Shown: positions 1 to 64,000 of the stretch, one piece after another
Numbering within the stretch: position 1 is the first letter of the stretch
How the letters are laid out: the number at the start of each line of letters is the position of its first letter
Assembly (NCBI GenBank): GCA_963793305.1
Contig: CAWBZV010000002.1
Location: forward strand, 224,001 to 288,000
DNA length: 64,000 nt
Source of the DNA: an uncultured Gemmatimonadales bacterium
Lineage (GTDB): Bacteria > Gemmatimonadota > Gemmatimonadetes > Gemmatimonadales > Gemmatimonadaceae
Direction of reading: 5' to 3'
Made by a program: the position numbers and the translations under genes
The notes under the pieces: generated by a model
What the model saw: only the letters and a program-made list of their open reading frames with translations
Databases searched by the model: none
What the model was told of the DNA's origin: nothing

Positions 1-8
1 ACTAATCT

Positions 9-2831
9 ATGTCCGAAGAATCGCTGGTCATCCGTGGCGCGCGCGAGCACAATCTCCGCAACATCAATGTGACGATTCCGCGCGACCGGCTGACCGTGAT
101 CACGGGGCTGTCGGGATCCGGAAAATCGTCCCTGGCGTTTGACACGATCTATGCCGAAGGCCAACGTCGGTATGTCGAATCCCTCTCGGCCTACGCCCGA
201 CAGTTCCTCGGGCTCATGGAAAAGCCGAATGTCGACTCGATCGAGGGCCTGTCGCCAGCGATCTCGATCGAGCAGAAGACCGCCGGGCATAACCCCCGTT
301 CAACAGTAGGGACCGTCACGGAGATCTACGACTATCTCCGTCTCCTGTACGCCCGTGTCGGCACCCCACATTGCGCGAGCTGCGGGCGGCCCGTCGAGCG
401 GCAGAGCGCCGGTCAGATCGCCGAGATCGTTCTCGCCTGGCCGGCCCGCACGCGCATCGAGGTCCTCGCGCCTCTGGTCCGTGGACGGAAGGGCGAATTC
501 CGCGAATTGTTCGACTCGGCTCGTAAGCAAGGGTTCGTTCGCGCCTACGTCGACGGCGACCTGATCGAGCTGGCCAATCCACCCAAGCTCAACCGCCGCC
601 AGAATCATAGTGTGTCGGTGATCGTCGACCGCTTGGTGGTCGAAAACAAGGATCGCGGTCGTCTCGTCGACTCGCTCGAAACCGCCCTTCGTCTGGCCGA
701 TGGCCTTGTGGAAGTCTCTCGCGCGGACACCGCCGAAACTCAAATCTTCTCGGAGAAGTACGGCTGTCCGACCTGCGGCATTGCGCTCGCGGAGCTAGAG
801 CCTCGCCAGTTCTCATTCAACTCGCCATTCGGGGCCTGCCCGGCGTGCAGTGGGCTCGGTACCAGACGTGAGGTCAGCGAGGAGCTCATTCTCGGTGACT
901 CGAGCATCTCGCTATTGGAGGGCGTGATTCTGCCATGGGGCGAGCCCGATGGGTATCTGCGCAAAGTCATCCTGCCGGGGCTCGCCAAGCGCTTCAAGTT
1001 CGACCTGAACACCCCGTGGGGAAAGCTGCCGCCCTCGGTGCAGCACGTGTTGCTGCACGGGGCGCCGAGTGGTGACGCGACGAAGTGGGAAGGCATCATC
1101 GCGAATATCCAACGTCGCCATGATGAGACCGAATCGGACACGATCCGGATGGAGCTGGCGCAGTACATGGTTGGCGTTCCGTGTTCGGCGTGCGCTGGTC
1201 GCCGACTCAAGCCAGAGTCGCTCGCCGTGACCATCGCCGATCGCAATATTGGCGAAGTCACGGAGTTTTCAGTCGCCGATGCCGATCGGTTCTTCGACAC
1301 GCTGACGCTCAGGCAATCGGAGATCGCGGGGCCGATTCTCAAGGAGATTCGCGAGCGCCTGCGGTTCTTGGTTGATGTCGGCCTGGATTATCTCACGTTG
1401 AATCGCTCCGCCGAATCCCTGTCCGGTGGCGAGGCACAGCGCATTCGCCTCGCGACGCAGATCGGTTCGCGGCTGGTGGGTGTGCTCTATATCCTCGACG
1501 AGCCGTCGATCGGCCTGCACCAACGCGACAACGCCCGTCTGCTCGCGACGCTGGCGCGACTCCGCGATCTCGGCAACTCGGTGATCGTCGTCGAGCACGA
1601 CGAAGAGACGATGCGCGCCGCGGACTATCTGCTGGACCTGGGCCCAGGCGCCGGGAAGCACGGCGGACTCGTGGTCGCCGAGGGCTCGATCGCGGATATC
1701 ATGAACAACCCGGATTCACTCACGGGAAAGTATCTGTCCGGCATAGTATCGATTCCCGTGCCGACCGTTCGGCGCCAGTTCGATACAGCGCGCGTGCTCC
1801 GGATCGCCGGCGCCCGCGAGCACAACCTTCGCGACATCACGGTCGACATCCCCCTCGGCTGCTTCGTCGCCGTCACGGGCGTCTCGGGTTCGGGCAAGTC
1901 GACACTGGTCGAGGATATTCTGCATCGCTCGCTGGCCCGGCATTTCTATCGCGCCCGCGTGATCCCCGGCGCATATGATCGTATCACGGGGCTCGAGCAT
2001 CTCGACAAAGTGATCGACATCGATCAGAGCCCAATCGGCCGAACGCCGCGCTCGAACCCAGCGACCTACACCGGACTGTTCACACCAATCCGCGAGCTCT
2101 TCGCCGAGATGCCGGAGGCGAAGATTCGTGGCTACGGCCCGGGTCGATTTTCATTCAATGTGAAGGGTGGCCGTTGCGAAGCGTGTCAGGGCGACGGTCT
2201 CGTGAAGATCGAAATGCATTTCTTGCCGGATGTGTTCGTCCCGTGCGAAGTGTGCAAGGGCAAGCGCTTCAATCGCGAGACGATGGAGGTACGATTCCGC
2301 GGCGCGAGCATCGCCGATGTGCTCGACATGACGGTCGAAGACGCCTGCGAGTTCTTCGCGAATCAACCGCGCATCGCGCAAAAGTTGGAAACCCTGCGCG
2401 ACGTCGGTCTCGGCTACCTGCACTTGGGCCAGAGCGCGACGACGCTTTCCGGTGGCGAAGCCCAGCGCGTCAAACTCGCCACCGAGCTCTCCAAGCGCGA
2501 CACGGGTCGCACGTTCTATATCCTCGATGAGCCAACGACGGGATTGCATTTCGAGGACGTGCGACTGTTGCTCGATGTCCTGCATCGCCTGGTCGATCGG
2601 GGCAACACGGTCCTCGTGATCGAGCACAATCTGGACGTCATCAAGACGGCCGACTGGATCATTGACCTCGGGCCCGAAGGGGGATCGCGCGGTGGCGCGG
2701 TCATCGCGACGGGCACACCCGAGGAGGTCGCGGCGACGGCCGCGTCCTACACGGGCCAGTACTTGCGGCCGTTGTTGGACCGCATACCGGTCGGCGCCGT
2801 CAACGGAGCATGGCAACGCCGAGCAGGATAG
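9..2831 (+). CDS. uvrA: Excinuclease ABC subunit A
   Basis: 940 aa; two ABC cassettes ([26 protein letters not shown] twice), zinc fingers and the typical GAREHNL N-terminus. Confidence 0.98.
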
Positions 2832-3663
2832 CGCCGACGCCGGCCCACTGGCGCCGCGTCAGCCGCTCGTCGAGCACGACGCGCGCGAGCACCACGGTGA
2901 CGCCGCTGGCCAGCGATGAGAGCACCGTGACGATGGCGATGTGACCCGTGCGGAGTCCGGTCGAGTACGCGATGTAGCCGAGCACACCACAGGTGCCATG
3001 GACGAGCAACAGCGCGCGCAGCGTCGGAGCCGGGAGTGCCAGGCTGTGGCCGCGTGATAGCGCGATGGCGCCGGCGGCGAGCGCGCCGGCTCCGTAATAG
3101 ATCCAAACGGGGAGCGCCCACCCGAGCTTCGGCACGGCGAACGCGCCGATGAGCCAGAAGCCGACGCCGAACGCCACGGCGGAGTAGATCGCGGGCCCAA
3201 GTCCCGGCATTGCCGATGCCGGCGCCGCGCCGTTCACGCGTTCGGGCGTGGACGTGCAGGCGACGCCGAGGATGGTGACCATGAGTCCGCCGATGGCGAC
3301 GGCACCGAGGACTTCGCCGGTGGCAACCGACAGGATCATCGTGACCGCGCCGTAGCTCGCCGAGATCGGAGCGACGATCGAGACGACGCCGACGGTGATC
3401 GCGCGATAGAGACAGAGCGTGCCACTCAGCACGATGGCCGATCCAAGGAGCGCCGCGGCCCACGCCGACCACGGAGCAGTCACCGCAAATCCGCCCGGAC
3501 TGGCAATGAGCCACACACTGATGAGAACGAAGGCGGTCGTCTGCGTGAAGAAGACCGTTCGCAGGACCCCGACCCCGCGCCCGGTGAACCGGGCCAGGAG
3601 GTCAGCCGCACCCCATGCGCACGCGGCGAGCAGCCCGAGTATTACACCAGTATATGACCCCAT
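2800..3663 (-). CDS. EamA/DMT-family transporter
   Basis: About 10 hydrophobic helices in two EamA repeats ([20 protein letters not shown]). Start placed at ATG 3663, 6 nt after a TATATT box, rather than at 3678. Confidence 0.85.
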
Positions 3664-3701
3664 ACCGGTAATATACATAATACTGGTGTTATATTGATAG
3701 G
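3644..3701. promoter_or_regulatory. Divergent promoter region with three ACC(A/G)GT-type boxes and two back-to-back TATATT -10 elements
   Basis: AT-rich island. ACACCAGTAT (3644-3653) and ATACTGGTGT (3680-3689) form an inverted repeat co-centred with TACCGGTA (3663-3670). TATATT lies 6 nt before each start codon. Confidence 0.75.
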
Positions 3702-4268
3702 GTGTTCGAGTACATCAGCGGCGACATGGCCGCCGACCTCGTCAACGCCGGCGAGCGCCTCAGTGATTATGGCCAGCTCCTCGAATGGGCCCAAGGGGCT
3801 GGGGCTACTTCAGCCGCAGCTGCTGAGCGTTTGAAGATGGTGGCCCGGGCGAAGCCCGCAGAAGCGGCCGCCGCACTCCGAGCCGCGCATCGGCTTCGGG
3901 ACATCATTCACGACGTATATGCCGCGGTGATCGCCGGCCGCTCGCCCGACCTCGCCGCTCTCAACGGCGAGCTCTCGCGGGTGCTCCCGCGACGGCAGTT
4001 GGAGGGCAACCATTGGATATGGCTCGGCGCGGACCGCGATCTCGAATCGCCGTTGTGGCCCGTCGTCCTCGCGGCGGCGACGCTTCTCACGTCTCCGGAT
4101 GCCGCCCGACTCCGGATCTGCGCCCAGCAGGACTGTGGGTGGATGTTTGTCGATCGGAGCCGCAACGGATTCCGGCGATGGTGCTCGATGGCCGACTGCG
4201 GGACCCGCGAGAAGTCGAGGCGTCGCGCGGCAAAACAAAGCGCAAGCGTTGCTCGTAGAGCCCCGTAA
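3702..4268 (+). CDS. ABATE / CGNR zinc-finger domain protein (putative transcription regulator)
   Basis: C-terminal motif RICAQQDCGWMFVDRSRNGFRRWCSMADCGTREK; ABATE-like N-terminus. Confidence 0.9.
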   Translation: MFEYISGDMAADLVNAGERLSDYGQLLEWAQGAGATSAAAAERLKMVARAKPAEAAAALRAAHRLRDIIHDVYAAVIAGRSPDLAALNGELSRVLPRRQLEGNHWIWLGADRDLESPLWPVVLAAATLLTSPDAARLRICAQQDCGWMFVDRSRNGFRRWCSMADCGTREKSRRRAAKQSASVARRAP

Positions 4269-4283
4269 CGTCTATTATCGTCT

Positions 4284-4688
4284 ATGGTCACCCGCGAAGA
4301 CATTGAGAGCTTTCTCGACCGCCTGAGCGCCGAAGGGGCGAGCTACAGCGAGGTCGAACCGGGGCTCTGGATCGTTAAACCCAATGGCGCCCTCGATTTG
4401 GACGTCGTGGTCCACTACTCGCCGCCGGTAGTCGTCTTACGTGTGAAGGTGATGAACCTCCCGCGCGACGAGTCGGCGTCGGGACACCTGGCCAGGCGCT
4501 TACTACAGTTGAATGCAACCGATCTCGTCCACGGCTCGTACGGTATAGAACGGGAAAATGTCGTGCTCACCGAGGCGCTGGAGCTCGGCTCTTTGGACTT
4601 CGACGAGTTTCTCGCGGCGTACGAGGGTATGACGCTGGCGCTCGGTGCTCATTTGAAAGAGCTCGGCGCCTACCGCGACGGGCGCTGA
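4284..4688 (+). CDS. YbjN/CesT-like chaperone-fold protein
   Basis: 134 aa acidic protein with an RRLLQLNATDLVHGSYGI motif, directly upstream of pspA. Confidence 0.7.
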   Translation: MVTREDIESFLDRLSAEGASYSEVEPGLWIVKPNGALDLDVVVHYSPPVVVLRVKVMNLPRDESASGHLARRLLQLNATDLVHGSYGIERENVVLTEALELGSLDFDEFLAAYEGMTLALGAHLKELGAYRDGR

Positions 4689-4703
4689 CCTCAGGACGCA
4701 TCC

Positions 4704-5495
4704 ATGGGCCTTTTTGATCGCTTATCAACGCTGCTCAAATCGAACATCAATGATCTCATCTCCTCGGCGGAAAACCCCGAGAAGATGCTCAACCAGATCA
4801 TTGTCGACATGCGGTCGCAACTCGTCAAAGCGAAGCAGCAAGTCGCGACCGCGATCGCCGACGAGAAGCGCCTGCATGACCAGGCCGACACCGAATTCCG
4901 GCAGGCCGAGGATTGGGAGAAACGGGCCGTGCTCGCCGTGCGCGAGTCGCGCGATGACCTGGCCAAGCAGGCTTTGGTTCGCCAGTCCGAGCATCTGCAG
5001 CACGGGCAGGTCCTCCAGCAGACGTGGGAGTCCCACCGGCTGGAGACCGAGAAGCTCAAGAACTCGCTGCGCGATCTGAACGACAAGATCGAAGAGGCGA
5101 AGCGCAAAAAGAATTTGCTCATCGCGCGTCAGCGCCGGGCCCAGGCTCAAAAGCGCATTGCCGAGACGATGTCCGCGCTGTCCGAGAAGTCGGCCTTCGA
5201 GGCGTTCGCCCGGATGGAAGAGCGCATTGAGCAGAGCGAGCGCCAGATCAAGGCGTCGACCGAAATCGACGAGGAGTTCACTGGCGATCGCCTGGCGAAG
5301 GACTTCAAGCAGCTCGAGGTCTCGGCCACGGCATCCAACGCCGACTCTCAGCTCCTGGCGCTCAAGCAGAAAATGGGAATGCTCGGTTCCGGTGCCGCGC
5401 CCGACAACCGGCAGCTCGGCGCCGGTGAGGTCGCGCACGAAGAGATCGTGCATGATGCCGAGGTCGAGACACCGGACCCTAAGAAACCGGCTTGA
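4704..5495 (+). CDS. pspA: PspA/IM30 family protein
   Basis: MGLFDRLSTLLKSNINDLISSAENPEKMLNQ N-terminus, long coiled coil, AFARMEERI. Confidence 0.93.
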   Translation: MGLFDRLSTLLKSNINDLISSAENPEKMLNQIIVDMRSQLVKAKQQVATAIADEKRLHDQADTEFRQAEDWEKRAVLAVRESRDDLAKQALVRQSEHLQHGQVLQQTWESHRLETEKLKNSLRDLNDKIEEAKRKKNLLIARQRRAQAQKRIAETMSALSEKSAFEAFARMEERIEQSERQIKASTEIDEEFTGDRLAKDFKQLEVSATASNADSQLLALKQKMGMLGSGAAPDNRQLGAGEVAHEEIVHDAEVETPDPKKPA

Positions 5496-5595
5496 ATACA
5501 GCGACCGCTGCGCGGTCGACTGCTCAAGCCGCGCCCCGACTGCTTCACGCTCCGTACCCCGGTTCAGACGCCGATGACAATGGCAGGGAGCCGGT

Positions 5596-6823
5596 GTGAC
5601 CACTGACGGACGCCATACCGTGAGCGCGGCAGCCACGCAGAAGCCAGTCCGGATCGCGCCGATCCTGACGGCCGTGGTCCTCACGGGCCTGCTGCTCTGG
5701 ATGTTCCTCAAAACATCCGATGTCTTCCTGCTGCTCTTCCTCGCGACGCTGTTAGCGCTCTACCTCGGCGCCGTCGCCGATTTCATCGCGCGCCGCACGC
5801 AGCTCCCCCGCCCGATGGCATTCGGGCTCGGCGTAGTGCTCACGCTGTCGGTTGGCGCAGGCATCGTCGGCCTGCTCGTACCGCCAGTCGTGCAGCAGTC
5901 GCAAGAGCTCTTCGGTCTCGTTCCATCGACCGTGAGCGCCTTGCAACGCGAGATCGCGACCCTCTCCGCGAAATTCCCAGGGCTGGCCAAGCAAATCGGC
6001 CCCATTCAGGACCAGGTCCTGAATAACCTACCGGGCCAGATCTCGGCCGTCGTCGGCGACGTCGTCCCTCGCGTCTTCTCGGTGCTGGAAGCGATCACTA
6101 TCCTGTTCACCGTTCTCATCATGGGGATCTACCTGGCACTCGAGCCAGCGGTCTACCGCGAGTGGGTGATCGCGCTCTTCCCTCCGCTCCATCGCGACCT
6201 GGTCCGCGACATCCTGACCGACATGGGCTCCAAGCTGCGCGACTATATCGTCGCGCAGCTCCTGACCATGGTGATCCTCGGCGCCCTGACCGCCTTGGGC
6301 CTCTGGGCGATCCACGTCCCGTTCTGGCTGACGTTCGGTGTCCTGAGCGCGGTTGCCGCAATCATCCCGGTGTACGGTGTGCTCCTGTCGACGGCCGTTC
6401 CCGCGCTGTTCGTGATCAGCCAGCCGAACGGACTCGTTCGCGCGGCGCTCGTGCTCGGCCTCGGCGTCTTGATCCACGTCATCGAGGGCAACTTCGTCGC
6501 GCCGAACATCATGTCGAAGCGCGTCGATCTGCCGCCGGTCCTGACGATGTTGGCCGTGCTGATCTTCGGCGAGCTCCTCGGTCCGGTCGGTTTGCTCGTG
6601 TCCGTCCCATTGCTCGTCGTGATCATGGTGCTCGTCCACCGCTTGCTCGTCGCGCGGCTCTACGAGGGGCGCGGCTTCCGTCGCGCGCGCCGCGATGGTC
6701 CGATCACCGTGCGCGTACCGGCGGCCGAGGGTGGTGGCAGCGGTATTGCCGTCTCGGCGTATGATGGCATGCCGCTCGAACGTCATCGCGTTATCCGAGC
6801 GAGCGCGAGCCGGTCCCAGCTAG
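5596..6823 (+). CDS. AI-2E (PerM/TqsA) family transporter; probable 1-nt insertion near 6779
   Basis: Multi-TM protein with IPVYG, IEGNFVAPNIM and GPVGLLVSVPL motifs; SD GGGAG at 5586. The track ORF runs to 7011, but removing one base near 6779 gives ...PLDVIALSERARAGPS* ending at TAG 6821-6823, just before a terminator-like hairpin. Confidence 0.8.
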
Positions 6824-6848
6824 CGATCGATAGCGATGGCGCGCGTCG

Positions 6849-6887
6849 TGGCGTGATGACGGGCTTCGTCCCGCATCACGCCATTTT
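6849..6887 (+). terminator. Intrinsic-terminator-like hairpin
   Basis: TGGCGTGATG(A)CGGG - CTTCGT - CCCG CATCACGCCA followed by TTTT. Confidence 0.7.
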
Positions 6888-6916
6888 CGTCTCCGACCAT
6901 TTCACAAGGAGACGTC

Positions 6917-7108
6917 ATGAACAAACTCGCCCTCGCCCTCTGCTTGGCCACGAGTCTCGTCGTAGCGCCGGCCGCGCCGGCTCAATCGTGTCTCGTTTCA
7001 TCGTTCAGTAGTTGTGGCGGGACATTCTCCGGCGCAGACTGGTTCTGGGTCGCGCTGCAGGACTACTGTGGGTGGACCCGGTTCATCCTGTGCGATTTCG
7101 GTTTCTAG
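6917..7108 (+). CDS. Small secreted cysteine- and aromatic-rich peptide (Cx7C-x17-Cx7C)
   Basis: SD AAGGAG at 6906-6911; Sec signal peptide MNKLALALCLATSLVVAPAAPA; 41-aa mature region with 4 Cys. Confidence 0.75.
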   Translation: MNKLALALCLATSLVVAPAAPAQSCLVSSFSSCGGTFSGADWFWVALQDYCGWTRFILCDFGF

Positions 7109-7443
7109 CCGAGCGCGGCATCGCGGCGGCGCTGCTCGCGGCCGGCATTCTGTTGCCGGTAGCAGCGCTCGCCCGCCGGCGCACCGGTCCGCCGACCGCG
7201 CTCCTGTTCGTGAGCCGCGGGTGCGCTCGCTGTCTGGCCGCGGCCGCGCAGTTCGACTCGATGACGACGCGGCGCGGCGTCCGTGCGGTTCTCGTCGTCG
7301 ACTCCGGGAGTTGGGCCACGGTCGCGCCGCACGTGCTGCTGACCCGCGACTCGGGGCACGCTCTCGCGCGCGCACTGTCCATTCGCGCGGTCCCCGCGTT
7401 GGTCTCGATCACCGCGGTCGTGCGCTACGACTTCGACCGATGA
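7090..7443 (+). CDS. Membrane-anchored or secreted thioredoxin-like (redoxin) protein
   Basis: GTG 7090 overlaps the peptide gene end; N-terminal hydrophobic helix, LLFVSRGCARC (CxxC), D....LARALSIRAVP cis-Pro-like motif; ATGA overlap with the next gene. Confidence 0.65.
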   Translation: MRFRFLAERGIAAALLAAGILLPVAALARRRTGPPTALLFVSRGCARCLAAAAQFDSMTTRRGVRAVLVVDSGSWATVAPHVLLTRDSGHALARALSIRAVPALVSITAVVRYDFDR

Positions 7444-8036
7444 CGCGCATCCTCTCGCTCCGTGCCATCCGGAAATCGTACCGGAGCGGCATACCAGGCT
7501 GCTCGGCCGCCGTGCGCGTGCTGCGCCGCGTCGATCTCGACGTCGTGCCCGGCGAAGTCGTCGGGATCGTCGGCGGGCCGGGCTCGGGGAAGTCGACGTT
7601 GCTGCTCTGTGCCGCGGGCCTGCTCCGTCCCGATGCCGGCACGGTCGAACGTCCGCGGGACGGGACGTACGTCTCGGCGCTTCCGCCGGCCTATCACTGG
7701 ATGGCGGTGCTCGACATGGTCGCCCTCTTGACGCGCTTGCCACGCCCCACGGCGATTCGCGAGTCGCTGGATCGCGTCGGGCTCGGCGGTGATCTCGCTC
7801 GTCCGGTCGGCACACTGTCGAGCGACGCGCTGGCGCGACTCCATGTCGCGTTTCTCCTCGTTACCATGCCGGTGCTCGCCCTCATCGATGGACCGATCTC
7901 GGCGCTCATCGGGTTGCTGCCGCCTGCTGGTGTCACGGTCATGGTCGCGGCGCGGGACGCCCGCGCGGTCGAGTCGCTCGCGACACGCGTGGTTGTGCTC
8001 GCCGACGGCATGGCGCGCGGGGCGGTGCGCAGGTGA
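7440..8036 (+). CDS. ABC transporter ATP-binding protein (degenerate)
   Basis: Walker A GGPGSGKST intact; signature LSSDA, Walker B ALIDG and the H-switch are all degenerate. Confidence 0.8.
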   Translation: MTRILSLRAIRKSYRSGIPGCSAAVRVLRRVDLDVVPGEVVGIVGGPGSGKSTLLLCAAGLLRPDAGTVERPRDGTYVSALPPAYHWMAVLDMVALLTRLPRPTAIRESLDRVGLGGDLARPVGTLSSDALARLHVAFLLVTMPVLALIDGPISALIGLLPPAGVTVMVAARDARAVESLATRVVVLADGMARGAVRR

Positions 8037-8617
8037 TATGGCTGGCGCTCGTTGCGCATGCAGGATCTGGCTTCGCCCTGCTCGTCACGCTTTCGGCACG
8101 GCTGCAGCCAGCGTTGCTTGCCACCGCTCACCCTGGCCATTCGCTGGCGCTCGAGCCGGGACTTCGCATGCTACTCATCGCCTATGCGTCGACGCCTCGG
8201 TTGACGGCCATCCCCATGGCGGCGGTTGCCTGGCTGCGCGCTGGCCGAATGGGTCGTGAGCGCACCGAGTTTCGCCGATGGTTTGGCGCCGGGTTCGTGG
8301 TCCTCGCCGCCGAGTCGGTGCTCCGGGCATTGGCGGCGCTGGGCGTCCACGACGCGATGACGCCGGCAACATGGGCGGCGAAGCTCCGGCCGCCGTTACC
8401 GATTGTTTCGGCAGCGGTCACGATGATCGTCGCCGGCATGTGTTGGGCACTGGCGTTGAGAGAAGCGACGGCGGCTCGGCGCGGGTCTGCCGACGGACCG
8501 GACGTGTGGGACACCCAAGACGCGGCCGCCGCGATGTGGTGGACGGGCGCGATCGCCATTGCCGCGTCACACCTCGTCGCGCCGCTCGCTGTCGCGTTCG
8601 TTCTGCGCCTCGGTTAG
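8033..8617 (+). CDS. Integral membrane protein (possibly Yip1-like or ABC permease partner)
   Basis: About 5 hydrophobic segments; GTGA overlap with the ABC ATPase gene. Confidence 0.6.
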   Translation: MIWLALVAHAGSGFALLVTLSARLQPALLATAHPGHSLALEPGLRMLLIAYASTPRLTAIPMAAVAWLRAGRMGRERTEFRRWFGAGFVVLAAESVLRALAALGVHDAMTPATWAAKLRPPLPIVSAAVTMIVAGMCWALALREATAARRGSADGPDVWDTQDAAAAMWWTGAIAIAASHLVAPLAVAFVLRLG

Positions 8618-8631
8618 CTTGTGACGCTCCG

Positions 8632-10087
8632 ATGCCGTCTGCGCCACCCTTCCTTCTGTACGACACGATGTTGCGCAGGGTCGAGCCGTTCGCTCCGGCG
8701 GACGGGAAGACCGTGCGCCTCTATACGTGCGGCCCCACGGTCTACAACTTCGCGCACATCGGAAATTTTCGGACGTTCTTGTTCGAGGATCTCCTGCGTC
8801 GGGCGTTCGAACTGCGCGGTTGGGATGTCGATCAGGCGATGAACCTGACGGATGTCGAGGACAAGATCATCGCCAAGGCCGTGAAGGAGCGAGTCACGAT
8901 CGGCGACGTCACGGCGCCGATGATCGTGCAGTTCTTCAGGGACCTGGACTACCTCAAGATTCAGCACGCCGAGCACTATCCGCGGGCGACTGAGTACATC
9001 CCGCAGATGATCGCGCTGGTCCAGAAGCTCGAGGAGCGCGGCATTGCGTATCGCGCGGACGATGGCTCGGTGTACTTCGCGATCCAGCGGTTTCCGTCGT
9101 ACGGCCGTCTCTCGCGACTCGACAAGCGCGAGCTCAAGCCCGGCGCTCGGGTGTCCAGTGACGACTACTCCAAGGAAAACGCCGACGATTTCGCCTTATG
9201 GAAGGCGGCCAAGCCCGAGGATGAGCAGACGGGCGCCGCATGGGATTCGCCCTGGGGGCGCGGGCGCCCGGGCTGGCATCTCGAGTGCTCGGCCATGGCG
9301 ATGTCGATTCTGGGGCAGACGCTCGATCTCCATTGCGGAGGGATCGATCTCATCTTCCCGCATCACGAGGACGAGATCGCCCAGTCGGAGGGCGCGACCG
9401 GGGTGACCTTCGCCCGGCATTGGTGCCACGGCGAGTTTTTGCTGATGGAGGGGGCGAAGATGGCGAAACGGGTCGGCAACGTTGTCACCGTTGCCGACTT
9501 GCAAGCCGAAGGGATTCCGGCGGCGGCCGTGCGGCATTCTCATCTACAACACGCATTACCGGCAGGTGCTGAACCTGACGGACGAAGGTCTGGAGGCATC
9601 CAAGGCCGCCGTCATGCATTTGGCTGAGCTCGCTGAGCGTCTGGATTCGCCTATGCCAGGCAGCGGTACCCCGGCCATGGCGACCGCCGTCGCCGAGCTC
9701 GAACAGGGTATTAGAGAGGCGCTGTTCGACGACCTGAACGCTCCGCGTGCACTCGCTACGGTGTTCAACTTCGTTCGGGCGGCCAATGCCGACCTCGACC
9801 GTAAGGGCGGCGATGCTTCGGCTATCTCCCAGGCCCGCAACGGTCTCCAGTTCATCGAGACGACGCTCGGCATCGTCCCGCCCAAGCGCTTAATGGGTAT
9901 CTACCCGCCGCAGCACGACGGCGCTGACGAGGTCACCCAGTGGGTGAACGCCCGGTTGGCGGAGCGAGCGGCCGCCAGAGTCGCCCGGGACTTCGCCAAG
10001 GCCGATGCCATACGGGATGAGCTCGCTACAAAGGGTGTCCAAATCAAAGACTCGGGCGTCGGGACGACGTGGAAGAAAGTCAGTTAG
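8632..10087 (+). CDS. cysS: Cysteine--tRNA ligase, split by an apparent 1-nt insertion near 9537
   Basis: YTCGPTVY, HIGN, GRPGWHLECSAM and KMAKR in one frame; IYNTHYR, DDLNAP and DFAKADAIRDEL continue in the next frame. Confidence 0.93.
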
Positions 10088-10119
10088 CGTAACCCTGTAA
10101 CGATCGATCTCTTAACACG

Positions 10120-10148
10120 TTGACACTCGTTCACCAGTCGAGTATTGT
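10120..10148 (+). promoter_or_regulatory. Sigma70 promoter of the tRNA-tuf operon
   Basis: TTGACA (10120-10125), 17-bp spacer, TATTGT (10143-10148), then a GC-rich discriminator. Confidence 0.85.
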
Positions 10149-10171
10149 ACGGGCTCGCGCAAAATTGCTGT

Positions 10172-10244
10172 GCTGACGTAGCTCAATTGGCAGAGCAGCT
10201 GATTTGTAATCAGCAGGTTGCGAGTTCAAGTCTCGCCGTCAGCT
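10172..10244 (+). tRNA. tRNA-Thr(TGT)
   Basis: Cloverleaf GCTGACG...CGTCAGC-T, anticodon arm CTGAT-TTGTAA-TCAG, GTTCAA T-loop. Confidence 0.95.
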
Positions 10245-10290
10245 CTCTGGAACACGTCAGTGCGGCTCTTTGCGTGGGTAAGTAGCTCAC

Positions 10291-10373
10291 GGTGGGGTAC
10301 CCAAGTGGCCAACGGGAGCAGACTGTAAATCTGCCGGCGTATGCCTTCGAAGGTTCGAATCCTTCCCCCACCA
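10291..10373 (+). tRNA. tRNA-Tyr(GTA)
   Basis: GGTGGGG...CCCCACC-A, anticodon arm GCAGA-CTGTAAA-TCTGC, long variable arm. Confidence 0.95.
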
Positions 10374-10385
10374 TTCGCGGGGGAC

Positions 10386-10458
10386 GCGGGAGTAGCTCAG
10401 TTGGTAGAGCGCAAGCCTTCCAAGCTTGATGTCGCGGGTTCGAGCCCCGTCTCCCGCT
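10386..10458 (+). tRNA. tRNA-Gly(TCC)
   Basis: GCGGGAG...CTCCCGC-T, anticodon arm CAAGC-CTTCCAA-GCTTG. Confidence 0.95.
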
Positions 10459-10586
10459 TGTCGAGGATGCAGGAGCTGGAGCTGATGTTGGGCACAAAGA
10501 CACGCGAGACGCGCAGCACGAGGAGTCGAGCCAAGGCGAGACGACATCTAATAGGACAGAGCTACGCGAGAGTTTGCGTAGCAAAC

Positions 10587-10659
10587 GCTCGCGTAGCTCA
10601 GTCGGTAGAGCGCACCCTTGGTAAGGGTGAGGTCATCGGTTCAATCCCGATCGCGAGCT
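10587..10659 (+). tRNA. tRNA-Thr(GGT)
   Basis: GCTCGCG...CGCGAGC-T, anticodon arm CACCC-TTGGTAA-GGGTG. Confidence 0.95.
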
Positions 10660-10696
10660 TGGACGTAGGACACTTAACACTGGACGCAAATTAGTC

Positions 10697-11890
10697 ATGG
10701 CAAAGGCAAAGTTTGAGCGGACGAAGCCGCACGTAAACGTGGGAACGATCGGGCACGTCGACCATGGAAAGACGACGTTGACCGCGGCGATAACGCTGGT
10801 CCAATCGGCAAAGGGATTGGCCCAGAAAGTTGCGTTTGATCAAATCGATAAGGCGCCGGAAGAGCGCGAGCGTGGAATCACGATCGCGACGGCGCATGTA
10901 GAGTATGAGAGCGACAAGCGGCACTATGCGCACGTCGACTGCCCAGGTCACGCCGATTACGTGAAGAACATGATCACGGGTGCTGCCCAGATGGACGGCG
11001 CCATTCTCGTGGTCAGCGCCGCTGACGGCCCGATGCCGCAGACGCGCGAGCACATCCTGCTCGCCCGTCAGGTCAACGTGCCGTTCATCGTCGTGTTCAT
11101 GAACAAGGTCGATTCCGTCGACGATCCAGAGCTGCTGGATCTCGTCGAGCTCGAGGTCCGCGAGCTGTTGAGCGCGTACAACTTCCCAGGCGATGAGATC
11201 CCGGTGATCCGTGGCTCGGCGCTTAAGGCGCTCGAGAGCGGCGACCCGAAGTCGGAGTGGGGTGCCAAGATCGGCGAGCTGATGACCGCCTTGGATTCGT
11301 ACATCCCGATTCCGAAGCGTGAAGTCGACAAGCCGTTCCTGATGCCGGTCGAAGACGTGTTCTCGATCACGGGCCGTGGCACAGTGGCCACCGGTCGTAT
11401 CGAACGCGGCAAAGTCAAAGTCGGCGAAGAGCTCGCATTGATCGGATTCAACTCCGACAAGAAGACGGTCGTTACTGGCGTCGAGATGTTCAGAAAGCTG
11501 CTCGATGACGGCCAGGCTGGCGACAACGTCGGACTGCTTCTGCGTGGACTGGGCAAGGAAGATGTCGAGCGCGGGATGGTGCTGGCGAAGACGGGTTCGA
11601 TCACGCCGCACACGCACTTCGATGCGGAAGTCTACGTGCTGACCAAGGAAGAGGGCGGGCGGCACACGCCGTTCTTCAAGGGCTATCGTCCGCAGTTTTA
11701 TTTTAGAACAACGGATGTCACGGGAAGCGTTGAGCTCCCCGCGGGCACCGAGATGGTCATGCCGGGCGACAATATCCAGATGGCCATTGAGTTGATCACA
11801 CCGATCGCCATGGACGAGGGTCTGCGGTTCGCCATTCGTGAGGGTGGCCGGACGGTCGGCGCCGGTGTCGTCACCAAAATCATCAAGTAA
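10697..11890 (+). CDS. tuf: Elongation factor Tu (copy 1)
   Basis: [18 protein letters not shown]; 397 aa. Confidence 0.99.
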
Positions 11891-11896
11891 ATCGCC

Positions 11897-12049
11897 ATGC
11901 CTCGCGAGAAGATCATCCTAGCGTGCAACGAGTGCAAAAACCGCAACTACTTCACCACGAAGAACAAGCGCACGCATCCCGAGCGCGTCGAGTGGAAGAA
12001 GTATTGCCCGCGGTGCAACAAGCACCACGTGCATAAGGAAACCAAGTAG
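11897..12049 (+). CDS. rpmG: 50S ribosomal protein L33 (Zn-binding type)
   Basis: Not in the ORF track; my translation is [50 protein letters not shown]. Confidence 0.95.
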
Positions 12050-12050
12050 C

Positions 12051-12314
12051 ATGGCCGTCGACGTGGCGCGAGCGGGTGAGGCCAAGGAAAGCTGGTTTGC
12101 GCGGGTCGGCGCGTTCGTGCATTCGATCCCGTCGACCTACCGGGCCATCGTCAACGAGATGCGCCGGGTGACCTGGCCCAGCGTTGAGGAGATTCGGCAG
12201 TTATCGGTGATGGTGGTGGTCTTGTCGCTCTTTATCGGCGCCGTGATCGCCGTGATGGACGTGACCTTTCAAGCGATCTTGGTGCGATGGATTCCGCAGC
12301 TGTTCGCACGTTGA
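12051..12314 (+). CDS. secE: Preprotein translocase SecE
   Basis: EMRRVTWPS motif plus a C-terminal TM helix; conserved position. Confidence 0.92.
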   Translation: MAVDVARAGEAKESWFARVGAFVHSIPSTYRAIVNEMRRVTWPSVEEIRQLSVMVVVLSLFIGAVIAVMDVTFQAILVRWIPQLFAR

Positions 12315-12316
12315 GC

Positions 12317-12859
12317 ATGGAGCATCGCTGGTACGCGATTCAGACGACCGCCGGACATGAGAACAAAGTCCGGTCGCTGATTCAGCGGAAGATCGAGATG
12401 GACCCGGCTGCCGCCGAGGTCCGCTCGATCCGCCAGGCGTTGGTCCCGACGCAGGAAGTCGTCGAGATCAAGAATGGCAAGAAAGTGAATGTGGAACGGA
12501 AGATGTACCCTGGGTATGTGCTCGTTGAGATGGTCATGAATCAGGAAACGATTCATACCATCAACGGCATCCAAGGGGTGATCAAGTTCGTCGGGCATGA
12601 TCGGCTGCCGCAGCCGCTCCGGCCCGACGAGGTCAATCGGCTCCTCGGGATCGCGACTGATGCCGAGCCAGAGGAGCCGAAAGAAGAGATTCCGTTCCTG
12701 GTCGGTCAGGCGGTCGCTATCACCGAGGGGCCCTTCACCGATTTCAACGGGACTGTTGAAGAGGTCATGCCGGATAAGGGCAAGGTTCGCGTCTCGGTTT
12801 CGCTGTTCGGCCGACCGACTTCGGTGGAACTCGACTACTTGCAGTTAAAGGCATACTGA
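12317..12859 (+). CDS. nusG: Transcription elongation factor NusG
   Basis: WYAIQTTAGHENKV, YPGYVLVEM, KOW motif GPFTDFNG. Confidence 0.97.
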   Translation: MEHRWYAIQTTAGHENKVRSLIQRKIEMDPAAAEVRSIRQALVPTQEVVEIKNGKKVNVERKMYPGYVLVEMVMNQETIHTINGIQGVIKFVGHDRLPQPLRPDEVNRLLGIATDAEPEEPKEEIPFLVGQAVAITEGPFTDFNGTVEEVMPDKGKVRVSVSLFGRPTSVELDYLQLKAY

Positions 12860-13002
12860 ACGCAGGGCGCTTCGCGCCACCGCACAGGCGGCGAAGCGGG
12901 GCATGGTGTGGTTGGGTTTGGCGGGGTTTGGCAGCCGCGCACGAGCGTAGCGAAGTGCGCGCCGAGTAGGCCGTCGGAGACCACGCCGACGCGAAAAGAA
13001 CA

Positions 13003-13028
13003 GTGGGAGTCGTAGGTACGACGCTAAG
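13003..13028 (+). promoter_or_regulatory. Putative L1-binding autoregulatory site in the rplK leader
   Basis: GGGA followed by the stem GTCGTA-GG-TACGAC and GCTAA, resembling the L1-binding kink motif, just before the rplK SD. Confidence 0.5.
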
Positions 13029-13040
13029 AGAGGGAGTCGA

Positions 13041-13463
13041 ATGGCGAAAAAGGTTACGGGATTCGTGAAGCTCCAGATTCCTGCGGGGCGCGCGAATCCG
13101 GCACCCCCTGTCGGCACCGCACTGGGCCCACAGGGGATCAACATCATGGCGTTCGTGAAGGAGTTCAACGCACGCACGCAGGGCCAGGATACCATCCTGC
13201 CCGTCGAAGTCACGATCTTCAGTGACAAGTCGTTCACTTTTATCACCAAGACGCCGCCCGCGGCGGTCTTGCTGAAGAAAGAGGCGGGTGTCGAGAAGGG
13301 CTCGGGCACGCCGAACAAGCAAAAGGTGGGCTCAGTCACCAAGGCGCAGATCCGCAAGATCGCGGAGATCAAGCTGCCGGACCTGAATTGCGATTCGATC
13401 GAGTCGGCCGAAGCGATGGTGGCCGGCGCCGCGCGGTCGATGGGCATCGAGGTCAAGGGCTGA
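13041..13463 (+). CDS. rplK: 50S ribosomal protein L11
   Basis: [20 protein letters not shown]. Confidence 0.98.
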
Positions 13464-14155
13464 TGAACACGCACGGGAAGAAGTACACGGACGCGGCAAA
13501 GCGGCTGCCGATCGGGGCGCCGCAGTCAGCGCACGCGGCTCTGGAGCTCGTCAAGCAGGCGGCCTTCGCCAAGTTCGACGAGACCGTCGAGGTCTCCGTC
13601 CATCTGGGCGTCGACCCGCGCCACGCCGACCAGCTCGTGCGCGGCACGGTCGTGCTGCCGGCGGGCACCGGTAAGTCGGTCCGCGTGCTCGTGATCGCGG
13701 TCGGCGACAAGGCCCGCGACGCGCAGGCGGCGGGAGCCGATTTTGTCGGCGCAGAGTACATCCAGAAGATCAAAGAGGGCTGGATGGACTTCGACGTGAT
13801 GATCGCGACCCCGGACCAGATGGGTCAGGTGGGCCAACTCGGCCGCGTGCTCGGGCCCCGTGGTCTCATGCCGAATCCCAAGGCCGGCACGGTGACGCCC
13901 GACGTGGCGAGAGCCGTGCGCGACACGAAGGCCGGAAAGATCGAGTTCCGCGTCGATAAGGGCGGCAACCTGCACGCGCCGATCGGCAAGGTCTCGTTCG
14001 CGGTCGATGCACTGCAGACGAACTTCAACGCGCTGATGGAGACGGTGGTTCGCTCCAAGCCAGCCGCCGCGAAGGGCGTGTACATCAAGAACGTCGTGAT
14101 CTCGAGCACCATGGGCCCGGGTATCACGATCGACATTACGCCCTATCGCTCATAG
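13463..14155 (+). CDS. rplA: 50S ribosomal protein L1
   Basis: [27 protein letters not shown] overlap with rplK. Confidence 0.98.
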
Positions 14156-14157
14156 AT

Positions 14158-14667
14158 ATGAAAAAGACAGAGAAAGAAGCTCTGGTCTCAGAGCTCAAAT
14201 CGAAGATGGTCGGGGCAAAAGCCCTGTACTACACTGACTTCACGGGCTTGAACGTGAAGCAGATGACGGATTTGCGGCGCCGGTTCCGGAAGGGCGGCGT
14301 CGAGTACGTCGTTATCAAGAATTCACTGGCGCTTCGCGCCGTGAATCAAAGCGGTCTCGTGGGTACCAAGCTCAAGGGCCCCACCGGCATTGTGATTGGG
14401 AAGGACCCGGTCACGGCTGCCAAAGTTTTGACCGATTTTGCTAAAGAATTCGAGAAACCCGGGGTCAAAGGCGGGTTGCTCGATGGCAAGGTGATCGACA
14501 AGGCGCAGATAACGAAACTCGCGACGATGCCGTCGCGGGAGCAGCTCCTCGCCAACCTCGGTGCCGCGCTCCAATCGCCGTTGGCCGGATTCGCCGGCGC
14601 GCTCAACGGTGTGCTGTCCACGTTCGCCGGCGCGCTCGAGGCGTTGCGCGCCCAGCGCGAAGGGTGA
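14158..14667 (+). CDS. rplJ: 50S ribosomal protein L10
   Basis: DFTGLNV, VIKNSL, LKGPT, LATMPSRE. Confidence 0.96.
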   Translation: MKKTEKEALVSELKSKMVGAKALYYTDFTGLNVKQMTDLRRRFRKGGVEYVVIKNSLALRAVNQSGLVGTKLKGPTGIVIGKDPVTAAKVLTDFAKEFEKPGVKGGLLDGKVIDKAQITKLATMPSREQLLANLGAALQSPLAGFAGALNGVLSTFAGALEALRAQREG

Positions 14668-14700
14668 CCCTCCCCGTACTATATTTAGAGAGACGAGACA

Positions 14701-15111
14701 ATGGCTAACGCAACGCAGCTCAGCAGTGACGATATCCTCGAAGCAATCGGCAACATGTCGGTCTTCGAGCTTTCCGAGCTGATCGACAAGTTCAAGAGCA
14801 AGTTCAACGTGACCATCGCCGCCGCACCAGTCGGTGGCGCAGCGCCGGCAGCTGGCGGCGCCGGCGGTGGCGCCGCAGCAGCGGCGCCCGTCGAGGAGCA
14901 GACCGAGTTCGCGGTCACGCTCAAGGAAGCGGGTGCGAAGAAGATTCAGGTCATCAAGGTCGTGCGCGAAGTCACGTCGCTCGGCCTGAAGGAAGCAAAA
15001 GACCTGGTCGACGGCGCACCGCAGGTCGTGAAAGCTGGCGTCTCAAAGGACGAGGCGGCACTGATCAAGGCCAAGTTGGAGGAACAGGGCGCGACGGTCG
15101 AGGTGAAGTAA
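14701..15111 (+). CDS. rplL: 50S ribosomal protein L7/L12
   Basis: [24 protein letters not shown]; Ala/Gly hinge. Confidence 0.98.
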
Positions 15112-15247
15112 CTGAAGACTGGCGACGGGCCGACGCACGGCCCAAAAGTCGAACTGGAGGGGGAAGTACGTCGTTCCAGCACCCGTTGGAACGGCCGATC
15201 TTCCGTCTCCCGTCCGACGTCCGCATTACACGGGGACCAAGCCTGAC

Positions 15248-19870
<4,623 letters not shown>

Positions 19871-19873
19871 CTC

Positions 19874-22800
19874 ATGATCGATTTTCGCAGCGCGCGCGAG
19901 ACCCGCGCGTCGGCGTTCGACTTCATTCAGGTCCGCATTGCCTCGCCAGAGGAGATTCGCGGCCCGAAGGATCCAAAGGAGCGCGAGCGGCTGGAGATGG
20001 CCGGCTTGCGCACGTGGTGGTCGTGGGGCGAAGTGCTCAAGCCCGAGACGATCAACTATCGCTCGTTCAAGCCCGAGAAAGACGGGTTGTTCTGCGAGCG
20101 CATCTTCGGGCCGGTGAAGGACTGGGAGTGCCACTGCGGCAAGTACAAGCGCATTCGCTATCGCGGCGTCATCTGCGATCGGTGCGGCGTCGAGGTGACG
20201 CTGTCCAAGGTCCGCCGCGAGCGCATGGGGCACATCGAGCTGGCCGTGCCCGTGGCGCACATCTGGTTCTTCAAGACCTTGCCCTCGCCGATGGGCAATC
20301 TCCTCGACATCACCCTGCGTGATCTCGAGAAGATCATCTATTACTCGAACTACGTCGTCATCGACGCGGGGAGCCAGGACGTTCGGTTCACGCAGCTGCT
20401 CGATGAAGACGAGTATCTCTCATTGCGCCAGAAGGCGCGGGACGAGGGCGATGCGGCCTTCATGGCCGACATTGGCGCGCCCGCGGTTCGCGAGTTGCTC
20501 CGCCGCCTCGACGTCGACAAGGTCGCCGGCGAGCTGCGCTCGTCGGTCGCGGTCGAGTCGTCGCAGCATCGCAAGAAGCAGATGCTCAAGCGGCTCAAGA
20601 TCGTCGATGCGTTCATGAATTCCGGCGATGCCGGCGACGTGCGGAATAAGCCGGAGTGGATGATCCTGGACGTGATCCCGGTGATCCCGCCCGATCTCCG
20701 CCCGCTCGTTCCACTGGACGGCGGTCGGTTCGCGACCTCTGACCTGAACGACCTGTATCGCCGTGTTATTAATAGAAATAATCGGCTCCAAAAGCTGATC
20801 ACTCATCGTGCCCCTGAAGTGATCCTGCGCAATGAGAAGCGCATGCTTCAGGAGGCTGTCGATGCGTTGTTCGACAACGGCCGTCGGTCAAAGGCGATTC
20901 GTGGTCGCGGCAAGCGTCCACTGAAGTCGCTGTCCGATATGCTCAAGGGCAAGCAGGGCCGGTTCCGTCAGAACCTGCTCGGCAAGCGCGTCGACTACTC
21001 GGGCCGTTCGGTCATTGTCGTGGGCCCGGAGCTCAAGCTGCACCAGTGCGGTCTGCCAAAGGCCATGGCGCTGGAGCTCTTCAAGCCGTTCATCATCCAT
21101 AAGTTGGTTGAGAAGGGCATTGCCGAGACCGTCAAGCGCGCGAAGAAGATCGTCGAGCGCGAGTCGCCGGAAGTGTACGAGATCCTCGAAGAGATCATTC
21201 GGGATCACCCGGTGCTGCTCAATAGAGCCCCGACGCTGCATCGACTCGGCATTCAGGCATTCGAGCCGGTGCTGGTCGAAGGCAAGGCCATTCGTATTCA
21301 CCCGCTCGTCTGCGCGGCATTCAACGCCGACTTCGACGGCGACCAAATGGCCGTGCACGTGCCGCTCTCGTTCGAGGCGCAGCTGGAGAGTCGTCTCCTG
21401 ATGCTGTCGTCGAACAATATTTTGAAGCCGTCTGACGGCCGCCCGGTCGCGGAGCCCAGCCAGGACATTGTGCTCGGGTGCTATTTCGCGACGCGCGCGA
21501 CACCGGACTTCGACACGGCAGTCAAGAACGCGAAGCGCTATTCCACGGCCGAAGAGGTCGAGATGGCGGTCGCGCTCGGCCACGTCGAGTATCAGTCGCC
21601 GGTGAAGTTCTTGGTCGACGAGCCAACCGGAAAACGCTGGGTCGACACGACCGTCGGTCGCGTGTTGTTCAACGCGATCGTCCCGAAGGAGATCGGGTTC
21701 CAGAACCGCGAGATGAAGAAGAAGGCCCTGGGCGAGCTCGTCTTCGAGTCCTATCGCCGCGGTGGCTTGGCTACGACCGTGGAATTCCTGGACCGCCTGA
21801 AAGACTTCGGATTCAGAAATGCCACGCGCGGTGGTGTCTCGATCGGTATCGAAGACCTCCACATTCCCGCCGAGAAGGAGACACTGCTCGGCGAGGCCGA
21901 GGCGCGCGTCGAGCGGTTCCAGCGCGCGTACCAGACGGGCAATATCACGAACGGCGAGCGCTACAATAAGGTGATCGACACCTGGACGCACGCCAACAAC
22001 GACATTGCCGACGCCATGGTGAAGGCCATGCGCGAGTCGAAGCAGGGATTCAACCCCGTGTTCATGATGTTCGACTCGGGCTCGCGCGGCTCGCGTGACC
22101 AGATTCGTCAGCTGGCCGGTATGCGCGGTCTGATGGCGAAGCCGCAAAAGAAACTGACCGGTGGTATCGGTGAAATTATTGAGAGCCCGATCAAGTCGAA
22201 TTTTAGAGAGGGTCTCTCGGTGTTGGAGTATTTCATTAGTACGCACGGCGCTCGTAAGGGCTTGGCTGACACCGCGCTCAAGACGGCGGATGCCGGTTAC
22301 CTGACGCGTCGTCTCGTTGACGTGGCACAAGATGTCGTGATCACCGAAGACGATTGCGGCACGATCTTGGGCCTCGAAGTCGGCGCCTTGAAAGAAGGCG
22401 AAGACGTCATCGAGCCGCTCGGTGAGCGTATCGTCGGCAACGTCGCGGCCGAAGATGTCGAGGATCCGCACGAGATGGACGAGAGCGGCCGTCGTCGGTT
22501 GTTGATCGAAGCAGGCAAGTTGATCGACGAAGACACCGCGCGCGAAATCGAGGAGTCGGGCATCGAGACGGTGAAGATCCGCTCAGTGCTCACGTGCGAG
22601 GCCAAGCGTGGACTCTGCCGCATGTGCTATGGCCGTAATCTCGCCACGATGTCGATGGTCGACCTCGGCGAGGCGGTCGGTATCATCGCGGCGCAATCGA
22701 TCGGCGAGCCGGGCACGCAGCTGACTCTCCGTACCTTCCATATCGGTGGTACAGCAGCCCGTATCGCCGAGCAGACGAGCCGGAAGTCGAAAGTCGCCGG

Positions 22801-24172
22801 AAAGATCGAGTTTGGCGATCGCCTGGTCGTTGTCACCGGTGGTGATGGCCAGAAAGTGGTCACGTCGTACGAAGGCGAGGTGCTCATTCGTGCCGCTGGA
22901 GATAGATCCGGTGGGTTGGGTGCCAGACTTCAAGTGCCACTCGGCGCCATCCTGATGGTAGCGGATGGCGAAGAGGTCAAGCGCGATCAGGTGATCTTCA
23001 GTTGGGACCCGTACTCGAACCCGATTATCGCGGACGTGTCCGGTACCATTCGATTTGTCGACCTGGTCGAGGACGAATCGGTGTCCGAGGAGCTCGATGA
23101 GCTCACCGGCCTCCGTCAGCGTGTTGTCATCGAAGACCGCGACAAGAAGCTGCACCCGCACATCGAGATCTGGGACGATTCCAACGACCGCAAGGTCCGC
23201 GACTTCGTGATCCCGGTGGGCGCGCAGTTGACGGTCGAGGATGGCGCGGAGATCTCGGCGGGCACGACGATCGCCAAGGTCAGCCGCGAGGCGTACAAGA
23301 CCCGCGACATCACGGGCGGCCTGCCGCGCGTGGCGGAGCTGTTCGAGGCGCGCCGGCCGAAAGACCCGGCGACGATCTCGGAGATCGACGGCATCGTGCG
23401 GTTTGGCGAGATCAAGCGCGGCAAGCGCGAGATCTACGTGCACCCCTCGAAGACCGTGAACCACATGGTCGTCGTCGATGAATCACAAGAGGCGCAGCTC
23501 TACGAGGTGCCCGCAGGCAAGCACTTGCGTGTGCACGAGGGCGACCGCGTGCGCGCCGGTGACCGTCTCTCAGAGGGTCCTGTCAATCCGCATGATATCC
23601 TCCGGATCAAGGGTCCCCGCGCGGTCCAAGAGTATCTGCTCAACGAAGTGCAGGAGGTCTACCGCCTGCAGGGCGTGAAGATCAACGACAAGCACATTGG
23701 CGTGATCGTCCGCCAGATGTTGCAAAAAGTTCGCGTCATGGAGCCGGGCGAGACCGACTTCTTGGAAGGCGAGAACGTCGACAAGCAGACCTTCCGCGAC
23801 GAGAACGAGAAGGGCAAGAAAAAGAAGCAGGCCCCAGCAACGTCCGAGCCGCTCCTGCTCGGCATCACGAAGGCCAGCCTCACGACGCAGTCCTTCGTCT
23901 CGGCCGCGTCGTTCCAAGAGACCACGCGCGTCCTCACGGATGCCGCGATCCGCGGCGCCCAGGACGATCTCCTGGGTCTCAAGGAGAACATTATTATCGG
24001 CCATTTGATCCCGGCCGGAACTGGGATGTATCGCTATCAAGACGTGGAGATCGAGGGCATGGAAGTGCCCCCGACTCCGCTCGCTACCGAAGATCCTCTC
24101 GGCATGGGCGCATCACCGTTCGCGCCATTGCCGACGCTCGCGGGCAGTATGGCCGGAGCGGATGACGAGTAG
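19874..24172 (+). CDS. rpoC: RNA polymerase beta' subunit
   Basis: NADFDGD, zinc-finger motifs, GEPGTQLT. Confidence 0.99.
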
Positions 24173-25994
24173 TCGTACCGTCTCTTCGACGGGCGCATGG
24201 GCAACGGCCCGGGGCTATCGCTCCGGGCCGTTGGTCGTAACATGGGTGTTGGCGATGGCGTTCGTCCTGGCGCACGTCGATCGAGGCTGGGGTCCGCCCG
24301 ACGAGGGGCTGCTCGGCCAAACGGCCGAGCGGTTCCTCCACGGTGAGATCCCGCACCGGGATTTCGACGATCTCTATACCGGCGGGTTGACCGCCCTCCA
24401 CGCGGCCGCGTTCGCGATCTTTGGCGTTCGCCTCGTGGTACTCCGGTGGGTGCTGGCCGGGGCAGTCGCCTGCTGGATCCCGATCGTCTACGCGCTCGCC
24501 CGACGCTTCGCCGCGCCGGTGACCGCGGCGAGCGTCACGCTGCTGGCGGTCGTGTGGAGCGTGCCCGCCTATCCGGCAGCGATGCCGTCGTGGTACAACC
24601 TGTTTTTCGCCAGCGCGGGTCTCCTGGCGCTCTTCCGCTTCGCCGAAACCAGGAGCCCGCGATCGATGTTCGGCGCGGGGCTCTTCGGCGGCCTTTCCAT
24701 TCTGTTCAAGGTCGTTGGATTGTACTTCGTTGCCGCGGCCGGACTGGTCGCGGTATTTTCGGCTGTCGACCTGGCCTCTGACGAGGGGAATGTGCCGGCG
24801 GTCCCGGTCGGTGTCGTGCCGGCCGCCGTCCTCCTGCTGGCGGTGCTATGGCTGGTGCGTATCCGACCAGATGCCGGCACGCTGTTCTATTTCGTCGCCC
24901 CGGCTGTTGGCATCGCCGTCGCGCTGACGGCCACCGCTGCTCGGGCCAAGCGCGTCGATGGGCGCGAGGTGTGGACGCCGGTCGTGGCGCTGGGCGCCGG
25001 CGTCGTGGTCGGTGTCCTGGGCATTGTGATTTTTTATGCCCAACACCACGCGCTGGATGCGTTGGTCAGAGGCGCGCTGATCGGTCCGACCCGCCGTCTG
25101 GTGTTTGCATCGAGGGAGCCGCACCTGTACGCGGCGTTGGCGGCTCTGCCACTGGCCGCGGTCGCCGTCGCCAGCCCGCGCGTCCGTCGGCCAGCGACGG
25201 CACGAACCATCGCCCTGCTGATCGTCGCGGTGTTCGCTGTGCTGGTCGTCCTGAGCCGACGTACCGACAATCTGGGACAGTCCGCCGACAGCAACCTCGC
25301 GTACCGGCTGGTGCTGGACTCGGTTGCGCCAACCATTGTGCTCGTCACCCTGGCGTACGCCGTCGCGGTCGTTCGCCGCGCGGGGCCGTCGCTACCGCGC
25401 GAGCGACGGGTCGCCGCCTTCGCGGCTATCACGGTGGCCGCGTTGTGCTCCCTGATCGGGTTTCCGTACTACAACGATCTGTATTTCTACTACGTCGCCC
25501 CGCTCGTCCTGATCGCCGTGCTGGCGCTCCTGGCCGTGTGGGGACGCCCGATCTCGCCGTGGATCGCGTCGGCGACGCTCGGCATGTACCTCATATTTGG
25601 CGCCACCCGGGTCGCCGTCGGCGGGTCGTCGCGCCTGGCGTTCCCCCGTGGTGGCTTGCGTGTCTATCCGGCGGACAGCGCCGGGGCCGGGGCGTTCGTA
25701 GATACGGTACACCATCATGCGACCGGCGGCTATCTCTACGCCATGCTCGACGCGCCCGAAGCATACTTTATGACAGGGCTCGAGAACCCAACGCGGACCA
25801 TGTACGAATTCTTCGACGATACCGCCGGTCACACCGACAGCGTCTTGCGCCAGATCACCGCGCATGACGTGCGCGTCGTGGTCACCGGTCACGGCGTCTT
25901 TTCCCCGCCGGAGCCCGCGTTGCTCGACTCGCTGCGCGCACGGTATCCCGACTCTGTCCACGTGTGGAGGTTCACCGTACGGTGGCGGCAATGA
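24162..25994 (+). CDS. Polytopic membrane protein, GT-C (ArnT/PMT-like) glycosyltransferase-like
   Basis: N-terminal DEG...GEIPHRDF..Y motif, many TM helices and a soluble C-terminal domain. Confidence 0.6.
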
Positions 25995-26998
25995 CCGGGA
26001 TCACCACGGAGCGCGATCAGCTGCTGGAGGCGGCGGTGGAGCTGCGGCGCCAGGTCGCATCGCGCATCCTCGGCCAGGACCCCGTGCTCGATGAAATTCT
26101 GATCGCGCTCATCGCCGGCGGCCATGCGCTGCTGGTCGGTGTGCCGGGCCTCGCCAAGACGCTCATGATCCGGTCGATCGCCGAGGCGACCCATCTCGAC
26201 TTTCGTCGCATTCAGTTCACCCCTGACCTCGTGCCCTCCGACATCACCGGGACCGAGGTGATGGAAGAAGACCAGGCGAGCGGCCGTCGCACGTTCCGGT
26301 TCGTGCCTGGACCGGTCTTCGCCAACATCATTCTGGCCGACGAGATCAACCGCACGCCACCGCGCACGCAAGCCGCTCTGTTGGAAGCCATGCAAGAGGC
26401 GCGGGTCACCGCCTCCGGCGAGACACGCCCGCTCCCCTCACCGTTTTTTGTTTTGGCGACGCAGAATCCCATCGAGCAAGAGGGCACGTATCCGTTGCCC
26501 GAGGCCCAGCTCGATCGCTTCTTGTTCGATATCCGGGTCGGATATCCGGCCGAATCGGACGAATTGGCGATCTTGCGCTCGACCACCGGCGCTCCCTCTC
26601 CCCCCTTATCGCCGGTGCTGTCGGGCGAAGACGCCCTTGCCCTGCAAAGACTCGCCCGCGACATCCCGGCCGCCGAGCCGGCGCTTCGGTACGCGAACGC
26701 CCTGGTGCGCTCGACGCGCCCGGATGAGCCCAACGCACCGGCGATCGTCAAGCGCCATGTGCGCTGGGGCGCCGGACCGCGCGCGGGCCAAGCGCTCATC
26801 CTCGGTGCGAAAGCCCACGCGCTTATCCAGGGCCGATTTGCGGTGTCGCCCGGTGATATCCGGCGCGTCGCGCTGCCGGTGCTCCGGCACCGGATCTTGC
26901 CGACGTTCGCCGCCGAGGCCGAGGGCGTGACTTCCGAGCGCATCGTCGCCGAGTTGCTCGACACGATCAAACCGCCGTCGAGCGACGTGCGCGTATGA
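25991..26998 (+). CDS. MoxR-family AAA+ ATPase
   Basis: GVPGLAKT, RIQFTPDLVPSDITG, DEINR, TQNPIEQEGTYPLPEAQLDRF. Confidence 0.95.
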   Translation: MTGITTERDQLLEAAVELRRQVASRILGQDPVLDEILIALIAGGHALLVGVPGLAKTLMIRSIAEATHLDFRRIQFTPDLVPSDITGTEVMEEDQASGRRTFRFVPGPVFANIILADEINRTPPRTQAALLEAMQEARVTASGETRPLPSPFFVLATQNPIEQEGTYPLPEAQLDRFLFDIRVGYPAESDELAILRSTTGAPSPPLSPVLSGEDALALQRLARDIPAAEPALRYANALVRSTRPDEPNAPAIVKRHVRWGAGPRAGQALILGAKAHALIQGRFAVSPGDIRRVALPVLRHRILPTFAAEAEGVTSERIVAELLDTIKPPSSDVRV

Positions 26999-27858
26999 CA
27001 GGCATGACATCAGACGCGACGTTGCTGGATGCGGTCCGTGGCGTCCGCTGGCCCGCGAGGCGGCGCGTGCCCGCCGCGGCGCACGGCGTGCATCGCTCGC
27101 GCCGTCGCGGGTCGGCCGCCGAATTTACCGAGTATCGGCCGTACGCCCAGGGCGATGATCCGCGGCGGATCGACTGGAAGCTGCTCGCGCGGAGCGACCG
27201 TGCGTTCGTTCGACTGAGCGACGATCACGCCTTGTTGCCCACGATCTTCGCGGTCGACACCTCGGCGTCGATGGCATTCCCGACGCAGACGCTGGCGAAG
27301 TGGCACCACGCGCGGCGAGTGGCACTGGCGCTCGCGTCGATCGCGCATGCGGCCGGCGATCCCGTGGGTCTCTTACTCGCGCCGGCGGCGCTCGCACTCC
27401 CGCCCCGTACGCGCCGTAGCATCGTCACCGAGCTCGCCGAAGCGCTGAGCGCCGTGGAGCCGAAGGGAGCGGTGTCGCTCGAGCGGCTGATCTCGGCTGC
27501 CGTGACGATCGCACGCGGAGCGCGCGTCGTATTGATCTCGGACTACCTGACGGACGCTGAGGATCTTGCCGCCACGTTGGCGGCGGCACGAGCGGTCGGC
27601 GGCGAGGTCCATGCGATCCACGTGGTGGCCGCCGAAGAGTTGGCGCCGCCGATGCGCGATGTGTCGGTCGAGGACCCCGAGGATCCGACAGTGCGCCGAC
27701 CGCTGGTTGGCGCGGCCCGCGCGGCGTACGATCGCGAGTTCGCTGCGTGGCGAACCTCGATTGCCCGAGACTGGCGCGCGGCCAGCGCAACGTATGTCAT
27801 GACGACGACCGACGAGCCGGCCGAGCATGCGGTGCGGCGGATCGTCGCCTCGCCCTAG
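26995..27858 (+). CDS. DUF58 / VWA-like MoxR partner
   Basis: EFTEYRPYAQGDDPRRIDWK, MIDAS-like DTSAS, LISD. Confidence 0.9.
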   Translation: MTGMTSDATLLDAVRGVRWPARRRVPAAAHGVHRSRRRGSAAEFTEYRPYAQGDDPRRIDWKLLARSDRAFVRLSDDHALLPTIFAVDTSASMAFPTQTLAKWHHARRVALALASIAHAAGDPVGLLLAPAALALPPRTRRSIVTELAEALSAVEPKGAVSLERLISAAVTIARGARVVLISDYLTDAEDLAATLAAARAVGGEVHAIHVVAAEELAPPMRDVSVEDPEDPTVRRPLVGAARAAYDREFAAWRTSIARDWRAASATYVMTTTDEPAEHAVRRIVASP

Positions 27859-27869
27859 TTACGGTTGCC

Positions 27870-28919
27870 GTGACACTCGCCGCGCCAGGCTTCCTCGCGG
27901 CGGCGTTTGCCGTTGCGGCCGCGGTGACGGCGCTCCACCTGCTGGTTCTCCGCCCTCCGCCGGCGTCGCGCTTGCCGACGGCTCGGTTTGTTCCGCCGGC
28001 GCCGTCCGTGGTCCGGCGCCGGGAGACGTGGCCACAGGATCGGCGGCTGCTCGCGCTCAGAATCGCGACGATTCTTCTTGCCGGCCTGGCGTTCGCCGGC
28101 CCCGCCTTGGGCGCCCGCCGCGTGCGCTCGGCGCGCATTGTGGCGATGGATCTCTCGGCGCCTTCGGCGCGCGACAGCGCGACTCGGTATCTCCGCGCAT
28201 CCGACATCCTGATCGTCTTCGACACCACGGCGCGCGTGTTGCCGGCCGATTCTGTGAACTCAATCGGTCAGTTGAATGGAGTGAGCTCCCTCTCAGCGGC
28301 CCTCATCGCGGCCCGTCGCACGGCGGCGCATCTCAGCGCGGACTCGGTCGAGCTCGTGGTGATCTCCCCGTTCACCGAGTCTGAGCTCGACGCCGCAACG
28401 TCGGCAATCCGCGCCCAGTGGCCAGCGGCGATCCGGGTCGTTCGCGTGGCGGCATCGCCGGGGCCTACGCACCATGCGACCATCGGTTGGGCGTTACCGG
28501 TCGGCGCGGTCGATACCATTGGCGCTGTGGCGACGGACGCGATCGTCATCGTGGCCCCGTTCACGCGCGCACGTACGTATCAAGCCCTGGAAGGCGCTGT
28601 CATCGCGCGCTGGGTTGATGGCGTGCCGGCAGCGGTCGAACGCCCACTCGGCGATAGCTGCGAACGCGACATCGAGATCGGGATGCCCGCGGGCCGCGAG
28701 GCCGACCGGCTCCGCTCGGCGCTGACCGACCGGCCGTGCGGCGGATCGGTAGACACGGCTCCGATGCCGGATTCCGCCCTCCGTGAATTCGCCGGCTCCG
28801 GCGCCTCTGGCGCGACGTTCGAGCCCAGTCGGGATGGAGCCGGTGATCGCACGCTCATGTCGGTGCTCTTGGTGCTCGCCTGCGCGATGGCGATCGCCGA
28901 ATGGGTCATCCGGCGATGA
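27870..28919 (+). CDS. BatA-type N-terminal membrane-domain protein
   Basis: LHLL...LPTARF...LLALRIATILLAGLAFAGP; C-terminal TM ending AEWVIRR. Confidence 0.75.
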   Translation: MTLAAPGFLAAAFAVAAAVTALHLLVLRPPPASRLPTARFVPPAPSVVRRRETWPQDRRLLALRIATILLAGLAFAGPALGARRVRSARIVAMDLSAPSARDSATRYLRASDILIVFDTTARVLPADSVNSIGQLNGVSSLSAALIAARRTAAHLSADSVELVVISPFTESELDAATSAIRAQWPAAIRVVRVAASPGPTHHATIGWALPVGAVDTIGAVATDAIVIVAPFTRARTYQALEGAVIARWVDGVPAAVERPLGDSCERDIEIGMPAGREADRLRSALTDRPCGGSVDTAPMPDSALREFAGSGASGATFEPSRDGAGDRTLMSVLLVLACAMAIAEWVIRR

Positions 28920-30880
28920 CGCCCCTCATCGAGCCACGGACGGCGCTCGGCGAGACGCGCCAGGTTCGCGGGATCCTGTTCGCCACCGCGATGGTGACAT
29001 CGCTCTTGTGGGGCTGCGTCGCGGCCGGCGTCACCATGACTGTCGGCGGCGCGGTCGGGCATGCGTCGCACTTGCCTGAAGCGTACTTCGAGGCGGTTCG
29101 TTTTGTGGCCGCCGTCATGGGACTTTCAGTCGCGACGATTCGCCTGTGGCGTCGGCGGTACGCGTACTCGATCCGGCAGGTTGCGCTCTGGATCGAGGAA
29201 CGAGTCCCAAAGCTTCGCTACGCGCTCGTGACGCTGCTCGACCGCAATGGGCCGACCGACCAGACGGTACGCCAGCGGCTCGAGTCCATCGTCAATGCCG
29301 TCAACCTGCCGGAGGTCGCACTCCGCGTCGTGATTCCCGCCTACGTGCTGGTGTCGGTGACCGTGCTCGTGGTCGCGTTTCTCTTGGCGAAAGTGATGCC
29401 GCTGAGCGCGACGGGCGCGGATCGGGCGGCCGAGCCGTCAGCCGCGTCGGCGCGATCGACCGCCGGCGTGCGGCGGCTGGTCGGGCTGAGCGCGCACGTC
29501 GTTCCGCCCACCTACGCACACCAGCACCCGGTAGACCTTGCGGACCCGTCAACCATTGTGGCGCTCGTCGGGAGCACGATCACCATCCGCGGACCCGGTT
29601 CGCCGGACGGGCTGGTTGCACCGTTTGCCGTGCGGGCGTCCGCCGATGGCTGGGCGGTGGAGTTCCCCATGCCGCGACAGGCGTCGGCACTGCGGCTCGA
29701 GGACGGATCCAACAGCCGGATCGTCGCGCTGCTGCCACGCGTGGACGAACCGCCGGCCGTTGTCCTCGAGCTACCATCGGCCGACACCACGTACCGCACA
29801 CCGCCCAAAGCCATCGTACTCTCGGCGCAGGCGACGGACGACATCGGGCTCGCCAATGGTTGGTTCGAGTGCATCATCAGCACCGGCCAATCAGAAGGCA
29901 ATTTCAAGAGCATCACGGACACCATCGGCCACGTGCAATTCTCGGCCACTCGCTCGGGCTCGCTCCGCGCGACGTTCTCCGTGGCACTCGCACCGGGAAG
30001 TCAGCTGTCGATTCGTGCGCTCGCGCGTGATGGGAATACCGTCACCGGGCCGGGTGTTGGCTCATCCGATACGCGCACGATTCGCATCGCGCGCCCGGAG
30101 GAATACGACTCGCTCGCCATTGCCGCCGCCGCCCCCCCTATCCTCGACAAGGCGCTGATGAGTCAGCGCATGTTGGTCATGCAACTCGAAGCGCTCGTCG
30201 CGAAACGAAAGCGGCCGAAGTCGGAATCGCTCCGGCTCGCCGACGTCGAGCAGCAACTGGTGCAGGAGGTCGACGACATTCTGAATGGCGCACCGGCCGC
30301 GGGGGACTCCGGGGGCGAGCCGGGCGAGCGTGCGGACGTCGATGCATCGAAGGGCGCCGCGGGGTCGGCCACCGGCGGCCGCGAGCGCGGATACTTTCAG
30401 GTCGCGTACCAGGCGATGACCGACGCCGCGCGGTCGCTGGCCGTGGCGCTGCCTGACACCGCGCTGCCTCCCGCCCGCCGAGCCCTCTCGGCGCTGGACT
30501 CGGCGCGCGTCATGAACCGATTGTACCTCCGCGGCACGCCGCCGACGATCGTCGTCAACACCGCGCGCGTGCGTCTCGCGGGGCCGCCCGGCGGTCCGAC
30601 ATCGGACACCGCCGCGCCCGCTCACCGGACGCCCGGTCCGCGAGCGGACTCGCTCCGCGCGATGGTGTTGAGGTATATCGAGCAGCCGTCAGTGCGCTCC
30701 GATTCGCTGCTATTGTTGCAGGTCGGGACCGCGGCATCGGCGCCACTCGACACGGTCCTCGCCGCCGCGCTCGGAGACGCCGCCGCCGCCCGCAACGCGG
30801 TGCGTCTCCGGGAGGCGCTCTTACGCGTGCGCCGCGCGGCGGCGCCGCCGCCAAAGGTGACACCGGGGCTCGGCCCATGA
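28916..30880 (+). CDS. Membrane-anchored protein with Ig-like and helical domains (DUF4175-like, MoxR operon)
   Basis: ALWIEERVPKLRYALVT, VPPTY, ATDDIGL, ARDGNTVTGP, MSQR. Confidence 0.65.
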   Translation: MTPLIEPRTALGETRQVRGILFATAMVTSLLWGCVAAGVTMTVGGAVGHASHLPEAYFEAVRFVAAVMGLSVATIRLWRRRYAYSIRQVALWIEERVPKLRYALVTLLDRNGPTDQTVRQRLESIVNAVNLPEVALRVVIPAYVLVSVTVLVVAFLLAKVMPLSATGADRAAEPSAASARSTAGVRRLVGLSAHVVPPTYAHQHPVDLADPSTIVALVGSTITIRGPGSPDGLVAPFAVRASADGWAVEFPMPRQASALRLEDGSNSRIVALLPRVDEPPAVVLELPSADTTYRTPPKAIVLSAQATDDIGLANGWFECIISTGQSEGNFKSITDTIGHVQFSATRSGSLRATFSVALAPGSQLSIRALARDGNTVTGPGVGSSDTRTIRIARPEEYDSLAIAAAAPPILDKALMSQRMLVMQLEALVAKRKRPKSESLRLADVEQQLVQEVDDILNGAPAAGDSGGEPGERADVDASKGAAGSATGGRERGYFQVAYQAMTDAARSLAVALPDTALPPARRALSALDSARVMNRLYLRGTPPTIVVNTARVRLAGPPGGPTSDTAAPAHRTPGPRADSLRAMVLRYIEQPSVRSDSLLLLQVGTAASAPLDTVLAAALGDAAAARNAVRLREALLRVRRAAAPPPKVTPGLGP

Positions 30881-31491
30881 GCGGCTTTGTCTTTGCGACG
30901 GGCCGCTACGAGTCCGGTGACTGGGACTCGGCGCCATTGGTCCCCGCGAACCTGATCGACTCGATCGCGCGATATACGTCGATCGAAATCGCGCCGAGCG
31001 GGGCGATTGTTCGGTTGTCGTCGGACAGCCTGTTCGATTATCCGTTGATCTATCTCACGGGTCATCTCCCGTTTCGCTTTACGACCGAGGAGCGGCGGCG
31101 GGTACGAGAGTTCATTGACCGTGGCGGGATGCTCTTCGTCGACGACCACAATCACGACGTCGGCGGCGTATTCCACCAGACGGCGACCGAGGAGATCGCC
31201 CGGTCGTGTGGCCCACTCGTCGACTTGCCGAACACGCACGACCTCTATCGCTCCTTCTTCGTGTTCGACCACGGGCCGCCAACGACGACGCAAGAGCTGA
31301 ACGGCTGGGGCGACAATCTCGTGCACGCGCAGCTCCAAGCCGTGCTCGGCCCCGGCAACCGCATTCGCGTGCTGTATTCCAGCAAGGACTACAGCTCGGA
31401 ATGGGGGTATCACCCGGAAAGCAAGCGCCAGCGGTCAGTCGACGACACACGCTTCGGCGTGAATATCATCGTGTATGCGCTCAGTCGTTGA
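30877..31491 (+). CDS. DUF4159 domain protein
   Basis: SGDWD, YPLIYLTGH, GGMLFVDD, FGVNIIVYAL. Confidence 0.85.
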   Translation: MSGFVFATGRYESGDWDSAPLVPANLIDSIARYTSIEIAPSGAIVRLSSDSLFDYPLIYLTGHLPFRFTTEERRRVREFIDRGGMLFVDDHNHDVGGVFHQTATEEIARSCGPLVDLPNTHDLYRSFFVFDHGPPTTTQELNGWGDNLVHAQLQAVLGPGNRIRVLYSSKDYSSEWGYHPESKRQRSVDDTRFGVNIIVYALSR

Positions 31492-31492
31492 C

Positions 31493-32552
31493 GTGCGCCC
31501 ACTCGTTGAACGCACCGCCCGCCTCGTCGCGATCGTCGCGCTGGGCGCTTCGGCGTGGGCGATCGGGCGCCGGACGTCCGTCGAAACGCCCGCGCGCCGT
31601 GCATTGACCGACTGGACGACGCGGTCCGTGCGCCTCACGCTCGACAGCACGCCGTCGCCAGTTGTCCGCGACTGGCTCGCGGCGCTGCGCCGGAACGGCG
31701 TCAGCGTCGCCTGGTCGTGGCAGCGAACCTCGCCGACACCACTCGCGGTCGCCGCGGCGCCGCTCGCCGACCCGGCCGGCGCCACCCGCGTTGCGGTCGC
31801 AGCCCCGACCGGGGTATCGGTGACGCTCGCCGATCGCCTGGGGCCGATCGACACGGGCCGAGCGGCATTCTGGCGGTCTCACGGTCACGGCGCCGATTGC
31901 GCTGGAGTCGATCACTGCGTCGGGCGCGCGAGCCGTGATCACCGACTCTCTGATCCTTCGGCCGCTGTTGGTCCTCGGCACGGTCAGCTGGGAGACGAAG
32001 TTCGTCGTCCGCTCGCTCGAAGAACGCGGCTGGACGGTCGACACTCGACTCGTGCTCGGCCCCCATCACGCTGTCACCCAGGGGCGAGAGTCACCGCTCG
32101 ACACAGCCCATTATGCCGCGGTGCTGGCCATCGACAGTGGCGCGCGTAGTGCCGCCACGGCCATTGAACGCTATGCCATGCAGGGTGGCGGGGTGATCGT
32201 CGCCGGCTCGGCTCGCCGGGTACTCGGCGCCATTGCGCGGGCCAGCAATGTCGTACAGTTCGGCGACGACACGACCTGGCGTCTACGGATGGACAGCACC
32301 CATGGTCCAGCGGCGCACAGGGACTTGTGGGCGGGTCTCGTCGCGGCGGTGGCGTATGCCCCGAGAGCTCGGGCGGTGGCGCATGTCGACGACGACCCGG
32401 CGCCGGTCGCGTCGACCATTGCCCGGCTCGGACCGCCGACGCCCGTGGAGCGCGGAGGGCTCAGCTGGCCGGACCCCTGGGTGTGGTTTGGGGTGCTGGC
32501 CTTGGGGCTGCTCGTCGACTGGACCTCGCGCCGGTTGCGTGGAGCGCCCTGA
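31493..32552 (+). CDS. MoxR-operon membrane protein, split by an apparent 1-nt insertion near 31868
   Basis: Track ORFs 31475.. and 31935.. join cleanly if one base is removed (...DTGRAASGGLTVTAP...); SWETKFVVRSLEE motif; C-terminal TM ending WTSRRLRG. Confidence 0.65.
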
Positions 32553-32573
32553 ACCCTATAAATTCTTCAGTCT

Positions 32574-32969
32574 GTGCCGACTATCAATCAACTTGTCCGG
32601 CAAAGCCGGAGAGATGTTTTAAAGAAAGAGAAAGCGCCTGCGCTCAAGTCGAATCCTCAGAAGCGGGGCGTTTGCACGCGCGTCTACACGACGACTCCGA
32701 AGAAGCCGAATTCGGCGCTGCGTAAGGTCGCGCGCGTTCGGCTGACGAACGGCTTCGAGGTGACGGCCTATATCCCGGGCGAGGGCCACAACCTGCAAGA
32801 GCACTCCATTGTGCTCATTCGCGGTGGCCGTGTGAAGGATCTGCCGGGTGTTCGCTATCACATCGTGCGCGGCAGCTTGGATGCCTCCGGCGTCAACGGC
32901 CGCAATCAGAGCCGCTCCAAGTACGGCACGAAGAAGCCGAAGGCCGGCGGCTCGGGGGGCAAGAAGTGA
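32574..32969 (+). CDS. rpsL: 30S ribosomal protein S12
   Basis: [23 protein letters not shown] start. Confidence 0.99.
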
Positions 32970-33436
32970 GTCGTCGTAAGAAATCAGTGCGGCGTCCGAT
33001 CCTGCCGGACGCGCGGTACGATAGCCAGACCGTGTCCAAGTTCATCAACGCGATGATGCTCGAGGGCAAGAAGTCGACGGCCGAGCGGATCTTCTACGGC
33101 GCGATGGACCTCGTGGAGTCGCGGACGAACCAGCCTGGCGTCAACGTCTTCAAGCAGGCCCTCTCGAACTTGAAGCCCGTCGTCGAGGTCAAGAGCCGGC
33201 GTGTTGGCGGCGCGACCTACCAGGTCCCCGTCGAGGTCCGGCCGGATCGGCGGACGGCGTTGGCTATGCGGTGGCTCATCACCTTCTCTCGCGATCGGTC
33301 GGAGAAGTCCATGCCCGAGAAGCTTGCGGCCGAGGTTATTGCCGCCGCCAAGGGTGAGGGCAACGCGATCAAGAAGAAGGAAGACACGCACCGAATGGCT
33401 GAGGCGAACAAAGCCTTCGCTCACTATCGCTGGTAA
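32966..33436 (+). CDS. rpsG: 30S ribosomal protein S7
   Basis: [27 protein letters not shown]. Confidence 0.99.
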
Positions 33437-33447
33437 CTGGTTCTGAT

Positions 33448-33476
33448 TTGACAAGTCGTTGTCAGACTTGTAGCTT
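33448..33476 (+). promoter_or_regulatory. Sigma70 promoter upstream of fusA
   Basis: TTGACA (33448-33453), 17-bp spacer, TAGCTT (33471-33476). Confidence 0.8.
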
Positions 33477-33480
33477 ATAA

Positions 33481-33704
33481 GGCTGGAGCAAAACTAAACG
33501 TCGGGAGCTTTTCCCCGGCGCGCCTTGGGTCCCCACCCGCGCACCAGTGGCGAGTGCACCCGGCGGCAGCGGATGGATACCGGTCCCGCAAGGGATGCCA
33601 GGTCCACCCGCGTTTTTGCTGAACCCCGTGCGGCGCAAGCCGAACGGGCTCGTTGGCCTCGCGGCGTCAGCCGCGTGATCAACAATCACTTCGGGATTTT
33701 CCTA
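33481..33704 (+). ncRNA. Long structured 5' leader of fusA (candidate cis-regulatory RNA)
   Basis: Several hairpins, two with GCAA tetraloops; a terminator-like stem followed by GTTTTT; long-range AGCAAAA/TTTTGCT complementarity. Confidence 0.55.
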
Positions 33705-35800
<2,096 letters not shown>

Positions 35801-35801
<1 letters not shown>

Positions 35802-36994
35802 TGGCCAAGGCGAAATTCGAGCGGACGAAGCCGCACGTGAACGTGGGCACCATCGGCCACGTCGACCACGGGAAGACCACGCTGACCGCAGCGATCACGT
35901 CCATTCAAGCCGCGCAAGGCTTGGCGAAAAAAGTGGCGTTCGATCAGATCGACAAGGCGCCGGAAGAGCGCGAGCGTGGCATCACGATCGCGACGGCGCA
36001 CGTCGAGTACGAGTCGACGGCGCGCCACTACGCGCACGTCGACTGTCCGGGACACGCGGATTACGTGAAGAACATGATCACGGGTGCTGCCCAGATGGAC
36101 GGCGCCATTCTCGTGGTCAGCGCGGCGGACGGCCCGATGCCCCAGACGCGCGAGCACATCCTGCTCGCCCGTCAGGTCAACGTGCCGTACATTGTCGTGT
36201 TCATGAACAAGGTCGACGCCGTCGACGATGCCGAGCTGCTGGATCTGGTCGAGCTCGAAGTCCGCGAGCTCCTCTCGGTCTACAAGTTCCCGGGCGATGA
36301 GATCCCGGTGATCCGTGGCTCGGCGCTCAAGGCGTTGGAGAGCGGTGACCCGAAGTCGGAGTGGGGCGCCAAGATCGGCGAGCTGATGGCCGCATTGGAT
36401 TCGTACATCCCGATTCCGAAGCGCGACATCGACAAGCCGTTCCTGATGCCGGTCGAAGACGTGTTCTCGATCACCGGCCGTGGCACGGTGGCGACCGGTC
36501 GTATCGAGCGCGGCAAAGTCAAAGTCGGCGAAGAGCTCGCGTTGATCGGGTTCAACTCCGACAAGAAGACGGTCGTCACGGGCGTCGAGATGTTCCAGAA
36601 GACGCTCGACGAGGGTCAAGCCGGCGACAATGCCGGGTTGCTCCTGCGCGGCATTGCCAAGGAAGAAGTCGAGCGCGGCATGGTGTTGGCCAAGCCCGGC
36701 TCGATCACGCCGCACACGCATTTCAATGCCGAAGTCTACGTGCTGACCAAGGAAGAGGGCGGGCGGCACACGCCGTTCTTCAAGGGCTATCGTCCGCAGT
36801 TTTATTTTAGAACAACGGATGTCACGGGAAGCGTTGAGCTCCCCGCGGGCACCGAGATGGTCATGCCGGGCGACAATGTGCAGATGGTGATCGAGTTGAT
36901 TACGCCGATCGCCATGGACGAGGGTCTGCGGTTCGCCATTCGTGAGGGTGGCCGGACGGTCGGCGCCGGTGTTGTCACCAAGATTCTCAAGTAG
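35801..36994 (+). CDS. tuf: Elongation factor Tu (copy 2)
   Basis: 397 aa; same GTPase motifs as copy 1. Confidence 0.99.
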
Positions 36995-37005
36995 AGGCAC
37001 GGGCA

Positions 37006-37314
37006 ATGGCCGGTAGAATCCGTATCAGACTCAAGGCCTTCGATCACGCCGTGATCGATCAGGCTTCCGCCGACATCGTGCGCACCGCCGAGAAGACCGG
37101 CGCGCAGGTGTCCGGCCCGATCCCGTTGCCGACGAAGACGCAGCGGTGGACGGTGTTACGCTCGCCGCACGTGGACAAGAAGTCCCGCGAGCAGTTCGAG
37201 CTCAAGACGCACAAGCGCGTGATCGACATTCTCGATTCGCGCGCGCAGACGGTCGACGCGTTGACGAAGCTGGATCTTCCGGCTGGCGTCGACGTCGAGA
37301 TCAAGGTCGAGTAA
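37006..37314 (+). CDS. rpsJ: 30S ribosomal protein S10
   Basis: [29 protein letters not shown]. Confidence 0.99.
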
Positions 37315-37317
37315 GCA

Positions 37318-37995
37318 ATGATCGGCATTATTGGAAAGAAGGTCGGCATGACGCAGATCTTCACCGCGGAAGGACTCCAGATCCCGGTGACGGTCGTGGA
37401 AGCGGCGCCGAACCCCGTGCTCCAGGTCTCTGCTCCGGACGCGAAGCTGGCCCAAATCCAGTTGGGTTTCGGCGCGCAGCGCGTAGCGCGCGCGTCCAAG
37501 AAGGGTGAGCGCACGCCGCGGGGCCGCCGCGCGACGAAGGCCGCCATTGGTCATGCGGCCAAGGCGGGTCTCTCGGCGCCGCCGGCTGTCCTGCGCACGA
37601 TCCGCTTGGATGATGGCCCGAAGTCGATCGAGATCCCGACGTTAAAAGTCGGCGATACGGTCGGCGTCGGCATCTTCGCCCCGGGCGATCAGGTCAAGGT
37701 CACGGGAACGTCGAAGGGTCGTGGTTTCCAGGGCGTTGTGAAGCGCCACAGCTTCCACGGTGGCCCGAACACCCACGGGAACACCAAGCATCGGAGACCA
37801 GGATCCATCGGTCCTGGTACCGACCCGTCGCGCGTCATCAAGGGCAAGCGCATGCCTGGCCACTTCGGGGCCGAGCAGCACACGCAAACGCATCTCCGGG
37901 TCGAGAAGGTCGACGCGGAGCGCAATCTTCTCTACATCCGCGGCGCAGTCGCCGGTCCCAAGAACGGGATCGTCATTGTCCGCAAGCAGGGCTAA
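37318..37995 (+). CDS. rplC: 50S ribosomal protein L3
   Basis: [30 protein letters not shown]. Confidence 0.98.
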
Positions 37996-37999
37996 CGCC

Positions 38000-38941
38000 G
38001 TGGCTGAGACTGCACCGGTTTTCTCATCGTATGGAACCAAGCGTGACCCGGTCGCGCTGCCGGCCGAGCTGTTCGATGGCACGGTGAACATGCCCGTCAT
38101 GCACCAGGCGGTGAAGGCGTATCTCGCAAATCAGCGCCAGGGGAATGCGGCCACGAAGACCCGAGGTTTAGTCGCGGGCGGCAATCAGAAGCCCTGGAAG
38201 CAGAAGGGCACGGGTCGCGCGCGTCAGGGTTCGATTCGCGCGCCGCAATGGGTTGGCGGTGGGACGGTCTTCGGTCCGACCCCGCGGAGCTACGCCGAGT
38301 ATGTGCCGCGCCAGGTGCGCGCGCTCGCTCGGAAGAGTGCCTTCAACGCGAGAGCGAACGAAGGCGGCATCATCGTGATCGATGGCTTCTCGTATGACAC
38401 GCCAAGCACGAGGCGCCTGGTGGCGCTCCTTACGTCGCTCGGCGTGGCGGACAAGAAAGTCTTGATCCTGACCGATGGGGTGAAGCACAACCTCTTCTTG
38501 TCGGGCCGCAACTTGCCGTCGGCGCACGTGATGCCGTATAGCGATGTCTCCACGTATCACCTGCTCTGGTCCGACGTGGTGCTGATCGAGTCGTCGGCCT
38601 TCGGTTTCACGATCGAGCCACTCGGCGAGACGCCCCCACCGCTCGAGCGGAAGACACCGGCCCGCTCGACGCCGGCGATCGCGAAGAAGTCCGCGAAGCC
38701 AGCCAAGTCGACGAAGACGACCAAAGCCGCGTCCAAGAAGGCGGCCGCCGAAAGCGATGCGCCAAAGGCGCCCGCCAAAAAGAAGGCTGCGGCGAAGAAG
38801 TCCGTGAAGAAGGGGTCGAGCGCGGCCCCGAAGGGGCAAGCGAAGTCTCAGAAGTCGCAGTCGAAGGCGTCCCCGAAGACCAGTGCCAAGAAGTCGGCGC
38901 CCAAGAAGGGCGGCGGCGGTAAGAGCCAGAGAGGGAGATAG
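38000..38941 (+). CDS. rplD: 50S ribosomal protein L4 with a long Lys/Ala-rich C-terminal tail
   Basis: KPWKQKGTGRARQGSIRAPQWVGGG; GTG start at 38000. Confidence 0.97.
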   Translation: MAETAPVFSSYGTKRDPVALPAELFDGTVNMPVMHQAVKAYLANQRQGNAATKTRGLVAGGNQKPWKQKGTGRARQGSIRAPQWVGGGTVFGPTPRSYAEYVPRQVRALARKSAFNARANEGGIIVIDGFSYDTPSTRRLVALLTSLGVADKKVLILTDGVKHNLFLSGRNLPSAHVMPYSDVSTYHLLWSDVVLIESSAFGFTIEPLGETPPPLERKTPARSTPAIAKKSAKPAKSTKTTKAASKKAAAESDAPKAPAKKKAAAKKSVKKGSSAAPKGQAKSQKSQSKASPKTSAKKSAPKKGGGGKSQRGR

Positions 38942-38945
38942 CGAG

Positions 38946-39235
38946 ATGCCCGCATTGCATCGCACGATCATCCGCCCGACTCGTGACCGAGCAGAGCTCG
39001 GCCGCTTATCAGGAGCGGGGCGAGTACACGTTCGAGGTCGCGCCGACGGCGACGAAGCCGGCGATCCGCCAGGCGATCGAGTCGCTCTTCGGCGTGAAAG
39101 TCACGGGCGTCTGGACCGTCGAATCAGCGCGGCAAGATCCGCCGGGTCGGCCGGAGCGCCGGTCGGCGCCACGATTGGAAAAAGGCGATCGTCACCCTGC
39201 GTGAGGGTGATTCGATCGATGTCTTCGAGGGTTAA
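38946..39235 (+). CDS. rplW: 50S ribosomal protein L23, broken by two apparent 1-nt insertions (~38979, ~39117)
   Basis: Three frames read IIRP / [28 protein letters not shown] / [19 protein letters not shown]; 290 nt = 288 + 2. Confidence 0.92.
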
Positions 39236-39241
39236 CGGTTC

Positions 39242-40072
39242 ATGGCGATTCGTCAATTCAAGCCGGTCACGAAGAGCTCGCGATTCCGCTCGGTTTCGGA
39301 TTTCGCGGAGATCACGCGCGACCATCCCGAGAAGTCGTTGGTCGAGCCGCTCAAGAAGTCGGGCGGCCGCGACAACCACGGCCACATCTCGATGCGCCGC
39401 CTGGGCGGCGGGCACAAGCAGAAGTATCGGATCATTGATTTCCGCCGCAACAAGCACGGCGTCACCGCGACGGTGCGCGAGATCGAGTACGATCCGAACC
39501 GCTCGGCCCGTATCGCGCTCGTCGAGTACGCCGACGGCGAGAAGCGGTATATCCTCCACCCCCGCGGCCTCAAGGTCGGCGATACGATCGTGTCGGGCCC
39601 GGGCGCCGATGTCCGCATCGGCAACGCGATCCCGCTGCGTGAGATCCCGCTCGGCACCGACGTGCACAACGTCGAGCTCAAGAAGGGGAAGGGCGGCCAG
39701 GTCGCTCGTTCGGCCGGGACGTCCATCGAAGTCGTCGCGAAAGAGGGCGACTACGTGACCGTCCGCATGCGGTCGACCGAGATGCGGATGATCCATGGCG
39801 ATTGCCTCGCGACGGTCGGCACCGTCGGCAACGCCGAGCACGAGTTGCTGTCCTGGGGCAAAGCGGGGAAGACCCGCTGGCTGGGACGGCGGCCCAAGGT
39901 CCGTGGCGAAGTCATGAACCCCGTGGATCACCCGCACGGCGGCCGCACGCGCGGTGGCCGGAACGTCGTGAGCCCGTGGGGCAAGAAAGAAGGCGTGAAG
40001 ACCCGACACACGAAGAAGGCGTCTCAGCGCCTGATCGTTCGTGGCCGCAAGCGCGGCAAGGCGACTCAATAA
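39242..40072 (+). CDS. rplB: 50S ribosomal protein L2
   Basis: [23 protein letters not shown]. Confidence 0.99.
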
Positions 40073-40416
40073 TGGGTAGAAGCGTACATAAAGGACCGTA
40101 CGTCCACGACAGCTTGCTCAAGAAGGTCGGCGCGATGAACGCGGGCCGCAACGACAAGCGCGTCGTGAAGACGTGGTCGCGTTCGAGCACCGTCATCCCG
40201 GATTTCGTCGGGCACACGTTCGCGGTGCACAACGGCAACAAGTTCATCCCGGTGTACGTGACCGAGAACATGGTCGGGCACAAGCTCGGCGAGTTCTCGC
40301 CCACCCGGCTGTTCCGCGGTCACGCGGGCAAAGTCACGGACAAGAAGGCCGCCGGCGTGCCGGCCGCGCCTGCCGCCCCGGCGGCCAGCGGTCCGCCGTC
40401 AAAGGGAGGCAAGTAG
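40072..40416 (+). CDS. rpsS: 30S ribosomal protein S19
   Basis: [20 protein letters not shown]. Confidence 0.98.
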
Positions 40417-40417
40417 C

Positions 40418-40873
40418 ATGGCCGACGTGCGGGCGATCCAGCGGACGACGCGGCAGTCGCCGTACAAAATGCGGTTGGTCATCGACCAGATCCGCGGCAA
40501 GGACGTGAACGAGGCCGTCGCGCTGCTCCGGTTCTCGAAGAAGCACGCGGCGCGTGAGATCGCCAAGGTCCTGCACTCGGCCGTGGCCAACGCCGAGTTC
40601 AAGGCGCGGAACGCGAACGAGACGGTCGATGTCGACACGCTGTTCATCAAGCACGCGATCGTGAACGAAGGGCCGAAGCTCAAGCGCTTCACGCCCGCCG
40701 CGATGGGTCGTGCCACTCAGGTGTTGAAGCGCACCTCGCACGTCGAGATCATCGTCAGTGAGCGCGCCAAACGCATCAAGGTGGTGAAGGCGGCGGCAGC
40801 GACGAAGACGGCGGCCAAGAAGACGGCGCCGAAGAAGGCGGCGGCAAAGAAGAAAACTGCGGAGAAGAAATAA
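40418..40873 (+). CDS. rplV: 50S ribosomal protein L22
   Basis: [26 protein letters not shown]; Lys/Ala tail. Confidence 0.97.
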
Positions 40874-41532
40874 TGGGCCAGAAAACAAACCCGATCGGCT
40901 TCCGCCTCGGCGTCTCGAAGCAGTGGCGCTCGCGCTGGTACGCCAACCGCGACTTCCCGGCGCTGCTCAAGGAAGACGAGCTGCTCCGCAAGTACTTGAA
41001 GGCGCGCGTCGGCCACGCGGCGATCGCCGACATTCATATTGAGCGCAAGCCGGGCAAGGTCGTCGTGACCGTGCACACGGCGCGCCCGGGTGTGGTCATC
41101 GGCAAGAAGGGCGCCGAGGTCGACAAGCTCCGCGATGAGCTGACCCAGCTCTCGGGCAAAGAAGTGGGGATCAACGTCGAAGAGATCAAGCGCCCCGAGC
41201 TCGATGCGCAGTTGGTCGCTGACAACGTCGCGAACCAGCTCGCGCAGCGCATCTCGTTCCGCCGCGCCATGAAGCGCGCGGTGCAGAGCGCGATGCGCAT
41301 GGGCGCCCAAGGCATCAAGATCAAATGTGGCGGCCGCTTGGGTGGCGCCGAGATCGCGCGCGTGGAAGGCTATCACGAGGGTCGTGTCCCTCTCCACACG
41401 CTGAGAGCGGACATCGATTACGCGACCTCGACGGCCAAGACCACGTTCGGCACGATCGGCGTGAAAGTGTGGATCTTCAAGGGTGAGATCGTTGAAGACC
41501 GTCGCGGCAAGACGTACTCGACGGGGACCTGA
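40873..41532 (+). CDS. rpsC: 30S ribosomal protein S3
   Basis: [27 protein letters not shown]. Confidence 0.99.
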
Positions 41533-41537
41533 CGCCG

Positions 41538-41966
41538 ATGCTGAGTCCAAAGCGAGTCAAGTACAGAAAGATGTTCAAGGGCCGCACGACCGGTCTCGCC
41601 ACGCGTGGCAACACGGTGGTGAACGGCCATTACGGTCTGCAGGCCTTGGAGCCCGGTTGGGTTTCGAATCGACAGATCGAGGCCGCCCGTGTCGCGCTCA
41701 CCCGCCATATCAAGCGCGGCGGCAAAGTCTGGATTCGTATTTTTCCGGACAAGCCGATCACGAAGAAACCGGCTGAGACACGGATGGGGAAAGGCAAAGG
41801 CTCTCCGGAGGGATGGGTGGCGGTCGTCAAGCCGGGGAGAGTCATGTTCGAGCTCGAGGGCGTGACGCCGGAGATCGCGAAGCACGCGATGGGGTTGGCC
41901 GCCGCCAAGCTCGGCGTGAAGTCGAAGTTCGTCGTTCGGGAGGAGGCGCACACGGATGCAAACTGA
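41538..41966 (+). CDS. rplP: 50S ribosomal protein L16
   Basis: [22 protein letters not shown]. Confidence 0.99.
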
Positions 41967-42153
41967 TGAGATCCGGCAGATGAGCGACGACGACATCCGC
42001 GCGCACATTGCCGAAAAGGAAGAGTCGCGGTTCCGGCTACGGTTCCGCGGAGCGACCGAGACGCTGGAGAAGCCGCTCGAGCTCCGCTGGCTGCGGAAGG
42101 ACATTGCGCGCCTGAAAACTATTCTTCGTGAACGTGAGCGTTCCCATGAGTGA
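41956..42153 (+). CDS. rpmC: 50S ribosomal protein L29
   Basis: [14 protein letters not shown]; conserved position. Confidence 0.95.
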
Positions 42154-42421
42154 GCAGCAGGTTCAAGAGCACCGCGGCCACCGCAAGACGCGGGTGGGAA
42201 CCGTCGTGAGCGACAAGATGCAGAAGACCGTGGTCGTGGCGATCCAGCGGCGCGTGCCGCACCCGACCTACGGCAAGATGATGACGCGGACCAAGCACTT
42301 TAAGGCCCACGACGAGCAGAACGCGTCGAAGGCCGGGGACGTGGTGCGCATCATGGAGACCCGTCCGTTGTCGAAGGACAAGCGCTGGCGTGTCGTCGAG
42401 ATCCTCGAGCGTGCCCGATGA
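42146..42421 (+). CDS. rpsQ: 30S ribosomal protein S17
   Basis: [22 protein letters not shown]. Confidence 0.98.
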
Positions 42422-42786
42422 TTCAACAGGAATCCATCGTCAAGGTCGCGGACAACAGTGGCGCCAAGCGCGCGCTGGTCATCCGCGTGCTCGGCGGGAC
42501 CCGTCGTCGCTACGCCGGTCTCGGTGACACGGTCATCGTCGCGGTCAAGGACGCCCTGCCGAACGGCACCGTCAAGAAATCCGACGTCGCTCGCGCCGTA
42601 GTCGTGCGCACGGCGAAAGAGACGCGCAGAAAAGATGGCAGCTATATCCGGTTCGACGAAAACGCGGTGGTGATCATCAACGAGGCGGGCGAGCCCCGTG
42701 CCACCCGTATCTTCGGCCCGGTCGCGCGCGAGCTGCGCGAAAAGAAGTACATGAAGATCGTGTCGTTGGCTCCTGAGGTCTTGTAG
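42418..42786 (+). CDS. rplN: 50S ribosomal protein L14
   Basis: [27 protein letters not shown]. Confidence 0.99.
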
Positions 42787-42787
42787 C

Positions 42788-43189
42788 ATGCGCATCTTAA
42801 AGCACAAAAAGACCGCCAAGCGCAAGAACCAGATTCGACATGAGCGCAATGTCGAGCGCCTGAAGATGCGGATCACCAAGGGCGATACCGTCCGGGTGAT
42901 GCGCGGCGACGACCGTGGAAAAGAAGGGAAAGTCCTCGAGGTCTTCCGCAAGACGGGCCGCGTCAAGATCGACGGCGTGAACATCGTCAAGCGGCACCGC
43001 AAAGCCCGCGGGCCGGATGATCAGGGTGGCATCATGGAGATGCCCGCCCCGGTGCACGTGTCGAACGTGATGCTGCTCGATCCGGACTCCGGTGCGGCGA
43101 CGCGCATCGCGGTGCGGATCGATGAGGACGGCACGAAAGAGCGGTTGAGTGTCAAAGGTGGCGGGGCGATCCCCCGCGTGCAGCAGTAA
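42788..43189 (+). CDS. rplX: 50S ribosomal protein L24
   Basis: KOW motif KGDTVRVMRGDDRGKEG, HVSNVML. Confidence 0.96.
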   Translation: MRILKHKKTAKRKNQIRHERNVERLKMRITKGDTVRVMRGDDRGKEGKVLEVFRKTGRVKIDGVNIVKRHRKARGPDDQGGIMEMPAPVHVSNVMLLDPDSGAATRIAVRIDEDGTKERLSVKGGGAIPRVQQ

Positions 43190-43198
43190 GGGAGCGCT

Positions 43199-43909
43199 AT
43201 GGCGACGAAAGAGAAAGACAAAGATCAGCCAAAAGAGAAGAAAAGCGGAGCACCGCCGGCCGGTGCCAGTCGGAAGGGGCGCGCGAAAGAAGCGCCGGCT
43301 CCGCGCGGCCCGCACGCGGGCGCCGGCAAGCCGGTTCCCCCGCCGCGGATGCGCATCTTCTACGCGGAGAAGGTCAAGCCGAAGCTGATGCAGCAGTTCG
43401 CGCTGACGAACACCCACCAGGTGCCCGCGCTGACGAAGATCGTCGTCAACGTTGGCGTTGGTGAGGCCATCAAGCAGCCCAAGGCGCTCGATAAAGTGGT
43501 CGAGGAGCTGGCGGTGATCACCGGCCAGCGCCCGGTGCGGAAGCGCGCGAAGAAGTCGATCGCGAACTTCGGCCTCCGCGAAGGCCAGGAGATCGGCGCC
43601 GCGGTCACGCTGCGTGGCGCGCGGATGTGGGAGTTCCTCGACCGGTTCGTCTCGGTCGCGATCCCGCGGATCCGCGACTTCCGCGGGCTGTCGACGCGGT
43701 CGTTCGACGGGCGCGGCAACTATTCGCTGGGTGTCAAAGAGCAGATGATCTTTCCTGAGATCAATTACGACATGATCGATCAGGTCCATGGCATGGACGT
43801 CACGTTCGTGACGACCGCGGGCCGGGATGACCGGGCGCTGGCGCTGCTGCGCGAGCTTGGGCTCCCGTTCCGTACGGATGAGAAAAAGGGAGCAACACGT
43901 GGCTCGTAA
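43199..43909 (+). CDS. rplE: 50S ribosomal protein L5 with N-terminal extension
   Basis: [24 protein letters not shown]. Confidence 0.98.
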
Positions 43910-44084
43910 AGCAATGGTCGAAAAATCCAAGCGGACGCCGAAGTTCGCGGTGCGGCAGCACAATCGCTGTCAGCGCTGTGGTCGCGCTCGCGCGTTCCTT
44001 CGCAAATTCGGGCTCTGCCGCATCTGCTTCCGCGAGCTGGCCCTCAACGGTTTCATTCCCGGCGTCCGCAAGGCGAGCTGGTAA
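43899..44084 (+). CDS. rpsN: 30S ribosomal protein S14 type Z (Zn-binding)
   Basis: GTG start; RCQRCGR...LCRICFR...ASW; 61 aa. Confidence 0.96.
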
Positions 44085-44099
44085 GGCGAGGACTTTGTC

Positions 44100-44501
44100 A
44101 TGACGATGACCGACCCGATCGCCGATATGCTGACGCGCATCCGCAATGCCTGCGGCGCGAAGCATCGGCGCGTGGATATCCCGCAGTCGAAGCTCAAGGT
44201 CGAGATCGCGCGCGTGCTCAAGGAGAACGCGCTGATCCAGGACTACAAGACGATCAGCACGGACGAGGGGCATAAGATCCTCCGCGTGATCCTCAAGTAC
44301 GCCCAGGGCGGGCAACCCGTGATCCGCGAGATGCACCGCGTGTCGTCACCGGGCCTCCGGCGGTACGTGGGCGTGCACGACATCCCGCGCGTCCGGAACG
44401 GCCTCGGCATGGCGATCCTCTCGACCTCCAAGGGGTTGATGAGCGACCGCCAAGCAAGAGCCGCACGGCAGGGCGGTGAGCTCTTGGCCGTCGTCTGGTA
44501 G
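44100..44501 (+). CDS. rpsH: 30S ribosomal protein S8
   Basis: TDPIADMLTRIRNA, SPGLRRY. Confidence 0.99.
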   Translation: MTMTDPIADMLTRIRNACGAKHRRVDIPQSKLKVEIARVLKENALIQDYKTISTDEGHKILRVILKYAQGGQPVIREMHRVSSPGLRRYVGVHDIPRVRNGLGMAILSTSKGLMSDRQARAARQGGELLAVVW

Positions 44502-44512
44502 AGGATCCCGAT

Positions 44513-45052
44513 ATGTCTCGTATTGGCAAGAAACCGATAGCGATCCCCAAGGGTGTCACCGTTACCGTCGACGGTTCCGACGTCAAAGTGAAGGGCCCCA
44601 GGGGAGAGCTCGATCGCACCGTTCACTCGGCCATGACGGTCGCCGTAAACGACGGCCAGGTCGCCGTCACGCGTCCCGATGACGAGCCCCAGAGCAAGGC
44701 GCTTCACGGCCTGACACGCACGCTCGTGGCCAACATGATCGAGGGCGTGACCGCGGGCTATAAAAAGCAGTTGGAGATAGTCGGTGTTGGCTACAAAGCC
44801 GAGACGCGCCCGTATGGCTTGCAGCTCGCGCTTGGCTTTTCGCACCCGGTCGAGTATCGGGCGCCGAAGGGTATCAAGCTGAGCGCGCCGCAACCCACGA
44901 GCATTGTCGTCGAGGGCGCGAACAAAGAGACCGTGGGCCAAGTCGCGGCTGAGTTGAGACAACTGAGACCACCCGAGCCGTACAAGGGCAAGGGCATCAA
45001 ATACGTCGGTGAAGTCATCCGCCGGAAAGCGGGTAAGGCCGGAGGCAAGTAA
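44513..45052 (+). CDS. rplF: 50S ribosomal protein L6
   Basis: [19 protein letters not shown]. Confidence 0.99.
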
Positions 45053-45411
45053 TGGGTAGAATCGGGATTCCCAAGACCCGCGAGGAATATCGCTATCGCC
45101 GGCACCTCCGCGTACGGAAGAAGATCTCCGGCACGCCGGACCGGCCGCGCCTCGTCGTGTACCGCTCGCTCAAGCACATCTACGCCCAACTCGTCGATGA
45201 TGCCACGCAGCGCACCCTCATGACGGTGTCGAGTAGCAGCATCGATGAGGGCAAGAAGACGGAGAAGTCGACCGAGGTCGGCAAACGACTCGCCGCCAAG
45301 GCGAAGGAAGCCGGCATCACCCGCGTCGTGTTCGATCGCGCGGGGTACAAATACCATGGCCGCGTCAAAGCGGTCGCCGACGGCGCCCGCGAGGGCGGTC
45401 TGGAGTTTTAA
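45052..45411 (+). CDS. rplR: 50S ribosomal protein L18
   Basis: [22 protein letters not shown]. Confidence 0.98.
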
Positions 45412-45414
45412 ACG

Positions 45415-46284
45415 ATGTCTGAATCGCAATCAGGTGGAGGTCCCCCGCGTCGTCCGTCGGGGAGCGGCCCGGGACGCCCAAGTGGCGGTGGCCCCCCCCG
45501 CCCAGGTGGCGGCGGTGGTGGTGGTCCGCGCCGTCCGGGTGGTGGCGGCGGAGGCGGTGGTGGTCGCGGCGGCGGCGGTGGTCGCGGCGGCGGTGGTGGT
45601 GGCCGTGGCCGCGGCGGACCTGGGGGCGGTCAGGGCGGTCGCGGGCGCGGTCCGGGTGGCCCAGGCGGTGGTCCTGGTGGTCCCGGAGGCCCTGGCGGTC
45701 GCGAAGGCGATGCGCGCCGGTCTCGGGACAGCCGCGCCAGCGGCTCCGTTGAGAGTGGAGGTCGCGAAGGCGGCGATCTGTTGGAAAATGTCATTGCGAT
45801 CAATAGAGTGGCGAAAGTCGTGAAGGGTGGTCGTCGCTTCTCGTTCAACGCGCTCGTTGCCGTCGGTGACGGCCAGGGTCGCGTTGGGTTCGCGACTGGC
45901 AAGGCGAACGAAGTCTCGGAGGCCGTCCGGAAGGCGGTCGACGCGGCGCGCCGCCGCATGGCCAACGTTCCGCTGACCGGTGGCACGATCCCACACGAAG
46001 TCGTGGGCGAGCACGGTGCCGGTCGCGTGTTAATGAAGCCCGCGGCGCCTGGTGCGGGTGTCATCGCCGGCGGCGCCGTACGCGCGATCATGGAGTGCGC
46101 CGGTATCACGGATATCTTGACCAAGAGCCTCGGGTCTACGAATCCGCACAACATGGTGTTGGCCGCGCTCGATGGCCTCTATCACCTGACGACCGTCGAA
46201 GAGATCGCGCGCGAGCGCGGCATCGACATCGCGTCGCTCGGCTACAAGTCGAGAGCCAAGGGCAAGGAGGCGGTGCATGGCTAG
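45415..46284 (+). CDS. rpsE: 30S ribosomal protein S5 with a ~120-aa Gly/Arg/Pro-rich N-terminal extension
   Basis: [25 protein letters not shown]. Confidence 0.97.
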
Positions 46285-46525
46285 AACATTCGTCTGGCAT
46301 CCGGGACGTGGCCCAGCCAAGACCGAAAAGGCCATCACCGACGCCAAAACGGTCGAGATCCGCCAGGTGCGCTCCGGCATCGGTCACTCCTCCCGTATGC
46401 GGGCGACGCTCGAGGCGATCGGCCTCAAGCATCATCAGGACGTGGTCATCAAGCCATTTACGCCTTCCTTGGCCGGGCAACTCAAGCACGTCCGGCATTT
46501 AGTTTCGGTAAAGAAGCATGACTGA
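46277..46525 (+). CDS. rpmD: 50S ribosomal protein L30
   Basis: QVRSGIG...TLEAIGL...VRHLV. Confidence 0.93.
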
Positions 46526-46979
46526 GCATATTGGTCTCGACTCGCTGCACCCGGCGCCCGGCTCGCATCGCAACCGGAAGCGCATCGGCCGTGGTCCAGG
46601 CTCCGGAACCGGCAAGACCTCGGGGAAGGGCCATAAGGGCATCAAGGCCCGCGCAGGGCATCACGGACCCGGTGGCAACAAGCCACATTTCGAGGGTGGC
46701 CAGATGCCGCTGACCCGTCGTGTCCCCAAGCGCGGCTTCACGAACCCGTTTCGTGAGGAGTCGCAGGTGATTCGGCTCGATGCACTGAGCCGGATCCCCG
46801 AGGGCACGGAGGTGACGCTGCAGGCGCTCGTTGAGGCCGGGCTGGCGAAAGCGTCCAAAGGCGCGCCGAAGATTCTGGCCACCGGCGAGCTCGCCCGCGC
46901 GGTCACCGTCCGCGGTGTCCGAATGAGCGCGGGTGCGAAGGAGAAAATTCTCGCGGCCGGAGGCCGCGTAGAGGAGTAG
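46518..46979 (+). CDS. rplO: 50S ribosomal protein L15
   Basis: RIGRGPGSGTGKTSG, FEGGQMPL. Confidence 0.98.
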   Translation: MTEHIGLDSLHPAPGSHRNRKRIGRGPGSGTGKTSGKGHKGIKARAGHHGPGGNKPHFEGGQMPLTRRVPKRGFTNPFREESQVIRLDALSRIPEGTEVTLQALVEAGLAKASKGAPKILATGELARAVTVRGVRMSAGAKEKILAAGGRVEE

Positions 46980-46983
46980 TCAC

Positions 46984-48318
46984 ATGGCTCAGGCAAATCC
47001 GGCCGCGGCGATCGCCAACGTCTGGAAGACAACGGAGCTGAAGGACAAGATCCTGTTCACGCTCCTGTGCCTCGTCATTTATCGACTGGGCGCGCATGTC
47101 ACGGCGCCCGGGATCGATGTCGTCGCGCTGACCGACTTCTTCGCCAATCAAGGGAAGGGCGGGCTGCTCGGCCTCTATGACTTGTTCGTCGGCGGCGGCC
47201 TGTCCAAGGCCACCGTCTTCGCCCTCGGCATCATGCCGTACATCTCGGCCAGCATCTTCATTCAGATCGCGGGCGCCGTCATCCCGCAGGTCGACAAGAT
47301 GCAGAAGGACGAGGACGGGCGGAAAAAGCTGACCCAGTACACGCGGTATATCACCGTCGCGCTGGCCATCGTCCAGGCGTACGGGTTCGCCCTGTTCACC
47401 GAGTCCCTGCAGGGCGCCGTGCTCCATCCGGGCATCGCGTTCCGGATCCAGATGGTCCTCTTCCTGACGACCGGCGCGATCTTCGTGATGTGGCTCGGCG
47501 AGCAAATCACCGAGCGCGGCGTCGGCAACGGCGCGAGCTTGATCATCTTCTTCTCGATCGTCGAACGCTTCTGGCCCGGCATCTTCGACACGGCCAAGTA
47601 CGTCAACACGGGTGCGACGAACGTCGTCAAGCTGCTCGTGCTCGGCGTCCTCATGGTCGGCGTGGTCGCGGGCGTGGTCGCGATTACCGTGGCGTCGCGC
47701 AAAGTCCCGATCCAGATCCCGCAGCGTACCATGGCCCGCGGGCGGATGCGAGAAGCCGCGAAGAACTTCATCCCGCTCAAGATCAATTCGGCGGGCGTCA
47801 TGCCGATCATCTTCGCCCAGTCCGTGGTCGTCGTGCCGGGCGCGATCGCGCAATTCAGCGGGCTCCAGGCCGCGCGCGATTTCGCCGACTACTTCCAGCC
47901 CACCTCGATTCTGTACTTCGTGCTCGAGGCGGTGCTCATCGTCTTCTTCACGTACTTCTATACGTCGATCATCTTCAACCCGATCGACCTGGCCGAGAAC
48001 CTCAAGAAGCAGGGCGGCTTCATTCCCGGCGTCAAGCCCGGCACGAAGACCGCCGAGTACATCGACGAAGTCATGTCCCGGATCACCCTGCCGGGCGCGC
48101 TCTTCCTGACGTTCATCGCGCTCCTGCCGTCGTGGATCATCACCAGCATCAACGTCCCGTTCCGTTTCGGCGGAACGTCGCTCTTGATCGTGGTCGGCGT
48201 CGCGCTGGATACGATCACCAACATGAACCAGCACTTGCTGCTCCGGAAATACGACGGGTTCATGAAGAAGGGCCGCATTCGCGCGCGCGGCAGCGTTCCA
48301 ACGCCCGGCGGCTATTGA
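46984..48318 (+). CDS. secY: Preprotein translocase SecY
   Basis: ALGIMPYISASI, WLGEQITERGVGNG, GGTSLLIVVGV. Confidence 0.99.
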   Translation: MAQANPAAAIANVWKTTELKDKILFTLLCLVIYRLGAHVTAPGIDVVALTDFFANQGKGGLLGLYDLFVGGGLSKATVFALGIMPYISASIFIQIAGAVIPQVDKMQKDEDGRKKLTQYTRYITVALAIVQAYGFALFTESLQGAVLHPGIAFRIQMVLFLTTGAIFVMWLGEQITERGVGNGASLIIFFSIVERFWPGIFDTAKYVNTGATNVVKLLVLGVLMVGVVAGVVAITVASRKVPIQIPQRTMARGRMREAAKNFIPLKINSAGVMPIIFAQSVVVVPGAIAQFSGLQAARDFADYFQPTSILYFVLEAVLIVFFTYFYTSIIFNPIDLAENLKKQGGFIPGVKPGTKTAEYIDEVMSRITLPGALFLTFIALLPSWIITSINVPFRFGGTSLLIVVGVALDTITNMNQHLLLRKYDGFMKKGRIRARGSVPTPGGY

Positions 48319-48320
48319 TC

Positions 48321-48977
48321 GTGGCGGTTGCCGCGGACAGTCAGCTCGTCGTGTTGCTGGGTCCCCCCGGCGCGGGCAAGGGGACCCAGGCTCAGCTCCT
48401 GTCCGCGGCGCTCGGCATCCCGCAGTTCGCCACTGGCGACATCCTGCGCGCGGCCGCCAAGGCTGGGACACCCTTAGGGCTAAAGGCCAAGGGGTTCATG
48501 GACTCCGGCGCGCTCGTCCCGGATGACGTGATCCTCGGGATCATGCGGGAGACGCTATCGTCTCCTCAATCCACCCGCGGCGCGATCCTGGACGGCGTCG
48601 TCCGCACGGTGCCGCAGGCCGAGGGCCTCAATACGATGCTCGATGGCCTGCATCGGCCCCTGAATGCCGTACTGCTGTTCGATGTGCCCGAGGAGGAGCT
48701 CGTCCGCCGGATCTCTAGCCGGGTGGTGTGTGAGGGTTGCCAGACGCCGTACATGGGCCGCGATCCAGGCGCAGCCTGCGAGAAATGCGGCGGCCGCTTG
48801 GTGCGGCGCAAGGACGATGAACCGGAAGCGGTCCGCAATCGCCTCGCCGTGTACGAGCGCCAGACCGCCCCGGTGATCGCATGGTACCGCTCACACGGCG
48901 TGCCCGTACGCGAGATCGACGCCGTCGGCGCCGTAGACCAAGTCCAGCAGCGCGTGCTCCACGCGCTCGGCCGATGA
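48321..48977 (+). CDS. adk: Adenylate kinase (Zn-LID type)
   Basis: LLGPPGAGKGTQA, LVPDD, CxxC...CxxC lid, RKDD. Confidence 0.96.
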   Translation: MAVAADSQLVVLLGPPGAGKGTQAQLLSAALGIPQFATGDILRAAAKAGTPLGLKAKGFMDSGALVPDDVILGIMRETLSSPQSTRGAILDGVVRTVPQAEGLNTMLDGLHRPLNAVLLFDVPEEELVRRISSRVVCEGCQTPYMGRDPGAACEKCGGRLVRRKDDEPEAVRNRLAVYERQTAPVIAWYRSHGVPVREIDAVGAVDQVQQRVLHALGR

Positions 48978-49726
48978 TCCAACTCAAGTCGCCACGCGAA
49001 ATCGAGATCATGGCCGCGGGCGGCCGGATCCTCGGCGCGACCATCGAGCTCTTGACGTCGCGCGTCATCCCGGGCATCTCGACGGGCGAGCTCGATCAGA
49101 TCGCCGATGAGTTCATTCGGAGCCACGAGGGCGCGGTGCCCGCGTTCAAGGGCTTGTATGGATTCCCCGGCAGCGTCTGCCTCTCGGTCAACCAGGAGAT
49201 CGTGCACGGCATCCCGTCGCCCAAGCGTGTGTTGCGCGAAGGGGACATCATCTCGCTCGACGTCGGCGTGAAGTACCAAGGATTCTATACCGACGCCGCG
49301 GCGACCGTGCCGGTCGGACGGGTCAGCGACGAGACGCAACGGCTTCTCGATGTCACGCAGCAAGCGCTCGCGGCCGGCATTGCGGCGGCCCAGCTCGGCA
49401 ATCACACCGGCGATATCGGCGCGGCGATCTTCGATGTCGTAGAGCGAGCGCACTTTACGGTCGCGAAAGATCTCGTCGGGCACGGCGTCGGCGTCGAGCC
49501 GCACGAGGAGCCCCAAGTGCCGAACTTCGGCAAGCCGAAACGCGGCACGAAACTCGTCACCGGCCTCACGATCGCGATCGAGCCCATGGTCAACATCGGC
49601 CGCGCCGACACGCGCACGCTGTCCGACAAATGGACCGTCGTCACCGCCGACGGCACCCGCTCGGCCCACTTCGAGCACACGGTCGCCGTGACCGACAACG
49701 GCCCCCGGATACTCACGGCCGCATGA
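48974..49726 (+). CDS. map: Methionine aminopeptidase type I
   Basis: VHGIP, GHGVG...HEEP, AIEPM, SAHFEHT. Confidence 0.97.
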   Translation: MIQLKSPREIEIMAAGGRILGATIELLTSRVIPGISTGELDQIADEFIRSHEGAVPAFKGLYGFPGSVCLSVNQEIVHGIPSPKRVLREGDIISLDVGVKYQGFYTDAAATVPVGRVSDETQRLLDVTQQALAAGIAAAQLGNHTGDIGAAIFDVVERAHFTVAKDLVGHGVGVEPHEEPQVPNFGKPKRGTKLVTGLTIAIEPMVNIGRADTRTLSDKWTVVTADGTRSAHFEHTVAVTDNGPRILTAA

Positions 49727-49841
49727 CGCCGCTCCGCGGCGCGTCAATGCAGCGCTTCGCACTGCTCGACTGGTCTGTTCTCCTCCGGGGGGCAAACCCC
49801 AACTACGCCCCCCGGACCCCCCCAAAGCTGCTAACTGCTTC
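49724..49841. repeat. Cluster of REP-like palindromes
   Basis: TGACGCCGC-TCC-GCGG..CGTCA; GCAG.GC-TTC-GC.CTGC; perfect 10-bp TCCGGGGGGC (49784-49793) / GCCCCCCGGA (49807-49816) followed by a C-run. Confidence 0.55.
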
Positions 49842-49843
49842 AA

Positions 49844-50419
49844 GTGATCACCACTTCACGCCTTGTTCTAAGGGAATGGCGCGATAGCGATCTCGAAGCG
49901 TTCACGGCGCTGAATGCCGATCCGCGAGTCCGCGAGTACTTCCCGTCGCTCATGACGCTGGCCGAGAGTCAGGCGAGCATAGACCGCATGCGCGCGCACC
50001 AGGCCGAGTACGGGTTTGGATTCTGGGCGATCGAAGCGCCGGGCGTAGCCGATTGCGTCGGCATGTGCGGCCTGGCTTGGGCGCGCTTCGAGGCCCACTT
50101 CACGCCATGCGTCGAGATCGGCTGGCGGATCGCCCATGAGCATTGGGGCCGCGGCTACGCCCCCGAGGCGGCCCGCGCTTCGCTCGACTACGGGTTCGAG
50201 ACGCTAGGCCTCGACGAGATCGTCGCATTCGCGGTCGTCGCCAACGCGAAGTCGCGCCGCGTGATGGAGAAAATCGGGATGACCTACGACCCCGCCGACG
50301 ATTTCGATCACCCGGGCCTCCCGCCGGGACACCCCCTCCGTCGACACGTCCTCTATCGCATCACAAATGGCGCTCGACGGACGCCGTCGCCAGCGCAACC
50401 GCACCAGCAGCAGCGCTGA
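49844..50419 (+). CDS. GNAT (RimJ/RimL-like) N-acetyltransferase
   Basis: TSRLVLREW, VEIGWRI...WGRGYAPEAA, NAKSRRVMEKIGM. Confidence 0.92.
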   Translation: MITTSRLVLREWRDSDLEAFTALNADPRVREYFPSLMTLAESQASIDRMRAHQAEYGFGFWAIEAPGVADCVGMCGLAWARFEAHFTPCVEIGWRIAHEHWGRGYAPEAARASLDYGFETLGLDEIVAFAVVANAKSRRVMEKIGMTYDPADDFDHPGLPPGHPLRRHVLYRITNGARRTPSPAQPHQQQR

Positions 50420-51854
50420 CCGCCTCGTCGGCCTCTTGCACGAGTACCTCGCCAACCGAACGCTCCGGCAACGCGGCGACATTGATCCGCACATTGTAGG
50501 CGGCGCCGCGGCACGCGGCCTCGGCGAGCAGCGCCCCGACGCCGGCATCGGAGACCGCATTCGTGTTACCCTTGTCCGCGATGCGCGCCGCCAGCGCGGC
50601 GACCCGAGCCGCCGCGCGCGCGGTCTCGAGCGGCACGCGCGCCGCGCCGAGGAGTGCTTCGGTGATGACCTGCTGCCGGTTCGCGTCGGTCTTCGGCAGC
50701 TTGTAGGCGGCCGACACCGCACCGTAGGCCGCGGCGTCACGTTCGACGAGCTCCGCGAGTTGGCCGGACAGCTCGGTCGCTTGCCGCGCAATGTCTCGGA
50801 CCTCGGCGTCGACGGCCGCGTACTTGGGTCGGCCCACAGTCAGGCCAGCGACCATTTGCACCAGCGCTCCGGCGAGTGCCCCGACGTGCGCCACCACGCT
50901 GCCACCACCGGGTGTCGGAGACGGTCCGGCGACGGCCGCGACGAAGTCGCCAACCGAGGGGCCGCCCGAGACGGCCGCGCGCACCCGGCGCTCCAGCACT
51001 TGCTTGTCCGCATCGAATCCCTTGAGCTGCACGTGCCGCACGCCCGCGTCGAGCAGCGCACGCTCAGGGATGAGTCCGACGATTTCGCTCCAGGTCGGCA
51101 CGACGCCGTGCGCCGCGGCTTCAGTCCGTACGGTCTCGTAGGCCCGGAACATCGGCGTCTTATCAATGTCGACGAGGTTCATCGAGACTTGCGCCTGTCC
51201 GTCGACTTCGAGTCCGAGCCCTTTCACGTAGCGGAGCCCGCCGGATGAGCCACGCACGGCCTTCGCGACGTCTTTCGCAACTGATAGGTTGGACGCGGGA
51301 CCCAAATAGACGTTGTACGCCACGAGAAACGGCCGCGCCCCGATAGCGACCGCGCCGGCCGTGGGATGGACCGCCGTCGGTCCAAAATCCGGCTGGCGCA
51401 TTTTCGTGCGCAGCCCCTCGAACTCACCGCGCCGCACGTCCGCCAGATTTTCATTCTCGGGTCGGGTCGCCGCCCGTTCGTAGAGAAACACGGGGATGCC
51501 CAGCTCTCGACCCACGCGCTCGCCGAGGCTTTTCGCCAGCGCGATGCACGTGTCCATGGGCACGCCGTCGAGCGGCACGAACGGCACGACGTCGGTGGCG
51601 CCCATGCGCGGGTGCTCGCCTTGATGCTGTGTCAAATCGATCAGCTCGCGAGCCGTACGAATACCGGCGAATGCTGCCTCGGCGACGCTCTCCGGTGGGG
51701 CAACGAACGTCAGTACCGTTCGATTGTGCGATGCGTCCGACGACACATCGAGAATCACGACGCCAGTAACGGCGGCGATCGCATCGCGGATCCGGCCAAT
51801 GACCTCGGGCCTACGGCCCTCGGAAAAATTCGGTACACATTCGACAAGTGACAT
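50361..51854 (-). CDS. ftcd: Glutamate formimidoyltransferase-cyclodeaminase fusion
   Basis: VECVPNFSEGR, HNRTV, GEHPRMGATDVVPF; C-terminal PTPGGGS and NAVSDAGV. Confidence 0.95.
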   Translation of the reverse strand: MSLVECVPNFSEGRRPEVIGRIRDAIAAVTGVVILDVSSDASHNRTVLTFVAPPESVAEAAFAGIRTARELIDLTQHQGEHPRMGATDVVPFVPLDGVPMDTCIALAKSLGERVGRELGIPVFLYERAATRPENENLADVRRGEFEGLRTKMRQPDFGPTAVHPTAGAVAIGARPFLVAYNVYLGPASNLSVAKDVAKAVRGSSGGLRYVKGLGLEVDGQAQVSMNLVDIDKTPMFRAYETVRTEAAAHGVVPTWSEIVGLIPERALLDAGVRHVQLKGFDADKQVLERRVRAAVSGGPSVGDFVAAVAGPSPTPGGGSVVAHVGALAGALVQMVAGLTVGRPKYAAVDAEVRDIARQATELSGQLAELVERDAAAYGAVSAAYKLPKTDANRQQVITEALLGAARVPLETARAAARVAALAARIADKGNTNAVSDAGVGALLAEAACRGAAYNVRINVAALPERSVGEVLVQEADEAVSAAAGAVALATASVERHL

Positions 51855-52678
51855 TAGATCGTTCCCACTCCCCTATCGCTGCTCGCACGCGTCAGCGTGT
51901 CGAGCAGCCACCGGTGCATGGTTGGATTGCCGGCAACGAGGCCGGTGTGAGTGACACGAGCGGGCGCGCCGGAGAGGTCGGTGACCACACCCCCAGCCTC
52001 GCGCACCAAGAGGAGCCCCGCCGCAATGTCCCACGGCGCGAGCTTGAGCTCCCAGAAGGCATCGAACTGCCCAGCCGCGACGTGCGCCAGATCGAGCGCG
52101 GCCGAGCCGGCGCGGCGCATGCCGGCGGTGTGACTTGCGACGGCGGCGAACTGTGGCAGGTATTCGTCGATCCGGTCCATACTGGAGAACGGAAATCCGG
52201 TCCCGATGAGAGCCCGCTGGGGGTTGGTAGTCAATGACACGTGAATCGGGCCGCCGTCCCGCTTGGCCCCGGAGCCAGCGAGCGCGGTGTAGGTCTCACC
52301 GGTGACGACGTGCCGCACGACTCCCGCGACCAAGTCGCCGTCCACCACCACACCAATAGACACGGCATATTCAGGAAAGCCGTGCAAGAAATTCGTCGTC
52401 CCGTCGAGCGGGTCGACGACGAACACGACGCCATGTTCTGGGCGCACTCCGGGCGATAGCTCCTCGCCGAGCACCTGGGCCTCGGGAATCTCGCCGAGCA
52501 ACATCGTGCGGAGCGCCTCCTCCGAGGCCCGATCGACGTCGCTCACGTAGTCCTGCGGCCCCTTCTGTTCCCATTGCAGCATGGCGAGCCCGCTCGCGCC
52601 GCGCCGGACGATCTCGGCGGCGGCGTGGGCTGCCCGTACCGCCAGGTCGAGGAGCGCGCTACTTTCGCCGGATGCCAC
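51854..52678 (-). CDS. suhB: Inositol monophosphatase family protein (SuhB)
   Basis: VDPLDGTTNF, RRAGSAALDL, WDIAAG; start position uncertain. Confidence 0.88.
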   Translation of the reverse strand: MASGESSALLDLAVRAAHAAAEIVRRGASGLAMLQWEQKGPQDYVSDVDRASEEALRTMLLGEIPEAQVLGEELSPGVRPEHGVVFVVDPLDGTTNFLHGFPEYAVSIGVVVDGDLVAGVVRHVVTGETYTALAGSGAKRDGGPIHVSLTTNPQRALIGTGFPFSSMDRIDEYLPQFAAVASHTAGMRRAGSAALDLAHVAAGQFDAFWELKLAPWDIAAGLLLVREAGGVVTDLSGAPARVTHTGLVAGNPTMHRWLLDTLTRASSDRGVGTI

Positions 52679-53670
52679 GGGTCTTCAGCGGGATCCAGCC
52701 ATCCGGTGAGCTCCACATCGGGAATTACCTCGGCGCGGTACGGAACTGGGTGGACGTGCAGCGTCGCTACGAGTCGATATTCTGTATTGTCGACTATCAC
52801 GCGATCACCGCTCCGTATGATCCGGCGGATCTTCGCCTCCGGACGCGGGATCTGGCGGTGTCGCTGCTCGCCGCCGGCATCGATCCCGACGCCGCGATCC
52901 TGTTCGCGCAGTCGTCGGTGCCGGAACATACCGAGTTGGCGTGGATATTCAACACGGTTACCGCGGTCGGCGAGCTCGAACGGCAGACGCAATTCAAGGA
53001 CAAGTCACAGCGGCAGGAGAGCGTCCTCGCCGGAGTGTTGAACTATCCGATCCTGCAGGCAGCCGACATCCTATTGTATCGTGCGGACACGGTTCCGGTC
53101 GGTGAGGACCAGGTCCAGCATCTGGAGCTGTCGCGCGAGATTGCTCGACGCTGGAACGCCCGGTTCGCCTCGCCGGATGCGCCGTACTTCCCCGAGCCGG
53201 CGGCGCTGCTCACCCCCACGCGCCGGATCATGGGGTTGGACGGTCAGGCGAAGATGTCGAAGTCCCTCGGCAACACGATCGGCGTCGTGGAGCCGCCTGC
53301 CTCGGTGTGGGAGAAGCTGCGGCCCGCGGTCACCGATCCGAATCGGGTGCGCAAGACCGACCCTGGTACACCCGAGGTCTGCAATATTTATCACTTGCAC
53401 CGAGCTTTTAACTCGCCAGCTGTCGTGGACAATGTCGCGACCCGCTGTCGAAGCGCCGGTTGGGGATGCATCGATTGTAAGCGGGTGCTGTTCGAGGGGA
53501 TCGAAACCGCGCTGGCCCCGATTCGCGCGCGGGCCGAAGAGCTGACCGCTCAGCCCAAGATCGTCGATGAGGTGCTCGGCGACGGTGCGAACCAGGCGTC
53601 GGCCATCGCGCGTACGACCATGGCCGAGGTGAAATCCCTTATGGGACTCAAGGTTTACGGCGGAATCTGA
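52672..53670 (+). CDS. trpS: Tryptophan--tRNA ligase
   Basis: FSGIQPSG..HIGNY, YPILQAADIL, VPVGEDQ, KMSKS. Confidence 0.97.
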   Translation: MPRVFSGIQPSGELHIGNYLGAVRNWVDVQRRYESIFCIVDYHAITAPYDPADLRLRTRDLAVSLLAAGIDPDAAILFAQSSVPEHTELAWIFNTVTAVGELERQTQFKDKSQRQESVLAGVLNYPILQAADILLYRADTVPVGEDQVQHLELSREIARRWNARFASPDAPYFPEPAALLTPTRRIMGLDGQAKMSKSLGNTIGVVEPPASVWEKLRPAVTDPNRVRKTDPGTPEVCNIYHLHRAFNSPAVVDNVATRCRSAGWGCIDCKRVLFEGIETALAPIRARAEELTAQPKIVDEVLGDGANQASAIARTTMAEVKSLMGLKVYGGI

Positions 53671-53761
53671 AGCCTCGGCCTGGATCTCCAGGCTCGCCGT
53701 ACATCCGAGGCCCGCGGGAGGCGAAGCCGAAGCGCGGGCCCGAGCCGTATGCGGCGCTCAC

Positions 53762-54691
53762 TTGGCCTCCCTGGGTTTCTCCGTGCGCGAGGTGCCGTTC
53801 ACCTACGCCACGTGGCCGGGCCGCTGGGGCACACCTGTCGCGGGAATCGCCTGGATTGTGACGGTGCTGATAGCGGGGCGCTTTCCGGCTGCGTCATTGA
53901 CGGTGCTGATCGCCGGCGCCCTCGTCATTGCCTTGGGAGCGCGGTGGCTGCAGCGCGAGGGGGTGTCGAGAGGGAAGACCCCCGGCGTCAATCTCGAGGC
54001 GAAACGGGGCGAGCCAGCCATTTGGCTCGTCGCACACTTGGACAGCAAGTCACAGCCTATCCCCATTCTCGTGCGCGCGGCGGCAATCGTTGCCTGCATT
54101 CTCGTGTGGATGGTACTGGTGGTCCTATCTGCCCTACGGGTCGAGGGCCTCGCATGGCAGATCGCGACACTTGCCGCTGTCCTCGCGGGACTGCCCGTAG
54201 CGATCTCCACGGTCGGCAGCAAGTCCCCGGGTGCGCTCGACAATGCGACTGGCGTAGCCACCGTGTTGCTGGCCGCCGAGCGCGTCGACCGGTCAGTCCC
54301 GCTCGGGGTCCTGATCACGAGCGCTGAGGAGCTCGGGCTCGCGGGGGCGCGAGCGTGGGTGCGACGGCAGCCCGCGAAGGCTGCGGTCATCAACTGCGAC
54401 ACGATCGACGATCATGGTTATCTTACGATCATGCACTCGCACGGCCGGCCTGAACGGCTGATTCGGGCGTTCGAGCGGCGAGCCGTGCGGGCTCGGCGCG
54501 TGCTCCCTGGTATCCTCGTCGACTCCATCGCCTTTGCCGAGGCGGGCTGGGACGCGGTTACCGTGAGCCGCGGCACGCTCGCAACCTTGGCGAGAGTCCA
54601 CCGTCGCATAGACACACCCGAGGCGCTCAGGAGCGGCAGCGGTGTGGCCGGGGCTGCCGACGTTATCGCCGAGGCGCTGGTGCATGTTTGA
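53762..54691 (+). CDS. Membrane M28-family peptidase (5' end uncertain)
   Basis: VAHLDSK, GALDNATG, AEELGLAG, NCDT, H..DT; internal TM helices. Confidence 0.8.
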   Translation: MASLGFSVREVPFTYATWPGRWGTPVAGIAWIVTVLIAGRFPAASLTVLIAGALVIALGARWLQREGVSRGKTPGVNLEAKRGEPAIWLVAHLDSKSQPIPILVRAAAIVACILVWMVLVVLSALRVEGLAWQIATLAAVLAGLPVAISTVGSKSPGALDNATGVATVLLAAERVDRSVPLGVLITSAEELGLAGARAWVRRQPAKAAVINCDTIDDHGYLTIMHSHGRPERLIRAFERRAVRARRVLPGILVDSIAFAEAGWDAVTVSRGTLATLARVHRRIDTPEALRSGSGVAGAADVIAEALVHV

Positions 54692-55961
54692 CGAGCGGAC
54701 GCGAACGGTTGTCGTGGTCGGCGCGCAGTGGGGCGATGAGGGCAAGGGCAAGCTCGTCGACGTCCTGGCCGAAGGCGCGGACTGGGTCGTGCGATACCAA
54801 GGCGGGGCGAATGCGGGGCACACGGTCGACCTCGGACCTCGCTGCTTCGTGTTGCACCAGATCCCGAGCGGGATTCTGCACCACGGCGTCCGCTGCGCGA
54901 TCGGCAACGGCGTAGTCCTCGACCCGGAGACGTTCTTCACCGAGATCGACACGCTCGTCGCCGACGGCGTCGACGTTGAGGGTCGCCTGTACGTCAGCGA
55001 CCGGGCGCACCTCGTCCTCCCGTATCACAAATTGGTTGATGCAGAAAGTGCCGCCAGCAAAGAAATCGGCACGACGGGTCGCGGCATAGGCCCAGCATAC
55101 GAAGACAAGATCGCGCGCCGCGGCGTGCGCGTCGTAGACCTGCGTCATCCGTCGCACCTCGAATCACTGGTGTCCCGTGGCGCTGAACACGCCAACGCGA
55201 TGCTCGAGCACTACGGCAGCGCGAAGCGCGCCGATGTCGGCCAAACGCTAGAAATCCTGCACGGTCTGGCCCCCCGCCTCCTGGCGCTCGCGGACAATGT
55301 GGGCCTGGCCGTCCATCGCGCGCGCGAGAGTGGCGCGGCGATCCTATTGGAGGGTGCTCAAGGGTCTTTGCTCGACATCGACCACGGCACCTATCCGTTC
55401 GTGACGTCGAGCAACACAACGTCGGGTGGAGCGGCAACGGGCGCCGGGATCTCCCCGCGATCCATCGATGCCGCATTGGGTGTCGTCAAGGCGTACACCA
55501 CACGCGTGGGCAACGGCCCCCTTCCGACCGAGTTCGACGAGCCGCTTGGCTCGCGAGTTCGCGAGCTCGGTCACGAGTACGGTGCGACCACCGGGCGTCC
55601 GAGACAATGCGGATGGTTTGATGCCGTGGTCGTGCGCTACGCCGTGCGCGTGAACGGCCTGACGCATCTCGCCGTGACGAAGCTCGACGTGCTCGACACA
55701 CTGGACCGCCTCGCGATCTGCACGGGATACGAAGCGGCGGGTGACGTGCACACCGAATTCCCGAGCGACCTCACGGCACTCGATGACATGGTGCCGCGCT
55801 ACGAGTGGTTCGAGGGGTGGCAATGCTCCACAGCCGGTGCGCGAACGCGGGAAGACTTACCACCCGCCGCTCGTGCCTATCTGGATCGCATTGAGGCGCT
55901 GGTCGAGGCGCCGATCAAATTCGTGAGCGTAGGCACGCGACGCGATCAGATCATATGGTAG
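54684..55961 (+). CDS. purA: Adenylosuccinate synthetase
   Basis: QWGDEGKGK, GGANAGHT, IGTTGRGIGPAY, TTGRPR. Confidence 0.98.
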   Translation: MFDERTRTVVVVGAQWGDEGKGKLVDVLAEGADWVVRYQGGANAGHTVDLGPRCFVLHQIPSGILHHGVRCAIGNGVVLDPETFFTEIDTLVADGVDVEGRLYVSDRAHLVLPYHKLVDAESAASKEIGTTGRGIGPAYEDKIARRGVRVVDLRHPSHLESLVSRGAEHANAMLEHYGSAKRADVGQTLEILHGLAPRLLALADNVGLAVHRARESGAAILLEGAQGSLLDIDHGTYPFVTSSNTTSGGAATGAGISPRSIDAALGVVKAYTTRVGNGPLPTEFDEPLGSRVRELGHEYGATTGRPRQCGWFDAVVVRYAVRVNGLTHLAVTKLDVLDTLDRLAICTGYEAAGDVHTEFPSDLTALDDMVPRYEWFEGWQCSTAGARTREDLPPAARAYLDRIEALVEAPIKFVSVGTRRDQIIW

Positions 55962-56953
55962 TCGTGGGGCGCGGGAAGACACCTTTTTCTATTGCCATCA
56001 TCGGCGCTGGGCCCTGTGGCTTGGCGGCGGGAATCGCTTTGCAACGTGCGGGCTATCGCGTCGTGCTCTATGACCGGTCGTGCGTGTGCTCGAGCATTGC
56101 GAGTTACCCGTTGTATACGCAGTTCTTCTCGACCGCCGAGAAGCTCTCCATCGGCAACCTGCCGTTCACGACGGGCGGCGACAAGCCGACGCGCCGGGAT
56201 GCACTCGGGTACTATCGCGCGATCGTGCAGCACTTCAACCTGCACGTGCGCCAGTACGAGCCGGTCGTCGACATTCGCAGCGAGCTCCCGCAATTCGTCG
56301 TGACGAGCGAGCGCCGGGCCGAGGGCAAGGTCCAGACGCCGTACGATGCCATCGTCATCGCCACCGGATACTTCGGCACGCCGAATCTCCTCGACGTACC
56401 AGGCGAGGCACTGCCGCATGTCTCGCACCTCTATAGAGAAGGGCACGAGGCGTTCCGTCGCGATGCCGTCGTGGTCGGCGGCGGAAACTCGGCGGTCGAC
56501 GCGGCGCTCGATCTCTATCGCAGCGGCGCTCGCGTCACGATCGTGCATTTCGCCGACAAGCTCGATGCGAACGTCAAGCCATGGATCCTGCCGGACATGC
56601 AGAATCGCCTCAAGGACGGCAGCATCGCGGCCCGGTGGAATGCGCACGTCACGCGCATCGATCTCGAGACGCTCGAAGTCGAGACCCCCTCCGGCGTCGA
56701 GCGTCTACCGGCGCAACACGTCTATCTCATGACGGGCTTCACCCCCAGCGTCACACTCCTGCGCCGTCTCGGCGTCTCGATCGATGACGCCACGGGCATC
56801 CCGATGCACAACGGCGCGACGATGGAAACGAACGTTCCGGGCGTTTTTATCGCCGGTGTCCTAGCCTCGGGGTACGACGCGAACAAGATTTTCATCGAGA
56901 ACGGCCGCAACCACGGCGACCACATCGCGCAATGGCTTTCCCAGAGACAATAG
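55955..56953 (+). CDS. ypdA: YpdA-family FAD oxidoreductase (putative bacillithiol disulfide reductase)
   Basis: GAGPCG, YP....[33 protein letters not shown]. Confidence 0.88.
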
Positions 56954-58314
56954 AAAAAATCGTCTCGCTCGCGAAGCGACACGGTTTCGTCTTCCAATCC
57001 TCCGAGATCTACGGCGGCGCCGGTTCCGTATGGGACTACGGCCCGCTCGGCGTCGAGCTCAAACGCAACGTCAAGGACCGGTGGTGGAACGCGATGGTCC
57101 GGAGCCGCGACGACATCGAAGGTCTGGATGCCGCCATCCTCATGCACCCGAAGGTGTGGGAGGCCAGCGGCCACGTCGCCGGATTCACCGACCCGTTGAT
57201 CGATTGCAAGACGTGCAAGGGTCGCTTCCGCGCCGACAAGCTCGTCGATGCGCAGTGTCACCAAAAGCCGAGTCGCCACCCTGGCGACCCTGGCACGCCG
57301 TGCGTGTTGACCGAGCCGCGGCAGTTCAACTTGATGTTCAAGACGTTCATGGGCCCAGTAGAAGAGTCAGCGGCGGTCGTCTACTTGCGCCCGGAGACTG
57401 CCCAAGGGATCTACGTCAACTTCCTGAACGTCCAGCAATCATCTCGCCAAAAAATCCCGTTCGGCATCGCACAAATCGGAAAGGCGTTCCGCAACGAGAT
57501 CACCCCGGGCAACTTCACCTTTCGAACCCGCGAGTTCGAGCAGATGGAGATGCAGTTCTTCGTCGAGCCGGGCAAGGACATGGAGGCGTTCGAGTACTGG
57601 AAAGCGAAGCGCATGGAGTGGCACCAGGCGCTCGGCCTCGACCCCGCGCGGCTCGAATTTCACCAGCACACGAAAACCGAGCTGGCGCACTATGCGAAGG
57701 CCGCGTTTGATATTCAGTTCGATTTCGGGGGCACGCTTGGCTCGCAAGAGATCGAGGGCATTCACAATCGCGGTGATTTCGATCTCACACAGCACCAGCA
57801 ATACTCGGGCAAGCGCTTGGAGTATTTCGACCAACCCAATAATCGTCGTTTCGTCCCGTATGTGGTCGAAACCTCGGTCGGCGCCGATCGCGTGACACTC
57901 GCGGTCCTGGTGAATGCCTATCGAGAGGAGACCGTCGAAGGCGAAGAGGAGGGGCGCACCGTATTAGCCCTGCATCCGGCACTCGCTCCGACGAAGGCCG
58001 GCGTATTCGCACTCGTCAAGAAAGATGGCATGCCGGAGTTTGCTCATAAGTTGGCGGAGGATCTGAGACGGCGTTTCCCCGTGTACTACGATGAGTCGGG
58101 CTCAATTGGCCGGCGATACAGAAGACAGGACGAAGTCGGGACGCCGTACTGTCTCACGATCGACGGCCAGACGATGACCAATGGCACGGTCACGATCCGC
58201 GGCCGCGATGACCTCAAGCAGGTGCGGATCGCCGCCGACCAGGTCGCGTCGCGCTTGCATGATCTGCTCGCGGCCGATCGGCCCCACGCACGAATCGAGG
58301 ATCTGGTTGGCTGA
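56932..58314 (+). CDS. glyQS: Glycine--tRNA ligase, homodimeric type
   Basis: [49 protein letters not shown]. Confidence 0.96.
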
Positions 58315-59821
58315 CCTGACGTTGGAGCGCCTGCGGACCGAGGCCAACGCCCTGATGGAAGAGATCTCGCGCGAGTTCTATCTCTCGCACGCGGGCCTCA
58401 AGCCGGACGCCGAGCTCGTGCCGATCTACGCGCGCCACGCCGCGGTCGTGAGCGACAATGCATTGGCCCTCGCGCGCGACGAGTATCGCCGCGCGGCAAA
58501 AGACTCGGAGGACCAGCGAGCCGCGCGCATTCTGCTCGACTTCGTAGTTGATACTCGCGCGCAGCGGGCGTTGGCGCCAAGCGAAGAGCGCGAGATCGCC
58601 TGGGAAAGCACCGCCATGGTGCAACTCGGCGACGGTCGAGCCATCCCCTACGCGCGGACAGCGATCGAAATAGGCAACGCGACGGACCGGCGGGAGCGCT
58701 CGGCACTGGACATGGCGCGAGCCACGCTGGTCGAGGCCGAGCTGGCGCCGATGCGGCTGGAGCGGTTCCAACGCGAAATCGATCTCATGGCCGGCATGGA
58801 GATCGCGCCGAGCTACAACGCCACGTTCGAGGCCTTGAGTGGGATCGATCTCGCGAAACTCATGGGAGAGTGCGAGGGCTTTCTCCGCGACACGGCCGAG
58901 CTCTGGCGCGAGCTCTTACCGCACGCGGTGAAGCGCTCGCTCGGCGTTCCCGTCAGCGATTTGACGCGCGCCGATGCGCTGGCCCTGTTCCGGGCGCCGC
59001 AATTCGACGGTGCGTTCCCGGGCAATGCCATGGAGCCCGCCGTGCGACGGCAGATGGGCGAGATGCGGATGGATCCGGACGCCGGTGGGCGCGTGCGCTT
59101 CGATGTCGGCGAGCGGGAAGGCAAGCGCGCCCGCGCGTTCTGTGCTCCCGTGCGTGTCCCCGAAGAGATCTACCTCGTGCTGCGTCCGCACGGAGGGCAA
59201 GGCGACTACATGACGCTGCTGCACGAGCTCGGGCACGCCGTGCACTTCGCGTACACGCGCGCGGATTTTCCTTTCGAGTATCGTTGGGCTGGTGACAACT
59301 CGGTCACCGAGTCGTACGCCATGCTCTTCGATCATCTGACCCAGAATCGGGGCTGGCTGGCCCGGTACACGGGGCTGGGCCGCGACCTGCCGGCATACCT
59401 CCGGGCGGCGGCCCTGGAGGAACTGCACTTTCTCAGGCGGTACTCGGCGAAGCTGATCTACGAGGTGCAACTGTACAGCGGCCGGCTCCCGTGGTCTGCG
59501 CTCCCCGATCTCTACGTCGAGACGCTCTCCTCGGCGACCTCGTTCCTCTACTCCCGCTCTGACGCCTTCGTCGACGTCGACCCGCGGTTCTATTCGGCCA
59601 GATATCTGCGGGCGTGGCAGCTCGGCGCGTTGCTCGCCCAGTCCCTCGTTGAGCAATTCGACGCCGACTGGTATCGCAACCCGCGCACCGGTCCCTGGCT
59701 CGTCGAGAACCTGTTCGCCGAGGGGCAGCGCGAGACCGCCGACGAAATCGCGCGCCGCGTCGCCGGACGGTCCCTGAGCTTCGCCCCGGTCATCAACGCG
59801 CTCGAGGGCTTGCTGGGTTAG
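58307..59821 (+). CDS. M3-like (gluzincin) metallopeptidase
   Basis: [10 protein letters not shown] (HExxH), downstream [16 protein letters not shown] start after GAGGA. Confidence 0.7.
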
Positions 59822-59845
59822 CCGTTCGCAGTAGCTTTTGGCTCC

Positions 59846-61081
59846 GTGCACCAAGGCCACAGCGCGATCGAAATCGGGGCCGTGCGCGAGATTGTTCAGG
59901 CCCTGCTGACCGCCGAACGCCCGGACAATGTCTTCCGGTTCGCGCTAGAACGCGTGAGCCCTGTCGTCGGTGCCACATTCGCCTCGGTGTACCTGATCGA
60001 CGGCCCGTCCGAGCTGATGCGCCTCGCCGCGTCCTACAACTGGCCGGCCCGCTACGCCCCATGGCTCGACGACATGCGCGTCCGCGTCGGTTTCGGGCCG
60101 AGCGGTGAAGCCGCGAGCGAGCGGCGGGCGATCGAGGTGCCGGATGTCTTCGCCGACCCCGCGCTCGAGGACTGGCAGGATGTCGCGGCCGAGTTGGGCT
60201 TCCGCGCGCTGATCGCGCTGCCCCTGCAGACGGGCCACCGCGTGCTCGGCGCCGTGACGTTCTACTTCGCCGAGTCGGGCAGCCCGAGCGTCGAGCGGAG
60301 AGCGTTGCTCCGGATCGTCGCCGCGCAGATGGCGGCGACTGCCGAGAAGGCCGCGCTGATCGGCGAGTTGCGCGACGCCCAGCGGGTGCGCGAGGAGTTC
60401 CTGACGAACATCTCCCACGAGCTCCGGACACCGCTCACGACGATCATGGGCTACCTGGCCTTACTCCAGGATGAGCTGGCGGGCCCGCTCAGCGACCGCC
60501 AGCACAGCGATCTGCGCCACGCACGCGACGCCGGCGAGCGTCTCTTGGTGCTGATCGACGATCTCCTCGAGTTGACCGCGCTCGCCAAGGGCAGCGTTGA
60601 CGTCCGGGCCGACGCATTCGATCCCCGGGAGCCGCTCCGCGACGCCGTCGCGCGGTGTCGGCCGGCGCCCGCGCCCGGTCCCAAGATCGACGAGCCCACG
60701 GGCTTGCTACCCTGTGTCTGCAGCGACAGGGGAAAAGTCACGAAGATCCTGGTCAACTTGCTGGACAATGCGTACAAGTTCGCGGGTGATGGCGCCGTCA
60801 CGATCTCGGTCCACGTCGAGCACGACCGGGCGGTGTATCGGGTGTGTGACACCGGCGTCGGCGTTCCGCCCTCGTCCCGTGGGCTCATCTTCGACGACTT
60901 CCGTCAGGTCGATGGGTCGTTGACGCGACGCTACGGCGGGGCCGGCATGGGTCTCGCGCTCTCGCGTCGCCTGGCGCGCCTTCTCGGCGGGGAGATCGAC
61001 CTCGAGTCGGCGCCAAACGAGGGCTCGACGTTTACCGTCGGCATCCCCTTGGAGTACCGGCTGGCCGACGCGGCGAGTTAA
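59846..61081 (+). CDS. GAF-domain sensor histidine kinase
   Basis: GAF domain; H-box NISHELRTPL; N-box NLLDNAYKF; DTGVG; GAGMGL. Confidence 0.93.
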   Translation: MHQGHSAIEIGAVREIVQALLTAERPDNVFRFALERVSPVVGATFASVYLIDGPSELMRLAASYNWPARYAPWLDDMRVRVGFGPSGEAASERRAIEVPDVFADPALEDWQDVAAELGFRALIALPLQTGHRVLGAVTFYFAESGSPSVERRALLRIVAAQMAATAEKAALIGELRDAQRVREEFLTNISHELRTPLTTIMGYLALLQDELAGPLSDRQHSDLRHARDAGERLLVLIDDLLELTALAKGSVDVRADAFDPREPLRDAVARCRPAPAPGPKIDEPTGLLPCVCSDRGKVTKILVNLLDNAYKFAGDGAVTISVHVEHDRAVYRVCDTGVGVPPSSRGLIFDDFRQVDGSLTRRYGGAGMGLALSRRLARLLGGEIDLESAPNEGSTFTVGIPLEYRLADAAS

Positions 61082-61092
61082 CTTCCCTGGCC

Positions 61093-61362
61093 ATGCCGCC
61101 TACCGTCCAAGCCACCCGCACGTCCCTCGACGGCGAGTCTGTGCTGACGCACGCCACGCGCTTCTTTTCCCGCCAAAACTCGCTCTACCCCGCATTCCCC
61201 GAGAAACGCGGTCCCGCCTACGCGACATTCCGCGGGCAGGGCGGAGAAGAGATCACGATCGGCGTCGCATCATCGCCCGAGGGCGGCACCGCCGTCACCG
61301 GCTCATCGTACATGTTCGACGCCCAGATCGCGCGGTTCTTCTCGACGCTGCCACCCGCATGA
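61093..61362 (+). CDS. Hypothetical protein
   Basis: 89 aa, protein-like composition; ATGA coupling to the next gene. Confidence 0.7.
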   Translation: MPPTVQATRTSLDGESVLTHATRFFSRQNSLYPAFPEKRGPAYATFRGQGGEEITIGVASSPEGGTAVTGSSYMFDAQIARFFSTLPPA

Positions 61363-61673
61363 CGGCTTTCGTCACGTCGCTTCGCGCGCGGCCCGAAACC
61401 ATCGTGCTGGGCAAAGGGATGACGATCCGCGTCGAGATGGCGGAAGTCTGGGACGCGGTTCGCGTAGAGACCCCAATCACCGAGCCGATTTCGGAGATCA
61501 AGGCCGCCGCGCTCAAAGCCCTCTATCCCGACGACCACTCGGACGCCGATTTCGTCGTGAAGCTCAATGGATACGAGATTCTCGACGAGAGCGTGCCGGT
61601 CTCGCAAACAGGAGCCATCGACGGCTCGACGTTGCTGGTGACGTTCCGTCGGCGTCGACCGGTTCGGTCCTGA
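61359..61673 (+). CDS. Small protein with a ubiquitin-like (beta-grasp, YukD/EsaB-like) pattern
   Basis: beta-beta-helix (PISEIKAAAL)-beta (VVKLNGYEILDE)-(G..DGSTLLV) pattern. Confidence 0.6.
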   Translation: MTAFVTSLRARPETIVLGKGMTIRVEMAEVWDAVRVETPITEPISEIKAAALKALYPDDHSDADFVVKLNGYEILDESVPVSQTGAIDGSTLLVTFRRRRPVRS

Positions 61674-62602
61674 CGGTCGCGTACATCTCGCACGCCGACT
61701 GCGGCCGGCACGACACGGGGTGGGGCCACCCTGAACACGTCGGCCGCCTCCGGGCGATCACTCGTGCGTTGCGTGATGACCCCGAGCTCTTCCAGCTGAT
61801 TGATCACGTCGAGGGCCGCCACGCCACGGTCGACGATCTCTCTCTGGCGCACGATCCCAGCTACATCGATGCGCTCGGCTCGATCGTCGCGCGCCTCCAG
61901 GAGCCCGCTAACCTGACACCGGACACGGTGGTCAGTCCGGGTTCGTTCGCGGCCGCGACTGCGGCGGTCGGCTGTGTTTTGGACGGCGTAGACCGGTCGC
62001 TCGATGGGCGCTCGATGAGAAGCCTCTGCGCGGTCCGTCCGCCCGGACACCACGCCCTGCGGGACGAGGCGATGGGGTTCTGTCTCTTTGGCAATGTCGC
62101 CATTGCGGCGCATTACGCGAGGCAGAGACGTGGTCTGGAGCGGGTGCTGATCGTCGACTGGGACGTGCACCACGGCAACGGAACGCAGGCGCTCGTCGAG
62201 CGCGACCCGGGGATACACTTTGTGTCCATGCACCAGTGGCCCTGGTACCCGGGCACCGGCGCAGCCGAAGATCGCGGACCGCATGAGTCGGTATGGAACG
62301 TGCCAATGCCCCCGGGACTCGCCCCGGGGGTCTACGTGGATGCGTTACTCGCGGCCGTGGACGCCGCGACGGCCGGATTTTCACCCGATCTCGTGCTGAT
62401 CTCGGCCGGATTCGACTCGCTCGCTGGCGACCCACTTGGCGGGTTCACGCTCGAAGTCTCTGACATGGTTCAACTTACGCGCGAGTTGGTCGGGCGCGCC
62501 GAGGGTTGGTGTCAGGGGAGGATCGTGAGCGCGCTCGAAGGCGGATACGTTCCCGAACGCGTCGGTGCGGCGTGCGTCGCCCATCTGCGGGCCCTCGCAT
62601 AG
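61670..62602 (+). CDS. Histone deacetylase (HDAC/AcuC) family protein
   Basis: GHPE, RPPGHHA, MGFCLF.N, DWDVHHGNGTQ, SAGFD, LEGGY; homology extends upstream to a CTG at 61670. Confidence 0.93.
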   Translation: MTVAYISHADCGRHDTGWGHPEHVGRLRAITRALRDDPELFQLIDHVEGRHATVDDLSLAHDPSYIDALGSIVARLQEPANLTPDTVVSPGSFAAATAAVGCVLDGVDRSLDGRSMRSLCAVRPPGHHALRDEAMGFCLFGNVAIAAHYARQRRGLERVLIVDWDVHHGNGTQALVERDPGIHFVSMHQWPWYPGTGAAEDRGPHESVWNVPMPPGLAPGVYVDALLAAVDAATAGFSPDLVLISAGFDSLAGDPLGGFTLEVSDMVQLTRELVGRAEGWCQGRIVSALEGGYVPERVGAACVAHLRALA

Positions 62603-62615
62603 GTTTATTGGCACA

Positions 62616-63422
62616 ATGAGCACGTCGACCCCGCGCGTGCGTCCGACCCCCCCGCCAGCGCCAGCCATTCTCCGCCTCGTGCAGCTCGCTGTGCTGGGTC
62701 GCTGGCGAGCCACCGGGGAGCAGCTCTATCGGGAGGTCGTCCGGGTCGCGGATATCGGCCGCTCGCAGGAGGTACTCGTCTCCGGTTGCGGCGATGGCGT
62801 CACCGCCGAATGGCTGGCGCGCCGGACCGGCGCGTCGGTGACCGGAGTCGACGCAGACGGTGCCCGGATCGAGCACGCCGAGCAGCGGGCGCGGTCCATG
62901 CCAGTCCGCTTGCCGTTGTCCTACAGCCAAGCGCCGCTCGACGATCTCCCGCACGAGACCGCGGTCTTCGATGTCGCCATCGGCGAGCCCGCATTGGCCG
63001 CGGCGCGCGTCCCCAGCCGGGCCGTGTCCGAGCTGGTACGGGTCGTCAAGCCAATGGGATCCGTCGTGCTGCTCGAGCTCACGTGGGGCTCGGAGCTCTC
63101 GCGCGAAGAACGCGAGCTCGTCGTCGAGCGATTGGGCCTCCGCCCCCATCTGCTGGTCGAATGGAAGCAGATGCTGCGCGAGGCGGGCGTCGTCGATGTC
63201 GTCGTCGAAGACTGGACCTCCGCCGGAGGCACCCCACGCGATGGCCGCCCGGTGCACCTCACCTGGCAACAGAAGGTTCAAATCGCGACCCGTGCCTGGC
63301 GCAAATGGGGATGGCACGGCGCGCGCCGTGCAGTCGAAAAGGAGCTGTCGTTGCTGAGAGAGTTGTCGGATGAGCGGGCCATCGGGTTCCAGCTGATCAA
63401 GGGCGTCAAGTGGCGGAGCTGA
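62616..63422 (+). CDS. Class I SAM-dependent methyltransferase-like protein
   Basis: VLVSGCGDG, VTGVD, LP....FD, ELVRVVKPMG. Confidence 0.8.
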   Translation: MSTSTPRVRPTPPPAPAILRLVQLAVLGRWRATGEQLYREVVRVADIGRSQEVLVSGCGDGVTAEWLARRTGASVTGVDADGARIEHAEQRARSMPVRLPLSYSQAPLDDLPHETAVFDVAIGEPALAAARVPSRAVSELVRVVKPMGSVVLLELTWGSELSREERELVVERLGLRPHLLVEWKQMLREAGVVDVVVEDWTSAGGTPRDGRPVHLTWQQKVQIATRAWRKWGWHGARRAVEKELSLLRELSDERAIGFQLIKGVKWRS

Positions 63423-64000
63423 GCTCCGGCGTCCGCCTCTACGGCATCGTCAGCGCGCAGGAAGCGGACGGACGACAGAATGCCGGACGGCGCCTGCGTC
63501 GTCCCGTTCCGCGATCTTGCGGCGATTACCACCGAGTGTTCCCCCGGCGAAGCCTTCTCCTGGCGCCGCACTCCAGCCCCCCCAAACCTCGATACCTACC
63601 GGGGCGTCATCGAAGCGGTGTTCGAGCAATGCTCGATCGTCCCGGCGCCGCCCGGGATCATCTTTCGCTCGCGCCAGGCTATTGTGCGTTGGATGGAGCT
63701 TCATTACGTCGCGCTCAGCGACGCGCATGCGTTCATCGATGGCCGCGCGGTCGGGCGCGTGCACGTCGAGCGCCGCGCGCCCTTGCTCGCAGGAGCGAAC
63801 GTACGGCACGAGCTCCTCGCCGGCGAAGCCGTGGCCCGCGAGGTGTTCCGCTCCCTGTCGGGTCACGCCGTCACGTGGACCCCGATCGGGGGCGCCCCGG
63901 TCGGTGCGACGGGCGAATATCCCGCTGTCCCGGCGACGACGGGCGCAACGGCTGAATACGTTGCGTCGGACGCCTCGCAGGCGTCTTTCTTGATCGATCG
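63410..64000 (+). CDS. GvpL/GvpF-family protein, partial; apparent 1-nt insertion near 63470
   Basis: RLYGIV in frame 63410; then FRDLAAI...YRGVIEAVF...IVPAPPGIIFRS...WMELHY...ASFLID in frame 63480, open to the window end. Confidence 0.65.

Follow-up and report, generated by a model that had tools for sequence, protein, structure and literature searches.

The window (the whole 64,000-nt stretch of DNA analysed) contains, in order, uvrA, a CGNR zinc-finger gene, a CesT-like gene, pspA, an AI-2E family transporter gene, four cassette genes, cysS and tuf. All features placed by window coordinates below lie on the + strand. The window's own genome is denoted G000, its genus g1, and the Gemmatimonadales families f1, f2 and f3. 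dN/dS values were calculated with a Nei-Gojobori script, mainly against the reference L017 (~90% identity), and were 0.04 for AI-2E and 0.10 for cysS. All four cassette genes gave values <0.45 against both L017 and G003, with all frames open, indicating purifying selection.

The AI-2E family transporter gene (5596..6823, PF01594) probably ends at the TAG codon at 6821-6823. One surplus base near 6779 shifts its frame and prolongs the ORF over the peptide gene. The reading frame stops at the equivalent of 6821-6823 in L017, G001 and G005, and the surplus base is missing from a near-identical contig of run X1; run X4 spans the site at a depth of 6.8, with no deletion listed. A second surplus base, at 9537, frameshifts cysS and is missing in 4/4 runs. 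Both single-base insertions are probably assembly errors. Given the relatives, the X1 contig and the similar cysS base absent from all four runs, the masking of the peptide gene, which the sequence-only reading had described correctly for the assembly, is probably an artefact of that kind and not biology. A genuine C-terminal extension of AI-2E through the region was rejected, since the X1 contig lacks the base and AI-2E in the relatives checked ends before the peptide gene.

The first cassette gene (6917..7108) encodes a 63-aa precursor with a predicted Sec signal (aa 1-22) and a 41-aa predicted twin-Cx7C helical hairpin, assigned from sequence features, homologues and a model; dN/dS versus L017 was 0.27. 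The strong Shine-Dalgarno (SD) sequence claimed for it was located (AAGGAG, 6906-6911), as were the symmetric cysteine spacing (residues 25, 33, 51 and 59; x7-x17-x7) and, in the 41-aa part after A-P-A, 10 aromatic residues with a net charge of -2. The peptide is probably exported via Sec. Its N-terminal Gln, earlier proposed to cyclize to pyroglutamate, is not conserved, Asp following A-x-A in many members, so pyroglutamate is not a family feature. For the mature window peptide the calculated monoisotopic mass is about 4589.0 when oxidized and 4593.0 when reduced, or some 17 lower if pyroglutamate forms. As a chance control, 40,966 Met-started ORF pieces of 40-110 aa (genome, six frames) were scanned; 7 matched the C-terminal twin-Cx7C pattern, and only the window peptide combined it with a hydrophobic leader. 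The window peptide is an atypical family member in which the IRGWCY motif is replaced; it shares 34% identity with that of G003 and retains the cysteines.

After the true AI-2E stop, the peptide leader contains a predicted GC-rich hairpin (6848..6884), which folds in 5/5 genus-level sequences (z -3.6 to -5.2 in four, -1.6 in G003); two-sided change was found at 4/29 consensus pairs, and a search of Rfam gave no match. A stem pairing the SD of the peptide gene (6888..6914) was predicted singly in 5/5 genus-level sequences; its covariation count is unusable, the alignment being out of register there. The pairing probability of GGAG was >=0.7 in 18/18 peptide genes versus 45% of 300 own-genome control genes, a test weakened by high GC, kinship and the single control genome. 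L105 and L113, in which another peptide gene precedes, were left out of this test and scored 0.74 and 0.67, respectively.

The second gene (7090..7443) encodes a thioredoxin-fold protein with a CARC motif and one hydrophobic segment (aa 10-28) as N-terminal anchor (dN/dS 0.33 versus L017). Its putative start, GTG at 7090, lies 19 nt within the peptide gene and has no SD; the overlap reported earlier is therefore uncertain as to start codon, and the overlapping GTG-started frame itself is kept in L017 and G003. The protein matches Pfam Thioredoxin_2 weakly (E 0.11), and orthologues match AhpC-TSA/Thioredoxin_2 at ~1e-4, below the cut-off. The coupled junctions reported between the later genes are present (ATGA at 7440-7443, GTGA at 8033-8036). 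The third gene (7440..8036) encodes an ABC ATPase (PF00005, E 1e-13) with Walker A intact, LSSDA as signature, DG in place of Walker B DE and an H-loop without His (AARD), and so departs from the catalytic motifs; dN/dS was 0.09 versus L017 and 0.09-0.36 versus four relatives. A C39 domain was not found in the cassette ATPase.

The fourth gene (8033..8617; dN/dS 0.18 versus L017) encodes a shortened membrane protein, homologous by position and profile to the Yip1-type protein of the cassette. hhalign gave E 1.8e-4 (probability 48.5%) against the family alignment and E 4.5e-6 (86.5%) against the G109 member. No Pfam match was obtained for the window protein, so that it is tied to the Yip1 family by hhalign and position only; BLAST against the G182 orthologue (E 0.22) and the A11 profile (E 0.23) were not significant, and its AlphaFold model was poor (pLDDT 58.6). 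Across the cassette family, 1/19 members matched PF04893 at E 1.2e-6 and 2/24 homologues were already so annotated; Atlas feature matches of 0.91-0.97 led to clusters in which 32-54% of the members carry Yip1, with TM 0.64 to a Yip1 cluster. Judged from these matches, the membrane protein noticed in the sequence-only reading can be specified further, as Yip1-related at family level. SpoIIM/DUF95 was not matched among the membrane proteins scanned.

Peptide family and cassette distribution

The peptide belongs to a family with invariant cysteines, encoded with a recurring gene set at a fixed locus, and its presence is linked to an intact ATPase. A single-sequence search with the window peptide returned 5 homologues; one close homologue is annotated as Gemmatimonadaceae bacterium. 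Searching with a 24-row profile yielded 152 clusters at 90% identity, with C-x7-C-x17..20-C-x7-C kept in 120/120 among the matches listed, and 84 representatives at 50% identity, 76 of them new (45 strict, 31 Cx3C, Cx8C or other variants); the profile search itself favours the twin-Cx7C pattern. C-x7-C-x14..20-C-x7-C was kept in 166/197 homologues (not deduplicated) and the pspA-cysS/tuf site in 19/20 mapped peptide loci, so that the conserved spacing and synteny proposed as a check were both found.

Signal peptides were assigned by rule-based features: among the 166 strict members, 160 had a basic N-region, 161 a hydrophobic region and 160 A-x-A, and a GG-type motif lay just ahead of C1 in 3. 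F occupies C2+4 in 93% of strict members; R (92%), G (92%) and W (83%) precede C3 and Y follows it (84%), and the loop between the helices is variable in sequence. The RG-aromatic motif is absent in 19/166, the five close relatives of the window peptide all among them. Core charge has a median of -1 and is positive in 11/166; a fifth loop cysteine occurs in 0/166.

Pfam searches of 148 members at E<=0.01 matched only LPAM_1 (2), DUF7259 (1) and PsbQ (1), with no bacteriocin model; the best NCBIfam E-value for 24 members was 0.0095, none a bacteriocin. The best E-value of a PDB profile search was 0.16, and sequence matches in PDB were rejected as chance zinc-finger pieces. AlphaFold modelled the 41-aa core (148 rows) as the anticipated helical hairpin (helices 2-14 and 20-39, pLDDT 85), in which the cysteines would form nested C1-C4 and C2-C3 disulfides. 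Foldseek with this model gave no match and VIA-align generic hairpins only (best Z 5.7); a consensus-type peptide reached 0.81 in the ESM Atlas, in unnamed clusters, which is a lead only. Core similarity was 0.43-0.46 between families, 0.40 within f1 and 0.48 within f2. By these comparisons the peptide family is new, matching no Pfam, NCBIfam or PDB entry, and the gene arrangement is new but made of known parts. No description of the family was met in the literature found, a search of open papers; supplements may list such loci.

Peptide matches at E<=0.001 were obtained in 33/401 phylum genomes (G000 and G012 included), 28 below 1e-12 and 5 weak; all 28 fall in three families of the window's order, and 0/129 genomes of families f5-f12 had a match. 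The full cassette comprises the peptide (1-3 paralogues), an optional redoxin, an ABC-2 permease, an ABC ATPase and a Yip1-type protein. In most loci it follows pspA/AI-2E immediately and is read from the same strand; the one mapped locus elsewhere, in G395, adjoins a beta-propeller gene. The Yip1-type membrane protein was found in 18/18 full-order loci with downstream cover. The membrane-anchored redoxin was seen in f1 and f3 and was absent in the f2 loci inspected; a CxxC redoxin is present in the window as first described, and optional in the family. Several redoxins adjoining peptide genes carry CPHC, the oxidase-type motif of DsbA.

Across 23 loci, the ATPase tree clusters by family like the CysRS tree, with f3 placed differently, and ATPase and CysRS identities were correlated (Mantel rho 0.79, 0/2000 permutations; kin not independent). 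Peptide identity did not track a 70-aa CysRS piece (rho 0.07, 452/2000 permutations; 22/31 loci passed the filters), so the case for vertical descent comes from synteny and the ATPase tree. A contig profile search with the ATPase alignment was dominated by unrelated actinobacterial ABC proteins. No glycosyltransferase lies between pspA and cysS in the window, where all genes are accounted for, and none was seen in the 20 mapped loci, whose unlabelled ORFs were read by eye and in part scanned with Pfam. Inspection of the cassette showed no gene for a sensor or regulator. The idea of a cysteine-sensing leader for cysS was rejected, the peptide gene lying 1.5-4 kb upstream and mostly encoding a signal peptide.

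Related arrangements were noted beside the family. Sister cassettes (L183:5655-9652, L185:5814-9651, L182 and L184, from G311, G118, G018 and G288) carry a redoxin, a membrane protein, an ABC ATPase and an ABC-2 permease, and a stand-alone peptidase C39 was seen in three; they encode two signal-bearing Gly/Ala-rich CxxC...CxxxC peptides, hydrophobic and of two-disulfide type, and those scanned had no Pfam or NCBIfam name. Their redoxins are related to the cassette redoxins (hhalign E 1.7e-9). Away from cysS, L175 and L192 (G395, G423) and L193:5480-8538 (G211) combine a beta-propeller protein and ABC genes with Cx3C forms of the IRGWC peptide and further cysteine peptides. In genus g68 (L036:1284-1472, L105, L107, L108, L110-L113), a signal-bearing Pro/Trp-rich cysteine peptide heads three-peptide arrays.

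Gene association and decay in the window's genus

For 100/148 genomes, the DNA preceding cysS was retrieved, and 79 of these regions had an upstream anchor. G012, short contigs, redundant genus members and about ten peptide-positive genomes were left out, so peptide frequency is understated. Peptide, permease, ATPase and Yip1 occurred together in 4 of the anchored regions (2 with redoxin), permease and ATPase in 12, an ATPase or fragment only in 37, and nothing in 26. Yip1 was found in 0/75 peptide-less anchored intervals, and the redoxin likewise never without peptide. ATPase motifs were intact in 13/13 peptide-and-permease loci, 4/12 peptide-less permease loci, 0/40 lone ATPases (many fragments) and 0/4 members of the window's genus. 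Retention of permease and ATPase without peptide in 12 regions (4 motif-intact), with Yip1 in none of 75, is the pattern expected of orphan immunity. L189 and L190 (f1) have peptide and intact pump without Yip1; the membrane gene of L187 and L188 has diverged too far to be confirmed as Yip1. A second peptide paralogue follows the ATPase at L189:7293-7553 (G071), in the usual Yip1 position. In some peptide-less genomes (L229:3137-4147, L222, L230 and L264) the pspA-cysS slot is taken by unrelated exported proteins that belong to no known family.

Within g1, four different decay states were found among six genus-level loci. G000, L017 and G003 encode the peptide, redoxin, degenerate ATPase and shortened Yip1-type protein; the permease was not found with the family profile in G000 (92% complete). 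In G001 and G005, the start codon abuts the first cysteine, giving 35-36 aa with four Cys kept (dN/dS 0.23 between the two), and redoxin and membrane gene are lost. G002 retains just the redoxin and a three-Cys peptide, without ATPase or Yip1. The joint loss of signal peptide, redoxin and Yip1, whether it happened twice or a single time in a common ancestor, fits a role of redoxin and Yip1 in handling the exported form. Leaderless variants of 35-40 aa with cysteines kept were also seen at L019:2092-2199, L020:2096-2200, P0181 and P0169.

By sequence comparison, the four genes represent a decayed state of a cassette with five components, and the missing permease and degenerate ATPase mark the window's genus; the degeneracy first reported thus holds for the window and not for the family, relatives having an intact ATPase plus an ABC-2 permease. 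The pump in g1 is probably inactive; with the IRGWCY motif also replaced, the window copy is likely to be attenuated or repurposed. The decay series would account for the common orphan degenerate ABC ATPase before cysS in the Gemmatimonadales. A lone motif-degenerate ATPase or fragment is widespread (37/79 anchored regions), and the degenerate ATPase is under purifying selection in g1, which suggests a non-catalytic second role.

Proposed function and alternatives

In the reading we favour, to which we give about even weight, the cassette makes a Sec-exported, two-disulfide hairpin peptide acting as a bacteriocin-like envelope toxin, with the ABC-2 transporter likely to serve self-protection or release, and decayed in the window's genome. 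The earlier proposal of a disulfide-stapled hairpin with a redoxin and a transport or immunity module survives in a conserved, probably Sec-exported form, with the permease missing and the ATPase degenerate in the window. A stem over the ribosome-binding site would hold translation low; the precursor would be exported by Sec and cleaved after A-x-A; and the anchored redoxin, or host Dsb where the redoxin is absent, would form the nested C1-C4 and C2-C3 bonds. The Yip1 protein may then serve as a production factor that handles the peptide at the inner membrane, permease and ATPase may clear it from the producer's membrane, and the conserved IRGWCYxIR helix may bind a conserved envelope target.

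The weight given to a bacteriocin-like role rests on the likeness to bacteroidetocins and lactococcin 972, the presence of Yip1 in bacteriocin clusters and the C39-bearing sister cassettes. Tandem divergent peptide paralogues, the lack of a visible sensor or regulator inside the cassette and the predicted SD occlusion in 18/18 were also counted in its favour. Against it stand the mostly acidic cores, which typical membrane-active bacteriocins do not resemble, and the fixed locus among housekeeping genes with an ATPase tree tracking CysRS, unlike mobile bacteriocin clusters. The core is about as similar between families as within f1 or f2, which argues against arms-race diversification. Purifying selection on the peptide in g1 after pump decay, the leaderless G001/G005 and G002 also count against it, and L189 and L190 count both against it and against strict coupling. 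Two other readings stay in play because of the acidic charge, the fixed locus and the slow divergence of the core.

The first makes the peptide a signal, either secreted or periplasmic, connected with the adjacent Psp envelope-stress genes; Yip1 would be its receptor, and the ABC system would remove or sense it. We regard this as unlikely. It would agree with the fixed position, in most loci immediately after pspA/AI-2E and in the same orientation, the transporter following the host tree, the acidic core with one conserved helix face, Yip1 never being seen without peptide, and the structured leader; but no kinase, regulator or sigma factor was seen in the cassette, no sigma-70-like promoter site was found at it, pspA is kept without peptide in 75/79 anchored intervals (a sample depleted of known positives), and the main text of a Psp survey (PMC11237479) makes no mention of Gemmatimonads.

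The second, an improbable reading, makes the peptide a non-toxic periplasmic protein, either a structural or regulatory subunit of ABC-2/Yip1 or a four-Cys metal binder kept reduced by the redoxin. Its four cysteines are kept in the leaderless, presumably cytosolic G001, G005 and P0181 under the low dN/dS noted for the first two, the core is strongly conserved and ATPase integrity tracks the peptide; however, the modelled Cx7C hairpin would suit nested disulfides better than a metal site, several adjoining redoxins carry CPHC, and the 4 motif-intact pumps occur without peptide. That the window copy is a non-functional relic of a cassette working elsewhere is very improbable, for although no permease was found in G000, ATPase motifs are broken in 4/4 genus members and decay states are many, all four genes are constrained against L017 and G003, all frames are open and the cysteines persist despite the divergence from G003.

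A more specific statement, held tentatively and judged somewhat doubtful, is that the cassette is an ancestral, vertically inherited Gemmatimonadales system with an acidic twin-Cx7C hairpin, leader-silenced, downstream of pspA and with Yip1 as membrane partner. If true, the peptide would be a disulfide-stapled envelope signal or bacteriocin of a new class, bacterial Yip1 proteins would gain a defined ligand, and the C39-bearing and beta-propeller sister cassettes would make the cassette one branch of a modular peptide platform unnamed in family libraries. The family (152 clusters, 84 representatives) offers short, synthesizable disulfide peptides from an abundant, poorly cultured phylum, and the tight Yip1-peptide linkage a direct test of bacterial Yip1 function in peptide clusters.

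Relation to known peptide systems

Genome mining of Gemmatimonadota, in the portions available, lists lasso peptides, Nif11-type bacteriocins and microcins and not the cassette peptide family; no mention of such a cassette occurs in the accessible text of PMC11316326, PMC8692599 or PMC11237479. Glycocins (sublancin, glycocin F, pallidocin), as described in the available sections of PMC6405829 and PMC12457901, likewise have two helices with an interhelical loop, a thiol-disulfide oxidoreductase in the cluster and nested disulfides, the helices being modelled and the disulfides predicted in the cassette peptide. The cassette differs in having no glycosyltransferase, double-glycine leader or peptidase-ABC and no spare loop cysteine (0/166), and the sequence-only reading was right to set the peptide apart from glycocins. 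Glycocin spacing is Cx6C, whereas that of the cassette peptide is Cx7C.

Clusters for circular and leaderless bacteriocins (PMC8659200, PMC11580447) include Yip1 proteins, as does YknWXYZ, a pump for resistance to SDP (PMC4887032); in the parts available of these sources they are encoded with an ABC system handling an antimicrobial peptide, as is proposed here. YknYZ is described there as MacB-type with a fusion protein (PMC4887032), whereas the cassette system is of ABC-2 type. Unlike the products of the circular and leaderless clusters, the cassette peptide is linear and has a predicted signal peptide, and no SpoIIM/DUF95 match was obtained among the membrane proteins scanned.

Lactococcin 972 (class IId) is, in the accessible text of PMC4786598, a Sec-exported unmodified peptide adjoining an ABC transporter thought to confer immunity; it is Gram-positive and plasmid-borne, with no redoxin or Yip1 described there. 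On the class IId features, the cassette peptide has a Sec signal by rule-based assignment and matched no known bacteriocin family in the Pfam and NCBIfam searches. The bacteroidetocin locus, as far as set out in the available part of PMC6671954, encodes a 42-aa four-Cys peptide, a 5-TM protein, a thiol oxidoreductase and an ABC protein, of which the TM protein and oxidoreductase are required for full activity and confer no immunity. Bacteroidetocins Bd-A/B thus share with the cassette a diderm producer, a ~42-aa mature four-Cys peptide, a multi-pass membrane protein, an ABC protein and a thiol oxidoreductase in most, not all, loci (PMC6671954). They have a double-glycine leader of 15-16 aa and a peptidase-fused ABC exporter (PMC6671954), whereas the cassette has a Sec-type leader, a split ABC-2 permease/ATPase and a fixed locus; they are set apart here by description, and the 5-TM protein is not stated as Yip1 in that text. 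Four-Cys peptide, thiol oxidoreductase and multi-pass membrane protein were found in one locus, and GG leader with peptidase-ABC was not. By analogy, the plan of the cassette most resembles that of the bacteroidetocins and lactococcin 972.
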